In this document: positions 1 through 64,000 of the stretch, piece after piece | Layout: each line of letters starts with the position of its first letter | Position numbering within the stretch: position 1 is the stretch's first letter | DNA from: an uncultured delta proteobacterium | GTDB lineage: Bacteria > Myxococcota_A > Polyangia > Polyangiales > Polyangiaceae | Length of the DNA stretch: 64,000 bases | NCBI GenBank assembly: GCA_963716725.1 | Contig: CAVQUB010000015.1 | Span: 256,001-320,000 of the forward strand | Direction: 5' to 3' | Notes under the pieces: generated by a model | What the model saw: only the letters and a program-made list of their open reading frames with translations | The model's database searches: none | What the model was told of the DNA's origin: nothing | Position numbers and translations under genes: made by a program

Positions 1-48
1 TAGACCCCGGGTCCTGCCCTGGCACGTGGCGTGCTACTCTGTTGGCAG

Positions 49-378
49 ATGCGACGGTTCACGCGCCGCGGCTGGATCATCGGCCTCACGCTGCTCGGTA
101 CGGCATGTCTGTCGCCGACGCTACCGCTGCCACCGCCGAGCCGGCCCGTGATCGAGGGGCCCGACCAAGAGGGCATGGTCACTCTCGAGGGCCACGTCGA
201 TGGCCAGGCTACGGTTTTTGCCGCCAACATGCGCACTGGCGAGATCCGCGGGCAGTTCACCGGTCACGACGGTCACTACCGCTTCGCGATCCCCGCTGAA
301 GTCGGCGACGAACTCGAGCTCTGGTATCAGACGGGCACGACGACCAGCCCGGGCATCGTGTTCAAGATCCCGAAGTGA
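49..378 (+). CDS. Small lipoprotein with a beta-sandwich (carboxypeptidase-regulatory-like/Ig-like) domain
   Basis: ATG at 49; basic N-terminus, hydrophobic stretch and lipobox LGTA-C; GC3-rich frame; 3' end overlaps convergent rimO. Confidence 0.6.
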   Translation: MRRFTRRGWIIGLTLLGTACLSPTLPLPPPSRPVIEGPDQEGMVTLEGHVDGQATVFAANMRTGEIRGQFTGHDGHYRFAIPAEVGDELELWYQTGTTTSPGIVFKIPK

Positions 379-1834
379 CCACCCGGAGCGATACCCGCCG
401 GCCGTCGCTGCCGTGGTGGGTCAAGCTCGCAGGCGACAGCCGTTTGGTTCGTCGCGCCGACACCGTCGGCTCCTCGTCCACGACCTCACCGAGCAGATCG
501 TAGTCGGTGGCGCGCTCGACGCGGACGCGACGCATCTCGCCGGGGCGCACCTCGGCGCCCGAGAGGTAGACCTGGCCGTCGATCTCGGGCGCCTGACCCG
601 CGTGGCGACCGACCATCACCAGCTCGCTCTCTTCGCTCGGACCTTCGACCAACACCACGAGCTCGCTGCCGACCAGGGCGCGCTGCTTCTCTCGGCTGAT
701 CTTGCGCTGAATTCCCATCAGCTTCTTGGCACGCGAGGCCCCAACGCGGGCGAGCACCTTGTCGGGGAGCGTGGTGCTCTTCGACGACGCTTCGTCCGAG
801 TAGCGGAACACGCCCATGTGATCGAAGCGCGCCCAGCGCACGAACTCGCACAGCTCCTCGAACTCGGCGTCGGTCTCGCCGGGGTGCCCGACGATGAAGG
901 CAGTGCGGAAAACCAGCCCGGGGACCCGGCCGCGCAGCCGAGTCACGAGGTCGCGCAGGCGCGCGCCGCCGTGGCCGCGACGCATGCGGCGCAACATGCC
1001 GTCCGCCGCGTGCTGGAGGGGCATGTCGACATAGGGAACCACACGCTCATGCTGAGCCAGCAGGTCGATCAGGTCGTCGCCGAGCTTCTCGGGGTAGAGG
1101 TAGAAGAGCCGCACCCAGCGGATCCCGGCCACGCTCGCGACTCGCTCGACCAGTTTTGCGAGGCTGCGCGCACCGCCCAGATCGCGGCCGTAGGACACCG
1201 TGTCTTGCGAGACCAGGTTCACCTCGAGCACGCCTGCGTCGGCGAGGCGCTTCACCTCCTCGACCACGTCCGCGACAGTGCGTGAGCGCTGAACGCCGCG
1301 CAGCTCGGGGATCACGCAGAACGAGCACTTGCGATCGCAGCCCTCGGCGATCTTCACGTAGGCGCTCGCGCCCCGCGTCGAGAGCGTGCGCGGGTCGCCG
1401 GCGTCGACCACCCAGTCGGCGGGATTGCCGACCAAGATCCGGTCGGCCTTGCCTGCGAGCACGCGTTCGAGCTGCAGCATGTCGCTGGAGCCCAGCAGGT
1501 GATCGACCTCGGGCAGCCCGTCGGCCAGCTCGTCGGGGTGACGCTGGCTCAGGCAGCCGGCCACCACGAGCTTCTTGCAGCTGCCGGTCTGCTTGTGGGC
1601 GGCCAGCTCCAAGATGGTGTCGATGCTCTCCTTCTTGGCCGGTTCGATGAACCCGCAGGTGTTCACCACGATCACGCTGGCGTCGGCGGCGTCGGGCACG
1701 TGGCGGTAGCCGGCGCGCTCGGCGACGCCCAGCATCACCTCGCTGTCGACGCGGTTCTTCGGACAGCCGAGGGAAACGAAATGGATGGTCTTTTTGGCCA
1801 AAGGCGTCGGGCTCTTAGCTCGCGGGTCGCTCAT
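362..1834 (-). CDS. rimO: Ribosomal protein S12 methylthiotransferase
   Basis: SLGCPKNRVDSE, VNTCGFI, radical SAM motif EGCDRKCSFC, C-terminal TRAM with APEIDG. Confidence 0.95.
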   Translation of the reverse strand: MSDPRAKSPTPLAKKTIHFVSLGCPKNRVDSEVMLGVAERAGYRHVPDAADASVIVVNTCGFIEPAKKESIDTILELAAHKQTGSCKKLVVAGCLSQRHPDELADGLPEVDHLLGSSDMLQLERVLAGKADRILVGNPADWVVDAGDPRTLSTRGASAYVKIAEGCDRKCSFCVIPELRGVQRSRTVADVVEEVKRLADAGVLEVNLVSQDTVSYGRDLGGARSLAKLVERVASVAGIRWVRLFYLYPEKLGDDLIDLLAQHERVVPYVDMPLQHAADGMLRRMRRGHGGARLRDLVTRLRGRVPGLVFRTAFIVGHPGETDAEFEELCEFVRWARFDHMGVFRYSDEASSKSTTLPDKVLARVGASRAKKLMGIQRKISREKQRALVGSELVVLVEGPSEESELVMVGRHAGQAPEIDGQVYLSGAEVRPGEMRRVRVERATDYDLLGEVVDEEPTVSARRTKRLSPASLTHHGSDGRRVSLRVVTSGS

Positions 1835-1937
1835 TGGCCAGGCTCGCCCTCGGATCGCCCCGCGAACCCGGCAAAAATGGGCTGCCTCGGGGGATCTTGA
1901 CCCCCGTCATTTTCCTACTCGGCGACTCGGCGTAATT

Positions 1938-1970
1938 CTGACTGACCGGCCAGACAGACCGAACGGTCAG
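1938..1970. promoter_or_regulatory. Putative TetR operator array (CTGACCG-N2-CGGTCAG-like palindromes)
   Basis: Perfect GACCG-AA-CGGTC at 1957-1968; degenerate overlapping copies CTGACTGACCGGCCAG (1938-1953) and CTGACCGGCCAGACAG (1942-1957), immediately before the GGAGG RBS of the tetR gene. Confidence 0.6.
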
Positions 1971-1981
1971 GGAGGAACAGA

Positions 1982-2656
1982 GTGGCGGAATCAGGGGAAA
2001 TCACGCTCGATCCCGCGAATGATCCCAAGACGCGTCGCCGCCGTCCGAGCCTCCCGGCCCGGGATGGAGACTCGGTCGATCGGATCCTGGGCGCGGCCGA
2101 GGCCTGCTTCCGGGAGGCCGGCTACACGGGCGTGTCCCTGCGCGAGATCGCGGAGAAGGCAGGCCTGTCGAAGAGCTCCGTGCTCTACCACTTCGAGTCG
2201 AAGGACCACGTCTTCGCCGAGCTGCAGCTGCGGGTGTATCGACGCCTGGCCAGCACGGTGACCGAGTCGGTGGAGCACGCCGGCGGCGCAGCGGCGGACC
2301 GCGCGCGCGTCGCCCTCGACTCACTCATCAGCGCCGTCCGTCAGGGCAACGATCTCACCGTGCACGCCATGCTCGGCGCGCGTGCGCTGACGAATCCCGA
2401 CGACGCGTTGCACGTGCGGCGCATGCGACGGGAGCTGCGCGCTCTCCTCCGGGGCACGTTGCAGGAGATCTTCGCAGTCGACGGCGAGCCCATGCCTCTC
2501 GAACTCGAAGCAGCAGGCGATCTGCTCTGGGCCGCGCTCACCGGTCTCGGTCTGCAGGCGGTGCTCGACGACTCCCCGGAGGAGCTCGAACGCGGCTTCG
2601 ACAGCCTGCGCACCGTCGTGGCGCTGGCCTTCTCGTCCAAGGAGCCTGCCCAATGA
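1982..2656 (+). CDS. TetR/AcrR family transcriptional regulator
   Basis: ILGAAEACFREAGYTGVSLREIAEKAGLSKSSVLYHFESKD helix-turn-helix; GGAGG RBS. Confidence 0.93.
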   Translation: MAESGEITLDPANDPKTRRRRPSLPARDGDSVDRILGAAEACFREAGYTGVSLREIAEKAGLSKSSVLYHFESKDHVFAELQLRVYRRLASTVTESVEHAGGAAADRARVALDSLISAVRQGNDLTVHAMLGARALTNPDDALHVRRMRRELRALLRGTLQEIFAVDGEPMPLELEAAGDLLWAALTGLGLQAVLDDSPEELERGFDSLRTVVALAFSSKEPAQ

Positions 2657-5600
2657 GCCTGCGGATCGCCGCGGCGGATTTGGGCAAGAGCTCCGCCAAG
2701 CTGATCACGGCCAGCTGCGAGGGGGGCGCTGTGGTCGTCGACTCGAGCGCGGTGATCGAGCACGAGGGCTCGCCCCTCGAGGTGTTCGCGGGCTGGTACC
2801 GCGACCAGGAGATCGGCGGTTTCGCGGCCCTGGGCGTCACCGGCTTGTTTGCAGACGAAATCACCGCGCCGGCGCTCTCGGGGTTGCCCGAAGACGCCTG
2901 CCTGGAGGCCGCGCTCGCCCTCGCCCCCGAGCTGGTCGGTCCGGTCAACCTGCTCAGCGTCGGCGCGCGGGGCTACGCGGTGCTCGTCCGCGACGCGCAG
3001 GGAAGGGTCCAGTACGTCGAGAACGACAAGTGCTCGTCCGGGACCGGCGAGACCATGGTCAAGACCGCCGCACGCTTCGGCATGAGCCTCGAGCAGGCGG
3101 ATCGGCTTGCGGCCGGAGTCACCGAATCCATCGCCATCACCGCTCGCTGCTCGGTCTTCGCCAAGAGCGAGATGACCCACTTCGGCAACCAGGGAGAGCC
3201 GGCGGACAAGCTCTTCCGCGGCTACTTCGACTCCATTGCGCGCTACGTCGCTGCGTTGCTCGGCCGGGTGCGGGTCGACGGTCCGATCTTCCTGATCGGC
3301 GGTGGCGGCAGGGTGACTACGTTGCGGCAGTGCCTCGCGGCCCACCTCGAAGCCGACGTTGGCGTGCTCGAACGCGGGTTGTTGCTCGAAGGTCTGGGCG
3401 CGCTGGCGATGGCCGGGGAGCACGCGCGTTCGGGTCAGGCACGGGCGCTGCCGCGGGACGCATCGAGCCTGATCCGGCCGAAAGCGCGCCGGGTTCGCGC
3501 CCTCGAGCCTGCGAAGAACCACGCGCACCGCGTCACACGCCTGAGCGCGCCCCCGGTTGACGCCGACGCGGCCTCGGGTCCGACGGTGCTCGGGCTCGAT
3601 CTCGGATCGACGGGCAGCAAAGCGGTGCTCACCTCGATCGAGACCGGCGAAATCGTGCTCGATCTCTACGACCGCACCCGGGGCAACCCCGTGGAGGCGG
3701 CGCAGCGCCTGGTGCGCACCCTGTGCGAGACGACGCGCCCGGACGTGCGGGCGGTCGGAGTCACGGGATCGGGTCGCGAGGCCGTGGCCACCGTCTTGCG
3801 TGCGGCGTTTGCAAACGCGCCGGAGCGCGTGGTCGTGCAAAACGAAATCGTCGCGCACGCCACGGCCGCGATCCGCGCCGACGATCGCGGCGGCAAGAGC
3901 CTGAGCATTGTCGAGATCGGCGGCCAAGACGCCAAATTCGTCCAGATCGCCGACGGCCAGATCGTCGAGAGCGACATGAACAAGGCGTGCAGTGCCGGGA
4001 CCGGCTCGTTCCTGGAGGAGCAGGCCGTGTTCTATGGCGTGCACGACATCGCGGAGTTCACGCGGCTGGCGTCGAGTTCCCTCGCGCCGCCCGAGCTCGG
4101 GCAGATGTGCACGGTGTTCGTTGCAGAGACCGCAGCAGAGGCCCACGCCGAGGGCTACTCGGTGGCCGATTTGTTCGCCGGCTTCCAGTACTCGGTGATC
4201 CACAACTATCTGAACCGCGTGATGGGGCAGCGCGCCTTTGGCGAGCGGGTGTTCTTTCAAGGCAAGCCGGCGAGCGGCGAGTCGCTGGCGTGGACGCTGG
4301 CCGCGGTCAGCGGGCGTGAGGTCGTCGTGCCGCCGAACCCCGGCGCGATGGGCGCCTGGGGCGTGGGCTTGTCGGCCATCGCGGAGCTCGGTGAGAGCTT
4401 GTCGGCTGCGGAGCGCCTCGATCTCGGCGGCATGCTCGACGCGCGCATGCTGAGCAAGACCGAGTTTCGCTGCGACGACAAACGCTGCGCGACGCTGTGC
4501 CGCATCGAGCGCGCCACGGTGGCGGTGGGCGGCGCGAAGCAAACGGTTTTTTCCGGAGGATCCTGCCCCAAATTCGAGGTGTCCCGGGCCGGACGCCAGA
4601 AGCTGCCGGCCGAGGCCCCGAGCGCCTTCGACGAGCGCGAGGCGCTGCTCGAACCCTACTTCGCCGGCGCATCGGGCCCGCGGGTGGTCGACGTGCCCCA
4701 CGTGGGCTCCCTGGCGGGTTGGCTGCCCTGGGTGGTGACGCTGCTCCAAGAGTTGGGCCTCGGGGTGCGCGTACTCCGAAGCGACGCGAGCACGCTGTCG
4801 CGGGGCGAAGAGCTGTGCAGCGCCTACGACTCCTGCGCGCCGATGAAGGTCGCGCACGGGGTCGGCGCGGTTGCGGGGGAGACGCTGTTCTTCCCGCGGC
4901 TGCTCGACTTGCCGGACCGCGACGGTGGCACTGGCAAGACCTGCTCCACCGAGCAGGGCATGTCGGTGGTGCTCGAGCAAGTGATCGCCAGTCGCGAGCT
5001 CGACACCCGCGTGATCGATCCCGTGATCTCGTTCGAGCAGGGGCTCACGTCGCCGGCGGTGCTCTTCTCGCTGGTCGGTGCCGCACGCGAGCTCGGGGTG
5101 GATCCCGCGCTCTTGCCCGGGGCGCTGCACCGCGCCGCCGCCGCACAGCAGAACTTCCAGCGCGAGCTTACGGCCATCGGCCGGCGCACGCTGAGCTACG
5201 GACGGGCCCGCGAGATCCCCATCGTGGTGGTCTGCGGATCCGAGCACGTGATCTTCGATCGCTGCGTGAACGCCGGGATCCCTGGTATTTTGCGCCAAAA
5301 TGGGGTGCTGGCGCTGCCCATGGATTGCCACCCGGTGCCCGGTCACGTCGACGCCGTCTCCAGTGTTGCGTGGACCGACGCGCGACGCGCGATCCGCGTC
5401 GCCCTCGCGGCGCGCGAGACCGGTGACGTGTTCCCCTTGTGGCTGTCGTCCTTCGGCTGCGGGCCGTCGTCCTTCGTCGAGCAGGTCTTCGATCACCTGA
5501 TGCACGGCTACCCGCACACCTGCCTGGAGAGCGATGGGCACGGCGGCACCGCCGGATTTGTCACGCGCATCCAGGCCTTCTTGCACGGCGTGCGGCAGTT

Positions 5601-6894
5601 CGGGCGTCGCCCAGCGCCGACCTCGAAGCGGCGGCTGCGCGTGATCGAGCCCGTCGCGCGCCGCCCGCTGGCCGACGACCGGGACGCCCGGCTGGTGGTG
5701 CTCTCGGCGGGAGGGCGCCTGTCCGAGATCGGCGCCGCGGCCTACCGCGCCTTCGGCTACGACGCGGTCGCCTCGGGTCCCAACACCCAGGCCACCCTTG
5801 CCGCGGGGCGCAGCGACTGCTCAGGCAAGGAGTGCCTGCCTTATCAGCTCGTATGGGGCGCGTTCAAGCAGGAGCTCGACCGGACGCCCCCCGATACCAA
5901 CGCGGTGCTGGTGCAGGTCGGTGGCCAAGGCGCCTGCCGCAACTGCATGTTCACCGTGAAAGACAAGATCTCGGTCGAACACTTGGGCGTGGCGGATCGG
6001 GTCGGCTTCCGCCTCTTCGGCGCCGAAGACGACGTGCGATCGGCGTTTCAGACCCGATTTTGGGCGGGCACCATCGCCCACGACGTCTTGAAACAGCTCT
6101 GGGCCTACCACCTGGTGCTCGATCCGGGCCGCGAAGAGATCACCGCGCTCCACCGTCGCTACGGTGACGAGCTGATCGCGCTGCTCGAGCGTCCGACGCC
6201 CGGCAGACTCGACGCGCTCGCGGCTTGGAAGGAGCTGCTCTCACTGCTCGAGCGCGCCGCCCGAGACTACGCGCGCTTCGAGGCGCGGGCGACCGGCGAG
6301 CTTCGCACGGTGCTCTTGACCGGCGACATCTATCTGCGCACCGATGACTTTGCGAACGACGGCATCGTCGCGGCGCTGGCGGATCGAGGTCTGCGGGTCG
6401 TGGGCGAGCCGGTCGGCGTGATGGTCGAGTACCTGAGCCACGAGAACTCCGACGAGCTCATCGGCATGAGACGCGGCCTCTTCGAGCACGTCACGTCGAG
6501 CTCGCTGGGCCTCGCCATGCGACGCGCCGCCTACGCCCGCGTCGAGCCCCGGCATCCCTGGATTGTGCGCGGCGAGATCCCCGACATGCTCGAGCGCGCC
6601 CGTCCCATCATCGACGGCACACCCTTTGGCGAAGCGCCCATCACCGTGGGCAGCGTGCTCGAGAGCTGGCACGAGGGGCGCTGCGACGGCGTGGTGCTGG
6701 TCAGTCCCTGGGGCTGCGGTCCCGGGCTGCTCGCCGAGAGCCTGCTCCGGCCCATGCGCGAGATCCCCATGCTGTTCTCGTACAGCGACGGATCGCCGAT
6801 GGACGCGCGCCGGCTCAATGCGTTTGCGCATCGCCTCAAGCGGCGTTCCGCGCGGACCCAAATCCGCCCGCGAGCGGGGGAGGCGGCCGAGTGA
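2653..6894 (+). CDS. Four-domain acyl-CoA dehydratase activase/reductase fusion (2x BadF/BadG/BcrA/BcrD ATPase + 2 Fe-S reductase/dehydratase domains); PlsA/Ger-like architecture
   Basis: DLGKSSAK..NDKCSSGTG..RCSVFAKSEM; LDLGSTGSK..EIGGQDAK..MNKACSAGTGSFLEEQ..CTVF; SCAPMKVAHG..SSFGCGPSS; KECLPYQ..GACRNC..PWGCGPG; 1413 aa. Confidence 0.88.
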   Translation: MSLRIAAADLGKSSAKLITASCEGGAVVVDSSAVIEHEGSPLEVFAGWYRDQEIGGFAALGVTGLFADEITAPALSGLPEDACLEAALALAPELVGPVNLLSVGARGYAVLVRDAQGRVQYVENDKCSSGTGETMVKTAARFGMSLEQADRLAAGVTESIAITARCSVFAKSEMTHFGNQGEPADKLFRGYFDSIARYVAALLGRVRVDGPIFLIGGGGRVTTLRQCLAAHLEADVGVLERGLLLEGLGALAMAGEHARSGQARALPRDASSLIRPKARRVRALEPAKNHAHRVTRLSAPPVDADAASGPTVLGLDLGSTGSKAVLTSIETGEIVLDLYDRTRGNPVEAAQRLVRTLCETTRPDVRAVGVTGSGREAVATVLRAAFANAPERVVVQNEIVAHATAAIRADDRGGKSLSIVEIGGQDAKFVQIADGQIVESDMNKACSAGTGSFLEEQAVFYGVHDIAEFTRLASSSLAPPELGQMCTVFVAETAAEAHAEGYSVADLFAGFQYSVIHNYLNRVMGQRAFGERVFFQGKPASGESLAWTLAAVSGREVVVPPNPGAMGAWGVGLSAIAELGESLSAAERLDLGGMLDARMLSKTEFRCDDKRCATLCRIERATVAVGGAKQTVFSGGSCPKFEVSRAGRQKLPAEAPSAFDEREALLEPYFAGASGPRVVDVPHVGSLAGWLPWVVTLLQELGLGVRVLRSDASTLSRGEELCSAYDSCAPMKVAHGVGAVAGETLFFPRLLDLPDRDGGTGKTCSTEQGMSVVLEQVIASRELDTRVIDPVISFEQGLTSPAVLFSLVGAARELGVDPALLPGALHRAAAAQQNFQRELTAIGRRTLSYGRAREIPIVVVCGSEHVIFDRCVNAGIPGILRQNGVLALPMDCHPVPGHVDAVSSVAWTDARRAIRVALAARETGDVFPLWLSSFGCGPSSFVEQVFDHLMHGYPHTCLESDGHGGTAGFVTRIQAFLHGVRQFGRRPAPTSKRRLRVIEPVARRPLADDRDARLVVLSAGGRLSEIGAAAYRAFGYDAVASGPNTQATLAAGRSDCSGKECLPYQLVWGAFKQELDRTPPDTNAVLVQVGGQGACRNCMFTVKDKISVEHLGVADRVGFRLFGAEDDVRSAFQTRFWAGTIAHDVLKQLWAYHLVLDPGREEITALHRRYGDELIALLERPTPGRLDALAAWKELLSLLERAARDYARFEARATGELRTVLLTGDIYLRTDDFANDGIVAALADRGLRVVGEPVGVMVEYLSHENSDELIGMRRGLFEHVTSSSLGLAMRRAAYARVEPRHPWIVRGEIPDMLERARPIIDGTPFGEAPITVGSVLESWHEGRCDGVVLVSPWGCGPGLLAESLLRPMREIPMLFSYSDGSPMDARRLNAFAHRLKRRSARTQIRPRAGEAAE

Positions 6895-8288
6895 GCCAGG
6901 ACGTGTTTGTGCTGGGGGTGGGCATGCTGCGCTTCGGACGCATGCTCGATCGCGGGATCAAGGATCTCGCCCGCGAGGCCCTCGACGCCGCCGTCGCGGA
7001 CGCGAAGATCGAGCCGCGACGCATCGAGGCCGTGTGGTTCTCCAACAGCGGCTGGGGGCTGAACGGCGGGCAGGACTGCATCCGGGGTCAGGTCGCGCTG
7101 GGATCGACCGCGCTCCGGGGCGCGAGCATGATCAACGTCGAGAACGCCTGCGCCGGCGGCGCCAGCGCGCTGCACGGTGCGTTCCTGAGCGTGGCGAGCG
7201 GGGCCTCCGACGTCGCGCTCGCCATTGGCGTCGAGAAGCTCTGTCAGAAGAGTCGGCTCCGGACCTTCGCCAGCTTCCTGGGCGGCATGGAGGTGGCCGC
7301 GCTGCCGGAGCTGATGGAGCGGGCTCGGGAGCTGGCCGCCGATGCGCCAGCTGCGCCCAGCCCCGCGCGTGGCGGCGGCAAGAAGCGACGACAGCGTGCC
7401 AGCTTCGGAGCGCTCTCGCGCACGGCGCTGGACGCAATTGTGATCGCGGATCACTTCCAGCTCGACGTCTTGGATCTGATCCGTCGCGCTGCCGTCGATC
7501 GGGCTCGCAGCCTCGGAAAACCCTCGAACCGCGGAGAAAAGAGCCCGTTCATGGACGTCTACGCGATCGGGGCGCGGCGTCACATGGATCGCTACGGCAG
7601 CACGGCGCGGCAGCTGGCGGTGATCGCCGCCAAGAACCACGCCCACGGCGCGCTCAACCCGCTCGCGCAGATCCAGACCGAGATGAGCGTCGACGACGTG
7701 CTCGGCGATCGCTCGGTCGCGCCACCGCTCACCCGCGCGATGTGCGCGCCGCTGGGCGACGGCGCCGCGGCGGCCATCGTCTGCTCCGAGAGCTTCGCGC
7801 GGGAACACGGCCTGACGCGAGCGGTGCGGATCCGAGCCAGCGTGATCGCGTCGGGAGCGAAGGGCGCGGGCAGCAACGCTCCGGGCATCACCGAGCGCGC
7901 GAGCGCTCGCGCCTACGAGCGCGCCGGCCTCGGACCCGACGCCATCGGCGTTGCCGAGGTGCACGACGCCACGGCCTTCGGCGAGCTGCACCAGAGTGAG
8001 GCCCTCGGTCTTTGTCCCGAAGGGCAGGGCGGCGCCTTCGCGGAGTCCGGCGCCACGAAGCTCGGCGGCGCTCTCCCGCTCAACCCTAGCGGTGGCCTCG
8101 AATGCCGCGGGCATCCCATCGGCGCGTCCGGGTTGGCGCAGATCCACGAGCTGGTCACCCAGCTGCGCGGCGAGGCGGGCCGCCGACAAGTCACGGGGGC
8201 ACGCATCGCGCTGGCGCAGAACGGCGGCGGATTTCTCGGGGAAGAAGAGGCTGCGATGGCCATTCACATCTTGGAGGGACCGAAGTGA
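6891..8288 (+). CDS. SCP2/lipid-transfer-type thiolase family protein
   Basis: NVENACAGG, EVHDA, GHPIGASGLAQIHE, AQNGGG motifs; long internal insert. Confidence 0.88.
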   Translation: MSQDVFVLGVGMLRFGRMLDRGIKDLAREALDAAVADAKIEPRRIEAVWFSNSGWGLNGGQDCIRGQVALGSTALRGASMINVENACAGGASALHGAFLSVASGASDVALAIGVEKLCQKSRLRTFASFLGGMEVAALPELMERARELAADAPAAPSPARGGGKKRRQRASFGALSRTALDAIVIADHFQLDVLDLIRRAAVDRARSLGKPSNRGEKSPFMDVYAIGARRHMDRYGSTARQLAVIAAKNHAHGALNPLAQIQTEMSVDDVLGDRSVAPPLTRAMCAPLGDGAAAAIVCSESFAREHGLTRAVRIRASVIASGAKGAGSNAPGITERASARAYERAGLGPDAIGVAEVHDATAFGELHQSEALGLCPEGQGGAFAESGATKLGGALPLNPSGGLECRGHPIGASGLAQIHELVTQLRGEAGRRQVTGARIALAQNGGGFLGEEEAAMAIHILEGPK

Positions 8289-9983
8289 CCACGAGCATCG
8301 ACTCGAAGCGCCGCTGGGCGGCGGGCAAGCAGATTGGGCGTGCGCTCTTGCGCACGCTGAGATGCCGAATCGCAGCTGGCACCCTCGGCGCCACGCTGTC
8401 GGCGAGCTTTCGCGCGCGCACGCTGGCCTTCGTCGAGGAGCCGACCTTCGCCGAGCTCTTGGCCGAGCGCGCCCGGCAGCAGCCCAGCCACGAGTTTCTG
8501 CGATTCGAGGATCAGCGGCTGACGCTGGGCGAGCTCGACGCGCGCGTGAACGCGGTGTGTGCGGGCCTCGGTGCGCTCGCCCGTCCGGGCGACAACGTGG
8601 CCATCATGAGCCCCAACTGCCCGGCCTTCCTCGAAGCCTTCTTCGCGGTGCAGCGTCTCGGGCTCGGCACCGTGCCAGTGAACACGGCGCTGGTGGGCGA
8701 CGGGCTGGCTCACGTGCTCACCAGCTCGAAGGCTCGAGTGATCTTCGTGCATCGGGAGCTGCTGCCCCAGCTCGAACAGGTGCGCAGTCGGTTGCCCGAT
8801 CTCGAGCATGTCGTGCTCATCACCGAGGGAGACGAGGTCGACGGTTCGCTGGAGGCCATGCGCCGCGATCACCGCGGGGCCGCGCCGCCGAGCCAAAGGC
8901 CTGATCCCGACGCGGTGGCGCTGCTCATGTACACCTCGGGCACGACGGGCTCCGCCAAGGGCGTGGTCTATCGCTACCGCGACTCGAACACCAAGCGGCT
9001 GCGTCTGCTCTCGCACCTGCTCTACGAGCCCGGCGAAGTGCTCTACACCTGCCTGCCGCTGTTCCACGCCAACGCGCTGTTGCTCACGACCGTCATGGCC
9101 CTCGACATGGGCGCGAGCATCGGCCTCGGTCGTCGCTTCAGCGCGAGCCGCTTCTGGCAAGAGATGAGCGAGCTGGGCGGCACGAGCTTCAACGCGCTGG
9201 GCGCCATGATCCCCATCCTGCTCAAGCAGCCGGCGGGCGAGTTCGATCGCAACCACCGCGTGCGCTTGGTGGTCAGCGCGGCCTGTCCCACCGAGGTCTG
9301 GCGCCCCTTCGAAGAACGCTTCGGCCTGCGCCTCGTCGAGGCCTACGGCGCCGTCGATGGCGGCGGCTTCATCACCATGAACCTCGGCAACGCGCCGGTC
9401 AGGATCGATCGGCAAGCCGCTGGGCGGCAAGTACCGCCTGGTGACCGAGGCCGGCGACGAGCCCCGGCCGGGAACGCCGGGGGAGCTCTGGATTTGGACC
9501 GGCAAGCGCCGCGAGCGCTCGGTCGAGTATTACCGAGACGACAAGGCGACCGGGGACAAACACAAGGACGGCTGGATCTGCACCGGCGATCTCTTGCGCC
9601 GAGACGAACAGGGCAATCTCTACTTCGTCGGGCGCCGCGGCGACTCGATGCGGCGCCGCGGGGAGAACGTCTCGGCCCACGAGGTGGAGAGCGTGATCGC
9701 CGAGCACCCCGACGTGCTCGAGTGCGCGGTGTTCGGCGTGCCCAGTGATTTGGGCGAAGACGACATCATGGCGGTGGTGGTGCCCATCGAAGGCCGCGCG
9801 GTCGATCCCGCTGAGGTCCGGCGCTTCATCGAGCCGCGGCTCGCGCGCCACGCCTGGCCCCGCTACCTCGAGATCACGGCCGAGCTGCCCAAGACCGGCA
9901 CCCACCGCGTACAGAAGAGCGATCTCAAACGGCGGGGCCCGGGTCCCGCGACCTGGGACGCGGATCGGGGAGGGGGGGCGTGA
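8285..9983 (+). CDS. ATP-dependent acyl-CoA ligase (CaiC/FadD-like), +1 frameshift at ~9401
   Basis: MYTSGTTGSAKGV, LPLFHANA, EAYG, TGD, RRRGENVS, LPKTGT; removing the A at 9401 joins ORF 8102-9748 to 9441-9983 as VGSIGKP. Confidence 0.88.
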
Positions 9984-10990
9984 AGCTCGCCATCACCGGC
10001 GTCGCCGGCTACATCGGGCGGCTCTTCGCCGAGCGCGTGGTCCAGGAGCGAGTCGCCGAGCGCGTGGTCGGCATCGACGTCGCTCCGGTGAGCTTCGCCG
10101 AGAGCCAGCTCCACTACGTGCAGCGCGACGTGCGCGATCCGCTGCTCGCGCGCGACCTCGCCGGCTCGGACGCGGTCGTGCACTTCGCGTTCATCGTCGA
10201 GACCCTGCGCGATCGCCGGCTGATGTACGACGTGAACGTGCACGGCACGCGCAACGTGTTGTCGGCTTGCGAGCAGAATGGCGTGAAGACCCTGATCGTC
10301 GCCAGCAGCATCGCCGCCTACGGCGTGCAGCAGGACCACGTCATCACCGAGGCCACGCCCTGCCTGGGTGACGCTCGGAGCTTCTACGGGCACACCAAGC
10401 GCCTGGTCGAAGACGAGCTCGACGTGTTCGCGGCCCGAAACCCCCAGGTGCGGCTGGTGCGGGTGCGCCCCAGCGTGGTCCTCGGTCCGCGCTGCAACAC
10501 CTGGGCTCTCGCCGCCATGGCGGAGCTCGGTCGCTTCGACACGCGGCGCGGCATGCGCCTGCCGGTGATCCACGAGGAAGACGTGGTCGAGGTCTTCATC
10601 CGCGCGCTGACGCGACCGGTGAGCGGCCCGCTGCTGGTGGCGCATCGCGAGTCGCTCACCATGCGCGAGGTGGCGCCGCTGCTCGGACGAAAGCCGATGG
10701 TGCTGCCGGCGAGCTGGCTGCTCCGGCTCGGCGACGCGGCCTTCGCTCGGGGGCTCACCCGCATCTCGAGTGACTGGCTCTCGCTCACGGTGGAGAACAC
10801 TCACCGCTACGATCCGAGCGTCACCGAAGCAAAGCTCGACTGGAAACCCCGACACAGCCAGCTCGACGCGCTGCGCGCCACGCTGGCGACCAGCGCGCGG
10901 CTCAGCGCTGCGGGCGTGCGTTTCGACTCCAAGACCGATCGACTGGAGGGCACTCGATACGCCCTCGAAAGCCCGGAAGGACAGCCATGA
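9980..10990 (+). CDS. Extended SDR, NAD-dependent epimerase/dehydratase (3beta-HSD/OleD-like fold)
   Basis: ITGVAGYIG Rossmann motif, VNVHGTRNV, SSIAAYG, YGHTK (YxxxK). Confidence 0.88.
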   Translation: MKLAITGVAGYIGRLFAERVVQERVAERVVGIDVAPVSFAESQLHYVQRDVRDPLLARDLAGSDAVVHFAFIVETLRDRRLMYDVNVHGTRNVLSACEQNGVKTLIVASSIAAYGVQQDHVITEATPCLGDARSFYGHTKRLVEDELDVFAARNPQVRLVRVRPSVVLGPRCNTWALAAMAELGRFDTRRGMRLPVIHEEDVVEVFIRALTRPVSGPLLVAHRESLTMREVAPLLGRKPMVLPASWLLRLGDAAFARGLTRISSDWLSLTVENTHRYDPSVTEAKLDWKPRHSQLDALRATLATSARLSAAGVRFDSKTDRLEGTRYALESPEGQP

Positions 10991-12510
10991 AGCACTTCGA
11001 TCCCGAGGCATTCACCGCGACCAGCGAGCAGAGTTTCGCGCAGCTGTACCCGGCGCTGGCGGCGATCGGCGCCCACCGCCCGCAGCTCTTGAAGGACTTC
11101 GAGCGCATCTTGCGCGACGCGCGGCGCTTCCGGCGCGAGCAGATTGAACCAAACGCGCTCCGCGTCGAGCGCGCGGTCATGCAAAATCCCGAGTACGTCG
11201 CCGAGGACGTGATCCGCGCCGCCTGCGAGTACGGCTTCTTCAGCACCATGATCCCCCGGGCCTTCGGCGGCGCGGGGCTCTCGTTCGGCGCGATGATCAT
11301 CGCCATGGAGGAGCTCGGGGCGGGCTGCCTCGGGATCTCGAACCTGATCGGCGTGCACGGGCTCGCGCTGGCGACCGTGTCGGCGACCGGGGATCTCGGC
11401 GCCATGGAGAAGCTGTCGCGCCTGCTCACGAACGGCGAGCGCGTGGGGCGACCCCACCTGCTCAGCACCGGCATCACCGAGCCGAGCGCCGGCACCGACG
11501 TCGAGGACGTGGACTTCTTGCGCACCGCGCGCCTGGTCTCGGAAGCAACCCCGGTGCGCGGCGGCTACCGCGTCAACGGGCGCAAGGTGTTCATCTCCAA
11601 CGGCAGCATCGCGCAGACGCACGTGGTGATCTTGCCGACGGATCGCAAGCGTCCCGTCGAGACGACCTTCGCGTTCATGATCGACTCGACCACGCCCGGG
11701 TTCCGGGTCGGCCGGGTCGAGCGCAAGATGGGCCAGAAGGCCTGCCCCGCCGTGGAGCTGGTCTTCGAGGACTGCTTCATCCCGGAAGCCGCCCGCATTC
11801 ACGGCAAGCCGCTGCCCGGGCAATCCATCGAGCTGGTGCTCGGCGCGACCCGGGGCGGCGTGGGCGCTTGGGGCACCGCCGCGGCGCGCGGCGCCTTCGA
11901 ACGCGCGCTCGCGCACGCCAAGACCCGACGCCTCGGCGGGCGCTTCCTCATCGACCACCAGTGGGTGCAGATCAAACTGGCGGACATGCAGCGGAACGTG
12001 ATGCTCGCGCGGGCGAGCTACGTCGACGCCATGCTCTCGAACGAGCTCTTTGGGCTGTCGCTGTTGGCCTCGAAGAAGGGCATGAACGATCTCCAGCGCC
12101 TGATGCCCCGGAGCGTGCTCGACAGCTCGCCCGTGAAGAAAGTCATGACCTCCCGGCGCGCGCGCGAGGGGTTTCAGTCCGCCATCGACGAGCTCGAAGA
12201 CTGGGAAGTGGACACGGCGAGCGCGCACGGCGCGGCGACCAAGGTCTCGTGCACGGATCTCGGGATGCAGAACTGTCACCTGGCTCTCGACGTCTTCGGC
12301 GCCGCCGGGCTCCGACACGAAGCGGGCATCGAGAAGATCTACCGCGACGCGAAGCTGCTTCAGATCTACGAAGGCACCAACCAGCTCAACCGCATCGAGC
12401 TCTACAAACGCGGGGTGAACCGCGGAGCGACGGGCATCGATCTGGAGCCGCCGCCACCGAGACCGGAGCCCGAAGTCGCGCGCGACGACGTGATGGAGGC
12501 GCGATCATGA
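10987..12510 (+). CDS. Acyl-CoA dehydrogenase
   Basis: ITEPSAGTD, NGRKVFISNG, KMGQK, RDAKLLQIYEGTNQ (catalytic Glu present). Confidence 0.92.
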   Translation: MKHFDPEAFTATSEQSFAQLYPALAAIGAHRPQLLKDFERILRDARRFRREQIEPNALRVERAVMQNPEYVAEDVIRAACEYGFFSTMIPRAFGGAGLSFGAMIIAMEELGAGCLGISNLIGVHGLALATVSATGDLGAMEKLSRLLTNGERVGRPHLLSTGITEPSAGTDVEDVDFLRTARLVSEATPVRGGYRVNGRKVFISNGSIAQTHVVILPTDRKRPVETTFAFMIDSTTPGFRVGRVERKMGQKACPAVELVFEDCFIPEAARIHGKPLPGQSIELVLGATRGGVGAWGTAAARGAFERALAHAKTRRLGGRFLIDHQWVQIKLADMQRNVMLARASYVDAMLSNELFGLSLLASKKGMNDLQRLMPRSVLDSSPVKKVMTSRRAREGFQSAIDELEDWEVDTASAHGAATKVSCTDLGMQNCHLALDVFGAAGLRHEAGIEKIYRDAKLLQIYEGTNQLNRIELYKRGVNRGATGIDLEPPPPRPEPEVARDDVMEARS

Positions 12511-13562
12511 GCGACATCGATCTGATCCGTGACAGCGTTCGCCGCTTTGCCCGGGAGGTCGTCGGCCCGGCGCTCGGCGATCTGAACCACTTCCCCGACC
12601 GGCCGCTGCCGGCGGCCATCGTGCCGGGGCTCGTCGAGCTGGGGCTGCTCGACGACGAGGTCGATCCCACGCTGCTCTCGGCGGCGCTCTCGGAGCTCGC
12701 CGAGTTTGCAGCGGCGCCGGCGACCTTGGTGCTCGCCCACGCCTTCGCTCGGCAGTTGGTGCGCGAGGCGGGGGGCGATCGCGCCAAGGCGCTGCTCGCG
12801 GTCAACGGCGGCGGGCTCTTCGCAGCTCCGCTCTACGCCGAGCCCGACCTCGCCGACGACGCGCCGGCGTTCCGACGCGTCGGTGATCAAATCGAGCTCG
12901 ACGGCGTCGCGAGCTTGGTGGTGAACGCGCCGCTGGCTCGGGTCTTGGTGCTGCCCGTGCGTGACCGCCGCGACGGCTCCGGTTGGGTCGCCGTCGAGTC
13001 GAACGAGCCCGGCGTCGTCGTCGGCGAGCCGCTGCTCACGCTCGGCATGCGCGGCTGCCCGACGGCCGACGTGAGCTTCGCCAGGGCACGCTTCCCAGCC
13101 GATCGACTGATCTGCACTTCGGCGGACGCCGCCTCGCGGGCGGCGCGCCGGCTGCGCGGCCCCGGCGTCGCGATCTCGGCCGGCATCCTGACCAGCTCCG
13201 TGCGCACCGCGACCGAGTACGCCCACGAGCGCTACCAGGGCGGCGGCTTGATCATCGAGCACCAAGAGGTGCGCGCCATCCTGGGTCGCATGATCGAGGA
13301 TCAAGCGCTGTGTCAGGAGTCCAGCGCGCTGCTCTGCCAAGAGTCCCTCCCGGACTGGCGATCGCTGGCGCTGTTCCTCCGGGCCAAGGAGCGCGCGGCC
13401 CACGCGGCCTGCGACGGCGTGCAGCTGCTCGGTGGCAACGGTTACATGGAGGACTACGCGCAGGAGCGCGCCATGCGCGACGCCAAGCAGGCGCAGTTCT
13501 TCTTCGGCCGTACCGACGTGGCCCGCCAAGACCTGACGCGCATCCAAGGAGCCGCGCTGTGA
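12507..13562 (+). CDS. Short, divergent acyl-CoA dehydrogenase family protein (possible non-catalytic subunit)
   Basis: TLGMRG, YAHERYQGG, DGVQLLGGNGYMEDY..ERAMRDAK; FFFGRT replaces IYEGT; 351 aa; ATGA overlap. Confidence 0.85.
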   Translation: MSDIDLIRDSVRRFAREVVGPALGDLNHFPDRPLPAAIVPGLVELGLLDDEVDPTLLSAALSELAEFAAAPATLVLAHAFARQLVREAGGDRAKALLAVNGGGLFAAPLYAEPDLADDAPAFRRVGDQIELDGVASLVVNAPLARVLVLPVRDRRDGSGWVAVESNEPGVVVGEPLLTLGMRGCPTADVSFARARFPADRLICTSADAASRAARRLRGPGVAISAGILTSSVRTATEYAHERYQGGGLIIEHQEVRAILGRMIEDQALCQESSALLCQESLPDWRSLALFLRAKERAAHAACDGVQLLGGNGYMEDYAQERAMRDAKQAQFFFGRTDVARQDLTRIQGAAL

Positions 13563-14578
13563 AGCTCGACAATCGACGCTATCCCGAGACGCGCTTCGCG
13601 CGCTTCGTGGTGGACCCAGACAAATGCGATGCGTGTCGGAAGTGCGTGGACACCTGTCCGGGCCAGCTGCTCGAATTGGTGGACGACCTGCCCGTGAATC
13701 GACACGACACTGGCAAGTCGAAGTTGGGCTGCATCGGGTGCAAGAACTGCTTCGCGATCTGCCCCGAAGGCGCCATCGAGATCCGTGGCTACTACCGGGT
13801 CGAGGGCGGTTTCTACGAGACCCAACTCCGCCCGCCGACCCTGCCCAACCCCTTCGGCGAGGCCGAAGCGCCGGCCTTCGACCAGCTCGAGCCGCGTCTC
13901 ACGCCGGTCGAGAAGGTGATCTACACCCGGCGATCCAACCGGCTCTACAAGAAGAAGAAGGTTCCGGAAGAGCTCTTGCGCCGGGTGGTCGAGGCCGGGC
14001 GCTTCGCCCCGAGTCAGGGCAACAGCCAGCCCTGGAGCTTCGTCGTGATCAGCGACCGCGATCTGATCGATCGCATCGGCACCGAGTGCGGCAAGCGCGT
14101 GGCGCCGGTCTCGAAGCTCTACCTGGAGAACGGCGGCAAGCAGGGTTGGCTCAAGACCCTGGCGGTCAACGCGCTCTCGCGCCTGACGCCCAACAACTTC
14201 GATCAGCGCCTGGCGCACGGCATCGACACCGTCGTCTCGAATGAGAAATGGGACATGTTCTTGCACGCGCCGGCGCTGATCATCGTGCTCGGCGACAAGC
14301 GCAGCATCGGCGAGCCGCTGATCGACGCCACGCTCGCGGCCCACAACATCGTGCTCGCGGCCCACTCCCTGGGCCTCGGCACCTGCTACGTCGGCTTCGT
14401 GAAGATGCTCAACACGCTGCCCGATCTGAAGCGTGAGCTGGGCATCGAGTGGCCCTACAAGGTGATGACCTCCATCGCCATCGGCTACCCGCGCTCGCGC
14501 ACGGACAAGGCGGTGGCGCGCGAGCGCCCCAAGGTGACGTGGTTCCCGGCCGATCGCTCGGGGCCCCGGAAGGAGTGA
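13559..14578 (+). CDS. Nitroreductase family flavoprotein with N-terminal 2x[4Fe-4S] ferredoxin
   Basis: CDACRKCVDTCP and CIGCKNCFAICP; RRSNRLY, APSQGNSQPWSF, LAAHSLGLGTC, IAIGYP. Confidence 0.9.
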   Translation: MKLDNRRYPETRFARFVVDPDKCDACRKCVDTCPGQLLELVDDLPVNRHDTGKSKLGCIGCKNCFAICPEGAIEIRGYYRVEGGFYETQLRPPTLPNPFGEAEAPAFDQLEPRLTPVEKVIYTRRSNRLYKKKKVPEELLRRVVEAGRFAPSQGNSQPWSFVVISDRDLIDRIGTECGKRVAPVSKLYLENGGKQGWLKTLAVNALSRLTPNNFDQRLAHGIDTVVSNEKWDMFLHAPALIIVLGDKRSIGEPLIDATLAAHNIVLAAHSLGLGTCYVGFVKMLNTLPDLKRELGIEWPYKVMTSIAIGYPRSRTDKAVARERPKVTWFPADRSGPRKE

Positions 14579-15537
14579 TGTCGATGACCCACCCGGATTT
14601 TCCCTTCGAGTCTCGCTTCGTCTCGGTCGACGGCCAACGGCTGCACTACGTCGACGAAGGTCGCGGCGAGCCGATCTTGATGCTGCACGGCAACCCGACC
14701 TGGTCCTACCTCTACCGGCACTTCATCCGGGATTTGCGCGGAGATTTCCGCTGCCTCGCCCTCGATCATCTGGGCTACGGCTACTCGGAGAAGCCGCCCC
14801 ACGGGGACTACTCGATGCGGGCCCACATCATGCGGCTTCAGGGCGTGGTCTCGAAGCTGGGCCTGAAAGATCTCACGCTGGTCGTGCAGGACTGGGGCGG
14901 CATCATCGGCCTGGGCTGGGCCGCGCGCAACAAACACCTGGTCAAGCGCCTGGTGATCATGAACACCACCGGCTTCCCGCTGCCGTCTCGCAGGACGCTG
15001 CTCGAGATGAAGCCCAAGCCCTGGGGCCTGCTCATGCTCTACCCGCTCAAGCTGCCCGGTCTCGGTGAGGCCTTCGTGCAAGGCGCCAACGGGTTTGTGA
15101 AGGGGCTCTTGCCAGCGGGCATCCACCACCGCGAGCGGCTCGACTCGGCCGCGATGCGCGGCTACCTCGATCCGTACCCGACCTGGGGAAGCCGTCGCGC
15201 GCACCTGGCGAGCGTGCGTCAGATCCCGCTCTCGCCGCGTCATCCGACCTGGCGCCTCTTGCAGGAGATCGGCGCCGAGCTCGACGGCTGGACCGTGCCC
15301 ACACAGCTGGTCTGGGGCATGCGCGATCCGGTCTTCGTGCCCTGGTTCCTCGAGGAGTTCGAGCGGCGGCTGCCGAACCACGAGCCGAGCGTGAAGATCG
15401 ACGACGCCAGCCACTTCCTGCAAGACGACCGGCCCGACCTCGTCGTGCCGGTGATCCGGGACTTCATGCACAAAACCACCGCCAAAGCCCAGCCCACGAC
15501 CTCCGCCCAGGCCGCCACCTCGAGGATGAACCCATGA
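14578..15537 (+). CDS. Alpha/beta hydrolase, haloalkane dehalogenase/OleB-like (Asp nucleophile)
   Basis: LHYVDEG, LHGNPTWSYLYR, QDWGG, WGMRDPVF, ASHFLQDD. Confidence 0.85.
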   Translation: MSMTHPDFPFESRFVSVDGQRLHYVDEGRGEPILMLHGNPTWSYLYRHFIRDLRGDFRCLALDHLGYGYSEKPPHGDYSMRAHIMRLQGVVSKLGLKDLTLVVQDWGGIIGLGWAARNKHLVKRLVIMNTTGFPLPSRRTLLEMKPKPWGLLMLYPLKLPGLGEAFVQGANGFVKGLLPAGIHHRERLDSAAMRGYLDPYPTWGSRRAHLASVRQIPLSPRHPTWRLLQEIGAELDGWTVPTQLVWGMRDPVFVPWFLEEFERRLPNHEPSVKIDDASHFLQDDRPDLVVPVIRDFMHKTTAKAQPTTSAQAATSRMNP

Positions 15538-17387
15538 AGAAGGTGCTGCTCACGAACCCTTGCGCGCCCTACGATCTCGGCTGGGGCGAGGACATGATGG
15601 ACTTGCTCGCGTCACGGCTGGCGCGCGGCCACGACATCGCGAACCTGAAGAGCCACCTGCCGGCCTGGGGTCTGTACCTGATCGCCGAGAACATCAAGAA
15701 CCCGGCGACGGTGCTGGAGCACCCGCGCTGGGAAGACTTCTTGAAAGAGCTCGAAAACGGCTACGACGTCATCGGCATCCAGCTCAAGACCATCAACCTC
15801 GAGCGCACCGTGCGCATGGTCGAGGCCATTCAAAAGTACTCGCCGAAATCCGAGATCGTGATCGGCGGCTACGGCGTCTCGGCCCTCGACGCCAAGCTGC
15901 CCGGGGACGTCAACGACTACGCCGGATGGCTCAAGAAGGCGGCGCACCATCTGTGCCGCGAGGAAGGCGTCAAGTTCATGCGGCGCGTGCTGGGCGACGC
16001 GCCCTTCGACCGCCCCATCACCCAGTTCCACATGCCTTATGCGCGCTTTCACCTGCCGGGCATGCGCGCCTTCGATCTGAACATTCCCGCCATCTTGGTC
16101 TCCCTCGGTTGCCCCAACGCCTGCGATTTTTGCAACACCAGCGCGTTCTTCAAGCACAAGAAGATCTACGTGGCCGAGCCCCAAGAGGTCGTGCGCTTCA
16201 TGCGGCACCACAAGCAGAAGCTCGGCGTGGACTCGCTGAACGTGATCCTCTTCGACGAGGACATCTTCCTGAACACCGAGTACGTGCGCGAGCTCGGGCG
16301 CCTGCTCCGGGCCGACCGCGAGCTGTGGGGGATCCGTTGGATCAGCTTCGGCTCGGCCAAGGCCCTGGCGCCCTTCTCCGGCGAAGAGCTGCGCGAGTGC
16401 GGCGTGGGCGGCATTTGGGTCGGCGTCGAGTCGGGCCTGGTCGACGGCGACTGCGGCAAAGAGGGTTTTGCCAAGCGCGACGGCGGCAAGGCGCCGCCCG
16501 AGCTGTTCGATGATCTGCACCGCCACGGCATCGAGACCATTGGATCGATGATCCTGGGCTTCGACTTCCACACGCCGGAGAACATCGAGAAGGACATCGA
16601 CTACTTCGTCGCGCTCAAACCCATGTTCTATCAGGTCGGGCCGCTGACGCCCTGCCCGGGCACCAAGCTCTACGAAGAGTTCACCCGCGACGGCCGGCTC
16701 GAGTCGAACTACAGCTTCCAGCATTTCCATCTCTGGAAGGACGACGGCATCGCCTACAAACACTTCGGCTCGGGCGGCATCAAGCACTGGTTCGACGTGG
16801 CCCACGAGAAGCTGCGCACCATCAACGGCCCGCCGACCTTGCAGTTCGCCGAAATGGGCCTGCGCGCCTACGAGACGCTCCGCAATCACCCGAGCGAGTA
16901 CCTGCGTCACCAGGCAGAGCAGTCGCGCCAGCTCGCGGCGGGCGCCATGCCGCTGGTGCGCGCCATCGGCAAGAACCCGCCGTCTCCCCGGGTGCTGGAG
17001 CGCGTCCGGGAGATCGAAGCCCTGGCCCATCGACTGATGGAGCCAGCGCCCATCGCGCTGCGCGTGGTGGGCAAGGTCGTCGAACTCGTCGCCACGCGAC
17101 AGGCCCAGAACAACGATCGCCTGGAGCGACCGCCGGTGGTCTCCGATCCCGGCGCGCGCTGGAGCTTCTACAACCAGGGCTCGGGCGCTCCCAAGCGACG
17201 CGGCGCCTTCGGCCGCGCTGACAAAGACACCCGGAGCGCGGGCGGCACGAAGACGTCGTGGCCCTTCGCGCGACGGCGCGTCGAGCCCCCGGCCGATCCC
17301 GGGCGCGTGCGCGTCGAGCACGACGACGACGAACACCAGGTCGAGGACCAGAGCGCCAAGAAGAAGCGCCTCGCGGTGGTGGGGTAG
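15534..17387 (+). CDS. Radical SAM protein with N-terminal B12-binding-like domain
   Basis: CPNACDFC; GLYLIAEN..DVIGI..IVIGGYG N-terminal domain; GVESG, LTPCPGTKLY. Confidence 0.85.
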   Translation: MKKVLLTNPCAPYDLGWGEDMMDLLASRLARGHDIANLKSHLPAWGLYLIAENIKNPATVLEHPRWEDFLKELENGYDVIGIQLKTINLERTVRMVEAIQKYSPKSEIVIGGYGVSALDAKLPGDVNDYAGWLKKAAHHLCREEGVKFMRRVLGDAPFDRPITQFHMPYARFHLPGMRAFDLNIPAILVSLGCPNACDFCNTSAFFKHKKIYVAEPQEVVRFMRHHKQKLGVDSLNVILFDEDIFLNTEYVRELGRLLRADRELWGIRWISFGSAKALAPFSGEELRECGVGGIWVGVESGLVDGDCGKEGFAKRDGGKAPPELFDDLHRHGIETIGSMILGFDFHTPENIEKDIDYFVALKPMFYQVGPLTPCPGTKLYEEFTRDGRLESNYSFQHFHLWKDDGIAYKHFGSGGIKHWFDVAHEKLRTINGPPTLQFAEMGLRAYETLRNHPSEYLRHQAEQSRQLAAGAMPLVRAIGKNPPSPRVLERVREIEALAHRLMEPAPIALRVVGKVVELVATRQAQNNDRLERPPVVSDPGARWSFYNQGSGAPKRRGAFGRADKDTRSAGGTKTSWPFARRRVEPPADPGRVRVEHDDDEHQVEDQSAKKKRLAVVG

Positions 17388-17430
17388 GGGCATGACGGGC
17401 GTGACCGCGGCGTCGTGCTAGGAACTGGCC

Positions 17431-18060
17431 ATGACGCTTGCTGTGAGGGCGTTCGCGTTCGTCTCCGCGCTCGTGGTCGTCGCGGCCAGTCGGCCCGCCG
17501 GGGCCTGCTCCTGGGCAGGGCTGCCGCCCTTCGAGCTCGATCCGAAAGAAGAGGCCGTCGACGTCACGCCTCCGTCGGCCATCGGATCGACGACCACCAG
17601 CGTCGAGCGGGGCCGAGGCCCACAGAAGGACGGCTGCGGCACGCGCGGCTCGAGCTGCGACGACATCGGCGTGATCACGCTGCACTTGGGCGAGGCCGCC
17701 GACGACCGAACCCCGGACGCGAGCCTGGGCTATCGCGTCGAGGTCGTGTCGGGCAAGGCGCCCTCCGATCCGAGCTGGCCGACAGCGGCCGTTCGCGCGC
17801 ACGAAGGTCGAGTGCTCTACTTCCACTGGAACGACGGCGGCGACGACGACCAAGAGCCCATCGACCTCACCTTCAGGATCCGCGCCGTGGACCTGGCCGG
17901 CAACGAGGGGCCGCCTCTGGACGTGCGCATTCGCGACGCCGGTTCGAGCGAGGATGGCTGTCGGACGGCGCGGGGGGGCGTGGATCTTTCCTGGGCAGTG
18001 GCCCTGGCGCTGCTCGGGGCTTTGAGGCGCTCGCGGCGCCCGTGGTTCGCCGGGGCGTAG
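17431..18060 (+). CDS. Secreted protein with MYXO-CTERM-like C-terminal anchor
   Basis: Signal peptide; IRAVDLAGN beta-strand motif; C-terminal GC..hydrophobic..RRSRR. Confidence 0.65.
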   Translation: MTLAVRAFAFVSALVVVAASRPAGACSWAGLPPFELDPKEEAVDVTPPSAIGSTTTSVERGRGPQKDGCGTRGSSCDDIGVITLHLGEAADDRTPDASLGYRVEVVSGKAPSDPSWPTAAVRAHEGRVLYFHWNDGGDDDQEPIDLTFRIRAVDLAGNEGPPLDVRIRDAGSSEDGCRTARGGVDLSWAVALALLGALRRSRRPWFAGA

Positions 18061-18061
18061 C

Positions 18062-18391
18062 TCACTCCAGCGTTGGCGCCCTGCAGCCCTCGCGCTCGGC
18101 GGCGTCGTCGAGGCTGCAGCCGGAGACCGCGTCGGACTCGCAGACGTAGGTCAGGCTCTCGCCGCAGCCCGCGGCGGTGAACTGGGTGTCGGAGGTCGTG
18201 GTCACGGTGATGGGCCCGGCGCACTCGAGCTCGCGGGCGGCGCGGCGGGCCACCACGTCGCGCGCGGGGAAGTAGTCCGCGGACTCCCCGGCGCAGCCCT
18301 TGCCCGTGGCCGAAACGGGAAACACGGTCATGCAACCGGTCGCGAGCGCGGCGAGCGCGAGGCTGGACCAGACCGGCGCTCGACGGGTCAC
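18062..18391 (-). CDS. Small Cys-containing lipoprotein
   Basis: Lipobox LATG-C; AARELEC..AAGCG..YVC. Confidence 0.6.
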   Translation of the reverse strand: MTRRAPVWSSLALAALATGCMTVFPVSATGKGCAGESADYFPARDVVARRAARELECAGPITVTTTSDTQFTAAGCGESLTYVCESDAVSGCSLDDAAEREGCRAPTLE

Positions 18392-18483
18392 GAGAGACCT
18401 ATAGCAGGGTGGCGCAGGGATAGCGCTTCTCAGGTCGTGGCGCGCCTATTGTCGCGCCGACCGAAGCTCTTTAGGCTCTCCCC

Positions 18484-20076
18484 GTGAGCTACGACTTCGT
18501 GATCATTGGGTCGGGGTTCGGCGGCAGCGTCTCTGCGCTGCGCCTGGTGGAGAAGGGCTACCGCGTGCTGCTCCTGGAGAAGGGCCGCCGCTTCGAGGCC
18601 GCGGACTTTCCCAAGACCAACTGGGATCTGCGCCGTTGGATGTGGGCGCCGGAGCTGGGCATGCGCGGCATCTTCAAGATGTCGTTCTTCCCCCACGTCA
18701 CCGTGGTGCATGGGGTCGGCTACGGGGGCGGCTCGCTGGTCTACGCAAACACGCTGCCCGTTCCGTCGAAGTCGTTCTTCGACGCGAGCTCCTGGGCCCA
18801 CCTCGCAGATTGGCAACGCGAACTCGAACCCCACTACGCGACCGCTCAACGCATGCTCGGCGCTACCGTGAACCCGCATCTGACCCGGATCGATCAGGTC
18901 TTCCGCGAGGTGGCGAGCGATCTCGGCCGCGCCGAGCACTTCCGGCCCGCCACGGTCGGGGTCTACTTCGGTGAGCGAGGCAAGACCGTGCCCGATCCGT
19001 TTTTCGGCGGCGACGGTCCGGAGCGGACCGGCTGCATCCAGTGCGGCGGCTGCATGACCGGCTGTCGCCATGGCGCCAAGAACACGTTGGACCGCAACTA
19101 CCTGTACCTCGCCGAGCGGCGCGGGCTCGAGGTACGTACCGAGGCCGAAGTCGTGCACGTGGAGCCGGTAGAGGGCGACGCGCCGGGCGCCAACGGCTAT
19201 CGCATCGTGACGCGCGAGGGTGCGTCGTCGCGGCAGCAGCGTGCGGAGAGCTACCTAGCGAAACAGGTGATTTTCTCGGGTGGGGTCATGGGCACGGTCG
19301 ATCTGCTCCTGAAGCTCAAGGAAGATCCGAAGGGGCTGCCGCTGCTCTCGGATCGCTTGGGCGATCAGGTGCGCACCAACTCCGAGTCGCTGATCGCCGT
19401 CATCAGCCGGGACCAGAAGCAGGATCTGTCCGAGGGCATCGCCATCAGCTCCATCATCCACACCGACGAGCACTCGCACATCGAGCCTTGTCGCTACGGG
19501 GCGGGTTCGGGTTTCTTCCGGCTATTCATGGCGCCGCATGTTGCGGGTGACTCGCTGCCGTCGCGGCTGCTGCACCTGGTCGGCGTGCTGGCGAAACATC
19601 CGCTGAAGGTGCTCCGGGCAGCCGCTGTGTCCGATCTGGCCAAGCAGAGCATCATCCTGCTCTACATGCGCACGCTCGAGGGTTACATCCGGCTGAAGCG
19701 TGGCCGGTCTCTCACCACGGGCTACCGCGAGGGAATGACCAGCGAGCTGGGCGAGGGCCCGGCGCCCACCGCGTCCATTCCCGAAGCGACCGATCTGGCC
19801 GAGCGCATCGCCGACAAACTCGACGGCTTGCCGAGCGCGATGGTCACCGAGACGCTGCTCGGGATCCCCACCACCGCTCACATCTTGGGCGGCTGCTGCA
19901 TGGGCGACTCGGCGGAGAGCGGCGTCATCGACCGCGACCACCGCGTCTTCGGCTACCCGGGCATGTATGTGATCGATGGCTCGGCGATTTCCGCCAACCC
20001 CGGCGTCAATCCGTCTCTGACCATCACGGCGCTGGCCGAGCGCGCGATGAGCAAGATCCCCGCGGCTCAGCCCTGA
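18484..20076 (+). CDS. GMC oxidoreductase, cholesterol oxidase ChoD-like
   Basis: IGSGFGGSV, GVGYGGGSLVYAN, CIQCGGCMTGC, TAHILGGC, NPGVNPSLTITALAER. Confidence 0.88.
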   Translation: MSYDFVIIGSGFGGSVSALRLVEKGYRVLLLEKGRRFEAADFPKTNWDLRRWMWAPELGMRGIFKMSFFPHVTVVHGVGYGGGSLVYANTLPVPSKSFFDASSWAHLADWQRELEPHYATAQRMLGATVNPHLTRIDQVFREVASDLGRAEHFRPATVGVYFGERGKTVPDPFFGGDGPERTGCIQCGGCMTGCRHGAKNTLDRNYLYLAERRGLEVRTEAEVVHVEPVEGDAPGANGYRIVTREGASSRQQRAESYLAKQVIFSGGVMGTVDLLLKLKEDPKGLPLLSDRLGDQVRTNSESLIAVISRDQKQDLSEGIAISSIIHTDEHSHIEPCRYGAGSGFFRLFMAPHVAGDSLPSRLLHLVGVLAKHPLKVLRAAAVSDLAKQSIILLYMRTLEGYIRLKRGRSLTTGYREGMTSELGEGPAPTASIPEATDLAERIADKLDGLPSAMVTETLLGIPTTAHILGGCCMGDSAESGVIDRDHRVFGYPGMYVIDGSAISANPGVNPSLTITALAERAMSKIPAAQP

Positions 20077-20084
20077 GCGCAGGC

Positions 20085-21206
20085 TCAGCCAATGAGCCGC
20101 CGGAACCGCTCGAACAGGTAGAGCGCGTCGTGGGGGCCCGCGGCGGCCTCCGGGTGGTACTGCACGCTGAAGGCGCGAACGTCCGGCGCGTCGAGGCCTT
20201 CGCTGGTGCCGTCGTTCAGGTGCACGTGGGTCGAGCGCGCGTGACCCGCGAGGGAGTCGACGTCCACCACGAAGCCGTGGTTCTGCGTGGTGATCTCGAC
20301 GCGGCCGGTGGACAGATCTTTGACCGGTTGGTTCAGCCCGCGGTGGCCGAACTTGAGCTTGTAGGTGCGCCCGCCGAGGGCGAGCGACAAGAGTTGATGC
20401 CCGAGGCAGATGCCGAAGAGCGGCTTCTTGCCCAAGAGCTCCCGGATGGTCGCGATGGCGTAGCTGACGGCGGCCGGATCGCCCGGGCCGCTCGAAAGGA
20501 AGATGCCGTCCGGCGAACGCGCGAGGATGTCGGCGGCGCTGGTGGTCGCGGGCACCGCGGTGACGCGAAACCCGGCGTCGACCAGGCAGCGAAAGATGTT
20601 GCGCTTGGCGCCGAAGTCCATGGCCACCACCAGGGGTCGGTCCTCGCCGGGATCGCGTGGTGGAGTCACTCGCCAGCTGCCGGAGCCTTCCGAGAAATCG
20701 TAGGCGGTCTTCGGCGTCACGCGACTGGCGAGATCGAGCCCCTCCATGCTCGGCGCGCTCCTGGCGCGGTCGACGAGCACGTCCGGCGATTCCGTACCGA
20801 TGCAGCCGTTTTGGGCGCCGCGATCGCGGATCAGCCGCGTCAGCCGCCGGGTGTCGACGCCGCCGATGGCCACCACGCCGTGTCTGGTCAGATAGGCCTC
20901 GAGGGTCTCCTGCGAGCGATAGTTCGAGCTGATGGGGCTCGCGTCGCGCACCACGAAGCCGGCAACCTGGGGCCGGCCCGTGACCGCCTCGTCGTCCTCG
21001 CTGTTGATGCCGGTGTTGCCGATCTGCGGCGCCGTCATCGTGACGAGCTGGCCGGTGTAGCTCGGATCGGTCAGCACCTCTTGGTATCCCGTCATGCCGG
21101 TGGTGAACACCGCTTCCCCGGTGGCGAAACCGTCAGCGCCAAAGGCCTCGCCCTCGAAGAGGGTGCCGTCGGCCAGCGCCAGGTGTGCTCTTCTTTTGCC
21201 GTTCAC
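20085..21206 (-). CDS. carA: Carbamoyl-phosphate synthase small subunit
   Basis: [38 protein letters not shown] start overlaps the pyrC stop. Confidence 0.95.
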
Positions 21207-22539
21207 GCCGTCGCCTCCACGCGATCGAAGACCAAGTGTCCGCCGGCAATGGTCGCGAGCACGCGGCCGTGAAGCTCGGCGCTCCAGAACGGGGTGTTGT
21301 CGCTCTTCGAGCGGAGCGAGCCGCGCTGCGGCGTCCAGACGGCCTCGGGATCGATCAAGCACCAGCTCCGCGAGGGCGCCCTCGCGCAGGGTGGGCGCGT
21401 CGAAGCCGGCGATGCGCGCAGGCCGTGTCGAGAGCGCGTCGATCAACCGCCCGAGCGTGAGGCCGTTCTTGCCGACCAAGCCCAAGAGCAGACCGAAGCA
21501 CAGCTCGAGGCCGATCATGCCTGGCTTGGCGTAGGAAAACTCGCAGTCTTTCTCCAGCGAGGTGTGCGGGGCGTGATCGGTGGCGATGGCGTCGATGGTG
21601 CCGTCGGCCAAGGCGGAGCGCAGCGCTTCGATGTCCGCCTCTTCGCGCAGGGGTGGGTTGACCTTGCAGAAGGTGTCGTAGCCAATGACGGACGCGTCGG
21701 TGAGCAGCAGGTGATGCGGTGTGACCTCGGCGCTGACTGCGCAGCCCGCGGCTCTTGGCCTCGCGCAAGAGCCGCACCGTGCCCAGCGTGGAGGCGTGGG
21801 CGACGTGGTAGCGCGCGCCCGTGTACTCCGCGAGCAAGAGGTCGCGGGCAACGATCACGTCCTCGGCCACCCGCGGCCAACCTCGCAGGCCGAGCCGAGC
21901 GCTGACTGCACCCTCGTGCATGTCGGCTCCGGCCGTGAGATCGTGGTCTTCGGCGTGCTGAATGACCGGCAAATCGAAGGTCTTTGCGTATTGAAGCGCG
22001 CTGCGCATGACGGCGCTCGACATCACGCAGACGCCGTCGTCGCTCACCGCGACGGCGCCCGCTTCCCGAAGCTCTGCCATCTCGGTCAGATCTTTGCCCT
22101 TCTGCCCCACGGTGATGGCACCGATGGGATGAAGGCGTGGACCACCCACCTCGGCGGCTCGCCGCAGCATCATCTCGGTGACCGCGCGGGTGTCGTTGAC
22201 CGGCTTGGTGTTGGGCATCACACAGACGTGCGCAAAGCCGCCCGCGGCCGCCGCAGCCAGTCCGCTCCGGATGTCCTCTTTGTATTCCTGACCGGGCTCG
22301 CGCAGGTGTGCGTGCAGATCGACGAAGGCGGGCAGGACCCATTTGCCGGAGCCGTCGATGACTCGGGCGCGCTCGCTGCCCGAAGCCGCGCGTCCGGCAT
22401 CGACACCTAGTCCGGTGATGCGACCGTTTTCGATGACCAGATCGACCTCTGCGTCGAGGTGCCGGCTCGGATCGACGGCCCGAACGCTCTTCACGACCAG
22501 GAGCTCGACGGGGGCGGTCACGGCCGTCGTCCTTAGCAC
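21203..22539 (-). CDS. pyrC: Dihydroorotase, two +1 frameshifts (~21738 and ~21357)
   Basis: [46 protein letters not shown] distributed over three frames. Confidence 0.9.
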
Positions 22540-22581
22540 GCTCTGCCGAGGGCTGGGTATGGTGTCGGAGGGCAGGGGAAT

Positions 22582-24105
22582 TTATGCGGCCAGCCGCTCC
22601 GCCGCGAGCCAGGCGAGGGCGGAGATCGTGTGCTGCGGGTTCACGCCCATGTTGGTCGGAAACACGCTGGAGTCGATCAGGTAGAGCCCCGAAAGATCGT
22701 GGGTCTCGAAGCTGGGTTTCACGACGCTGTTGAAGGCCGATCCGCCCATCAGAGCGGTGCCGAAGAGGTGCGCCGCGATGGTGTGGAAGAGTCGCGGATC
22801 GTCCGGGGCCGCGAAGATCGGGTCGAGTTCGTCCACGCTCGAAATCGAGTCTGGCAGCCCGTGCACGCCGGGCAAGACTTGGCGCGCGCCGGCGGCGAAC
22901 ATCATCTCGGTCAGACGGCGAACACCGAGCTTGAGCACGCGGACGTCCGCGTCGGTCATGTCGTACTCGATCTGCGTGCCGCCGAAGAGGCCCGCGCGAA
23001 CCGAGCCGTGGGCCTCGGCGCGTACCTGCACGCCCCACACCGCCAAATGCGCGTAGCTGCCGAGCTCGCGCATCAGCGCGGGACCCAGGCCGGGGAGGCG
23101 CGCCATGGCCAGCTCCGGCGGCATGGCCACCGTCTCGAACTTCATGCGCTCGTCCCAGTAGTGCAGGCTCTCGTAGCCCTGGGTCGCGCCGCGGAACATC
23201 TCGACCGGAGCATCGAAGACGCCGACCACGGCAGTGCCCGGATGGGCCTGCAAGCGCTTGCCCAGCACGCCCGAGCCGACGCCGATGCGGTGCTGGGCGA
23301 GAAAGAGCGGAGATTGAATGGCACTGGCGGCGAGCAGCACTGCGCGCCGGGCGGTCACGCGTAGCTCCGGTCCCCGCTCCCCCGACAGCGGGTCGCGAAA
23401 GCGCCCCACGACGCCGGTCGCGCGACCGTGCTTCTGGATCAGCGACACTGCGGGGCAGGTCGCGTACACGCGCGCTCCGGCGGCCACCGCCCGGGGAATG
23501 TAGGACACGTTCATGCTCTGGCGTCGGGCGGTGGGGCAGCCCTGGTTGCAATGCGCGCTGCCCTCACAGCCGTCGACGTTGCGTCGGATCAGGTTGCCCG
23601 CGATGCCGAGGCGCTCGGTCGCCGTGCGCATCAGCGAGTTATTGCGACCGAGCACCGCCTCGGGCGCAGGCCCGACGAAGAGTTCGCGATCGAGCGTGTC
23701 CCAGATGCGATCGAGTTCGGCGTAGGGCAGCGCGTCGCCGAGGCCGTAATCGTCGCGCCAGCATGCCCAGATCTTCTCGGGCATGCGGTGGATGATGGCG
23801 CCGTTGATGGCCGTGGTGCCGCCGACGCAGCGCCCCTGCAAGACGGGCGTGATGGCCCGGCCGTTTGCCACCTGAAAGCCGAGATCTCGCCAGGCATGCT
23901 TGAAGCTCGACCACATGTCGCTGCGAAGATCTTCGGTGCGAAGGTGGGCGCCTTCTTCGAGCATCACCACATCGAGCCCCGCCGCGGTCAGCACTCGCGC
24001 CGCCGTGGCGCCCGCGGCGCCGGTCCCGATGATGACGACGTCGGCGACGTCGGCGACGCACTTCCGTTCGCGCACTTCCGGGAGTTGCACGATGGCGCCG
24101 CTCAT
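22582..24105 (-). CDS. GMC family oxidoreductase (long-chain alcohol oxidase-like)
   Basis: IGTGAAG, GRCVGGTTAING, CEGSAHCNQGCP, AHLFGT, GVNPQHTI. Confidence 0.88.
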   Translation of the reverse strand: MSGAIVQLPEVRERKCVADVADVVIIGTGAAGATAARVLTAAGLDVVMLEEGAHLRTEDLRSDMWSSFKHAWRDLGFQVANGRAITPVLQGRCVGGTTAINGAIIHRMPEKIWACWRDDYGLGDALPYAELDRIWDTLDRELFVGPAPEAVLGRNNSLMRTATERLGIAGNLIRRNVDGCEGSAHCNQGCPTARRQSMNVSYIPRAVAAGARVYATCPAVSLIQKHGRATGVVGRFRDPLSGERGPELRVTARRAVLLAASAIQSPLFLAQHRIGVGSGVLGKRLQAHPGTAVVGVFDAPVEMFRGATQGYESLHYWDERMKFETVAMPPELAMARLPGLGPALMRELGSYAHLAVWGVQVRAEAHGSVRAGLFGGTQIEYDMTDADVRVLKLGVRRLTEMMFAAGARQVLPGVHGLPDSISSVDELDPIFAAPDDPRLFHTIAAHLFGTALMGGSAFNSVVKPSFETHDLSGLYLIDSSVFPTNMGVNPQHTISALAWLAAERLAA

Positions 24106-24530
24106 GGCCCTTGTCCGGCGGCCCACTCAGGGGGCTCGGAGTCGCGCACCGCCAGCCCCAGCTTGCGTTGCACCGCGGGCATGCCCGCAAAGCCCAGGGC
24201 GCCCAGCATCTTGAACAAGGTGGGCAGCTCCCGCACCAGGTACACATCGCTGGCGCGGAGCTTCTCCAGCAGCGAGAGGCGGTCTTCTGGAGCGAGGGAC
24301 GGGAAGAGCGCCAGCCTGCCGATCACGAAGAGCGGCGCGAAGGTCAGGAGCCAAATACAAACGCGAGCGCCCACCCTGACTCGGGTTGGGGCGCAGGAGA
24401 GCAGTTCGTCGAGGAAGCTGTCCAGGGGCACTTCGCGCGCGCCGAGCCCGAGGCCGCCGACCGTGCCGCTCGGCAGGATCGTCTCCCAGATAGCCGCCAG
24501 CCAACGTCGCTCGAACGACCACCAGCTCAC
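24102..24530 (-). CDS. Small partner protein of the GMC oxidoreductase (gluconate 2-dehydrogenase subunit 3-like)
   Basis: ATGA coupling to the GMC gene; FPSLAPEDRLSLLEKL..YLVREL..K helical motif. Confidence 0.6.
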   Translation of the reverse strand: MSWWSFERRWLAAIWETILPSGTVGGLGLGAREVPLDSFLDELLSCAPTRVRVGARVCIWLLTFAPLFVIGRLALFPSLAPEDRLSLLEKLRASDVYLVRELPTLFKMLGALGFAGMPAVQRKLGLAVRDSEPPEWAAGQGP

Positions 24531-24534
24531 GGGC

Positions 24535-26079
24535 TCACCACACCGGAGTCCTCGGGTAGTCGACGTCGGCGCGCACGTTGCGTTCGACGGCATCCATCAA
24601 GGAGAGGAGCGTGCGGTCTCGCCAAGGCGGGGCGACCATCTGCACGCCCACCGGCAACCCCGCGCTCTGCTCATCGATGCGCCGCGCCAGGCGGCCCACC
24701 TGGCCTCGCGCTCGATCACGCCGGGCTTCGGCGCCGTGCACGCGCGTCACGGGCACCACGCCCGCGGGCAGGCCGACCGCGGTCCAGGGCAGGCTGTACG
24801 ACGACGCGATGAGCAGCTCGGCCGACCCGCCATGGGTCACGGCGGGCGTCGCGTAGGGCGGACAGAGGATGGCTGCGAGTCCGGACTTCTGCCAGGCTTC
24901 GAGCATCGCGCGCCGGATCGAGTCGACCTTGTCTTCGAGGGCTTGGAGTTCGGTGGCTGTCTTCTCACCGATGCCGGCGATGACTCGAGCGCTCTCCTTG
25001 TCGCCGGAGAGCTTCGCGATCCGCTCGAGCCCGGCCCGAACCGCCCGGGGAACCCGCACCAGCTTGTGCAGTGAGCGCAGCGACTCGGTGACCGATTCGT
25101 CGATCAGCGCGTCGATCATGGCTCGTCCGCCATCAGCCAGCAGCAGCTCGAAGGCCGCGAAGAAAAGCTCGTCGAGGTCGGCGACAGCGACCGGCTCGAC
25201 TCGTACTCCGACCGCACGGAGGGCGTCACCGGCACGTTCGAGGGCACCGATCAGCGCGCTGGAGGGAGGAATCACCCCGGAGTCGTGCAGCACCCCGACC
25301 GTGAGCCCACGCAGCGCGGGGGCGGGCGCGTCCACGAAGGGCGGGATGCGGGCATCGATGGACGCGAGCGCGGCCGCTGGCAGCGCGTCGAGGCCAACCT
25401 CGATGTCCGCCACATTGCGCGCGAGCAGCGAGGTCCTTCCAAAGCGGTCGCGATTGAGCAGCCGACCCAGGCTGGGAACGAAGGCCGCGACGCCGCAGAA
25501 GTGGGCCGAGACTCGCTGATCGCTGCAGAAGGCCAGGGGCGTCAGTCCCGCCGCCACGGCCGCGGCGCCGCCTCCGCCGGCGTGGCGGGGGCTGAAGGGG
25601 TTCGACGTGCGGCCGAATACCGGGTTGTCGCTCTCGGGCGAGAGCAAGAGCTGAGACAGGTTGGTGCGTCCGAGGATGACCGCGCCGGCCGCTCGCAGCG
25701 CCCGCGCGAGGTCGCTGTCTTTCGTCGCGACCGCACCCTGCCTCGAGACGAGCCCGAGCGTGGTCGCGCGACCCGCCAGGTCGAAGCACTCGTCGAGGGT
25801 GACGGGCACTCCGTGCAGCGGACCGCAGTTCTCGCCGGAGCGGCGCTCGTCGTCCAGGCGCGTGGCCGCGCGCAGGGCATCGTCGCGCGTGACTTCCGTG
25901 AAGGCGCAGATCTCGGGATCCACCTCCGCGATGCGCGCCAGGTGGGTCGTCGTGAGCTCCACGCTCGAGAGCTGACCCGATTCGAACGCCGCGCGCATGG
26001 CGAGCGCTCCGGTCCGGTGCCACTCGGGAGGCTCTGGGGCGGTCGGTGAGCTTCGCAGCGAGTCCGGACTCTGTTCCAC
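24535..26079 (-). CDS. Amidase-signature (FAAH-like) family protein with degenerate catalytic triad
   Basis: GPLHGVPV, AGAVILGRTN, NPVFGRTSNP, AHFCG, GLPVGVQ; catalytic Lys, GGSS and GGSIR are missing. Confidence 0.8.
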   Translation of the reverse strand: MEQSPDSLRSSPTAPEPPEWHRTGALAMRAAFESGQLSSVELTTTHLARIAEVDPEICAFTEVTRDDALRAATRLDDERRSGENCGPLHGVPVTLDECFDLAGRATTLGLVSRQGAVATKDSDLARALRAAGAVILGRTNLSQLLLSPESDNPVFGRTSNPFSPRHAGGGGAAAVAAGLTPLAFCSDQRVSAHFCGVAAFVPSLGRLLNRDRFGRTSLLARNVADIEVGLDALPAAALASIDARIPPFVDAPAPALRGLTVGVLHDSGVIPPSSALIGALERAGDALRAVGVRVEPVAVADLDELFFAAFELLLADGGRAMIDALIDESVTESLRSLHKLVRVPRAVRAGLERIAKLSGDKESARVIAGIGEKTATELQALEDKVDSIRRAMLEAWQKSGLAAILCPPYATPAVTHGGSAELLIASSYSLPWTAVGLPAGVVPVTRVHGAEARRDRARGQVGRLARRIDEQSAGLPVGVQMVAPPWRDRTLLSLMDAVERNVRADVDYPRTPVW

Positions 26080-26158
26080 GGGGGCGGGAGGCTAGAACAT
26101 TTCTGGTGGCCCTGGTGGCCTGATCGCGGGCCCAGCCCTGCGTGCTATAGCCAGGCCC

Positions 26159-27823
26159 ATGGCGACGCCCGACCGCTTCCGCAAGCTCGACCGAGATTCT
26201 TGGGACGTCATCGTGGTGGGGGCCGGAATCGGAGGCCTCACCACCGCAGCCCTGCTCGCCAAGCGCGGGCTCGGCGTGCTCGTGGTCGACCAGCACTACG
26301 TCGCCGGCGGCAACGCCACCGTCTTCAAACGCCCGGGCTTCGAGTTCGACATCGGCCTGCACTACATCGGGCAGTGCGAACGCGGGCTCTTTCCCCGGGC
26401 GCTCGCCGCCGCCGGCGCCGATCCCGTGGTCTTCCGTGCCATGGATCCGGACGCCTTCGACACAGTTGTGTTGCGAGACCTCGAGCTCGGGGTGCCGCGC
26501 GGCATCGAGCGCTATCGCCTACGGCTCGTCGACGCGTTCCCTTCCGAGAAGTCCGGAATCGATCGCTACATTGGCTACCTGCTGCAACAGAAGCAGATTG
26601 AGCCCGCGCTGGCTCGACCGAGCCGCCTCCCGGGGGCGCTGCTCAGGTCACCCTTGGTCTTGCGCCACGGCAGCGGAACCCTCGGCGCCTTCCTCGACAC
26701 GTGCACTCGCGATCCCGCTCTTCGAACCGTGCTCGCCGCCGAGAGCGGCGACTACGCGGAGCCACCGAGCCGGGCCTCGCTGGCGCTGCACGCCGGACTG
26801 ATGCTGCACTACCTGGACGAAGGCGGCTTCTATCCCGAGGGCGGCGGTCAGGTCATGAGCGATCGTTTGGCCGAGGCCATCGAGCGCCACGGTGGCAAGC
26901 TCCTGCTCTCGTCGCGGGTCAGTCGCATCTTGGTCGAAAACGGTCGCGTCACCGGCGTGCGGCTCGCCAACAAACACCTGGGCGAGCGCGAGGTGAGGGC
27001 GCCGCGCGTCGTCGCGGGCAGCGACATCAAGAAGATCTATCTCGACTTGCTCGGGCCCGACGTGGTCCGCGCGAAGACCATGCGCAAGGTCAAGGCTTGG
27101 CAGATGGCTCCGGCCCTCGGCATGGTCTACCTCGGCGTGAAGCGCGAAGCGCTCGGCACCCGGACTCGCAATACGAACTACTGGATCTACGGCAGCACGG
27201 ATCTCGAGGGCGCCTACGCCGACAATCACGCCGGACGGATCTCCCACGATCCGATGGTTTACATCTCCATCGCGTCACTGAAGGATCCGACGAACCCAGC
27301 CGTCGCGCCGCCGGGCATCGTGAACCTGCAACTCATGGGTTTGGCGCCGTCGGAGCCGAGCGCATGGGGTGTGAGCGAGGCGGACGTGGTGACGGGGAAA
27401 TACAGCAAAAACGCCGCCTATCTCGCCAAGAAGCGCGAGTACACCGACGCGCTGTTCCGCAGCGCCGCCCGGGTCTTGCCCAACCTGCGCCAGCACGCGG
27501 TGTTCGAAGAGACGGCCACACCGCTCACGCACTCGCGCTACACGCTCTCCACCGGTGGCACCTCCTACGGGCTCGCGCTCATCCCCGAGCAGTTCTTGTG
27601 GCGCCGACCTGGACCCAAGACCGAGATCGATGGGCTGTTCCTGTGTGGCGCGAGTTTGGTCACCGGGCACGGCATCGCCGGCGCGATGGCATCCGGGGTC
27701 AACGCCGCCGCGGCCATCGTGGGCAACGAAGTCTGGTCCGAGGTGCGACGCGCGCGGCCGACGGCGCCGAGGAAGGCTGCGGAGCCAGTCGCTTCGCAGC
27801 CCGAGATCGTGGCTCAGATCTGA
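26159..27823 (+). CDS. Phytoene desaturase/retinol saturase-like FAD-dependent oxidoreductase
   Basis: VGAGIGGLT, FEFDIGLHYIG, YPEGGGQ, ATPLTHSRY, GLFLCG..GHGIAG. Confidence 0.85.
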   Translation: MATPDRFRKLDRDSWDVIVVGAGIGGLTTAALLAKRGLGVLVVDQHYVAGGNATVFKRPGFEFDIGLHYIGQCERGLFPRALAAAGADPVVFRAMDPDAFDTVVLRDLELGVPRGIERYRLRLVDAFPSEKSGIDRYIGYLLQQKQIEPALARPSRLPGALLRSPLVLRHGSGTLGAFLDTCTRDPALRTVLAAESGDYAEPPSRASLALHAGLMLHYLDEGGFYPEGGGQVMSDRLAEAIERHGGKLLLSSRVSRILVENGRVTGVRLANKHLGEREVRAPRVVAGSDIKKIYLDLLGPDVVRAKTMRKVKAWQMAPALGMVYLGVKREALGTRTRNTNYWIYGSTDLEGAYADNHAGRISHDPMVYISIASLKDPTNPAVAPPGIVNLQLMGLAPSEPSAWGVSEADVVTGKYSKNAAYLAKKREYTDALFRSAARVLPNLRQHAVFEETATPLTHSRYTLSTGGTSYGLALIPEQFLWRRPGPKTEIDGLFLCGASLVTGHGIAGAMASGVNAAAAIVGNEVWSEVRRARPTAPRKAAEPVASQPEIVAQI

Positions 27824-27894
27824 GTGAGCGCCGTCCCTTGCCGTCTCCGCCGTGCGGCTCGAGGCGCCGAATCCTGCCTGTCAGGCGCGCCGGT

Positions 27895-29580
27895 TCACGG
27901 CGCGCTCGTGACCCAACCGTTGCGCAAGAGGTTGCCGCGACCGGTCGGCCATAGCAGGCAATTGGTGGCGGAGCCGGCCACCGTATAGACGATCACGCTC
28001 TCCTTCTTGTCCTCGGCGTCCTTGAGTGAGACGACGATTTCGACCGTTCCGTTGCCGTCGACGTCGGCAAGCGTCGGGACTGGCATCGCGCCGCGGCGGG
28101 GCAATGCGACCTTGTGGCGTTCGTTGCCGCCGGCGTCGAGCACGAACAGCGACCCGTCACCGTCGTTCGAACCGTAGCTCGCGAACACCACCTCGGGGGA
28201 GCCGTCGCCGGACAGATCGCCAACCACGACGCCACCGGTGCCGACCTGGGCGCCCGTCGTGTACTGATAGGTCCAGAGTGGCTTCTTTTTCGCGGAGACC
28301 GCGTGGATCTTGCCGTCGAAGCCGGCGAAGATGAATTCTGGACCAACCTCGCCCGGATCGATGTCGGCGATGCTCACTTGGTTGGTGACCGCGACCACGT
28401 TGTTGCCATAGTCCCAGAGCCCCGAGAGGTAGCCCGGGGCGTGGTAGGGCGATTCCCAGCCCGTGAGCCTGCTGGCATCCGGGTGCATCACCCACAAGCC
28501 GACGCCTTGCTCGCGGTCGGTCTGGGATGCGTTCTGCACGCTGCCCAGCATCACGATCTCGTTCTTCCCATCACCGTCCACGTCGGTGATGGCAGGCGCC
28601 GTGTTGGTGAAGTGAGCCTGAAGTGCCGTTGCTTCGTCGTTCGCCCACCCTTGCTGCGCAAGCGCGAGGTCGTGCAAGTAGCGAACGCCCGGCGTCTTCT
28701 TGCGGTCCACGAACATGGTGTTTGCGTCAAAGGCCTCGCCGGTGCCCTTGTGAAAGCTGGCGTAGGCGTTGTCGTGGGGCGCGACGACGTCGGCTTTTCC
28801 GTCCCCATCCAGATCTCCGACGGCGAGGTTCTGGTCGAAGCAACCAGCGAGATAGCAGTGCTGGTCGCAGCCGCTGGTGCCGGCAACGTTGGGCGGGAAA
28901 CCGGCCACGGGCGCGCCGTTGGCGTGGAAGGCGTGCATCACGTCCGTGGGGCCGCCGTGAGCCGGCGCCAGGACCAGGTCGAGCTGTCCGTCGCCGTCCA
29001 CGTCTCCAGCCGCCAGGCTCCGCATCTCGTCCTCCCAAGTCACCGGAAAACCCGAGAGCACATTGCCGCTCGCGTCGAGCAAGTAGAGTTTTTCGCGGGA
29101 GGCGTAGGCGATCTCCAGCTTCGAATCGTCACGGAAGTTCGCCACGACCGGGCTAGCCCAGATGCGGCCGCCGGTGGCGTCGTGACGAAAGAGCAAGGTT
29201 CCATCCGCGTGCCAAACCTCGAGCGCGGCGCCCCGGGGCACGATGATCTCGAGCGTGCCATCGGCGTCGAGATCGGCTACCGCCGGCGAGCCGAGCCAGC
29301 CCTCCTCCCAGCGGTCGAAGAGCGTGACCAAGGGCTTTGGCACCTGGACGTCCCCAGAGCCGCCGCCGGGCACGGGCGTGCAGGCCGCGGGTGGTGGCGT
29401 CGTTCCGCCACTGCCGCCAACGCCTCCGACGTTGCCGCTACCCCCATTGCCGCCAGCGCTACCGGTACCCCCATTGCCGCCAGCGCCACCGCTACCACCG
29501 CTACCACCGCCGCCGGTGTCGCCACCGCCACCGCATGCCGCGAGAGCGAGCGCCAACCCGCAAGTCAACAGAGCTTTCAC
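27895..29580 (-). CDS. FG-GAP/VCBS repeat lipoprotein
   Basis: Lipobox LAA-C, Gly-rich linker, repeated (A/G)DLDGDG-type motifs. Confidence 0.8.
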   Translation of the reverse strand: MKALLTCGLALALAACGGGGDTGGGGSGGSGGAGGNGGTGSAGGNGGSGNVGGVGGSGGTTPPPAACTPVPGGGSGDVQVPKPLVTLFDRWEEGWLGSPAVADLDADGTLEIIVPRGAALEVWHADGTLLFRHDATGGRIWASPVVANFRDDSKLEIAYASREKLYLLDASGNVLSGFPVTWEDEMRSLAAGDVDGDGQLDLVLAPAHGGPTDVMHAFHANGAPVAGFPPNVAGTSGCDQHCYLAGCFDQNLAVGDLDGDGKADVVAPHDNAYASFHKGTGEAFDANTMFVDRKKTPGVRYLHDLALAQQGWANDEATALQAHFTNTAPAITDVDGDGKNEIVMLGSVQNASQTDREQGVGLWVMHPDASRLTGWESPYHAPGYLSGLWDYGNNVVAVTNQVSIADIDPGEVGPEFIFAGFDGKIHAVSAKKKPLWTYQYTTGAQVGTGGVVVGDLSGDGSPEVVFASYGSNDGDGSLFVLDAGGNERHKVALPRRGAMPVPTLADVDGNGTVEIVVSLKDAEDKKESVIVYTVAGSATNCLLWPTGRGNLLRNGWVTSAP

Positions 29581-29680
29581 GGACGAACCTCCCGGGGGGC
29601 CAATAGCACACGCCTGTGCGCCGCACCATGCGGCGACAGCGTTCACTCCACCTCGGAAGCCGATCTCGTTTGTCGAGGGC

Positions 29681-30943
29681 TCAGTCGAATACGCGCTCGC
29701 CGCCCACCACCACCGCGCGCACGGGGTTCTGGCCGAAGGCGTAGCCGAGCCAACGATGGTCGGGCACGTCGCACACGATCACGTCGGCGCGTTTGCCCGG
29801 CTCGAGGCTGCCGATTTCTGCGCCGCGCCCCAGAGCGTGGGCGGCGTTGATGGTGCACGCGACCACGGCTTCGCTCGCGGTCATCTTCAGCGTGCGACAG
29901 GCGAGCGCGATGCACATGGGCAGCGACGGCGTGAACGACGAACCCGGGTTCAGATCCGTAGCGATGGCCAGGGGGATGCCCGCCTCGATCAGCTTGCGTG
30001 CAGGCGCGTACTCGGTCTGCGCCAGATGGAACGGCACGCCGGGCAAGAGCACGCCCACCGGGGGCTTGGCCGCGCCCGCGAGCGCCGAGATCCCCGCCTC
30101 GTCCAGGTGCTCGAGGTGGTCGACGCTGACCGCGCCGAGCCTGGCTCCCAGCGCTGCCGCCCCGCTGGCGGTGAACTGTTCGGCGTGCAGCTTGAGACCG
30201 AAGCCGAGCTCGCGCGCACGGGTCAGGATCCGCTCGGTTTCGGCCAAGGTGAAGGCTTCTTGCTCGCAGAAGACGTCGACGAACTCGGCCAGCTGCCCCG
30301 CGCGGATCTCTACCATCAGCGCGTCGAGCAGATCGAGATAGCCCCCGCGGTCTTGCTTGAACTCCGGCGGCACGACGTGAGCGCCGAGGAAGGTGCTGAC
30401 GATCTCCAGCGGGAGCTCGCCGGCGACGGCGCGGGCGACCTCGAGCAGCCGCAGCTCCCCTTCGCGGTCCAAGCAGTAGCCGGTCTTCGCTTCGAGGGTG
30501 GTGGTGCCGTGCTCCATGCACGCGGTGGCCCACCGCAATCCGTTGGTGACCAAGGCTCCGATGGCGGAGGCCCGGGTCTTCTTGACCGTGCTGAGGATGC
30601 CGCCGCCCTCTTTCAGGATTTCCAGGTAGGGCTTGCCTTGCATGCGTTGCTCCCACTCGGCGGAGCGGTCACCCGCGAAGACCAGGTGCGTGTGGCAATC
30701 GATGAAGCCAGGCAAGACGATGCCGCCGGCCGCATCCAGGATCTGATCGTCGCTCACGTGGTGCTCGCGGCGCAGCCGGTCGCTGGCGCCAACAGCCAGG
30801 ATCCGGTCGCCGGCGATGGCCACGGCTCCATCGCGAATGATGCGCAAGACCCCTTGCTCGGCGCCGCGGGCCGGCGCCTGCGAGAAGCCCGCGCAGGTGA
30901 CGACTTCGGCGGCGTTGACGATCAAGAGATCCGCGGTCGTCAT
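29681..30943 (-). CDS. hutI: Imidazolonepropionase
   Basis: PGFIDCHTHLVFAG, GGGILSTV, EAKTGY, FLGAH, DVFCE, KLHAEQ, ATDLNPGS. Confidence 0.95.
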   Translation of the reverse strand: MTTADLLIVNAAEVVTCAGFSQAPARGAEQGVLRIIRDGAVAIAGDRILAVGASDRLRREHHVSDDQILDAAGGIVLPGFIDCHTHLVFAGDRSAEWEQRMQGKPYLEILKEGGGILSTVKKTRASAIGALVTNGLRWATACMEHGTTTLEAKTGYCLDREGELRLLEVARAVAGELPLEIVSTFLGAHVVPPEFKQDRGGYLDLLDALMVEIRAGQLAEFVDVFCEQEAFTLAETERILTRARELGFGLKLHAEQFTASGAAALGARLGAVSVDHLEHLDEAGISALAGAAKPPVGVLLPGVPFHLAQTEYAPARKLIEAGIPLAIATDLNPGSSFTPSLPMCIALACRTLKMTASEAVVACTINAAHALGRGAEIGSLEPGKRADVIVCDVPDHRWLGYAFGQNPVRAVVVGGERVFD

Positions 30944-31293
30944 GCCAGCGTGTCTCCGGCATGCCCCCAGAGGTAGCCCGTCGCGTCCGTGAACTCGATG
31001 TAAATGCGGTCCTCCCGAACTCCGAACGCTTCGGTCAGCACCCGCGTCACGTCGGCCGAGACGTGGCGGGCGTCGTCGGCGCTCATCGTGCCTATGTTCT
31101 TCACCTCGATGTAGCAGGCGGGCTCGGTCGTGCCGGCGAAGGTCATCTCGGCGCGCGGCAGGAGGCTGGTCATCACCCATCGCTCGGGTTTGCGAAAGCG
31201 AGCAGCAAGGAGATGGGAGAGCGTGGTGAGGAGCCGCGCCCGCGCGTCGTGTGCCGGGGGCTCGGCGGAGCTGACGATCTGGATCAAGGGCAT
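30940..31293 (-). CDS. MIF/phenylpyruvate tautomerase family protein
   Basis: Met-Pro start (catalytic Pro1), KPERWVM, MTFAGTTEPACYIEVKNIG, DRIYIEF, WG. Confidence 0.85.
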   Translation of the reverse strand: MPLIQIVSSAEPPAHDARARLLTTLSHLLAARFRKPERWVMTSLLPRAEMTFAGTTEPACYIEVKNIGTMSADDARHVSADVTRVLTEAFGVREDRIYIEFTDATGYLWGHAGDTLA

Positions 31294-31426
31294 GGCGAGG
31301 CGAGAGGTTAGAGCATCTCGGGTTCGAGCACGAACCACCGCGTCTGCAGGCCGGAACCGCGCCAGATGGCAGGTGGATCCGCAACTGGCGTGTCGTTCCC
31401 TGCGGCGATCCACGCTATGACGAGCC

Positions 31427-32710
31427 GTGACGAATCACCGCGCAATGCTGGTGGGCCTGGTCGTCGGCGCGGGCTCGGGCCTGGCCGCCAACGCCTTTGC
31501 CCACGATTCGCCATGGGTGCGCGGGTTCACGGACTACGCCGCAGTGCCGGTCGGACAGATCTTCCTCCGGCTCTTGTTCATGATGGTCATCCCGCTGCTG
31601 TTCGCGGCGCTGGTCCTCGGCGTGGCCGAGCTCGATCTCCGGCACCTCGGCCGGCTCGGCGGGCGGATGATCGGCTACACGGTGGTGGTTTCCGCCATCG
31701 CCGTGACCATCGGCATCACGCTGGTGAACGTGATCGGGCCTGGACGCGGGATCTCGACGGAGGGCCTCGCGCTCGGAGCTCAAGCGGCGACCCTCAAAGT
31801 GGCTTCGACGCCCCTCGACACGTCGCCGGTGGCGCTGATCGTCGGGCTATTTCCCGACAACGTCGTCCGCGCCGCCGCCAACGGCGACATGCTGGCGGTC
31901 ATCGCCTTCTCCCTGATCTTCGGCACCGGGCTGGCCCTGACCAAGTCCGAGGGGGCGGCTCGTCTGAAGGACGCCATCACGGGGCTCTACGACGTCAGCA
32001 TGCGCATCATCCACGGCGTGCTGCGGCTGGCGCCGCTCGGCGTGTTCGCGCTGATGTTCTCGGCCACCTCGCGCCTCGGTCTCGATCTCTTGCGGCTGAT
32101 CGCGATCTACGTGCTGGTGGTGCTGCTCGGCCTCGGCTTGCACATGTTCGTGGTGTACTCGCTGAGCGTGAAGTTCTTCGGTGGGCGCGACCCCCGAGAG
32201 TTCTTCCGTTCGGTGCGGCTCGCCATGGTCACGGCGTTCTCCACGGCGTCGAGCAACGCTTCTCTGCCCGCCGCGCTCGAGGTCGCCGAACAGAACTTGA
32301 AACTCCCGCGTCACGTGAGTCGTTTCGTGCTGACGGCCGGGAGCAGCATGAATCAAAACGGCACTGCGCTCTTCGAAGGAGTCACGGTGCTATTTTTGGC
32401 TCAGGTCTACGGCGTGCATTTGGGCTTTGGTCAGCAGATATTGGTGGTTTTCGTCTGCATTTTGGCCGGCATCGGCACCGCGGGGGTGCCGGCGGGATCG
32501 CTGCCCGTGATCGCCATGATCCTCGGCATGCTGAAGATCCCGGTGGAGGGCATTGGGCTCATCCTCGGGGTGGATCGACTCTTGGACATGTGCCGGACCA
32601 CGCTGAACGTCACCGGAGATCTGGCGGCGGCGGTGTTTGTGGCGCGAGGCGAGGTCGACGAGACCGACGAGACCGACGAGGGCGGGGGAGACCCGGCAGC
32701 GGGAGGCTGA
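31427..32710 (+). CDS. Dicarboxylate/amino acid:cation symporter (GltP-like, DAACS)
   Basis: AFSTASSNASLP, MNQNGTALF, GTAGVP, VDRLLDMCRTTLNVTGD. Confidence 0.92.
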   Translation: MTNHRAMLVGLVVGAGSGLAANAFAHDSPWVRGFTDYAAVPVGQIFLRLLFMMVIPLLFAALVLGVAELDLRHLGRLGGRMIGYTVVVSAIAVTIGITLVNVIGPGRGISTEGLALGAQAATLKVASTPLDTSPVALIVGLFPDNVVRAAANGDMLAVIAFSLIFGTGLALTKSEGAARLKDAITGLYDVSMRIIHGVLRLAPLGVFALMFSATSRLGLDLLRLIAIYVLVVLLGLGLHMFVVYSLSVKFFGGRDPREFFRSVRLAMVTAFSTASSNASLPAALEVAEQNLKLPRHVSRFVLTAGSSMNQNGTALFEGVTVLFLAQVYGVHLGFGQQILVVFVCILAGIGTAGVPAGSLPVIAMILGMLKIPVEGIGLILGVDRLLDMCRTTLNVTGDLAAAVFVARGEVDETDETDEGGGDPAAGG

Positions 32711-32780
32711 TCCAAGAACCGGGTCTGCGTGGGGGAGGACTGAACCGAAGCGGGGCAACTCTATGCCCGCGCGAATTGTG

Positions 32781-32916
32781 GTGGGCGCCAAACGCCACGC
32801 CGGAAGGCGTTGCGACGTGGTCGATGTCGCTGTGGACGCCAAACGCCACCTGGCAGCGCGCTCTGACGTGGTCGATGTCGCCGTGGGCGCCAAACGCCAC
32901 GCCGGAAGGCGCTGCG
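32781..32916. repeat. Intergenic 51-bp tandem repeat (~2.7 copies) with hairpin core GTGG(G/A)CGCCAAACGCCAC
   Basis: Units start at 32781, 32832 and 32883; located between convergent symporter and hutU genes. Confidence 0.85.
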
Positions 32917-32923
32917 CGACTCC

Positions 32924-34684
32924 TCAGGGCACCTCGACGCCCTTCGCGGTCGCGGTCTCGATGGCCTCGGGGTAGCCCGCGATGGCGTGACGGGCCACGC
33001 CGACGCCTGGATCGACGGTGAGCACGCGGTCGAGGCGTTCGGCGCGCGCGTCGGTGCCATCGGCTACGACGACCATGCCCGCGTGCAGCGAGTTGCCGAT
33101 GCCGACGCCGCCGCCGTGGTGGAAGCTCACCCACGACGCCCCGGATGCGGTGTTGAGCGCAAAGTTCAGGAGCGCCCAGTCGGCGATGGCGTCGGAGCCG
33201 TCCCGCATGGCCTCGGTCTCGCGGTCCGGCGAGGCCACCGAGCCACAGTCGAGGTGATCCCGCCCGATGGCGACGGGCGCGCTCACCTTGCCGTCGTGGA
33301 TCAGCCGGTTCATCGCGAGGCCGAACTTGGCGCGATCGCCGTAGCCCAGCCAGCAGATGCGGGTGGGCATGGCCAAGAACGGCACCCGCTCGCTGGCCAG
33401 GCGCACCCAGCGATGCAGGCCTTCGTCGTCGGGGAACACCTTCAGGAGCTCCGCGTCGATCGCGTGGATGTCCTTGGCATCACCGCTCAAGGCGGCCCAA
33501 CGGAACGGGCCGAGTCCGCGGGAGAAGAGCGGGCGGATGTAGGCCGGGACGAAGCCCGGATACTTCCAGTGCCCGCTTTCGTCGCGCGCGCTCACGCCCG
33601 CGAGCTCGGCCTGGGCCCGCAGGTTGTTGCCGTAGTCGAAGGCGATGGCGCCGCGCCGCTGCATCTCGAGGATGGCTTCGACGTGCTTGGCGATGGCTGC
33701 CAGCGATCGCCGGTGGTACTCGGCGAGGTCTTTGCCTCGGAGCGTGTCGAGCTCGGAGAGATCGCCTTCCGGCACGTAGGCGCCAAGATCGTGGGCCGGG
33801 GTCTGATCGGTGACCATGTCCGGGGTCACGTTGCGGCGGACCAGCTCGGGATAGACCTCCGCCGCGTTGCCGACCAGGCCAATCGACAGACCGCGGCCCG
33901 CGCGCTTGGCTTCGTCGGCCCAGGCCAGCGCCTCGTCGAGGGAGTGGGTCATCTTGTCGCAGTAGCCTTCGGCCACCTTGCGCTCGACGCGATCGGCGCG
34001 GACCTCGACGTCGATCACCACGCCTTCGTTCATGGTCACGGCCATCGGTTGCGCGCCGCTCATGCCGCCAAGGCCCGCGGTGAGGACAAGCTTGCCCGCG
34101 AGGGACGGCACGCCGTAGTGCTTCTCGGCCGCTGCGAGGAAGGTCTGATAGGTGCCCTGCAAGATGCCTTGGGTGCCGATGTAGATCCAAGAACCGGCGG
34201 TCATCTGCCCGTACATGGTGAGCCCCATGCGGTCGAGTTCGTCGAAGTTCGACTGTGTTGCCCACTTGGGGACCAGGTTGCTGTTCGCGATGAGCACCCG
34301 GGGCGCGTGCTCGTGGGTCTTCGCGACGTACACCGCGCGACCGGACTGCACGCACAACGTCTCGTCGGGTGCGAGGCCGTCGAGCAGCGCCGTGATCTTG
34401 GAATACTCGTGCCAGTTCCGCGCGGCGCGTCCACTGCCGCCGTAGACGACCAGGTGTTGCCAGTCCACGGCGTTGGCCGGATCGAGGTTGTTCATCAACA
34501 TGCGCTTGGCGGCTTCGGCGTCCCAGCTCCGGGCGCTTCGCCGGGTGCCGCGTGGGGCGCGGGGCGCTTCGGCCGGGCGGGCGGCCATGTGCAAAGGTCG
34601 CCCATGACGAGCGAGCTCGCTGCCGATGTCGCAGGAGCACCCGTACTTTGCCCGCTCGTTTTCGACGATCTCGCGATCCTGCAT
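32924..34684 (-). CDS. hutU: Urocanate hydratase
   Basis: [59 protein letters not shown]; alternative start ATG at ~34588. Confidence 0.96.
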
Positions 34685-34770
34685 GGGCGCGGAGCATAGC
34701 CCGCTCCTCGGGAAAATCGGAGGGTCAGGGCTGCGCGGCGGGCATGATAAGGTCTAACGTCGCTTCAGCC

Positions 34771-37700
34771 ATGGCAGCGGACGACGCATCCGGGTCCAAG
34801 AAACCACCCGTTCAGGGAAAGCGCTCGGTGCCGCCGCCGCCGCGCAAGGCTCCACCACCACAGCCGCCGGTCGGGTCGAATCCGAAGGCAGCGGTTCCTC
34901 CGCCGCCGCCGCAACGGCACCCAGCCGGCACCTCACCCGCCACGGGCGGCTCCGTCCGCGTGGTCCCGCCGCCGGTCGCGGTGGGCTCGGCCACCCAGAC
35001 TCCGAAGCCAGCTGCGGCCATGGCGATCCCGCCTCCGCTGCCGCAGTCACCGTCAGCGCAGTCGCCGTCTGCGCACTCACCGGCACCACACTCACCGGCA
35101 CCGCCGCCCGTTGCACCGCCGGTCGCGCCGCCGGTGCATCTCAAGACCGACATGGGACTTGGCGTCGCGCCCGTCAGCGAGACCCCGGTCTGGGCCCAGC
35201 GCGCGCTCCGGAAGCTCGACGCGGAGCTCGCGCGCACGAGCGATCCTCTGCGCGTCGGGCGCCTGCACTTCGAGATCGGGCGGCTCTACGAGTCGCCGCT
35301 CGGCGAGCTTGCGAGCGCCGCCGATCACTATCAGAAGGCGTACGCCACCTGTCCCGATCACTTGCCCACGCTGCGCGGCGCGCGGCGCGTGCTTTGCGCG
35401 ACCAAGAACTTCCACGGGGCGCTGCCGCTCTTCGACGCCGAAGCGCGCTACCTGTCCGAGCCGAGCCTCAAGGCTCAGCTGTTTTACGAGAAGGGACGCA
35501 CGCTCGAAGATCATCTGGCGCAGAAGCGTGAGGCCCGCGACGCCTACGCTGCGGCGGTCGATCTCGACGGACAGAATGCAACGTACCTGAAGGCCCTCGA
35601 ACGCGTCGATACGCAGGCCAAGGCCTGGGATGCCCTGGACAAGACCCTCGAACGCTCCGCAAACGCGGTCTCGAGCGATGCGCGTCACCGCGCGGCTCTG
35701 TTGGTCGAGCGCGCCCGCTTGGTCGAGGCGCGCAAGAGCGACAGCCGCACCGCCACGGAGTTGTACAACGAGGCTCTGGGCTTCGATCCCCGGGCTCCCG
35801 CCGCGCTCGAGGCCCTGAAGCGCCTGCACTACGCGCACCAACGCTGGCGAGACCTCACCTTCGTGCTCCAGCGCGAAGCGGAGCAGGCCAGCGACGTCAC
35901 CGTGCGGGGCATGGCCTACTACCGCATGGGCCGCGTGTTGGTCGATCGCCTCGGACATTTGGACGAAGGGCTCAGCGCCTTCGAACGTGCCGCGAGCGAG
36001 TTGCCCCACGAGCCGATGGTGCTGGAGGCGCTAGCGCGGCTCTACGAGCTGTCGAAACGCTGGGACGCCATCGCCAGCGTGCTCGAGCGCCTGTCGGATC
36101 TGGCGCGGTCCGATAGCGAGAAGCTGGGCATTCAACACCGCATCGGGCAGATCGCCGACGAGCGCCTGAACGACGAAGCGCGAGCCATCACCTGGTTCTC
36201 CAGCGCACTGTCGCTCGATCCGACCTACCTGCCCGCGCTGCAAGCGCTGGGCAAGATTTACACTCGCCGGCAGCAATGGGCCGAGCTGATCGAGATGCAT
36301 CTGGCCGAAGCCGGCGCAACGGCCGACGCGACCCGCAAGGCCGGCGCCCACGGCCGAGTCGCGGCCATCTACGAGGAACGCCTCGGCAACATCGAGCACG
36401 CCACGGCCCACCACTCGCGCGCGTTGGGGCTCGTGCCGGGCTACGCGTCGAGCTTCAAGGCGCTCTCCCGCATCTTCCAACAGGCGGGAAAGTGGCGTGA
36501 ATTGGTCGAACTCTTCGAGCGCGCGGTGGACGAGGCGAAGGAGCCCGAGACCAAGATCACCTACCTGTTCAAGATCGGTCGAGCCTGGGAAGACGCCCTC
36601 GGGTCGCCCGTCCACGCCATGAGCGCCTACAAACGCGTGCTCGACGTCTCGCCGAACCACGTGGGTGCCATCCACGCAGTGCAGCGCGCTGCCGAGCGCG
36701 CGGGTCGCTACAAGGAGTTGGTCTGGGCCCTGGAGCTCGAGGCCGAGAAGGCCACCGACAAGCGCCAAGCCGTGATGCTCCAGCACCGCGCGGGGGAGGT
36801 CTACGAAGACTGTCTGGCCGATGTCGAGAGCGCGATCGCTCGCTACAAACACGTCGTCGAGCTGGACTGCGGCTACCAACCCGCGCTGAGCAGCCTGGGC
36901 CGTTTGTTCTATGCCGCTGGTCGCTGGGAAGATCTGCTCGATACCTACAAGCGCGAGCTCGAGGTTGCGGCCAAGGGCGTCGCGTCGGCGGCGCTGCTGT
37001 ACAAGATGGGCGAACTGAGCGAGGAGCGCATTGGCAACGACGACGACGCCATTGGCTACTATCGCCGGGCCATTGACGCCGATCCCTTCCATCAGCCCGC
37101 GCTGCACGCGCTGGGGCGTAAGCTGGCCGAGCGTGGGCAGTGGCCCGAGCTCGTGAAGGTGATCGAGCTCGAGCTCTCGGGCCTGAAGGACCCGGCGGAA
37201 CGGGCGCGGGCTGCTTTCCACCTGGGCGAGGTCTACGAAAACCGTCTCTCTCAGGCGGATCGGGCGCTGGCTGCTTACGAGCAGGCCCTGGTGGCAGTTC
37301 CCGAGTTTCGCCCGGCGGCCGACGGCCGCTCGCGGCTGCTCACTCTGGCGCGGGACTACAAACGCCTCGCCGAAGACTTGGCGCGCGAGGTCAGCAGCGC
37401 CAGCGATCCGGTCGTGGCGATGGTGGCGCTCTTCCGTCAGGGCGAGCTCTTTCGCGACGAGCTCGGTGACACTCGACGCGCTATCGAGTCCTTCGAAGGG
37501 GTGCTCTCACGCGACCCGTCGCACCTCGGGGCGCTGCTGGCCCTCGAGCCGCTGTACACCGAGGTCGGCGCTTGGGAGCCTCTGGCACGGATATTCGCCA
37601 CCGAGGCTCGGGTCCTCACCGACTCGGGGGCCAGAGTCGCCGCGCTGAAGGAGCTCGCGCGCCTCGAAGAGATCCGCGGCGTGGGCAAGCCCGAGGAGAT

Positions 37701-40110
37701 CCGCGCCGCCTACATCAGCGTGCTCCAGCTCGCGCCCGCTGATCCCGGAGCCCTCTTCGCTCTCGAGCGCATCGCGCTCGCCGCGGGCGACGACCAGCTG
37801 CTCACCCACGTCGATGCCAAGCTCGGAGCGACGCTCTCGTCTCCGACGCTAGCGGCAGTGCATCAAACTCGACTCGCGGAGGCCCTGGAAGCCATGGGCG
37901 ATCCGAGCGCGCTGGAGACCTTCCGGGCGGCCTTGGCCCGCGATCGCGACAACCTGGCGGCGGCGTTGGGCGTGACGCGCCTTGCAGAGCAGAGCGACGA
38001 TCCCGGCCTCCTGGGCGAGGCCGCCGAACTCGCGTTCCGGGTGCTGCTCGACAAACCCTTGGGCGCGGCCATCTTGGTCCGCGCGTCGAGCGCGCTGGGC
38101 GAGCGTGGTGATGTCGAGGGCGCCGTGATGGCCCTCGAGGCTGCGCTCGAGAAGCACCCCGACAGCGTGGAGGCCGCGGCCGAGTTGCGCCGAATCCTGC
38201 TCGGCCGGCGCGAGTTCGATCGCCTCTTCGACACTCTGTGCCAGGCGGCCCAGTGGGCGAGTGATCGCGAGCGCATGGCGGGGCTGTGGCTCGACGTCTC
38301 GGAGATCCTGGCCGACGAGAAGCGGGATGTGCCCGCGGCAATCGCCGCGCTGCACCGGACCCTCGAGCACCTTCCTCGGCATGTGTCGACGCTGATGCGC
38401 CTCGCGGATCTCTACGGTCGCGACAAGCAGTGGGCCGAGGCGGTCGACCGGCTCAAGCAGACCCTCGCCGCAAATCCGCCGCCCGAGATCGAGATCGCTG
38501 CGCACCTCATGCTGTCGCGGATCTTGAAGGACGAGCTGGGCGACGAAGCGCGGGCGCTGGTCAGCCTGGAGAGGGTGCTGGTCTTGCATTCGAAGAACCG
38601 CGAGGCGCTGACCCGCGTGCTGGAGATCCAGATGCGTCGCGAGCAGATGGACGCCGCGGCAGCTACTGCGGCGGAGCTGGTGTCCGTCGCGTCGTCCAAC
38701 AAAGAGCGCGCCGAGACGCTGGGTCTGCTCGCGCGACTGAACCGCCAGAGCAAGAACCTCGACGCGGCTGCCAACGCCTACGAACAAGCCGTGACACTGG
38801 TCGGGACCGAGGGCACGACCGCGGCCGAATTCAAGGACCTGCTGCTCGAGCAGAAGCTCTTGGGCGAAGACCCCCGCTGGGACTACTACGTCGGCGCTCT
38901 CAGCGGCTACTCGGATTCGCAGAGCGACCCGCGCAAGCGTTCGGAGATCCAGCTCGAGATCGCCCAAGTGCTGGCCGACGAGATGGAACTCGGCGAGCGG
39001 GCACTGCACACGCTGCAACGGGCGCTGGCCGCCGACGTCGAGAACTCGGCGCTGCGCACCGAACTGGCAAAACGCCTGCGGCTCGCCGGTCACTACCCCC
39101 AAGCGCTGATCGAGCTTCGACGGTTGCTCGAGGCGGACGTGACCAAGATCGAGACCTGGGGCGCTATTCTCGAGTGCTTCCAGGGCATGAAGCGCACGGA
39201 GGAGGCGTCGCTGGCCATGGCGCCGCTCGTGGCGCTGGGCTTCGCGAACGATCTGGAGCGTGCGACCGTCTCGTCGCGCCCGTCGCACTTTGCCCGGGCA
39301 CGCCCCCAGTCCTTCGACGACACCGCGTTTCGCGGAGTCGACGCCCGCGGTGCTGATCCAGCGCTGGCGGTGCTGGCGGCCATTTCCGAGAACCTCGGCA
39401 AGGTGCATCCGCCGGAGCTCGAGCGCTGGGGTGTCTCGACGCGTGACCGCATCAACTCGCGCTCGGGCCACCCGCTGAAGCAGCTCGCGGATCGCGTCGC
39501 GGCGGTGTTCGGACCCTTGGAGTTCGACCTCTACCTGCACCGTGCCCACCAAGGCGGGCTGGAAATCGAGCTCACCGATCCGCCCGGCATCCTGGTGCCC
39601 GCCCACGTCGCGAATCTGCGGGAGACCGAGCAGATCTTCTTGTTTGCGCGCCCGATTGCGCTGTTGGCGCGGGGCGCTCACGTGCTCGGTCGTCTCGCGC
39701 CCGCCGAGATCGCGCTGCTCCTGCTCTCCGCGTGCCGGATCCTCGACCCGAGCTTTGGCGCAGGGCTGGCGGACGAAGACTTCCTGCAGGCGCAGTCGAA
39801 ACGCGTGCAGAAGGCGCTCTCGCGTCGTGCGCGCCGGGCGCTGGAGGAAAGCGCCGCTCCGTTCATGACTGGCCCGAGGCTGGACTGGGAGCAGTGGGCC
39901 TTCGAACACCGGAAGATAGCCTCGCGCGTCGCCGCGCTCCTGGCCGACGAGCTTCCGTCTTCCATTGCGCTGGTGCGCCGCATGGAAGGCGATCTGGCGG
40001 GATTGCGTGGGGCGGCCTTGGCCCAGGGCATCAACCTGACCCACGACCTGCTGCGCTTCTGGGTCAGCGACGCGGCTTTCGCCCTGCGTCGACGCGTTGG
40101 GCTGCTCTGA
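34771..40110 (+). CDS. Giant tetratricopeptide-repeat protein with Pro-rich N-terminus (myxobacterial type)
   Basis: ~1780 aa; many A..Y..AL..DP..AL TPR units; ATG at 34771. Confidence 0.85.
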   Translation: MAADDASGSKKPPVQGKRSVPPPPRKAPPPQPPVGSNPKAAVPPPPPQRHPAGTSPATGGSVRVVPPPVAVGSATQTPKPAAAMAIPPPLPQSPSAQSPSAHSPAPHSPAPPPVAPPVAPPVHLKTDMGLGVAPVSETPVWAQRALRKLDAELARTSDPLRVGRLHFEIGRLYESPLGELASAADHYQKAYATCPDHLPTLRGARRVLCATKNFHGALPLFDAEARYLSEPSLKAQLFYEKGRTLEDHLAQKREARDAYAAAVDLDGQNATYLKALERVDTQAKAWDALDKTLERSANAVSSDARHRAALLVERARLVEARKSDSRTATELYNEALGFDPRAPAALEALKRLHYAHQRWRDLTFVLQREAEQASDVTVRGMAYYRMGRVLVDRLGHLDEGLSAFERAASELPHEPMVLEALARLYELSKRWDAIASVLERLSDLARSDSEKLGIQHRIGQIADERLNDEARAITWFSSALSLDPTYLPALQALGKIYTRRQQWAELIEMHLAEAGATADATRKAGAHGRVAAIYEERLGNIEHATAHHSRALGLVPGYASSFKALSRIFQQAGKWRELVELFERAVDEAKEPETKITYLFKIGRAWEDALGSPVHAMSAYKRVLDVSPNHVGAIHAVQRAAERAGRYKELVWALELEAEKATDKRQAVMLQHRAGEVYEDCLADVESAIARYKHVVELDCGYQPALSSLGRLFYAAGRWEDLLDTYKRELEVAAKGVASAALLYKMGELSEERIGNDDDAIGYYRRAIDADPFHQPALHALGRKLAERGQWPELVKVIELELSGLKDPAERARAAFHLGEVYENRLSQADRALAAYEQALVAVPEFRPAADGRSRLLTLARDYKRLAEDLAREVSSASDPVVAMVALFRQGELFRDELGDTRRAIESFEGVLSRDPSHLGALLALEPLYTEVGAWEPLARIFATEARVLTDSGARVAALKELARLEEIRGVGKPEEIRAAYISVLQLAPADPGALFALERIALAAGDDQLLTHVDAKLGATLSSPTLAAVHQTRLAEALEAMGDPSALETFRAALARDRDNLAAALGVTRLAEQSDDPGLLGEAAELAFRVLLDKPLGAAILVRASSALGERGDVEGAVMALEAALEKHPDSVEAAAELRRILLGRREFDRLFDTLCQAAQWASDRERMAGLWLDVSEILADEKRDVPAAIAALHRTLEHLPRHVSTLMRLADLYGRDKQWAEAVDRLKQTLAANPPPEIEIAAHLMLSRILKDELGDEARALVSLERVLVLHSKNREALTRVLEIQMRREQMDAAAATAAELVSVASSNKERAETLGLLARLNRQSKNLDAAANAYEQAVTLVGTEGTTAAEFKDLLLEQKLLGEDPRWDYYVGALSGYSDSQSDPRKRSEIQLEIAQVLADEMELGERALHTLQRALAADVENSALRTELAKRLRLAGHYPQALIELRRLLEADVTKIETWGAILECFQGMKRTEEASLAMAPLVALGFANDLERATVSSRPSHFARARPQSFDDTAFRGVDARGADPALAVLAAISENLGKVHPPELERWGVSTRDRINSRSGHPLKQLADRVAAVFGPLEFDLYLHRAHQGGLEIELTDPPGILVPAHVANLRETEQIFLFARPIALLARGAHVLGRLAPAEIALLLLSACRILDPSFGAGLADEDFLQAQSKRVQKALSRRARRALEESAAPFMTGPRLDWEQWAFEHRKIASRVAALLADELPSSIALVRRMEGDLAGLRGAALAQGINLTHDLLRFWVSDAAFALRRRVGLL

Positions 40111-40199
40111 ACTCCGGTCTTGCCTGCCGAAAGCGCCAGGCCCGCAGCGAGAGTGCGCTCGGCCTTTCGAGCTGACGACGGTTCGGCTACACCCGGGTC

Positions 40200-42224
<2,025 letters not shown>

Positions 42225-42293
42225 AGTCCGCGACCCTGCAATCCATCGAGCCGCGGGACGACGTCGCCATGGCAGGCATCGTTCGCCCTCGCG

Positions 42294-42653
42294 CTAGGAC
42301 AACGCAAACAGCGCGGTCGATGCGATGGCTAGGACCCAGGCCCAAGCGGCGATGAGTCGTCCCCGGCCCTGGACCGACGCCTGCTCAGCCGGGTCGATGA
42401 TGGGCTCGAGTCCCTGGTCGGTTTCGCGCAGACCGCGCGACGCCTTGTAGCTTCAAGTGCCGTAAAGCCCTTGCAGAAAGCCGCGGGCCGACAGCGCGAA
42501 GGGCAAGATCAACAGCAGGCGCCAGGCCCAATGCACGCCAGTCTTGGCCAAGACGGTCGCCGCCAGGAGCGTGCCGGCCAGCGCAAATACGCCGATGCCC
42601 AGGTCGCGGGCCCGGCAGGTGGGGCTCAGATTGGTCACCGCGGTCGATTCCAT
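42294..42653 (-). CDS. Small membrane protein with in-frame UGA at codon 67; candidate selenoprotein (119 aa)
   Basis: Frame stays open for 52 codons past TGA (42453-42455) to TAG at 42294, giving ..GFLQGLYGT-U-SYKASRGLRETDQG..WAWVLAIASTALFALS; SECIS-like hairpin 12 nt after the UGA. Confidence 0.7.
42424..42440 (-). promoter_or_regulatory. Putative bacterial SECIS hairpin UCGCGC-GGUCU-GCGCGA
   Basis: 6-bp stem with G-first apical loop, starting 12 nt 3' of the UGA; resembles the E. coli fdhF SECIS apex GCAGGUCUGC. Confidence 0.6.
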
Positions 42654-42749
42654 GGTGGGGCCGATGTACTAAGCCTAGCGAATTGTGCCGCTGGCGTCAG
42701 TGGCAGGCTCGAGCTTTCGACCGTGACCGTTGTTGATTCCAAGTCTGCC

Positions 42750-45461
42750 GTGCGGTTGTCCCTGGTGGACGTGCGGGCCGGCGAGCGTCGACCGCTGCTG
42801 GCGGCAGCGGGGACCCTCTTCGGGCTGGTCGCTGCCCACTCCCTGCTGGAGACCGCGCGGGACGCCCTGTTCCTCGACCAGCTCGCGCCCACCCGGCTGC
42901 CGATCGTCTACCTGATCGTCGCGGTGCTGGGCTTTGGGCTCACGGATCTGAACGCGCGCTTCATTCGCCGCTTCGGCCGCCGCAACGCCTTGGTCGTGAC
43001 GCTGGCCCTCTACGCGATGGGCACGACCTGGTTCAATTTCCGGCCGCTGACGCCCGCCCTCGCCATGGGGCTCTACGTCTGGAGCGCCCTGGCAGGTTCG
43101 CTGGGCGTCGTTCAGTTCTGGTTGTTCGCGAGCGAGGCGTTCACGTCGGCGCAGAGCAAGCGCTTCTTCCCGGCCATCTCTGCCGGCGGCGTGCTCGGGG
43201 CCGTGGTGGGCTCGGGCATCGCCGTCGTGCTGCTCTCGCTGCTCCCGGTCGGCAGCTTGCTGCTCGTCGCCGCGGGGCTGGCGCTCGGGACCGCCTTGCT
43301 TGTCGCCCAGAGCGCCGAGCCCGACGCGACGCTACCCGCGGAGCGGGCCCCCAAGCCCGCGCTCAGCGGCGGTCTTGGGCTGTTGTCGAGCGACAGATAC
43401 CTGCTGCGCGTCGCGGTCCTGGTCGTCACCTCGACGCTCGCGGTCCTGACCTTGGACTACCTGTTCAAGAGCACGGCTGCGGCGCGCTTCCCGAAATCGG
43501 AGCTCGGACCGTTTTTTGCTCGCTACTACGGCGCGGCGAACACCGCGGCGCTCGCCGTGCAGTTGCTCGTGGCCGGCCGCATGTTGCGACGCTTCGGCGT
43601 GGCGACGGCGCTGGCGGTACTGCCGATCTGCCTCGTTGCGGGCTCCGCCGGCCTCCTGCTGATGGGCGGCAGCTTCGCTGTGTTGCTCCTGACCAAGGGC
43701 GCTGACGGTGCGCTCCGTCACTCCCTGCACCGGGTTTCCTCCGAGCTCTTGTACCTGCCGCTGGAACCCGCGCTGCGCGATCGAGCCAAGCCGCTGGTGG
43801 ACTCGGTGCTCGCTCGCTCAGCTCAGGCGGTCGGCGCCGGCGTGCTCCTGGTGCTCGCGAGCTTCGGTCTGGGCACGGTCGTCGTGCTGAGCGGGGTCGT
43901 GATCGCCCTGGCGTTGGTCTGGGTAGTCGCTGCCGCGTCGATTCGACGGCCCTACCTGGATCTCTTCCGTCAATCCTTGGGTCGGGGCGACGAGAGCGCC
44001 AGAGTGTCGCTCGAAGATTTGGATTTGGCCGCCGCGGAGACCGTGATCGAGGCCCTGTCGAGCCCCGAGTCTGCGCGGGCGCTGGCCGCCATGAACTTGC
44101 TCGCAGATGCAAAACGCTCGCGGTTGATACCAGCGCTCATTCTTTTTCACGATCGCGAAGAGGTGCTGCTGCGCGCCCTGGAGGTCGTCCCCGACGCGCA
44201 TCGCGCGGACTGGGTGCCGCTCGCTCGACGCTTGCTCGATCACGTTTCCCCTCGGGTCGTCGCCGCGGCAGCGCGCGCGCTCGGCCGCTTCGGCAAGCTG
44301 CCCGCCGAAGCGCACCCGACCGGGGCCTTGCGCGCCTTCATCACGATCGAGCGACTGAGCCGCGACTCCCCGGTGGTCGCCGAAGAGGATCCCGACGTCG
44401 CCGCCATGCTGGAGGGCGCGTCGCCCGAGTGCAGCAGCGCCCGGGCAGCTCTCGCCAACGCCATCGCGGATACCAGAGACTTGCGCTTTTCGGGGCTGGC
44501 TCAGCGTCTCTCCCGGGACGCGGATCCAGAGGTGGCCGGGCTCGCCATCGCTGCGCTCGGCCAGATCCAAGACGCCGACAGCCTGCCCTTCTTGGTCGGG
44601 CTCTTGGCGGACGCGAAGCACCGCGCGACCGCGGTCCAGTCCCTGGCGCCCTTCGGAGACCGGGCGGTCGACGCGCTGGCGAAGGCCCTCATCGATCCGG
44701 CCGCTCCGGCCCGCGTTCGTCGCGAAGCGCCGCGCGCCCTCGCTGAGGTCGGCAGCGAAGGGGCAGGTCTGGTGCTGTTCGACGCGCTGGTGTCGGATAT
44801 CCCGGGCCTCGTCCGCTATCGCGTCCTGCGGGCGCTCGGCACAATGGTGCGCAAGCGTGCGATCCGGGTCGATCGCGATGGCATCGAGCCCGAGCTCAGG
44901 CGCAACCTGCTGGAGTGTCTCCGCTTTGCTTCCCTCGAGGTTGCTTTCGAAGAAGGCGAGCCGGCGCCGGAGCGTGCGCGGGCGAGCCATCGCTTGCTCC
45001 GTGGCCTGATCCACGACAAGCAGCGGCAGGCACGGGAGCGCGCCTTTCGAATCCTGCAAATGCTCCACCCGAATGAGGACTTCCGCAGCGTCTACTTCTC
45101 TCTCGAGTCGGACGACAAGCGGCTGCGAGCCCATGCCCTCGAGTTCGTCGAGGCGCTGACCCTGAACGCCAAGGACGAGCTGCGGGAGCTCTTGCGTTGG
45201 GTCATCGATGACCTCTCGCCGCGGGAACGCGTCGAGCGCGCCGGGGCCTTTCTGGAAGGTCGCCCGCGGATCCGGGACGAAGCACTGGCGGCCATGCTCG
45301 CCGATCCCGACGACGCCCTCGCCACCCTCGCGGCCTACCACGTCCGCGCGCTCGCCCTCGCCGAGCTCGATGGCGAGGCCGAAGCGGTGTTCAGCCAACG
45401 CCGCTGGGTGCCCCTCGAGACCATGCCGCCGCCGCTGCTCGATGGAGAGATTCGTGGCTGA
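42750..45461 (+). CDS. Npt1/TLC-like MFS transporter fused to HEAT repeats
   Basis: LLETARDALFL, QFW..F...QSKRFF, LRHSLH...ELLYLPL; ~12 hydrophobic segments followed by HEAT-like repeats; start uncertain (42723/42750). Confidence 0.82.
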   Translation: MRLSLVDVRAGERRPLLAAAGTLFGLVAAHSLLETARDALFLDQLAPTRLPIVYLIVAVLGFGLTDLNARFIRRFGRRNALVVTLALYAMGTTWFNFRPLTPALAMGLYVWSALAGSLGVVQFWLFASEAFTSAQSKRFFPAISAGGVLGAVVGSGIAVVLLSLLPVGSLLLVAAGLALGTALLVAQSAEPDATLPAERAPKPALSGGLGLLSSDRYLLRVAVLVVTSTLAVLTLDYLFKSTAAARFPKSELGPFFARYYGAANTAALAVQLLVAGRMLRRFGVATALAVLPICLVAGSAGLLLMGGSFAVLLLTKGADGALRHSLHRVSSELLYLPLEPALRDRAKPLVDSVLARSAQAVGAGVLLVLASFGLGTVVVLSGVVIALALVWVVAAASIRRPYLDLFRQSLGRGDESARVSLEDLDLAAAETVIEALSSPESARALAAMNLLADAKRSRLIPALILFHDREEVLLRALEVVPDAHRADWVPLARRLLDHVSPRVVAAAARALGRFGKLPAEAHPTGALRAFITIERLSRDSPVVAEEDPDVAAMLEGASPECSSARAALANAIADTRDLRFSGLAQRLSRDADPEVAGLAIAALGQIQDADSLPFLVGLLADAKHRATAVQSLAPFGDRAVDALAKALIDPAAPARVRREAPRALAEVGSEGAGLVLFDALVSDIPGLVRYRVLRALGTMVRKRAIRVDRDGIEPELRRNLLECLRFASLEVAFEEGEPAPERARASHRLLRGLIHDKQRQARERAFRILQMLHPNEDFRSVYFSLESDDKRLRAHALEFVEALTLNAKDELRELLRWVIDDLSPRERVERAGAFLEGRPRIRDEALAAMLADPDDALATLAAYHVRALALAELDGEAEAVFSQRRWVPLETMPPPLLDGEIRG

Positions 45462-46389
45462 GAGCATCGTCAAGCGCGTCGAATATTCGCTCTTCTTGCG
45501 CACTCTCTTCGGCGGGCGTCGCTCCGGCGTGGCGGTCGAGCGGGTGGCGACGCTGATGCGCGATGTCTACTTCGACGCCGGTCAGGTCATCTACCGGCGG
45601 GCCGAGGCGAGCACGCACATCTACTTCATCGTCTCGGGGCAGATCGTGCTCGATGCACCAGGGCTCGCTCCGTGGACCTTCGGGCCACGGGACGGCGTGG
45701 GCTTCCTCGACGCCATGCAGGACGCACCGCACGCTCGCACCGCCCGCGCGGCCACCGACGTGCACGCCTTGGCCTTCTCGGTGGAGGACTGGTTCGACGT
45801 CCTGGAAGGTCACCCCGAGCTCGGCCGCGGCGCGCTCTTGGATCACGCAGATTCAGTCGCGAAGATGATCGAGGTGATCGGCGTCGCTCGAGCGTTTCCC
45901 GGCGGACACGCTCCCGTCCCGGCGGATCTCCGGCGCCCTCCGGGGTTGGTCGAGCGCATGCTCGCGCTGACCGACTCGCCGATCTTCGCCCGAGCGGGGA
46001 TCCAGGCGGTGGCGGTCCTGGCGCAGCGGGCCCGGCCTGTGGCGCTGCACGAAGGCGCAGAGATCGTGCGCGAAGGCGCGCCGCGCGACCATCGGCTCTG
46101 GCTAGTGGGGCAGGGCGAAGTCGCGCTGCGTCGCTCCGAGGAGAGCGAAGCGGGGCGCGTTGGCCCCGGCGCCTTGGTCGGTGGGTTGGCGGTCATGGCG
46201 CGCGACGATCAGAGCGCCACGCTGAGTGCGGCGACCGACACGGTGGCGCTCGAATTCAGCGAATACGACCTCATGGACGTCATGGACGATCACTTCGACT
46301 TCTCCAAGGCGATCTTCGCCTACATGGCGCGAGAGCGCGGGCGGCTGATGGAGATCGTGGCGCAAGGGCGGGCGCCGATCAGCAGCTGA
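45454..46389 (+). CDS. Tandem cyclic-nucleotide-binding domain protein
   Basis: FDAGQVIYR..IYFIVSG..G..RTARA and GAEIVREG..LWLVGQGEV..GPGALVG; overlaps the transporter stop. Confidence 0.82.
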   Translation: MAESIVKRVEYSLFLRTLFGGRRSGVAVERVATLMRDVYFDAGQVIYRRAEASTHIYFIVSGQIVLDAPGLAPWTFGPRDGVGFLDAMQDAPHARTARAATDVHALAFSVEDWFDVLEGHPELGRGALLDHADSVAKMIEVIGVARAFPGGHAPVPADLRRPPGLVERMLALTDSPIFARAGIQAVAVLAQRARPVALHEGAEIVREGAPRDHRLWLVGQGEVALRRSEESEAGRVGPGALVGGLAVMARDDQSATLSAATDTVALEFSEYDLMDVMDDHFDFSKAIFAYMARERGRLMEIVAQGRAPISS

Positions 46390-48076
46390 AGACCTGCCAC
46401 TCGAAGATCACCGGATTGGACTTCTGCCCGGTGCTGCTGGTGGCGTGGACGCCGTAGATGCGGATCTTGGTGGTGCTGACCGCGGTCGGGAAGGTGTAGC
46501 TCCAGTCATTGGTCTTGGCGGAGACCGTTCCGGAGGTCACCCAGGAGCTCCCGCTCCAGTACTGCACGGTGCCGCCGGCCAGTGAGCGACCGGAGCTGGT
46601 GCAGGTCGCGCTGGTGGACAGCGCGGTGTCGATGCTGAAGCGCTTCACGGTCTTGGCGCTCGTCCAGCCGTATTCGATCCAGGCCGTGCCGGGGGAGCTG
46701 CCTGCCGACACCCAGTGGAACTTTTGCGTGGAGCACGACGCCTCGAGGTAGCCGTCGTTCATCTTGTCGGGGCCGACGTTGTTGGGGGTCGTGCCGCCGC
46801 CGCTCGAGGTCGCCGTCGCCGTGGTCGCGATGTTGGTCGTGGGGTTGCAGGTCGAGATGCAGCTGCCCGCCTGGCAGGTCTGCCCCGAGGTGCAGGCGTG
46901 GCCGCAGGTGCCGCAGTGGCTGTTGTCGGTGCCGGTGTTGACGCAGAGGGTCCCGCACTTGGTCTGCCCCGACGGGCACACCAACGTGCAAATCCCGGTC
47001 TGACAAACGTTCCCGGAGGGGCACTTGTTCGAGCAAGTGCCGCAATTGTTGGGGTCGTTCTTGGTGTCGACGCAGATCGTCCCGCACTTGGTCTGCGTCG
47101 GTGGGCAGACGAGCGTGCAGGTGCCCGAGAGGCAGGTCAGGCCCGAGCCGCAGGCGTTGGTGCAGGTGCCGCAGTTGTTGGGGTCCACCTCGGTGTCCAC
47201 ACAGGTGTCGCTGCAGTTCGTGGTTCCGCCGCTGCACACCACCGTGCATTTGCTCGCGACGCAGCTCTTGCCGTTCGGGCACGGGGATCCGCAGGCGCCG
47301 CAATTCGCGGGATCTTGGGTCAGGTCGGCGCACTTGCTTCCGCATTTGGTGAGCCCGCCTGAGCACACCAGGCCGCATTGCCCCGACTGGCAGGCCTCAC
47401 CTGTGGCACAGGGCTTGTTGCACGCGCCGCAGTGGGCGGGATGGACCGACGTATCGACGCACTTGCCGGCGCAGTTCGTGGATCCGCCGGAGCAGACCAC
47501 GCCGCACTGTCCCTGCGAGCAGAGCTCGCCCGTCGCGCAGGCCTTGTCGCACTGCCCGCAATTTTTGGGATCGACCTCGAGGTCGACGCACTTGCCGGCC
47601 TGTCCCGAGCTCGAACAGTTGACGGTTCCGCCGAGACAGTCGGCGGCGCACACGCCCAGCGTGCACACCTGACCGACGGCGCAGATGTTCCCGCAGGTCC
47701 CGCAGTTGGCTGGATCGGCCTGCAAGTCGGCGCACTTGTCGCCGCAACTGGTGGTGCCACCGTTGCACTGCGCCCCGCACTTGCCTTGGGAGCAGAGCTG
47801 CCCGCTGGGGCACGCTTGGTCGCAGGAGCCGCAGTGCTCGGTCGCCGTCATCGGATCGGCGCAGACGCTGCCGCACTGCAGGTTGGGCGGCGCGCAAGGC
47901 CAGCCGCCGCCATCGCCGCCAGTGCCGACGCCACCGCCGACGCCACCGACGCCACCGCCACCGCCACCGCCACCGCCACCGCCACCGCTGCCGGGCAGAT
48001 CCGTGTCCGCGGTGCCAGCTGCGCAGCCGAGCAAGAGAGCAATGGACAGGAACGCCGCGGGTCCAAGTAAGCGCAT
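46379..48076 (-). CDS. Cys-rich repeat lipoprotein (8 x CxD...DPxNCGxCxxxC) with C-terminal discoidin/F5-8-like domain
   Basis: Lipobox LLG-C, poly-Gly linker, eight ~42-aa Cys repeats, C-terminal WIEYGW..VQYWSGSSWV..KIRI. Confidence 0.85.
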   Translation of the reverse strand: MRLLGPAAFLSIALLLGCAAGTADTDLPGSGGGGGGGGGGGGVGGVGGGVGTGGDGGGWPCAPPNLQCGSVCADPMTATEHCGSCDQACPSGQLCSQGKCGAQCNGGTTSCGDKCADLQADPANCGTCGNICAVGQVCTLGVCAADCLGGTVNCSSSGQAGKCVDLEVDPKNCGQCDKACATGELCSQGQCGVVCSGGSTNCAGKCVDTSVHPAHCGACNKPCATGEACQSGQCGLVCSGGLTKCGSKCADLTQDPANCGACGSPCPNGKSCVASKCTVVCSGGTTNCSDTCVDTEVDPNNCGTCTNACGSGLTCLSGTCTLVCPPTQTKCGTICVDTKNDPNNCGTCSNKCPSGNVCQTGICTLVCPSGQTKCGTLCVNTGTDNSHCGTCGHACTSGQTCQAGSCISTCNPTTNIATTATATSSGGGTTPNNVGPDKMNDGYLEASCSTQKFHWVSAGSSPGTAWIEYGWTSAKTVKRFSIDTALSTSATCTSSGRSLAGGTVQYWSGSSWVTSGTVSAKTNDWSYTFPTAVSTTKIRIYGVHATSSTGQKSNPVIFEWQVFSC

Positions 48077-48109
48077 TGCCCCGAGCTTACCCCATCTTTC
48101 GCCTCGCCT

Positions 48110-48534
48110 CTAGCGAGCGCGGGCCATCAGCGAGCCCCCATCTTTACCTACACCCTGATTCGTCCAGAACACGCAGGCTTCATCCACCACGACGCCACGC
48201 GGGATCTCGAATCCAGTAGCGAGCGTCTCGATCTGCCCACCCGCCCGCGGGATGCGCGCGAGGCGCCCGTCGGTGGTCGCTCCGCCCTCGACCCAATAGA
48301 GGTGCGGTCCCGCCAGCGCGATACCGTGGGCGAAGGTCGCCGTCGTGAGGGTCTCGCGAGGGCCACCAGAGCGCGGAACGCGTCCGACCTCGGCGTTCAT
48401 CGCGTAGTACACGTGGGTGTCGTCGAGCTCGAGGTCGTTGCCGTTCGCCGCGGACAGGGGCGTCACCAGCTGCGGAGCCGCGGTCGTCGCGGGCACGTAG
48501 CGCCAGATTGCGGGCCGCGCCCGCTCATCGAACA
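48110..48534 (-). pseudogene. C-terminal fragment of a beta-propeller (YWTD/DUF5050-like) protein
   Basis: DDTHVYY, GPHLYW, DEACVFWTN blades; no signal peptide or N-terminal part; abuts the upstream gene stop. Confidence 0.45.
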
Positions 48535-49022
48535 CAGCGGTGCGACGAGCACCGCAGGCCGGAGCCCTTGCCGCAGTCGGAGTCGAAGTTGCACGTGCCA
48601 TAGGTGCTGTTCGCGCAGCGCTGGCTGCTGCATTTCGCGCCGCCGCAGTCGGAGTCGAAGTTGCACCTGCCCACCGTCGGCACGCAGGAGCCCGACTGGC
48701 ACATCGTCCCGCTCTTGCAGTCCGTGTCGCGCTGACACCCGCCGGTGTTGGCAGGCGCCAATCCCCAAGTGGCGGAGGTCGGGGTGGCGCAGGATGAGCC
48801 GTTGGAGGGAGCGGGCGTCGATGCTCGGGGGGGCGGCGCGGGCGAGTATCCCGCCGCTAGCCCGGACTGCGGCGGCATGCCCTGCGGTGGGGGCGCCGGG
48901 TAGGCGTAGGGGCGGTGGCTGCTGCGCTCCGAGCACGCCGCGAACGCCACCAGCGCGAGCGACGCCAGCATCAGTGCGGCAAGAGGCCGAGCGGCGGAGC
49001 ACCTCTTGGCGTTACGGATCAT
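48525..49022 (-). CDS. Small Cys-rich lipoprotein
   Basis: Lipobox FAA-C, Pro-rich linker, three C(N/Q)xDxDC..C..C units. Confidence 0.65.
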   Translation of the reverse strand: MIRNAKRCSAARPLAALMLASLALVAFAACSERSSHRPYAYPAPPPQGMPPQSGLAAGYSPAPPPRASTPAPSNGSSCATPTSATWGLAPANTGGCQRDTDCKSGTMCQSGSCVPTVGRCNFDSDCGGAKCSSQRCANSTYGTCNFDSDCGKGSGLRCSSHRCVR

Positions 49023-49185
49023 ACTTAGGTCCACCGTGTCACGGTTGCATGGCGCTCCGGGGCTTGTCCAGCCGTGGACGCAACCTGTAGTTGGCAGGGA
49101 CAACCACAGGTTAGCAGCTCGGACGCGGAATGGACGCAAGAACGCCGAACCTTGGCCCAGGCTCGGTCGGCATCCACCTTGCTCT

Positions 49186-50513
49186 GTGTCGTGGGATGAG
49201 TTCCTGCGCCTGCGCCTGCGCCTGCTGGCAATAATCGTCCTGGCCCTGCTCGCCGCCGCTTGCTCCGCACCCGTGGACGCCGCCGTGGACACCGCCTACG
49301 GCGAAACCGGCGACCTGCCCGAAGGCGAGGACGCCGTGCTGACGAGCGCCAGCAGCCAGAGCCTCTCCAGCGTCGACTGCTCCGAGTCTCAGGATACGGG
49401 CTACACCTCGGGCAAGGCGTTTGCGATCACGGTCGTGACCGTGGACGGCAAGAAGGTCGAGAAGGACACCGCAAACGCGTACTACGTGATGGCTCAAGCC
49501 GCAGCGTCGGCGGGAGTGAACCTGAAGATCGTCAGCGGTTTTCGTACCATGGCGGAGCAGCAGTACCTGTACAACTGCTACGTCAATTGCAGCTGCAACA
49601 GCTGCAATCTCGCGGCCAAGCCCGGCTACAGCAACCATCAGAGCGGCCACGCGCTGGACCTGAACACCTCGACCGGCGGCGTGCTCACCTGGCTGAACGC
49701 CCATGGCGGCAGCTACGGCTTCAAGCGCACGGTGCCGAGCGAGGCTTGGCACTGGGAGTGGTGGGGCGGCGGATCCGGAGGCGGCCCCTGCGGCAAGGCG
49801 AAGTACGCTGGCGAGTCCCTGGGCAAGAGCGGGCAGAGCTACCCGATCACGTCCGAAGCAGCAGTGGCCGTGGAGGTCGGGCAGACCGTCACCGGTTGGG
49901 TGAAGCTCAAGAACATCGGGACCGAGACCTGGAAGTCCGGCGCGGTTTGGATGGCGCCCATCCCACGGGACCAAGCCAGCCCCTTCGCCGGTCCGAGCTG
50001 GCACTCACCCCATCGCATTTCGACGCCAAGCGCGGACGTTGCCCCGGGCCAGGTCGGCCAATTCGAGCTCGATATCACCGGCAGCGTCGAAGGCGAGTCG
50101 GTGCTCCAGCTGGGCTGGGTCGCCGAAGGCGTCACCTGGTTTGCGGACAAGCCCAAGGGCGGCGGCCCCTTGGACGGCTACTTTGCCGTGAAGGTCAAGG
50201 TGACTCCGAGCACCAAGCCGCCCGGAAGCGGCGGCGCCGGTGGTGCAAGCGCGATGGAGGAGCAGCGGGAGCCGCTGGAGCGGCCGGTGCAGCTGGAGCG
50301 GCTGGAGCGCCAGCCGCCGGCGGAAGCGCGGGCTCGGGTTGGGGCGGCGCTGGAGGAATTGGTGCGGCCGGCACGGCGGGCTCGATGACCAACCCGGCAG
50401 ACGCTGAGAGCGACGGCGGATGCAGCGTGGCACAGCGCTCGAAGGGTGACCGCTCCGTTTGGCTATTGGCGGCGATGGCGCTGCTGTGGTGGCGACGACG
50501 GCGAGTCAGCTAA
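49186..50513 (+). CDS. M15B (VanY-like) D-Ala-D-Ala peptidase lipoprotein with Ig-like domain and MYXO-CTERM tail; frameshift ~50250
   Basis: SGFRT, SNHQSGHALD, EAWHWE; tail GGCSV..WLLAAMALLWWRRRR in the shifted frame. Confidence 0.8.
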
Positions 50514-50546
50514 CCGTCTCGGGCGTTGGGCCCGACGGGATGGGGA

Positions 50547-51667
50547 TCAGTCGCAGTCGGCGCCGAGGGGAAAGCCGTTGGCCGGGGACTTCTCCAGGCG
50601 CTGCTGGGTGGCGGGCGTGTAGCTGCCGGACTCCGGGATGCGGTCGTCCTCGTGGTTGCGATTCCACAGCTGTTGGAAGGCCTTGACGTCGATGCTGCTG
50701 CGGGACGCAGCGTCGGGGCCTTGGAAATCGAAGTGGACTCGGTCGATGGAGCCGAGCCAGCGGAAGCGCTCTGCTTCGAGCGCGGCGCGCCACGCCGGCC
50801 CCTCCGCGATGTCGAGGCTGAGCCCCGACTCGTGGTTGCTCTCACCGGGAGGACTCGCGATCTCGATCCCGCAGCGCTTGCCCAGCGCCCAACGACGCAG
50901 CAGGTACTGCTGTGCGACCGTGCGCAAGGCGCTGTGGACCGTCATGGTCTTCTTGCGATTGGCGTCGAGGGCCTCGAGCAGGTGATCGCGGGCGGAAGAG
51001 TCGAGGTAGAAAATACGTTCGATTTGACGTTCAAGTTCGGACGGGACGGCACCGGGACAAAGGCCTTGGGATTGATGCAGCGTGATTGAGCGATGATCTG
51101 TCGGCTCAGGCCGGCGACGCTCGCGGTGTTGCAAGCGCGAGCCGCCGCCTCGAGCACGGTGCCGGGCAAGCTGCGCGCATCGGGTTTTGGCTTGCGTGGC
51201 TCGGGGCCGGGCGGCCTTTCGTCGCCGTCGTCTTGGAACAGCTCGACGCCGGCCGCCCCGCTCTCGGCAGGGACCACCGCAGCGGCCGGTGGCGGTGATG
51301 GGTCCGGATCTTCTAGCAGCGGAGCGACGCCGTTGGCGCTGGCGGTGTTCGCGCTGGGCGCGGCTGTCGATGCGGGCGCACCGACCGCGCCACCTCGCCC
51401 CGGCGACCGAAGGATGAACGAAAACTGGACGACGACGAGCCCGACCAGCCCGGCCAGCGCAGCCGCGATGACCAACGAGCGCCGCGATCGCCACTCGGAT
51501 CCGTAGCTGAACTGCGGTGCGGGTGGAGCTGCGCTCACGCTGACGGGATCGGGGGGCGCCGTTCCCGTTGCGTCGCGCGGAGCGTCGCTCGCGAGCTCGC
51601 CCTCGCCTGACGACACGTCACCGGGTTCGTCGGGTGACGAATCGAGATCGGGATCGCCGGCCGCCAT
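50547..51667 (-). CDS. Membrane-anchored M15 family metallopeptidase with peptidoglycan-binding-like C-terminus; frameshift ~51012
   Basis: SALRTVAQQY, SNHESGLSLD, DRVHFD, VKAFQQLWN; one base missing from the A run at 51010-51013. Confidence 0.78.
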
Positions 51668-52041
51668 CGGCCCGGGCGTTAGCGCGATGGTCCGAGCAGG
51701 GCAATGCCCGAGACGGCGGCGGGCGCTTCGCCCGGGTGATTGGGGGGGAGAGGAGCAGGGCTGCGCGAGGCTCGCGTGCGTTTCCGGGCCTGCCGCCACG
51801 CCGAAGCCGACCGTGCCGCCCGCTCGAAGCCCAGGCACGCCGAACGTCGAGCGCAGGGGCGCGACGCCCAAAAGGCGGCGAAACGGACGCGCTGGGCGGC
51901 AGATGGCTGCGCGTCCACACCACCATCAGGTCGGTCCACGCGAAGTGCACGGTCGGCGGCGCATCAGTCCGGCCACGCCTGGTCGTCGGGGTCGCTGCCG
52001 GTTGAACCGTCGAACCGAGGCGATCACGCAAGCCGGGGGGA

Positions 52042-52311
52042 TCACGCGGCGCGCAGCGGCGCCCAATCCTCTGCGGCGAGCTCCGCGACGCCGATCCGGG
52101 CGAGCACGGCGTTCACGTCCGCAATGGTCACAGCCGAGGGCGCTGTGATCTCGATGCCGATGGGCTTGCCACTCGCGTCGTAGTCGACACGGAGCCCCGG
52201 CCCACCGTCCTCGGTGCGCGCTGACCTCGCACCGACCTCGCGCGGCAAGTAGAGGTACGCAGCGAGCGGCTTGCCCTTGCGGTAGGTGACCTCCAGGTAT
52301 CGCTGCTTCAT
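52042..52311 (-). CDS. DUF2283-like putative antitoxin
   Basis: AAYLYL..GLRVDYDASGKPIGIEI motif. Confidence 0.75.
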   Translation of the reverse strand: MKQRYLEVTYRKGKPLAAYLYLPREVGARSARTEDGGPGLRVDYDASGKPIGIEITAPSAVTIADVNAVLARIGVAELAAEDWAPLRAA

Positions 52312-52321
52312 CGGACCTTGC

Positions 52322-52573
52322 TCACAGAGAATACGCGGTTACGACGACAAGCCAATGGTCGACTTCGTCCGGCTCGACGATGACTTCCCAGTCCACGCCG
52401 CGGTGCCTGGTTTCCACCACAAAGCGCCCCTCGATGAGGGGATCGTTTCGATAGGCGCTCGCCACCTCGAGCATGCGCCGGAGCTCGACCTCGGTGAACT
52501 CGCGGTCCACCATCCGCCGCTGGACATGCGACGTGAGCTCGAGCTCCCACTCCCACCAAGTCGGCCAGGGCAC
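52322..52573 (-). CDS. DUF4258-like putative toxin (RelE-like fold)
   Basis: TSHVQRRMVDREF..WEVIVEPD..VVVTAY; directly upstream of the DUF2283-like gene. Confidence 0.72.
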   Translation of the reverse strand: MPWPTWWEWELELTSHVQRRMVDREFTEVELRRMLEVASAYRNDPLIEGRFVVETRHRGVDWEVIVEPDEVDHWLVVVTAYSL

Positions 52574-52784
52574 GCGCTACGAAGGTAGCCTGTCCCGCGC
52601 GCGGAAGGACCGAAAGACGCTCTTAGTTCGGCCCCCCCAGAAAAGGGGCGAGCACGGAACCACCTCAGGGGTCTTGGCAGGCGGCAGCAGCAGCGCCGCG
52701 CGCTTCAGAGTTTCGGGGCAGAATTCCGGGGCAGTCTCAGCGCGACGCTCGCTCAGCGTCACGCAACACCACGAACTTACTTAG

Positions 52785-52868
52785 TGCGAAGGAGAGGACT
52801 TGAACCTCCACGCCATTTCTGGCACTGGAACCTGAATCCAGCGCGTCTGCCAATTCCGCCACCTTCGC
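52785..52868 (-). tRNA. tRNA-Leu (CAG), CCA not encoded
   Basis: GCGAAGG acceptor stem, D-arm GGAATTGGCAGAC, anticodon arm CTGGA-TTCAGGT-TCCAG, long variable arm, GGTTCAAGTCC T-arm. Confidence 0.96.
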
Positions 52869-53029
52869 GAGGGGGCCGCGGATCTAGCGCATCCGCGGGG
52901 CGCGATGCAAGCAGGGAGTTCCGGACCTGGCTCGACCGACGCGAAGCTCGCCGGAGCCCCGGAACCTGCCCAGATGGGGCCCAGCGTAAAACGGAAGATC
53001 CTCGCGTTTCCGAGCGGTCTGGCCGCGAC

Positions 53030-54239
53030 TCACTTGCAATAGTCGGGCGGCGGCGGGACCGGGCTCGCGACCGGCCCGAGCTTGGCGGCGGTCGCCTCGA
53101 AGGCCAGGCCGATCGAGATACCGTCACAGGTCTTGCTCGGGTCGCCGTTCGTGCCGTCCTTCATGATGTCGCTGGCCGCGCGGAACGCCTGCGCGACGGA
53201 CTCCCAGGTCGAGCCCTCGCACAGCGTCTGGTCGAAGGAGCCGGCCACCTGCTGCAGCTGCTTCAAGTATTCCTCGGTGTCGAGGACTCCGGAGACCACC
53301 CCGGTCGCCGTTGCGACTGGGCCGGTGCCGACGATGGTCGCCACCACGCGCGCACGGCGGATCCGGAACGTGAGTCCGAACCCCTGGGTGTCCACGTTCA
53401 GATCGAGGGCAGCATTCGCGGGCGGCGAGCCCACCCAGACTCCGCCGACGACGTAGCTCTGGGGGAAGGTGACCAGCGGCTTGGTGATGTCGCCGCCGGA
53501 CACCGACTCGAAGGTGGGCGGGCGAAGATCGCTGCCCGACCAAGCCGGCGGCGCGCCGACGGGTGCGGCGCCGAACAGGGCCGCCTTCACCCCGTTCTGC
53601 GCCGCGGGAGCGCCGAGGTTCGCCAGATGGATGAGCCAGGTGCCCGAGCCCGAGTCGATGGCGGCGCTCAGCTCCTGAGTCGGGTCGGGGCTGAGGCTCA
53701 GGATGATCTTGAGCACGTTCGAACCAAAGGAGTTGTCGATGCCGTTGTCTCCGTCGGTCTGCACCGACGATTTGACCCCGCCCTTCTGCGGCGCGCAGTG
53801 GTTGGTCGAGTTCTTGGTCGGAGACCAGCCCGTCGACGTTCAACCCGTAGCTGCGCCACGCGGTCGAACTCGGTTGCCCCTGCGTGTCGGTGTCGCCGAG
53901 GAATATCTTTCGCATCACCAGCGTGGTCGGCGTGCTTCCGGTCGCGGGGGGCGCGTTTGGATCCGGGGGCGGAGGCTGCCCGACCTCCGCGCCACTGCCG
54001 CCCATGCCTCCGCTGCCGGCCATGCCGCCAGCGCCACCCGCACCGCCAGCGCCACCTGCGCCACCTGCGCCACCTGCGCCGCCCGCGCCGCCCGTGCCTC
54101 CGCCGCCAGCGCCACCCGCACCGCCGGTGCTCGTGCCTCCGCTGCCACCCGTCGCGTTGCCGGTGGAGGTCGAGCCTCCGCATCCAACACCCACCAGCGC
54201 TGACAGCGCCGCTAGCGCAACCCACTCAGAGCCCCGCAT
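53030..54239 (-). CDS. Myxobacterial lipoprotein with Gly/Ala linker; +1 frameshift ~53821
   Basis: Lipobox VGVG-C; YGLNVDG joins to DGDNGIDNSFG after removing one C. Confidence 0.75.
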
Positions 54240-54339
54240 GAGCACCTCCACCGCCCAGCGTCGCGCGGGGATCCGGTTTGCGCAAGCCAGAACGCAAGTT
54301 CGAGCGTGCGCTGCGCCGGGTGGTACGCTGGTCGGCTCC

Positions 54340-57300
54340 GTGTCGAAGGGTCCGCTCGCACATTTTCACGAGCCCGTGCGCGTCTGGTTCGAAGAGGCGC
54401 TCGGCGCTGCCACGCCCGTGCAGGCGCGGGGCTGGAAGGCGATCGCCGAAGGCCGATCCGCGCTGATGCTCGCGCCAACGGGATCGGGCAAGACGCTCGC
54501 GGCATTTCTGGCGGCGCTCGATCGCCTGGCGTTTCGATCCGAGCCCGAGAAGCAGCAGCGCCTCGCGGTCCTGTACGTGTCTCCGCTCAAGGCCTTGGCG
54601 GCGGACATCGAGAAGAACCTCGTGGCGCCCATCGCGGGGATCCGAGCCAAGAGCCTAGAGCTCGGGGTGCCGTGTCGCGAGATTGCGGTGTCGGTGCGGA
54701 CCGGCGACACCCCGGCCCGCGAGCGCAGCGCGTTTGCCCGATCGCCGACCGACATCCTGATCACGACCCCGGAGTCGCTGTACCTGCTGCTCACGAGCGA
54801 GGCTCGCGCGCGGCTCGCGAGCGTGGACACGGTGATCGTCGACGAGATCCACTCGCTCGCGGCGACCAAGCGCGGCGCGCACCTGTTTCTGTCTCTCGAG
54901 CGGCTCGAGGCCCTCCGCTCGGGGCGGCCGCGGCTGCAACGCATCGGGCTCTCGGCGACGCAGCGCCCGCTGGGAGAAATCGCGCGACTCCTCGGCGGCG
55001 GCGAGGTCGATGGCGGGGTCGATGGCGGGGTCGATGGCGGGGTCGATGGCTGGGGTCAGAGCTGGAGCCCGCGCCCCGTCGAGGTGGTCGACGCGTCTGC
55101 CGGCAAGCAGCTCGAACTCCGGGTCGAGGTGCCCATCGAAGACATGGCGCGGCTCGCCGGCGCAAACGGGGAGGGGGAGGCGTCGATCTGGCCATCGATC
55201 CACCCGCGCCTGGTGGAGCTGGTGCGAGCTCACCGCTCGAGCATGATCTTCGTGAACAACCGCCGGCTCGCGGAGCGCCTGGCGGCCGCGATCAACGAGA
55301 CCGCGGGCGAGACCCTGGCCCTGGCGCATCACGGATCGGTCGCGAAGGAGCGCCGCCGCGAGATCGAAGAGCGGCTGAAATCGGGCCTCTTGCCGGCGAT
55401 CGTGGCCACGAGTTCGTTGGAGCTCGGCATCGACATGGGCGCGGTCGATCTCGTGGTCCAGATCGAGGCGCCGCCCTCGGTGGCGTCCGGCATCCAACGC
55501 ATCGGGCGGGCCGGGCATCAGGTCGGGGCGCCGTCGAAGGGCGTGATCGTGCCCAAATATCGCGGTGATCTGTTGGCCTGCGCCGCCGCGGTCGAGCGCA
55601 TGATGGCGGGCCAGGTCGAGGCGACCGCGTACCTCCGAAATCCCCTGGACGTGCTCTCGCAACAGATCGTCGCCATCGCCAGCGTGGAGCCGATCGGCGA
55701 AGACGATCTGTACGCGCTGGTGCGCCGGGCGGCGCCCTACGCCGATCTGCCCCGAGGCTCCTTCGAAGGCGTGCTCGACATGCTCTCGGGCCGCTACCCC
55801 TCCGACGAGTTCGCCGAGCTCAGGCCACGGCTGACCTGGGATCGCAGGGCCCGAGTCGTGCGCGCCCGCCGCGGCGCGAAGCGCCTGGCCGTGGTCAACG
55901 CTGGCACCATCCCGGATCGCGGCCTCTACGGCGTGTTCTTGGCCGGCTCGGAGGATCGCCCGGTGCGCGTCGGTGAGCTCGACGAGGAGATGGTCTTCGA
56001 GTGTCGAGTCGGGGATGTGTTCGTGCTCGGGGCGTCGAGCTGGCGCATCGACGAGATCAGCCACGATCGCGTGCTGGTCCGACCGGCGCCGGGTGAGCCG
56101 GGGCGAATGCCCTTCTGGCACGGCGACCGTCCGGGCCGTGCTCCGGAGCTCGGTCTGGCCATGGGCGCGTTGGCCCGGGAGTTGGCCGATGCTGGGAGCG
56201 ACACCGCGGCGCGCCTCAGGTCGGATCACGCGCTCGAGGCCGGGGCCGCCGAGAACCTGCGCGCCTACGTGCGCGATGAGCTTGCAGCCACGGGACACGT
56301 GCCGAGCGACCGGACCTGGGTGGTCGAGCGCTTCGTGGACGAAGTGGGCGACTTTCGCGTGTGCCTGATGAGCCCCATGGGTTCCAGAGTTCACGCGCCG
56401 CTCGCCCTGGCCATGCGCGCGCGCGCTCGCAGCGAGAGGTCCGCCGAACTCGAGTGTCTGTGGTCCGACGACGGCATCGTGTTTCGCTTCCCCGAGAGCG
56501 ACGCGCCGCCGGACGTCGCGGGCTGGATCCCCCGCGCCGACGAGATCGAAGATCTGCTGATCGAGAGCCTCGGGACCAGCTCGCTCTTCGCGGCGCGCTT
56601 CCGCGAGAACGCAGCCCGGGCGCTGCTCTTGCCGCGCCGCTATCCAGGCAAACGCAGCCCGCTCTGGGCGCAGCGCAAGCGCTCCGCGGATCTGCTGCGG
56701 GTGGCCGCCCGCTATGGCAGCTTCCCGATCCTGCTCGAGACCTATCGCGAGTGTCTGCGCGACGTGTTCGACCTGCCCGCCCTCGTCGACGCGCTCCGGC
56801 GCATCGAGTCGCGAGAGCTCCGGGTCGTCACCGTGGACACCCGCCGCGCGTCGCCTTTCGCCGCAGCGCTTCTGTTCGCCTACGTCGGCAACTTCATCTA
56901 CGACGATGACGCCCCCTTGGCTGAGCGTCGAGCGCGCGCGCTGACCATCGACTCGGGCGAGCTCGCGGAGCTGCTCGGGGAGGCGGAGCTGCGCGAGTTG
57001 CTCGATCCGGAGGCCATCGAGAGCGCCGAGCGATCGCTGCTGCGCCTGACCGAGCCCAGCGTGGCGCACCCGGACCAAGTGCACGATCTCTTGCTCGGCC
57101 TGGGACCGCTCTCGCTCGACGAGATCGGAATGCGCGTCGTGCCGGGGGCGGATCCCGCGAGCCTGCTGCGAGCGCTCGTGGACGAAGGCCGCGTGTTTCA
57201 GGTCACGATCGCGGGCGACCAACGAGTCGTGGCCGCGGAGGACATCGGTCGGCTGCGGGACGCGCTCGGCGTCGTGCCGTCCCCGGACGTGCCTCGGGCC

Positions 57301-58791
57301 TACCTCGAGCCGGTGGCCGACCCGCTCGGAGATCTCTGCTCGCGCTACGCCCGCACCCACGGGCCTTTCGCCATCGAGAGCGTGCGGCAGCGCTTCGGCG
57401 TTGAGGTGCGCGACGCATTCGATCGATTGATCGCCCAGGGGCGCGTGGTCGAGGGCGAGTTCCTGCCTGGAGGACGTGGTTCGGAGCTCTGCGACGTCGA
57501 GGTGCTGCGCACGCTCAAGCGACGATCGCTGGCCAAGCTGCGTCGCGAGATCGAGCCGGTGGATGCGGCGGCGCTGGGGCGTTTCACTTGTGAATGGCAC
57601 GAGATCGGCGGCAGAGCATCGGGCCAGGATGCGCTCGCGACGGTGGTCGATCGCTTGGAGGGCGCGCCGCTGGTCGCGTCGGTGCTCGAGAGCGAGATCT
57701 TGCCCGCCCGACTGGCGCGGACCGCGAGCGCCGAGCTCGATCTCGCCTGCGCGCGCGGTGAGATCGTGTGGCGTGGGCTCGAGCCGCTCGGCGATCGAGA
57801 CGGCCGCATCGCGCTCTACCACTCGTCTCGCTACCCGCTCTTGGCGCCAGCGCCGACCCAGGTCGACGGGCAGCTTGCCGGAAAGGTCCGCGAGCTGTTG
57901 GCTGCGCGGGGCGCGTCCTTCTTCCAAGACCTCGTGCGCGGCACGGACGCGTTTGGTCGCGACGTTCTCGACGCGATCTGGGACCTGGTTTGGTCGGGCG
58001 AGGTGACGAACGACACGCTCGCGCCCCTGCGATCGCGCCTGGCGGGCGACGCGGCGCCCAGCCGGCGACAGCGCATCAGCGGGCGACGAGCGCATCCGAT
58101 GGGTCCCCCGGGCAGCGAAGGGCGCTGGTCGCTGCTGGCGTCCACGGGTGAGCGCTCCGAGACGGAACGGCGCGTGGCCTTGGCGGAGTCGCTGCTGGAA
58201 CGGCACGGCGTGCTGACGCGTGAGGCCGCGCACTCCGAAGGCCTCAGCGGAGGCTTCTCGGCGGTCTACGACGTGCTGAAACAAATGGAGGAGCGCGGGC
58301 GGGTGCGCCGTGGGTACTTCGTGGCGGGGCTCGGCGGGACTCAGTTCGCGCTGCCCGGCGCGGTCGATCGCCTGCGCCGCCGGCGCTCAGGGGCCGACGA
58401 CGCTCGGGCTCATCTGCTCGCGGCCACCGATCCGGCCAACCCTTACGGGGCCGTCGTGCCGTGGCCCGAATCGACGGAGCCGCAGCGCTTGTCGCGGAGC
58501 GCCGGCGCGAGCGTGGTGATCGTGGACGGAGCCCTCGCTGCCTACCTGGCCCGCGGCGACGCGCGGCTGCAGACCTTCTCCCGCGACGATCGGACGCTCG
58601 CTGCCGTGGCCGCCGCGCTGTTCCAGCTCTTCCGGCGCGGGCGGCGCGCGCTCCTGATCGAAGAGATCGACGGCGGGCCAGCCCAGAGCTCGGCCTTCGC
58701 GCCGGCGCTCCGGGCGGCGGGTTTTTCCGCATCATGCCAAGGCCTCCTGGCTCGGCCGAGCCTCGAAGCCGCGACGCTCGCCGCGCCCTAG
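54340..58791 (+). CDS. lhr: Long-form Lhr helicase (SF2 DExH plus C-terminal winged-helix/glycosylase region)
   Basis: APTGSGKT, DEIH, SAT, HHGS, ATSSLELGID, QRIGRAGH, GTIPDRG, RRGYFVAGLGG, ATDPANPYG. Confidence 0.93.
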   Translation: MSKGPLAHFHEPVRVWFEEALGAATPVQARGWKAIAEGRSALMLAPTGSGKTLAAFLAALDRLAFRSEPEKQQRLAVLYVSPLKALAADIEKNLVAPIAGIRAKSLELGVPCREIAVSVRTGDTPARERSAFARSPTDILITTPESLYLLLTSEARARLASVDTVIVDEIHSLAATKRGAHLFLSLERLEALRSGRPRLQRIGLSATQRPLGEIARLLGGGEVDGGVDGGVDGGVDGWGQSWSPRPVEVVDASAGKQLELRVEVPIEDMARLAGANGEGEASIWPSIHPRLVELVRAHRSSMIFVNNRRLAERLAAAINETAGETLALAHHGSVAKERRREIEERLKSGLLPAIVATSSLELGIDMGAVDLVVQIEAPPSVASGIQRIGRAGHQVGAPSKGVIVPKYRGDLLACAAAVERMMAGQVEATAYLRNPLDVLSQQIVAIASVEPIGEDDLYALVRRAAPYADLPRGSFEGVLDMLSGRYPSDEFAELRPRLTWDRRARVVRARRGAKRLAVVNAGTIPDRGLYGVFLAGSEDRPVRVGELDEEMVFECRVGDVFVLGASSWRIDEISHDRVLVRPAPGEPGRMPFWHGDRPGRAPELGLAMGALARELADAGSDTAARLRSDHALEAGAAENLRAYVRDELAATGHVPSDRTWVVERFVDEVGDFRVCLMSPMGSRVHAPLALAMRARARSERSAELECLWSDDGIVFRFPESDAPPDVAGWIPRADEIEDLLIESLGTSSLFAARFRENAARALLLPRRYPGKRSPLWAQRKRSADLLRVAARYGSFPILLETYRECLRDVFDLPALVDALRRIESRELRVVTVDTRRASPFAAALLFAYVGNFIYDDDAPLAERRARALTIDSGELAELLGEAELRELLDPEAIESAERSLLRLTEPSVAHPDQVHDLLLGLGPLSLDEIGMRVVPGADPASLLRALVDEGRVFQVTIAGDQRVVAAEDIGRLRDALGVVPSPDVPRAYLEPVADPLGDLCSRYARTHGPFAIESVRQRFGVEVRDAFDRLIAQGRVVEGEFLPGGRGSELCDVEVLRTLKRRSLAKLRREIEPVDAAALGRFTCEWHEIGGRASGQDALATVVDRLEGAPLVASVLESEILPARLARTASAELDLACARGEIVWRGLEPLGDRDGRIALYHSSRYPLLAPAPTQVDGQLAGKVRELLAARGASFFQDLVRGTDAFGRDVLDAIWDLVWSGEVTNDTLAPLRSRLAGDAAPSRRQRISGRRAHPMGPPGSEGRWSLLASTGERSETERRVALAESLLERHGVLTREAAHSEGLSGGFSAVYDVLKQMEERGRVRRGYFVAGLGGTQFALPGAVDRLRRRRSGADDARAHLLAATDPANPYGAVVPWPESTEPQRLSRSAGASVVIVDGALAAYLARGDARLQTFSRDDRTLAAVAAALFQLFRRGRRALLIEEIDGGPAQSSAFAPALRAAGFSASCQGLLARPSLEAATLAAP
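55006..55050 (+). repeat. In-frame 12-bp tandem repeat (GTCGATGGCGGG)x3.75 within lhr
   Basis: Encodes VDGGVDGGVDGGVDG between the RecA domains. Confidence 0.9.
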
Positions 58792-58798
58792 TGCCGGC

Positions 58799-59827
58799 TC
58801 ACCACTGGCCGTCGCGCACCAGGTGCTTGGCCAACAGAACGAGCTTGTTCAGCGGACCCGGTGCGACGCTGTCGTCGTCCTGGAGCGGGAGCGTGCTCTT
58901 CTGGGCGTCGAGCTGCTTCACGCTCTCGATGCGCTTCAACGCATTTGTCCCGTCGAGCGTCTCGCAGTGCTCGTCGTAGAGCGCGAACCAGGGCAGCGCG
59001 TGCTTTCGATATTCCTTCGCGGTCACAGGTGACTGCGGCGGACGCTCGCCAGTGATCTCTCGCCACAGCTCGCTGTTCACGATGTGCAGGTAGATCCGCG
59101 CGCTGGCGTCGAGATCCCAGCTGTCGATGCCGTGGGGATCGGGGTAGATCTTTTGGTGCATGCTGCCGCCGGCGCCGAGGCCCATCGACCCCGCGCTCCG
59201 CGACTTTGCGCCCGGACTCATGGACGCGCGGTAGGGACCTGCCCCGGGGGCTGCGCATGGCGCCGGCATGGCGCCGAGGGAGCACTGCCCGAGATCGCTC
59301 CTTCGTGGCGGAAAGCGCCCGGGTTTTGGCGCGCAGACCTTGATCTGGATCCCGCCGAAGCGCTCTTCGCCGGTGACCTGGCCTTCCACCGTGTACCCCA
59401 TGCCGAGCGGCATGGCGATGAACTGTCGGATGCGACCCGGTCCGACGCAGATGCCGTCGAGCCACGGTTGCGGCGGCGCGACCAGGTAGTCCTGTGGCAC
59501 GTCGTGCAAGCGTTCGGACCAGGGGTCGCCCGTCAGCGCGCAGATCTTGCCCACGGCGATCTTGACGGCGTGGGGAACCAGGCTGCCAAACGAGAGCCAC
59601 ATGGCCTCGCGCTGGTACATGGGCAGGAATACGCCGCCGCGGCCAAGCCAATCGGCCGGGACGCGATCGGCGTAGTCGTCGACGCGGCGCACCGGAAACG
59701 CCCCGAGCCCGGGCGGCAGCGGATAGCTGCGGCCGTCGTCGGGGATGCGCAGCGTGCGTTGAAAGCGGATGCTGAGGTCGTTGCCGAAGGACACGCAGTC
59801 GTTCTTCACCTGTACGTCGAGCTTCAT
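58799..59827 (-). CDS. Conserved hypothetical protein (FQRTLRIPDDG..YPLPPGLG family)
   Basis: AAGGAG RBS; motifs LPMYQREAMWLSF, QPWLDG, QFIAMPLGMGYTVEGQ, GAGG.M.QKIYPDP, LPWFALYDE. Confidence 0.8.
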   Translation of the reverse strand: MKLDVQVKNDCVSFGNDLSIRFQRTLRIPDDGRSYPLPPGLGAFPVRRVDDYADRVPADWLGRGGVFLPMYQREAMWLSFGSLVPHAVKIAVGKICALTGDPWSERLHDVPQDYLVAPPQPWLDGICVGPGRIRQFIAMPLGMGYTVEGQVTGEERFGGIQIKVCAPKPGRFPPRRSDLGQCSLGAMPAPCAAPGAGPYRASMSPGAKSRSAGSMGLGAGGSMHQKIYPDPHGIDSWDLDASARIYLHIVNSELWREITGERPPQSPVTAKEYRKHALPWFALYDEHCETLDGTNALKRIESVKQLDAQKSTLPLQDDDSVAPGPLNKLVLLAKHLVRDGQW

Positions 59828-59872
59828 CGGGTTCTCCTTCTCTGGGCGGGGTCGTCTGCCCACGAGAGAACC

Positions 59873-59991
59873 GACGGAGGGACCGCGGCGCTTGTCACGG
59901 GGTTGCCGGACAGTCGCTTCAAGTTTCCGTAAGTAAGGGAGATTTTCGGGTTCCCGGGGGGGCGCGGTGACAGGAATGGCCCGCTGTCGTC
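59873..59991. promoter_or_regulatory. Back-to-back ECF-type promoter motifs GTGACA-N15/16-CGTC
   Basis: Minus strand: GTGACA 59898-59893, 16 nt, CGTC 59876-59873; plus strand: GTGACA 59967-59972, 15 nt, CGTC 59988-59991. Confidence 0.6.
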
Positions 59992-60001
59992 TAGTGGCGA
60001 G

Positions 60002-60961
60002 GTGGATGCCCTCGCGCCGTCCCGGGAGCTGTCGATGCTGATCGCGGCGGGCGATTTGCGCCGAGCCGGAGAGTGGCTCGTGGCGCGCTACGCGCGGGAC
60101 GTGATCGCGTTGTGTCGGAGCATGGTGAGAGAGCGCGCGCTCTCGGAGGATCTGGCGCAAGACGTGTTCGCGCAGGCGTTCGCGCACCTCGGAGGCTATC
60201 GCGCGGAGGCGGCGCCCCGGACCTGGCTGCTCGCCATCGCGCGCAACCGCTGCATCGATCAGCTCCGGCGCAGCGATCGTGAGCCCTGGCGAGATGCCGA
60301 CGACGGGCTCGAGGCGGATCACCTCGCGGACGACGCTCCACTGCCGCCCGAGCTGTTGCTGCGCCGTGCCGACGTCGATGACGCCTTGAGGGATCTGGAA
60401 GAGAACGAGCGAGCGCTGATTGTTCTGCGTTTCCGCCACGGACTCGAGTACCCCGAGCTGGCGAGCGTGTTCGGTTTGCGGGAAGGCACCGTGCGCATGC
60501 GGCTGTCGCGCGCGCTCGGCAAGATGCGCAGCAGGCTCGAAGCGCGGGACGGGCAGGCAGCGTCGCTTGGGGGCAGCGCCCCCGAAGCGCAGGGCGAAGC
60601 GGCGCCCTCGCGGGGGCGAGGGGCTATCGAGCTACCCGCTCCAGGCGCGCCGCCGCCGGCCGCGGCTCGAGCGCCTTCGTTCGCGCCGCCACTTGCCTCG
60701 GAGCAAGCCCCGAGCGCCCGGCCGCTGTCCGCTCCCTCGCGCGCGAGCCGAGCCACGTCGGGCGCTCCGGCTCCGCGGGCCGTGAGCTGGCTCGAACGCC
60801 TGCGCGGCTTCTTCCGCAGCGCCCCCGAGGAGCTCGCGCCAGAAGACACCGAGCCGCAGCCGCCCACGACGCCCTTCGCGGCGGCGCTCGCCGACCCCGA
60901 CGCCGAGCCGACCGAAGGGTTCTCCCGGAAGCTGGAGGCTCTCCTGGCTGGGCTGCCCTGA
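60002..60961 (+). CDS. ECF RNA polymerase sigma factor with Pro/Ala-rich C-terminal extension
   Basis: EDLAQDVF, TWLLAIARNRCIDQLR (region 2); YPELASVFGLREGTVRMRLSRA (region 4). Confidence 0.9.
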   Translation: MDALAPSRELSMLIAAGDLRRAGEWLVARYARDVIALCRSMVRERALSEDLAQDVFAQAFAHLGGYRAEAAPRTWLLAIARNRCIDQLRRSDREPWRDADDGLEADHLADDAPLPPELLLRRADVDDALRDLEENERALIVLRFRHGLEYPELASVFGLREGTVRMRLSRALGKMRSRLEARDGQAASLGGSAPEAQGEAAPSRGRGAIELPAPGAPPPAAARAPSFAPPLASEQAPSARPLSAPSRASRATSGAPAPRAVSWLERLRGFFRSAPEELAPEDTEPQPPTTPFAAALADPDAEPTEGFSRKLEALLAGLP

Positions 60962-60968
60962 TCGGGCG

Positions 60969-63201
60969 TCAGCCGCTGCGCACGGCCTTGGCTCGGAGCG
61001 ACGCGACGCTCACGCCGCCCTTCGTTCGCACCGCGACCCGCAGCGAATCGTCAGCGTCGACCGCCGGGGTCCAGCGGATCTCGCTGCCCGTGCCTTCGAC
61101 GAGTCCCTCGGCCTCCCAGCGCCAGGTCGCGCCCGCGGGCGCGCCGCGGAGCTGCGCGTCGATGGCGTCGCCGGTGCGAGTGGCGACGATTTCGATCTCG
61201 GGTGGATCGAAGAGCGGCAGATCCCGGCTTCGCACGGCGCGCCGGGCGCCGGTGTCGACCCATTGATCGATCACGTCGAGGCGCTTGCCTGCCGGAGCGT
61301 CGCCGTCGTTGAGCGACATGCCGCCGTCGGCGGGCGGCGGATCGGCGACCATCGAGTCGTCCTCGGCGTCCGCGTCCTTGCCGCCATCGTCGGGCAGCGC
61401 ATCGACCACCATCTGATCGGGCTCCACGTCGTAGCCGCTGTCGCCCGGCAGCGGATCAGCGACGAAGTGGTCGTCCTTGCCGCCGTCGGTCGGCGGATCG
61501 GTCGAGCTGGTGTCGCCCCCGCAGCCCGTGGCGCCGAGGGCCCAGAGCGCGAGCGAAGCCGTCAGCGCGACATTGGATCTCGAGCGCGCCGGCGCACGCT
61601 TCCGTGCCCGAGGCTCCCCGAGGCGGCGGACGAAAGCGCTGATGTCGGCGTAGAACTCGTCGAGCTCGTGCTGCCAGGCTCGGTCCGAGGCGGCGACATC
61701 GAGGGCCAAGAGCGCGGTTCCGCGCTCGATGGCGTCGAAGTCATCGAGGCTCGCCGACTGAGCCAGGTCGACGGCCTTCTCGAGCAACGCGGCAGTGTCG
61801 AGGGTGATGGCGCGGGTCAGTGACTCGGCGCGCTCGAGCAAGCGTCGGTGCGCCCCCCCGAGGTCCGGGTGGAAGTGCTCCACCAGCTTGGCCGCGTAGC
61901 CCACGCCCATGTAGCGGTTGGCCACACCGTCGCAGCGGTAGTTGCGCTCGCGGAACGCCGCCGACGCGATGCGGAACGCGAGCTCCGCTCGGGCGTCGTC
62001 GATGCGGTAGTTCCAGCCGAGGTAGCTGCCGCCGATCTTGCCGGCGTCGGCCAGACCCTGTTGCAGCGGCGTGCCGTAGTAGGGCTCGGCGCGGCAGAAG
62101 TTCACGGGCTGCGTCGGGTGCTCGCGCATGAACGCGATGTTCTCGCGCACGTCGGTCGAGGGTCGCCCCGGGCTCGAATACCAGCAGATTGTAGCAGGCG
62201 AAGATCCCGGCTTGCTCGCAGGCCGCCAGCGCCTGCGCCACGGCCTGGTGCTGCACGCCGCGGTTCAAATGCTCCGAGCCCGCGCGGGCCACGTTCTCGA
62301 CTCCGACGTAGAGGCGCACGACGCCCAGCGCGCGGAGCTCGGTGGCGAGCTCGGCGGTCAGGGTCTCGGGCCGGCATTTACCGATGAATCCGGCGCCTTC
62401 GACCTGCCGCGCGCGCAGACTGTCCCGGATGGCGCGGATCCGCGCCAGCGAGTCTTCGGGTTTGGGCAACAAGAAGTTGTCGTCGTGGAAGCAGAACACG
62501 CAGGCCTCGCCGATGGCGTGGCTGAGCCCCGCCATTTCGTCGGCGATGTTCTCGGGGCTGCGGAAGCGCAGCATCGGACCGCCGCCGTCGCGCTTGGCGT
62601 CGCGGTAGAACGACGTGATGGAGCAGTACGAGCAGCTGCCCCAGCAGCCGCGAGAGGCCATGATGGGCACGAAGGGCACGCCGGCGTGGCGCGCGGGCTG
62701 GCGGTAGCGGATGGGGAAGGGCAGCGAATCGAGGCTGGTGCCCAGGCCGCGCCCGGGGTTCTTGCGGACGCCCTCCGGTGCAGCGAGGGCGAGCCCACGC
62801 ACGGAGTCTAGGGGCTCACGTCGCTCGAGCTTCTCGAGCAGCTCGACGAAGGTCTCTTCGCCGTCGTGCAGCACCACGCTGTCGACCCCGTGCCCGCGGC
62901 CGAGCACCTCGCTGAAGGCCAGGGTCGGAAACTGTCCGCCCGCCGTCACGTGTCCGCGAAAGCCCTCGCGCCGCAGCAGGCGCGCCAGCGAGAGGAACTC
63001 GTGGGAGCGGTGCTGGAACTGCATGCTGAGCCCGACGACGTCGGGCGAGTCGTGGGCTATCTCGCGAGCGATGCGCCCGCGGGAGCCCGAGTCGTTGAAG
63101 GGCACGACTCGCACCTCGTGGCCGGCACCTTGCGCCACGGCCGCGATCATCCCGAGCCCGAAATTCTCCTCGAAGTCCGCCCCGACCAGCACCACGCGCA
63201 T
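60969..63201 (-). CDS. B12-binding radical SAM protein fused to an internal lipoprotein signal, acidic repeats and a small beta domain; +1 frameshift ~62155 (~743 aa)
   Basis: VGLSMQF, AGGQFPT, SRGCWGSCSYC, FHDDNF, YVGVEN; ..ATLDDVRENI..EPYYGTPL after removing one base; LALWALGATG-C at 61521. Confidence 0.85.
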
Positions 63202-63286
63202 GGGTCACCTCCACGGCAATGCTGCGGCGCTTCGTCGGCCCTGAACATGACGGGCATCAACACCTCGGATAGGCTCGACCGTCGCG

Positions 63287-64000
63287 ATGCAGCTCATCGT
63301 CACCCACGACATGACGGACTTCGACGCTTTGGCCGCGGCGGTGGCCGCGCAGAAGCTCCATCCGGGCGCCGCGATCGCGCTGGGGCGTCGCGTGGGCAAA
63401 GAGGTGCGCGGGTACCTGGCGCTGCACAAGGACCGGTTCGTGACCTTGCTGCACTCCGAGATCGATCCGGAGCTGGTGCGCCACCTGATCGTCGTGGACG
63501 TGCGGCGCAAGAGCCGGCTCAGGGATTTTGCCCGACTGGTCGAGCGCGCGGAGCTCGGCGAGGTCGAGGTCACCGTCTACGATCACCATCCCGCCGACGA
63601 CGACGATCTGCGCGCTGACCGGGCGGTGATCGAGGCGGTCGGCTCGGCCACGACCCTGCTGGTGGAGCAGATGGACGCCGAAGACGTCGTCGTGGACGAG
63701 GTCGAGGCCACGCTGCTGGCGCTGGGCATCCACGCGGACACGGGCTCGCTCAACTATGCGGGCACCACCGCGCGCGACGCCCGTGCGCTCGGGTGGCTGC
63801 TCGACCAAGGCGCGAGCTTGGCGGTGATGAGCCGCTACCTCGAGCCGGCTTTCACCGGGGCCCAGCGAGCGCTCTTGGTGGAGCTGCTTGGCGCCATCGA
63901 GGTCGAGCACGTGGGCCACCTCGACGTCGCGTTTGTGCACAGGACCATGCCGCGGGCGGTGGAGGGCTTCGCCGAGGTGATCACCGAGATCGCGGAGCTG
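63287..64000 (+). CDS. DHH-family phosphoesterase domain protein, probably the DHH-CBS-nucleotidyltransferase (A-adding) type; runs off the window
   Basis: MQLIVTHDMTDFDALAA, LIVVD, YDHHP, VGSATT, LGIHADTGSL; absent from the ORF track because it has no stop in the window. Confidence 0.75.
   Translation, partial: MQLIVTHDMTDFDALAAAVAAQKLHPGAAIALGRRVGKEVRGYLALHKDRFVTLLHSEIDPELVRHLIVVDVRRKSRLRDFARLVERAELGEVEVTVYDHHPADDDDLRADRAVIEAVGSATTLLVEQMDAEDVVVDEVEATLLALGIHADTGSLNYAGTTARDARALGWLLDQGASLAVMSRYLEPAFTGAQRALLVELLGAIEVEHVGHLDVAFVHRTMPRAVEGFAEVITEIAEL

Follow-up and report, generated by a model that had tools for sequence, protein, structure and literature searches.

A single intact gene on the minus strand of the window (the whole stretch of 64,000 nucleotides that was analysed) encodes, in this order, a B12-binding domain, a radical SAM core, a helical domain, a basic stretch, a hydrophobic stretch, a Cys residue, a set of repeats and an Ig/PKD-like domain. 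The leading reading, put forward tentatively, is that one chain may give rise to both an enzyme and a lipoprotein, with the enzyme modifying the repeats of its own tail before export. The domains proposed in an earlier note were all recovered in the order and positions that it had claimed, and are as follows:

60969 to 63201, minus strand: whole gene (ORF list; 11 orthologues with single frames of 738-784 aa that share the start; orthologues and contigs without base 62153)
62836 to 63168, minus strand: cobalamin (B12)-binding domain (PF02310, E 1e-16, 61.3 bits against a cut-off of 32.1, ORF A residues 12-122)
62155 to 62655, minus strand: radical SAM core as far as the frame break (PF04055, E 4.6e-15, ORF A residues 183-349)
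62153 to 62153, no strand given: single extra base breaking the frame, an assembly error or minor variant (absent in 5/5 same-genus orthologues and in every contig reaching the site, runs X1, X5 and X9)
61617 to 62150, minus strand: end of the barrel (NFCRAEPYYGTPL) and C-terminal helical domain (translation; orthologue model)
61575 to 61616, minus strand: basic n-region EPRARKRAPARSRS (translation; net charge in the family)
61524 to 61574, minus strand: short hydrophobic h-region NVALTASLALWALGATG (translation; lengths in the family)
61521 to 61523, minus strand: lipobox-type Cys, GATG-C-GGD (translation; kept in 76/77 tails)
61320 to 61505, minus strand: acidic proline repeats, a degenerate STDPPTDGG and three full units HFVADPLPGDSG, QMVVDALPDDGG and SMVADPPPADGG (translation; family consensus)
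61200 to 61283, minus strand: conserved linear stretch ahead of the sandwich, RLDVIDQWVDTGARRAVRSRDLPLFDPP (Q, W, D and PP invariant in 11/11 orthologues)
60972 to 61199, minus strand: C-terminal Ig/PKD-like beta-sandwich (seven strands in an AlphaFold model, pLDDT about 90)

Integrity of the gene and spread of the fusion

Once base 62153 is discounted, the gene (63201 to 60969, minus strand) comprises about 743 codons and a stop. As it stands in the window it is divided between ORF A (63201 to 61741, minus strand), which carries the B12-binding and Radical_SAM domains, and ORF B (62150 to 60969, minus strand), which lies in a different frame and runs onward from NFCRAEPYYGTPL and the helical region. 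The earlier note had repaired an indel at about 62155, and rightly so, given that orthologues and contigs are without the base. Logan contigs from four runs of four studies (X1, X5, X9 and X10) were compared at the site, where X10 has no coverage. Two contigs of run X5 span the position with the base omitted (17.3 of 17.3 depth), and the contigs of X1, X5 and X9 that end at the site have loose ends continuing with 62153 skipped; no contig containing the base was found in these three runs. Run X1 is not independent, since it is possibly the window's own sample. Without 62153 the strand translates as GATLDHVRENIAF, which resembles the ATL[AG]HVRENIAF of the orthologues. The gene is intact, because the base is missing from five same-genus orthologues and from all public contigs reaching the site in three runs. 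A separation into two genes, which had been named as an outcome that would overturn the fusion, did not appear in these contigs.

The fusion itself does not depend on the frameshift, as had been claimed, since the tail follows the end of the enzyme (EPYYGTPL) in the same frame with no stop between them. A start codon for a separate tail is also absent, there being no in-frame ATG, GTG or TTG from codon 148 of ORF B to the Cys codon 210 (62 codons). An internal tail start was considered and rejected: a Met stands right before the h-region in some orthologues (L009, L011, L013 and L014), and it is neither conserved nor present in the window.

The gene was found in 13 relatives and is a single open frame in 11 of them, the orthologues of G034 and G037 being split over frames. 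The same fusion occurs at 80 public loci, found by a search with full-length alignment, in MAGs of Myxococcota, mostly Polyangia, and most of these loci also show one frame. Judging from the sequences, the fusion is real and old, given the single open frame in 11/13 relatives and the 80 public loci; homologues lacking the tail had been proposed as a refutation, and when they were sought the fusion held. All family members derive from MAGs and, as far as searched, the family is confined to those of Myxococcota. Neither gene callers nor databases give it a name other than the generic 'radical SAM protein'.

Enzyme and tail are exclusive to each other. The Ig-like domain is present in 129 representatives at E<=1e-10 among 1.84 billion proteins, and all 13 matches to it of at least 669 aa carry a radical SAM N-terminus (first 135 checked). 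Of 38 tail relatives with lengths of 405-1292 aa, 37 carry PF04055. Stand-alone tail genes were also considered, but the short representatives of the Ig-like domain mostly begin inside the helical domain or the repeats and look like fragments from short contigs.

The surroundings of the gene offer no partner. In the window 86 bp separate the gene from a divergent one upstream and 7 bp from a convergent one downstream, leaving no space for an extra small gene beside it, and Rfam gave no match over positions 58000-64000. No gene cluster is common to more than 12 of 81 loci, with neighbours called only from ORFs of at least 80 aa with high GC3, so that smaller genes would escape.

The enzyme and its tail

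The first 535 or so residues are, by their domains, motif and predicted fold, a cytoplasmic cobalamin-dependent (class B) radical SAM enzyme. The CxxxCxxC motif is CWGSCSYC (62646 to 62623, minus strand) and its three Cys residues are invariant in 58/58 aligned family members. The model of an orthologue of 83% identity is confidently predicted over residues 1-533 and shows long helices, one at 450-482 and another at 488-528. A Foldseek search with this model retrieved OxsB (8.3e-21), TsrM (3.2e-18), MgmA (1.2e-17), CysS (3.8e-15) and TokK (3e-14), and a profile search against the PDB also gave OxsB (E 1e-12). The scores lie below the cut-offs of the curated subfamilies: 77 against 750 bits for ApyD (NF050148), 76.1 against 650 for HpnR (TIGR04367) and 50.2 against 281.85 for the RiPP C-methyltransferase (TIGR03975). 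The protein is no less similar to HpnR (the hopanoid methylase), BchE and the ladderane-lipid enzyme than to RiPP enzymes, and no RiPP recognition element (RRE) was found in it by Pfam. A complex prediction for the orthologue core (residues 1-533) with its repeats (561-636), SAM and a 4Fe-4S cluster, run without controls, gave a score of 0.00 and a mark of 0.32.

Behind the enzyme stands a segment with the anatomy of a lipoprotein signal. Signal statistics are based on 77 tails long enough to judge, of which 75 were tabulated. The 15 residues before the hydrophobic stretch have a median net charge of +4, and the uncharged stretch has 13-24 residues with a median of 17; in 31/75 members it has 16 residues or fewer, a short length for a membrane-spanning helix. 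Conservation of the internal lipobox had been proposed as a check, and it is borne out by a Cys in 76/77 tails preceded at -1 by G (48), A (25) or S (2) in all 75 tabulated. The classical lipobox is L-[AS]-[GA]-C, with a Leu-type residue at -3. Here position -3 is A in 24, T in 13, V in 10, G in 9, S in 7 and L in 6 of the 75, so that Leu is rare; A and V are also frequent at -3 in the N-terminal lipoprotein-like signals of the window's genome (G000), a set defined by a rough regular expression. The sole member lacking the Cys, L095, has the small residues S and S at -3 and -1 before its first repeat. Small residues at these positions would suit a signal peptidase I site.

The Cys is at about residue 560 of some 743, and the signal lies about 545 residues inside the protein, unlike the N-terminal signals of lipoprotein precursors, and in the orthologue model this segment forms no ordered helix (pLDDT <50). 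G000 encodes both LspA (117.7 bits) and Lgt (best 223.9 bits). It is very probable from this pattern that the tail passes through the membrane, and likely that it is lipidated and cleaved at the Cys. The C-terminal anchoring domain NF058595 ('lipo-invert', a term not found in the literature) was examined and dropped, because its match on the hydrophobic segment is below the cut-off of 37 (17.5 bits for the window protein, 15.0 for an orthologue) and it is not among the matches at E<=1 for the other nine tails.

The repeats follow the pattern [FM]V[AV]D[PA]xPxDxG, with 3-4 units in the window gene, and their family consensus is D-G-M-V-V-D-P-[PLV]-P-P-D-A-G-x-D. Conservation of the V-x-D-P repeats with a variable number had been proposed as a further check, and it holds, as 2-12 copies occur across the family. 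Scanned in six frames, the entire 7.9-Mb genome (completeness 84%, contamination 3.9%) has the pattern three times, all within ORF B, and a looser pattern likewise only in ORF B; the stand-alone proteins with the same repeats that had been suggested for a search are therefore absent from G000. Outside the orthologues, a search of 60 relatives with one query gave only two marginal matches to the repeats, in G032 (with stops) and in G040:C71 (E 0.006).

The small beta-rich domain of the earlier note appears, from the AlphaFold model and VIA-align, to be an Ig/PKD-like sandwich. The best Z values were 7.6 (an Ig domain) and 7.5 (PKD1 of PrtV), in a range which the tool calls common. Profile matches to Big_9/PKD repeat proteins are distant and weak, no Pfam match was found for the domain, and Foldseek against the PDB gave nothing at E<=0.001 (best E 9.6e-3); an Atlas search returned a lone PKD lead at 0.77. 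The stretch RLDVIDQWVDTGARRAVRSRDLPLFDPP has low confidence in the model of the domain alone. Conservation of the sequence extends to the last residue.

Two paralogous enzyme clades possess the same basic-hydrophobic-[AG]C element followed by other motifs conserved in their tails, PPPDPLPPP (2-5 copies) in one and HPTEMVAxP/RPEMAPRP in the other. In a quick enzyme tree each tail type corresponds to one clade (SH-aLRT 100) and tail-less clades are interspersed among the tailed ones, which indicates that the enzyme fold needs no tail. The tails of paralogue P3 have a weak match to the TonB C-terminal domain (20.8 bits against a cut-off of 27.1, E 3.7e-4) and those of paralogue P2 contain no folded domain at all. 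In the relative L128 a run of EPEPEPEP and a region resembling a PEGA domain by eye were seen.

Possible fates of the fused protein

The sequences show that the gene is intact, in what order its domains stand, that each element is conserved, that enzyme and tail pair exclusively and that G000 has lgt and lspA. What we infer are the topology, the export, the lipidation and the cleavage, and above all the self-modification and its chemistry. The folded enzyme would remain in the cytoplasm and the internal signal would carry the C-terminal residues, about 185, over the inner membrane via Sec, where Lgt would lipidate the Cys and LspA would cut ahead of it. Two products would result: the enzyme itself, and a lipoprotein consisting of an Ig-like domain on an acidic proline-repeat tether. 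The reason for the fusion would be that the enzyme acts on its own Phi-V-V-D-P-x-P repeats before export, in cis or in trans within an oligomer, by a reaction of the kind usual for class B enzymes, C-methylation being the most likely. Seen as a RiPP, the system would have the enzyme and signal as its 'leader', the lipobox the site of leader cleavage and the repeats the cores.

Self-modification is supported indirectly by the strict co-occurrence of enzyme and tail, the lack of a conserved neighbour and the clade-specific tail motifs. Several points count against the explanation as a whole: acidic proline-rich stretches also resemble a tether spanning the periplasm, a peptide product needs no folded Ig-like domain, and the scores against RiPP radical SAM models lie far below their cut-offs and equal those against a lipid methylase (ApyD 77, HpnR 76.1 bits). 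The missing Pfam RRE, the weak TonB match in a paralogue tail, Leu at -3 in only 6/75, the tail-less clades and the restriction of the family to MAGs weigh on the same side. Since the C-terminal domain appears to be an Ig/PKD-like sandwich, an exported product would look closer to an ordinary tethered lipoprotein than to a lipopeptide.

The signal-peptide anatomy, together with Lgt and LspA, fits equally well with a processed polyprotein without self-modification. Its internal signal would likewise yield an enzyme and a lipoprotein; the enzyme would have its substrate elsewhere (a lipid, a cofactor or another protein) and the fusion would provide 1:1 co-production, or membrane placement via the retained signal segment. 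The similarity to HpnR, BchE and the ladderane-lipid enzyme, the ordinary lipoprotein look of the Ig-like domain and tether, and the tail-less sister clades agree with this. Nevertheless it leaves unexplained that three enzyme clades each keep their own residue-level motif in variable copies, and that the enzyme was never found without the repeats and the Ig-like domain, nor these without the enzyme, and no conserved neighbour indicates another pathway. This explanation appears rather improbable. A similarly low probability is given to an uncleaved bitopic membrane protein, with a signal anchor, a Cys of some other role, the enzyme at the inner membrane face and the repeats and Ig-like domain as a TonB-like periplasmic arm for localisation or sensing. 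The succession of anchor, proline-rich spacer and C-terminal domain does resemble that of TonB, the P3 tails give their sub-cut-off TonB match, L128 has its EPEPEPEP run and PEGA-like region, and the two long helices run into the hydrophobic segment. However, the Cys is kept with G, A or S before it while the rest of the segment varies freely, the uncharged stretch has just 13-16 residues in 31/75 members, the P2 tails are without a folded domain, and the repeats are conserved as a motif, beyond mere composition.

The frame break at 62153, the incompleteness and contamination of G000 and the frame-split orthologues of G034 and G037 could suggest that this MAG has a pseudogene here, two separate genes or a chimera of assembly. 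This is highly improbable in view of the absence of the base from orthologues and contigs, the single frame in 11 relatives and in the majority of the 80 public loci, the tail without an in-frame start and the conservation up to the last residue.

The preferred reading, that of an enzyme modifying its own tail, can be extended to a ribosomal protein-maturation module of a new kind, a wider claim which is possible if doubtful. A B12 radical SAM enzyme would be the leader of its own multi-core substrate, and Sec, Lgt and LspA would remove this leader and export the product; the envelope of Polyangia would then contain lipid-anchored proteins or lipopeptides with radical modifications such as C-methylation. 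Self-contained single-gene pairs of enzyme and motif would number three or more (Phi-V-V-D-P-x-P; PPPDPLPPP; HPTEMVAxP/RPEMAPRP).

The cytoplasm is where radical SAM enzymes act, and a lipoprotein signal is assumed to be N-terminal. A conserved family with a lipobox-type signal behind a cobalamin enzyme of 535 residues challenges both annotation habits. If the tail is processed, this would be the first internal lipoprotein signal as far as known, and a single chain would supply both a cytoplasmic and an envelope protein. Should the enzyme modify its own repeats, single genes without neighbours would be complete modification systems, invisible to cluster-based genome mining, and new chemistry on Asp/Val/Pro-rich motifs would be indicated. 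The family lends itself to clean tests: a single gene is involved, the Cys and the cluster motif are invariant, and mass spectrometry can follow the repeats easily.

Comparison with known systems

The earlier note knew of no described system with this layout, and our literature searches also found no description. Searches for 'internal lipobox', for internal signal peptide with lipoprotein and polyprotein, and for cobalamin-dependent radical SAM with transmembrane helix found nothing, and none of the matches listed for radical SAM with lipobox, as far as their available text goes, concerns such a fusion. We know of no demonstrated internal lipoprotein signal.

The protein shares its B12-binding domain, CxxxCxxC barrel and helical C-terminal domain with class B enzymes of solved structure (OxsB, TsrM, MgmA, CysS and TokK) and with those represented in NCBIfam (ApyD, HpnR and BchE). 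No signal segment or exported tail is known to us in any of them. According to its PDB title, MgmA acts on a protein or peptide. The report on ApyD describes the beta-methylation of a Tyr in a peptide, giving beta-methyltyrosine (PMC10635010). ApyD also has an RRE (PMC10635010), and its precursor is separate, whereas the window protein has no RRE by Pfam and no conserved neighbour.

Bacterial lipoprotein precursors of the Lgt/LspA/Lnt pathway have the same positive n-region, short h-region, small residue and Cys, followed by a tether rich in G, S and D, as in the N-terminal signals of G000. Their signal is N-terminal, whereas here it lies behind a folded cytoplasmic enzyme, -3 is rarely Leu and processing is putative. 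TonB-type arms also share the anchor, the proline-rich spacer and a small C-terminal domain; in the window protein, by contrast, there is no match to the TonB C-terminal domain, the domain is Ig/PKD-like, the anchor has a lipobox and the cytoplasmic part is an enzyme of 535 residues.

In borosins an ordinary SAM-dependent N-methyltransferase is fused to its own core peptide, with no known export signal. The proposed logic is the same as in the OphMA type, with the enzyme N-terminal to its substrate in one chain, self-modification being putative here. Unlike borosins, the enzyme is a B12 radical SAM protein and the suspected cores are multi-copy repeats after a lipoprotein signal. Another likeness is to FbcH, the cytochrome b/c1 polyprotein of Bradyrhizobium, which is split by signal peptidase I at an internal signal into two subunits of one complex. 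FbcH joins in one chain a part that stays in the membrane or cytoplasm and one that is exported, and these are separated at an internal signal, as is proposed here; in contrast to FbcH, the signal of the window protein is of the lipobox type and the part ahead of it a soluble-type enzyme.

Gene layout and the frame break

The radical SAM gene occupies 63201..60969 of the minus strand. Its parts and its neighbours are as follows.

63201..61741, minus strand: ORF A, beginning MRVVLVGADFEENFG, with the B12-binding domain (PF02310, E 1e-16) and the radical SAM core with CWGSCSYC (PF04055, E 4.6e-15)
62150..60969, minus strand: ORF B, 393 codons, in another frame than ORF A; NFCRAEPYYGTPL, the helical region, EPRARKRAPARSRS, then NVALTASLALWALGATG, Cys and GGD
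61523..61521, minus strand: lipobox-type Cys, between NVALTASLALWALGATG and GGD
After Cys-GGD, minus strand: four acidic proline units, STDPPTDGG, HFVADPLPGDSG, QMVVDALPDDGG and SMVADPPPADGG
3' of the repeats, minus strand: linear conserved stretch (IDQW...DLPLFDPP), then the beta-rich end
63287-64000, plus strand: gene of a DHH-family phosphoesterase, diverging from the radical SAM gene (86 bp from start to start) and running past the window edge
60002-60961, plus strand: ECF-type sigma factor gene (Sigma70_r2 and r4), convergent, ending 7 bp from the radical SAM gene stop on its downstream side
58802-59899, minus strand: ORF of about 366 aa (MKLDVQVKNDCVSF...RIPDDGRSYPLPPG...), no Pfam match

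The ORFs, the Pfam matches and the orthologues confirm that enzyme, lipobox, repeats and beta-rich domain form one chain, as the earlier note had read it. The tail is indeed in frame with the enzyme end, ORF B having no stop codon between them, and, reading back from the Cys, the first in-frame start codon is a TTG at a distance of 62 codons.

The frame break at 62153 is spurious. Five same-genus orthologues lack one base that the window has, and with base 62153 removed the protein reads GATLDHVRENIAF, in agreement with their ATL[AG]HVRENIAF, in a gene of about 743 codons. Logan contigs of four sequencing runs from four studies were compared over 61700-62600. Two contigs of X5 span the site without the base (17.3 of 17.3 depth), and in X1, X5 and X9 contigs end at 62152 or start at 62154, their loose ends continuing with 62153 skipped. 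The base is in no Logan contig of these three runs, X10 being without coverage there; X1 is possibly the window's own sample and so not independent, while X5 and X9 come from other studies. Since contigs lose rare variants, a minority variant with the base may exist. The indel repair made in the earlier note is thus upheld by the five orthologues and by contigs from X1, X5 and X9. The orthologues in two relatives' genomes, G034 (L017, C19:406894-408134) and G037 (L015, C35:35816-37044), are also split, into two or three frames, which may reflect indel errors of few-contig assemblies, or decay.

The sigma factor has an Ala/Pro/Ser-rich C-terminal extension of about 135 residues, and its gene is not kept as a neighbour at other loci. 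A longer call of the 58802-59899 ORF, 58799-60439, runs into the sigma gene and probably extends too far. An ORF similar to the 58802-59899 one adjoins the radical SAM gene in three loci only. No conserved neighbour gene was found among ORFs of at least 80 aa, the best cluster covering 12 of 81 loci.

A family of fused enzymes and tails

Among 60 relatives, 13 genomes carry an orthologue, in a single open frame in 11. The 11 full-length orthologues (738-784 aa) can be aligned from the first Met to the final residues; all keep the Cys that follows the hydrophobic segment, and their end domains have QW.D, PP, W.P and VA.R..GG without exception. A scan of public genomes, one per species, found 92 relatives, of which 80 loci were retained, all from MAGs. 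They are labelled Polyangiaceae, Polyangium, Byssovorax, Sandaracinaceae, Sandaracinus, Polyangiales, Polyangia, Myxococcales, Myxococcaceae, Myxococcota, Bradymonadia or 'delta proteobacterium', and one Pseudomonadota. A protein was obtained for 79 (none for L092), L048 and L090 being too short to judge. The refuting conditions named in the earlier note, homologues without the tail or a separation into two genes, did not refute the fusion, and the observation in the window is confirmed and widened to a family.

The Cys is present in 76 of 77 judgeable tails, 75 by script and L047 read from its string. In those 75 the preceding residue is G (48), A (25) or S (2), the uncharged stretch spans 13-24 residues, with a median of 17 and a length of at most 16 in 31 of them, and the 15 residues ahead of it have a median net charge of +4. 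The repeats have the consensus D-G-M-V-V-D-P-[PLV]-P-P-D-A-G-x-D, each protein having 2-12 units and the family as a whole 441 loosely defined D-x-x-P units. Conservation of the internal lipobox and of V-x-D-P repeats in varying copy number, both proposed in the earlier note as checks, was therefore found. Clade-specific versions of the repeat read VMPVDPPPPPT in Sandaracinaceae/Sandaracinus (L061, L075, L078), YMIADMLPPPDAG or IVYDPLPPPDA in fen Myxococcales (L080-L083, L086) and GGY-V-x-D-M-L-P-x-GG in L089; a D-[PM]-x-P core is retained in all these versions. The end domain was recognized by pattern in 64 of 79 proteins and by eye in eight (L054, L080, L081, L089, L095, L096, L100, L103), while the other seven run into a contig end, are short or leave the frame.

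The sole family member without the Cys is L095 (8001-10382), labelled Pseudomonadota and the first family branch in a quick tree. Its segment ends ...VVAGAASVS, followed directly by DPLPPDGG; small residues thus stand at -3 and -1 ahead of the first repeat, which would presumably suit signal peptidase I.

Enzyme and tail are found together. An end-domain profile run against 1.84 billion representatives gave 151 matches, 129 at E 1e-10 or better, and among the first 135 the radical SAM enzyme is N-terminal in all 13 proteins of at least 669 aa. The short matches look like fragments, most of them beginning within the repeats or the helical domain, and the weakest are Big_9/PKD/Ig repeat proteins. 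A word-based tail search gave 38 proteins (405-1292 aa, with generic names only), 37 with PF04055. The stand-alone proteins with these repeats that the earlier note suggested seeking are absent from the 7.9-Mb genome of the window, where the motif occurs only in this gene; with the query used, no repeats were found outside orthologues in the 60 relatives save two marginal matches.

A model of a 738-aa orthologue (58-row alignment, mean pLDDT 83.5) is confident for residues 1-533, with two long helices (450-482, 488-528), and for 650-738. The basic stretch, the hydrophobic segment and the repeats (534-640) have pLDDT below 50 and no modelled helix. Seven strands make up the end domain, a sandwich with generic Ig/PKD-like structural matches only. 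The enzyme part structurally matches OxsB, TsrM, MgmA, AprD4, CysS and TokK, OxsB being also its best sequence-profile match (1e-12). It has the features of class B radical SAM enzymes but belongs to none of the curated subfamilies. The gene product shares the anatomy of lipoprotein precursors without their defining N-terminal signal position. The literature searched, in which most subscription journals are missing, gave no account of an internal lipobox or an exported tail on a radical SAM enzyme. As far as searched, the architecture is an undescribed variation on a known kind of enzyme.

Other tails in the same genome

Two further B12 radical SAM genes of the genome (enzyme identity 37-39%) carry a comparable element.

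Contig C3, about 239869-240456: paralogue L002, basic / hydrophobic / [AG]-Cys, proline-rich tail
Contig C12, about 73304-73915: paralogue L003, basic / hydrophobic / [AG]-Cys, proline-rich tail

A fourth such gene (C9) has neither signal element nor tail. In relatives, C3-type tails read [TS]PLAC-DPL(A)PPPPDPLPPP, with PPPDPLPPP two to five times and no folded domain. C12-type tails have HPTEMVAxP directly behind the Cys and RPEMAPRP-type repeats, with a TonB C-terminal match that is weak (20.8 bits, cut-off 27.1). L125 and L128 have yet other tails after A-Cys, and four relatives have no tail. In the quick tree of 34 enzyme cores, hand-picked from the gathered loci, every tail type corresponds to a single clade (SH-aLRT 100), and clades without a tail fall between the tailed ones.

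Export and possible self-modification

By established rules, the charge distribution (positive inside), together with the cofactors that the enzyme requires, would make the enzyme part cytoplasmic and leave the acidic tail external. The hydrophobic segment looks like a cleavable signal and not an anchor, because it is short, only the Cys and its small preceding residue are fixed, and the genome has LspA (a single match) and several Lgt homologues (five matches at four loci, on C13, C3, C14 and C2, all above the curated cut-off, the two on C14 being adjoining parts of one model). With these features and the residues of L095, it is likely that the tail is exported, lipidated and cleaved. An uncleaved, TonB-like membrane arm, to which the weak TonB match of C12-type tails could be compared, is a rather unlikely alternative.

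The earlier note proposed that the enzyme modifies its own repeats in cis. Such modification of the tail before it leaves the cytoplasm is our leading reading, placed above two rivals of about equal weight, though tentatively. Three clades or more retain a cytoplasmic enzyme fused to a probably exported protein, each clade under its own residue-level motif, with no partner genes and the two parts never apart, and the tail as substrate is the simplest answer to this. The signal, moderately hydrophobic and not N-terminal, would favour late post-translational export, leaving time to modify. Against self-modification, acidic proline-rich stretches resemble periplasmic tethers, a peptide product would need no Ig-like domain, Pfam detects no RRE in the protein, and by curated-model scores lipid methylases are as similar to the enzyme as RiPP enzymes. 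In the other rival reading the signal is processed but the enzyme leaves its own tail alone, which we consider just as unlikely as the membrane arm. Self-modification is an attractive and testable possibility. The proposed logic resembles that of borosins, which are enzymes joined to their core peptide, and that of polyproteins split at an internal signal.
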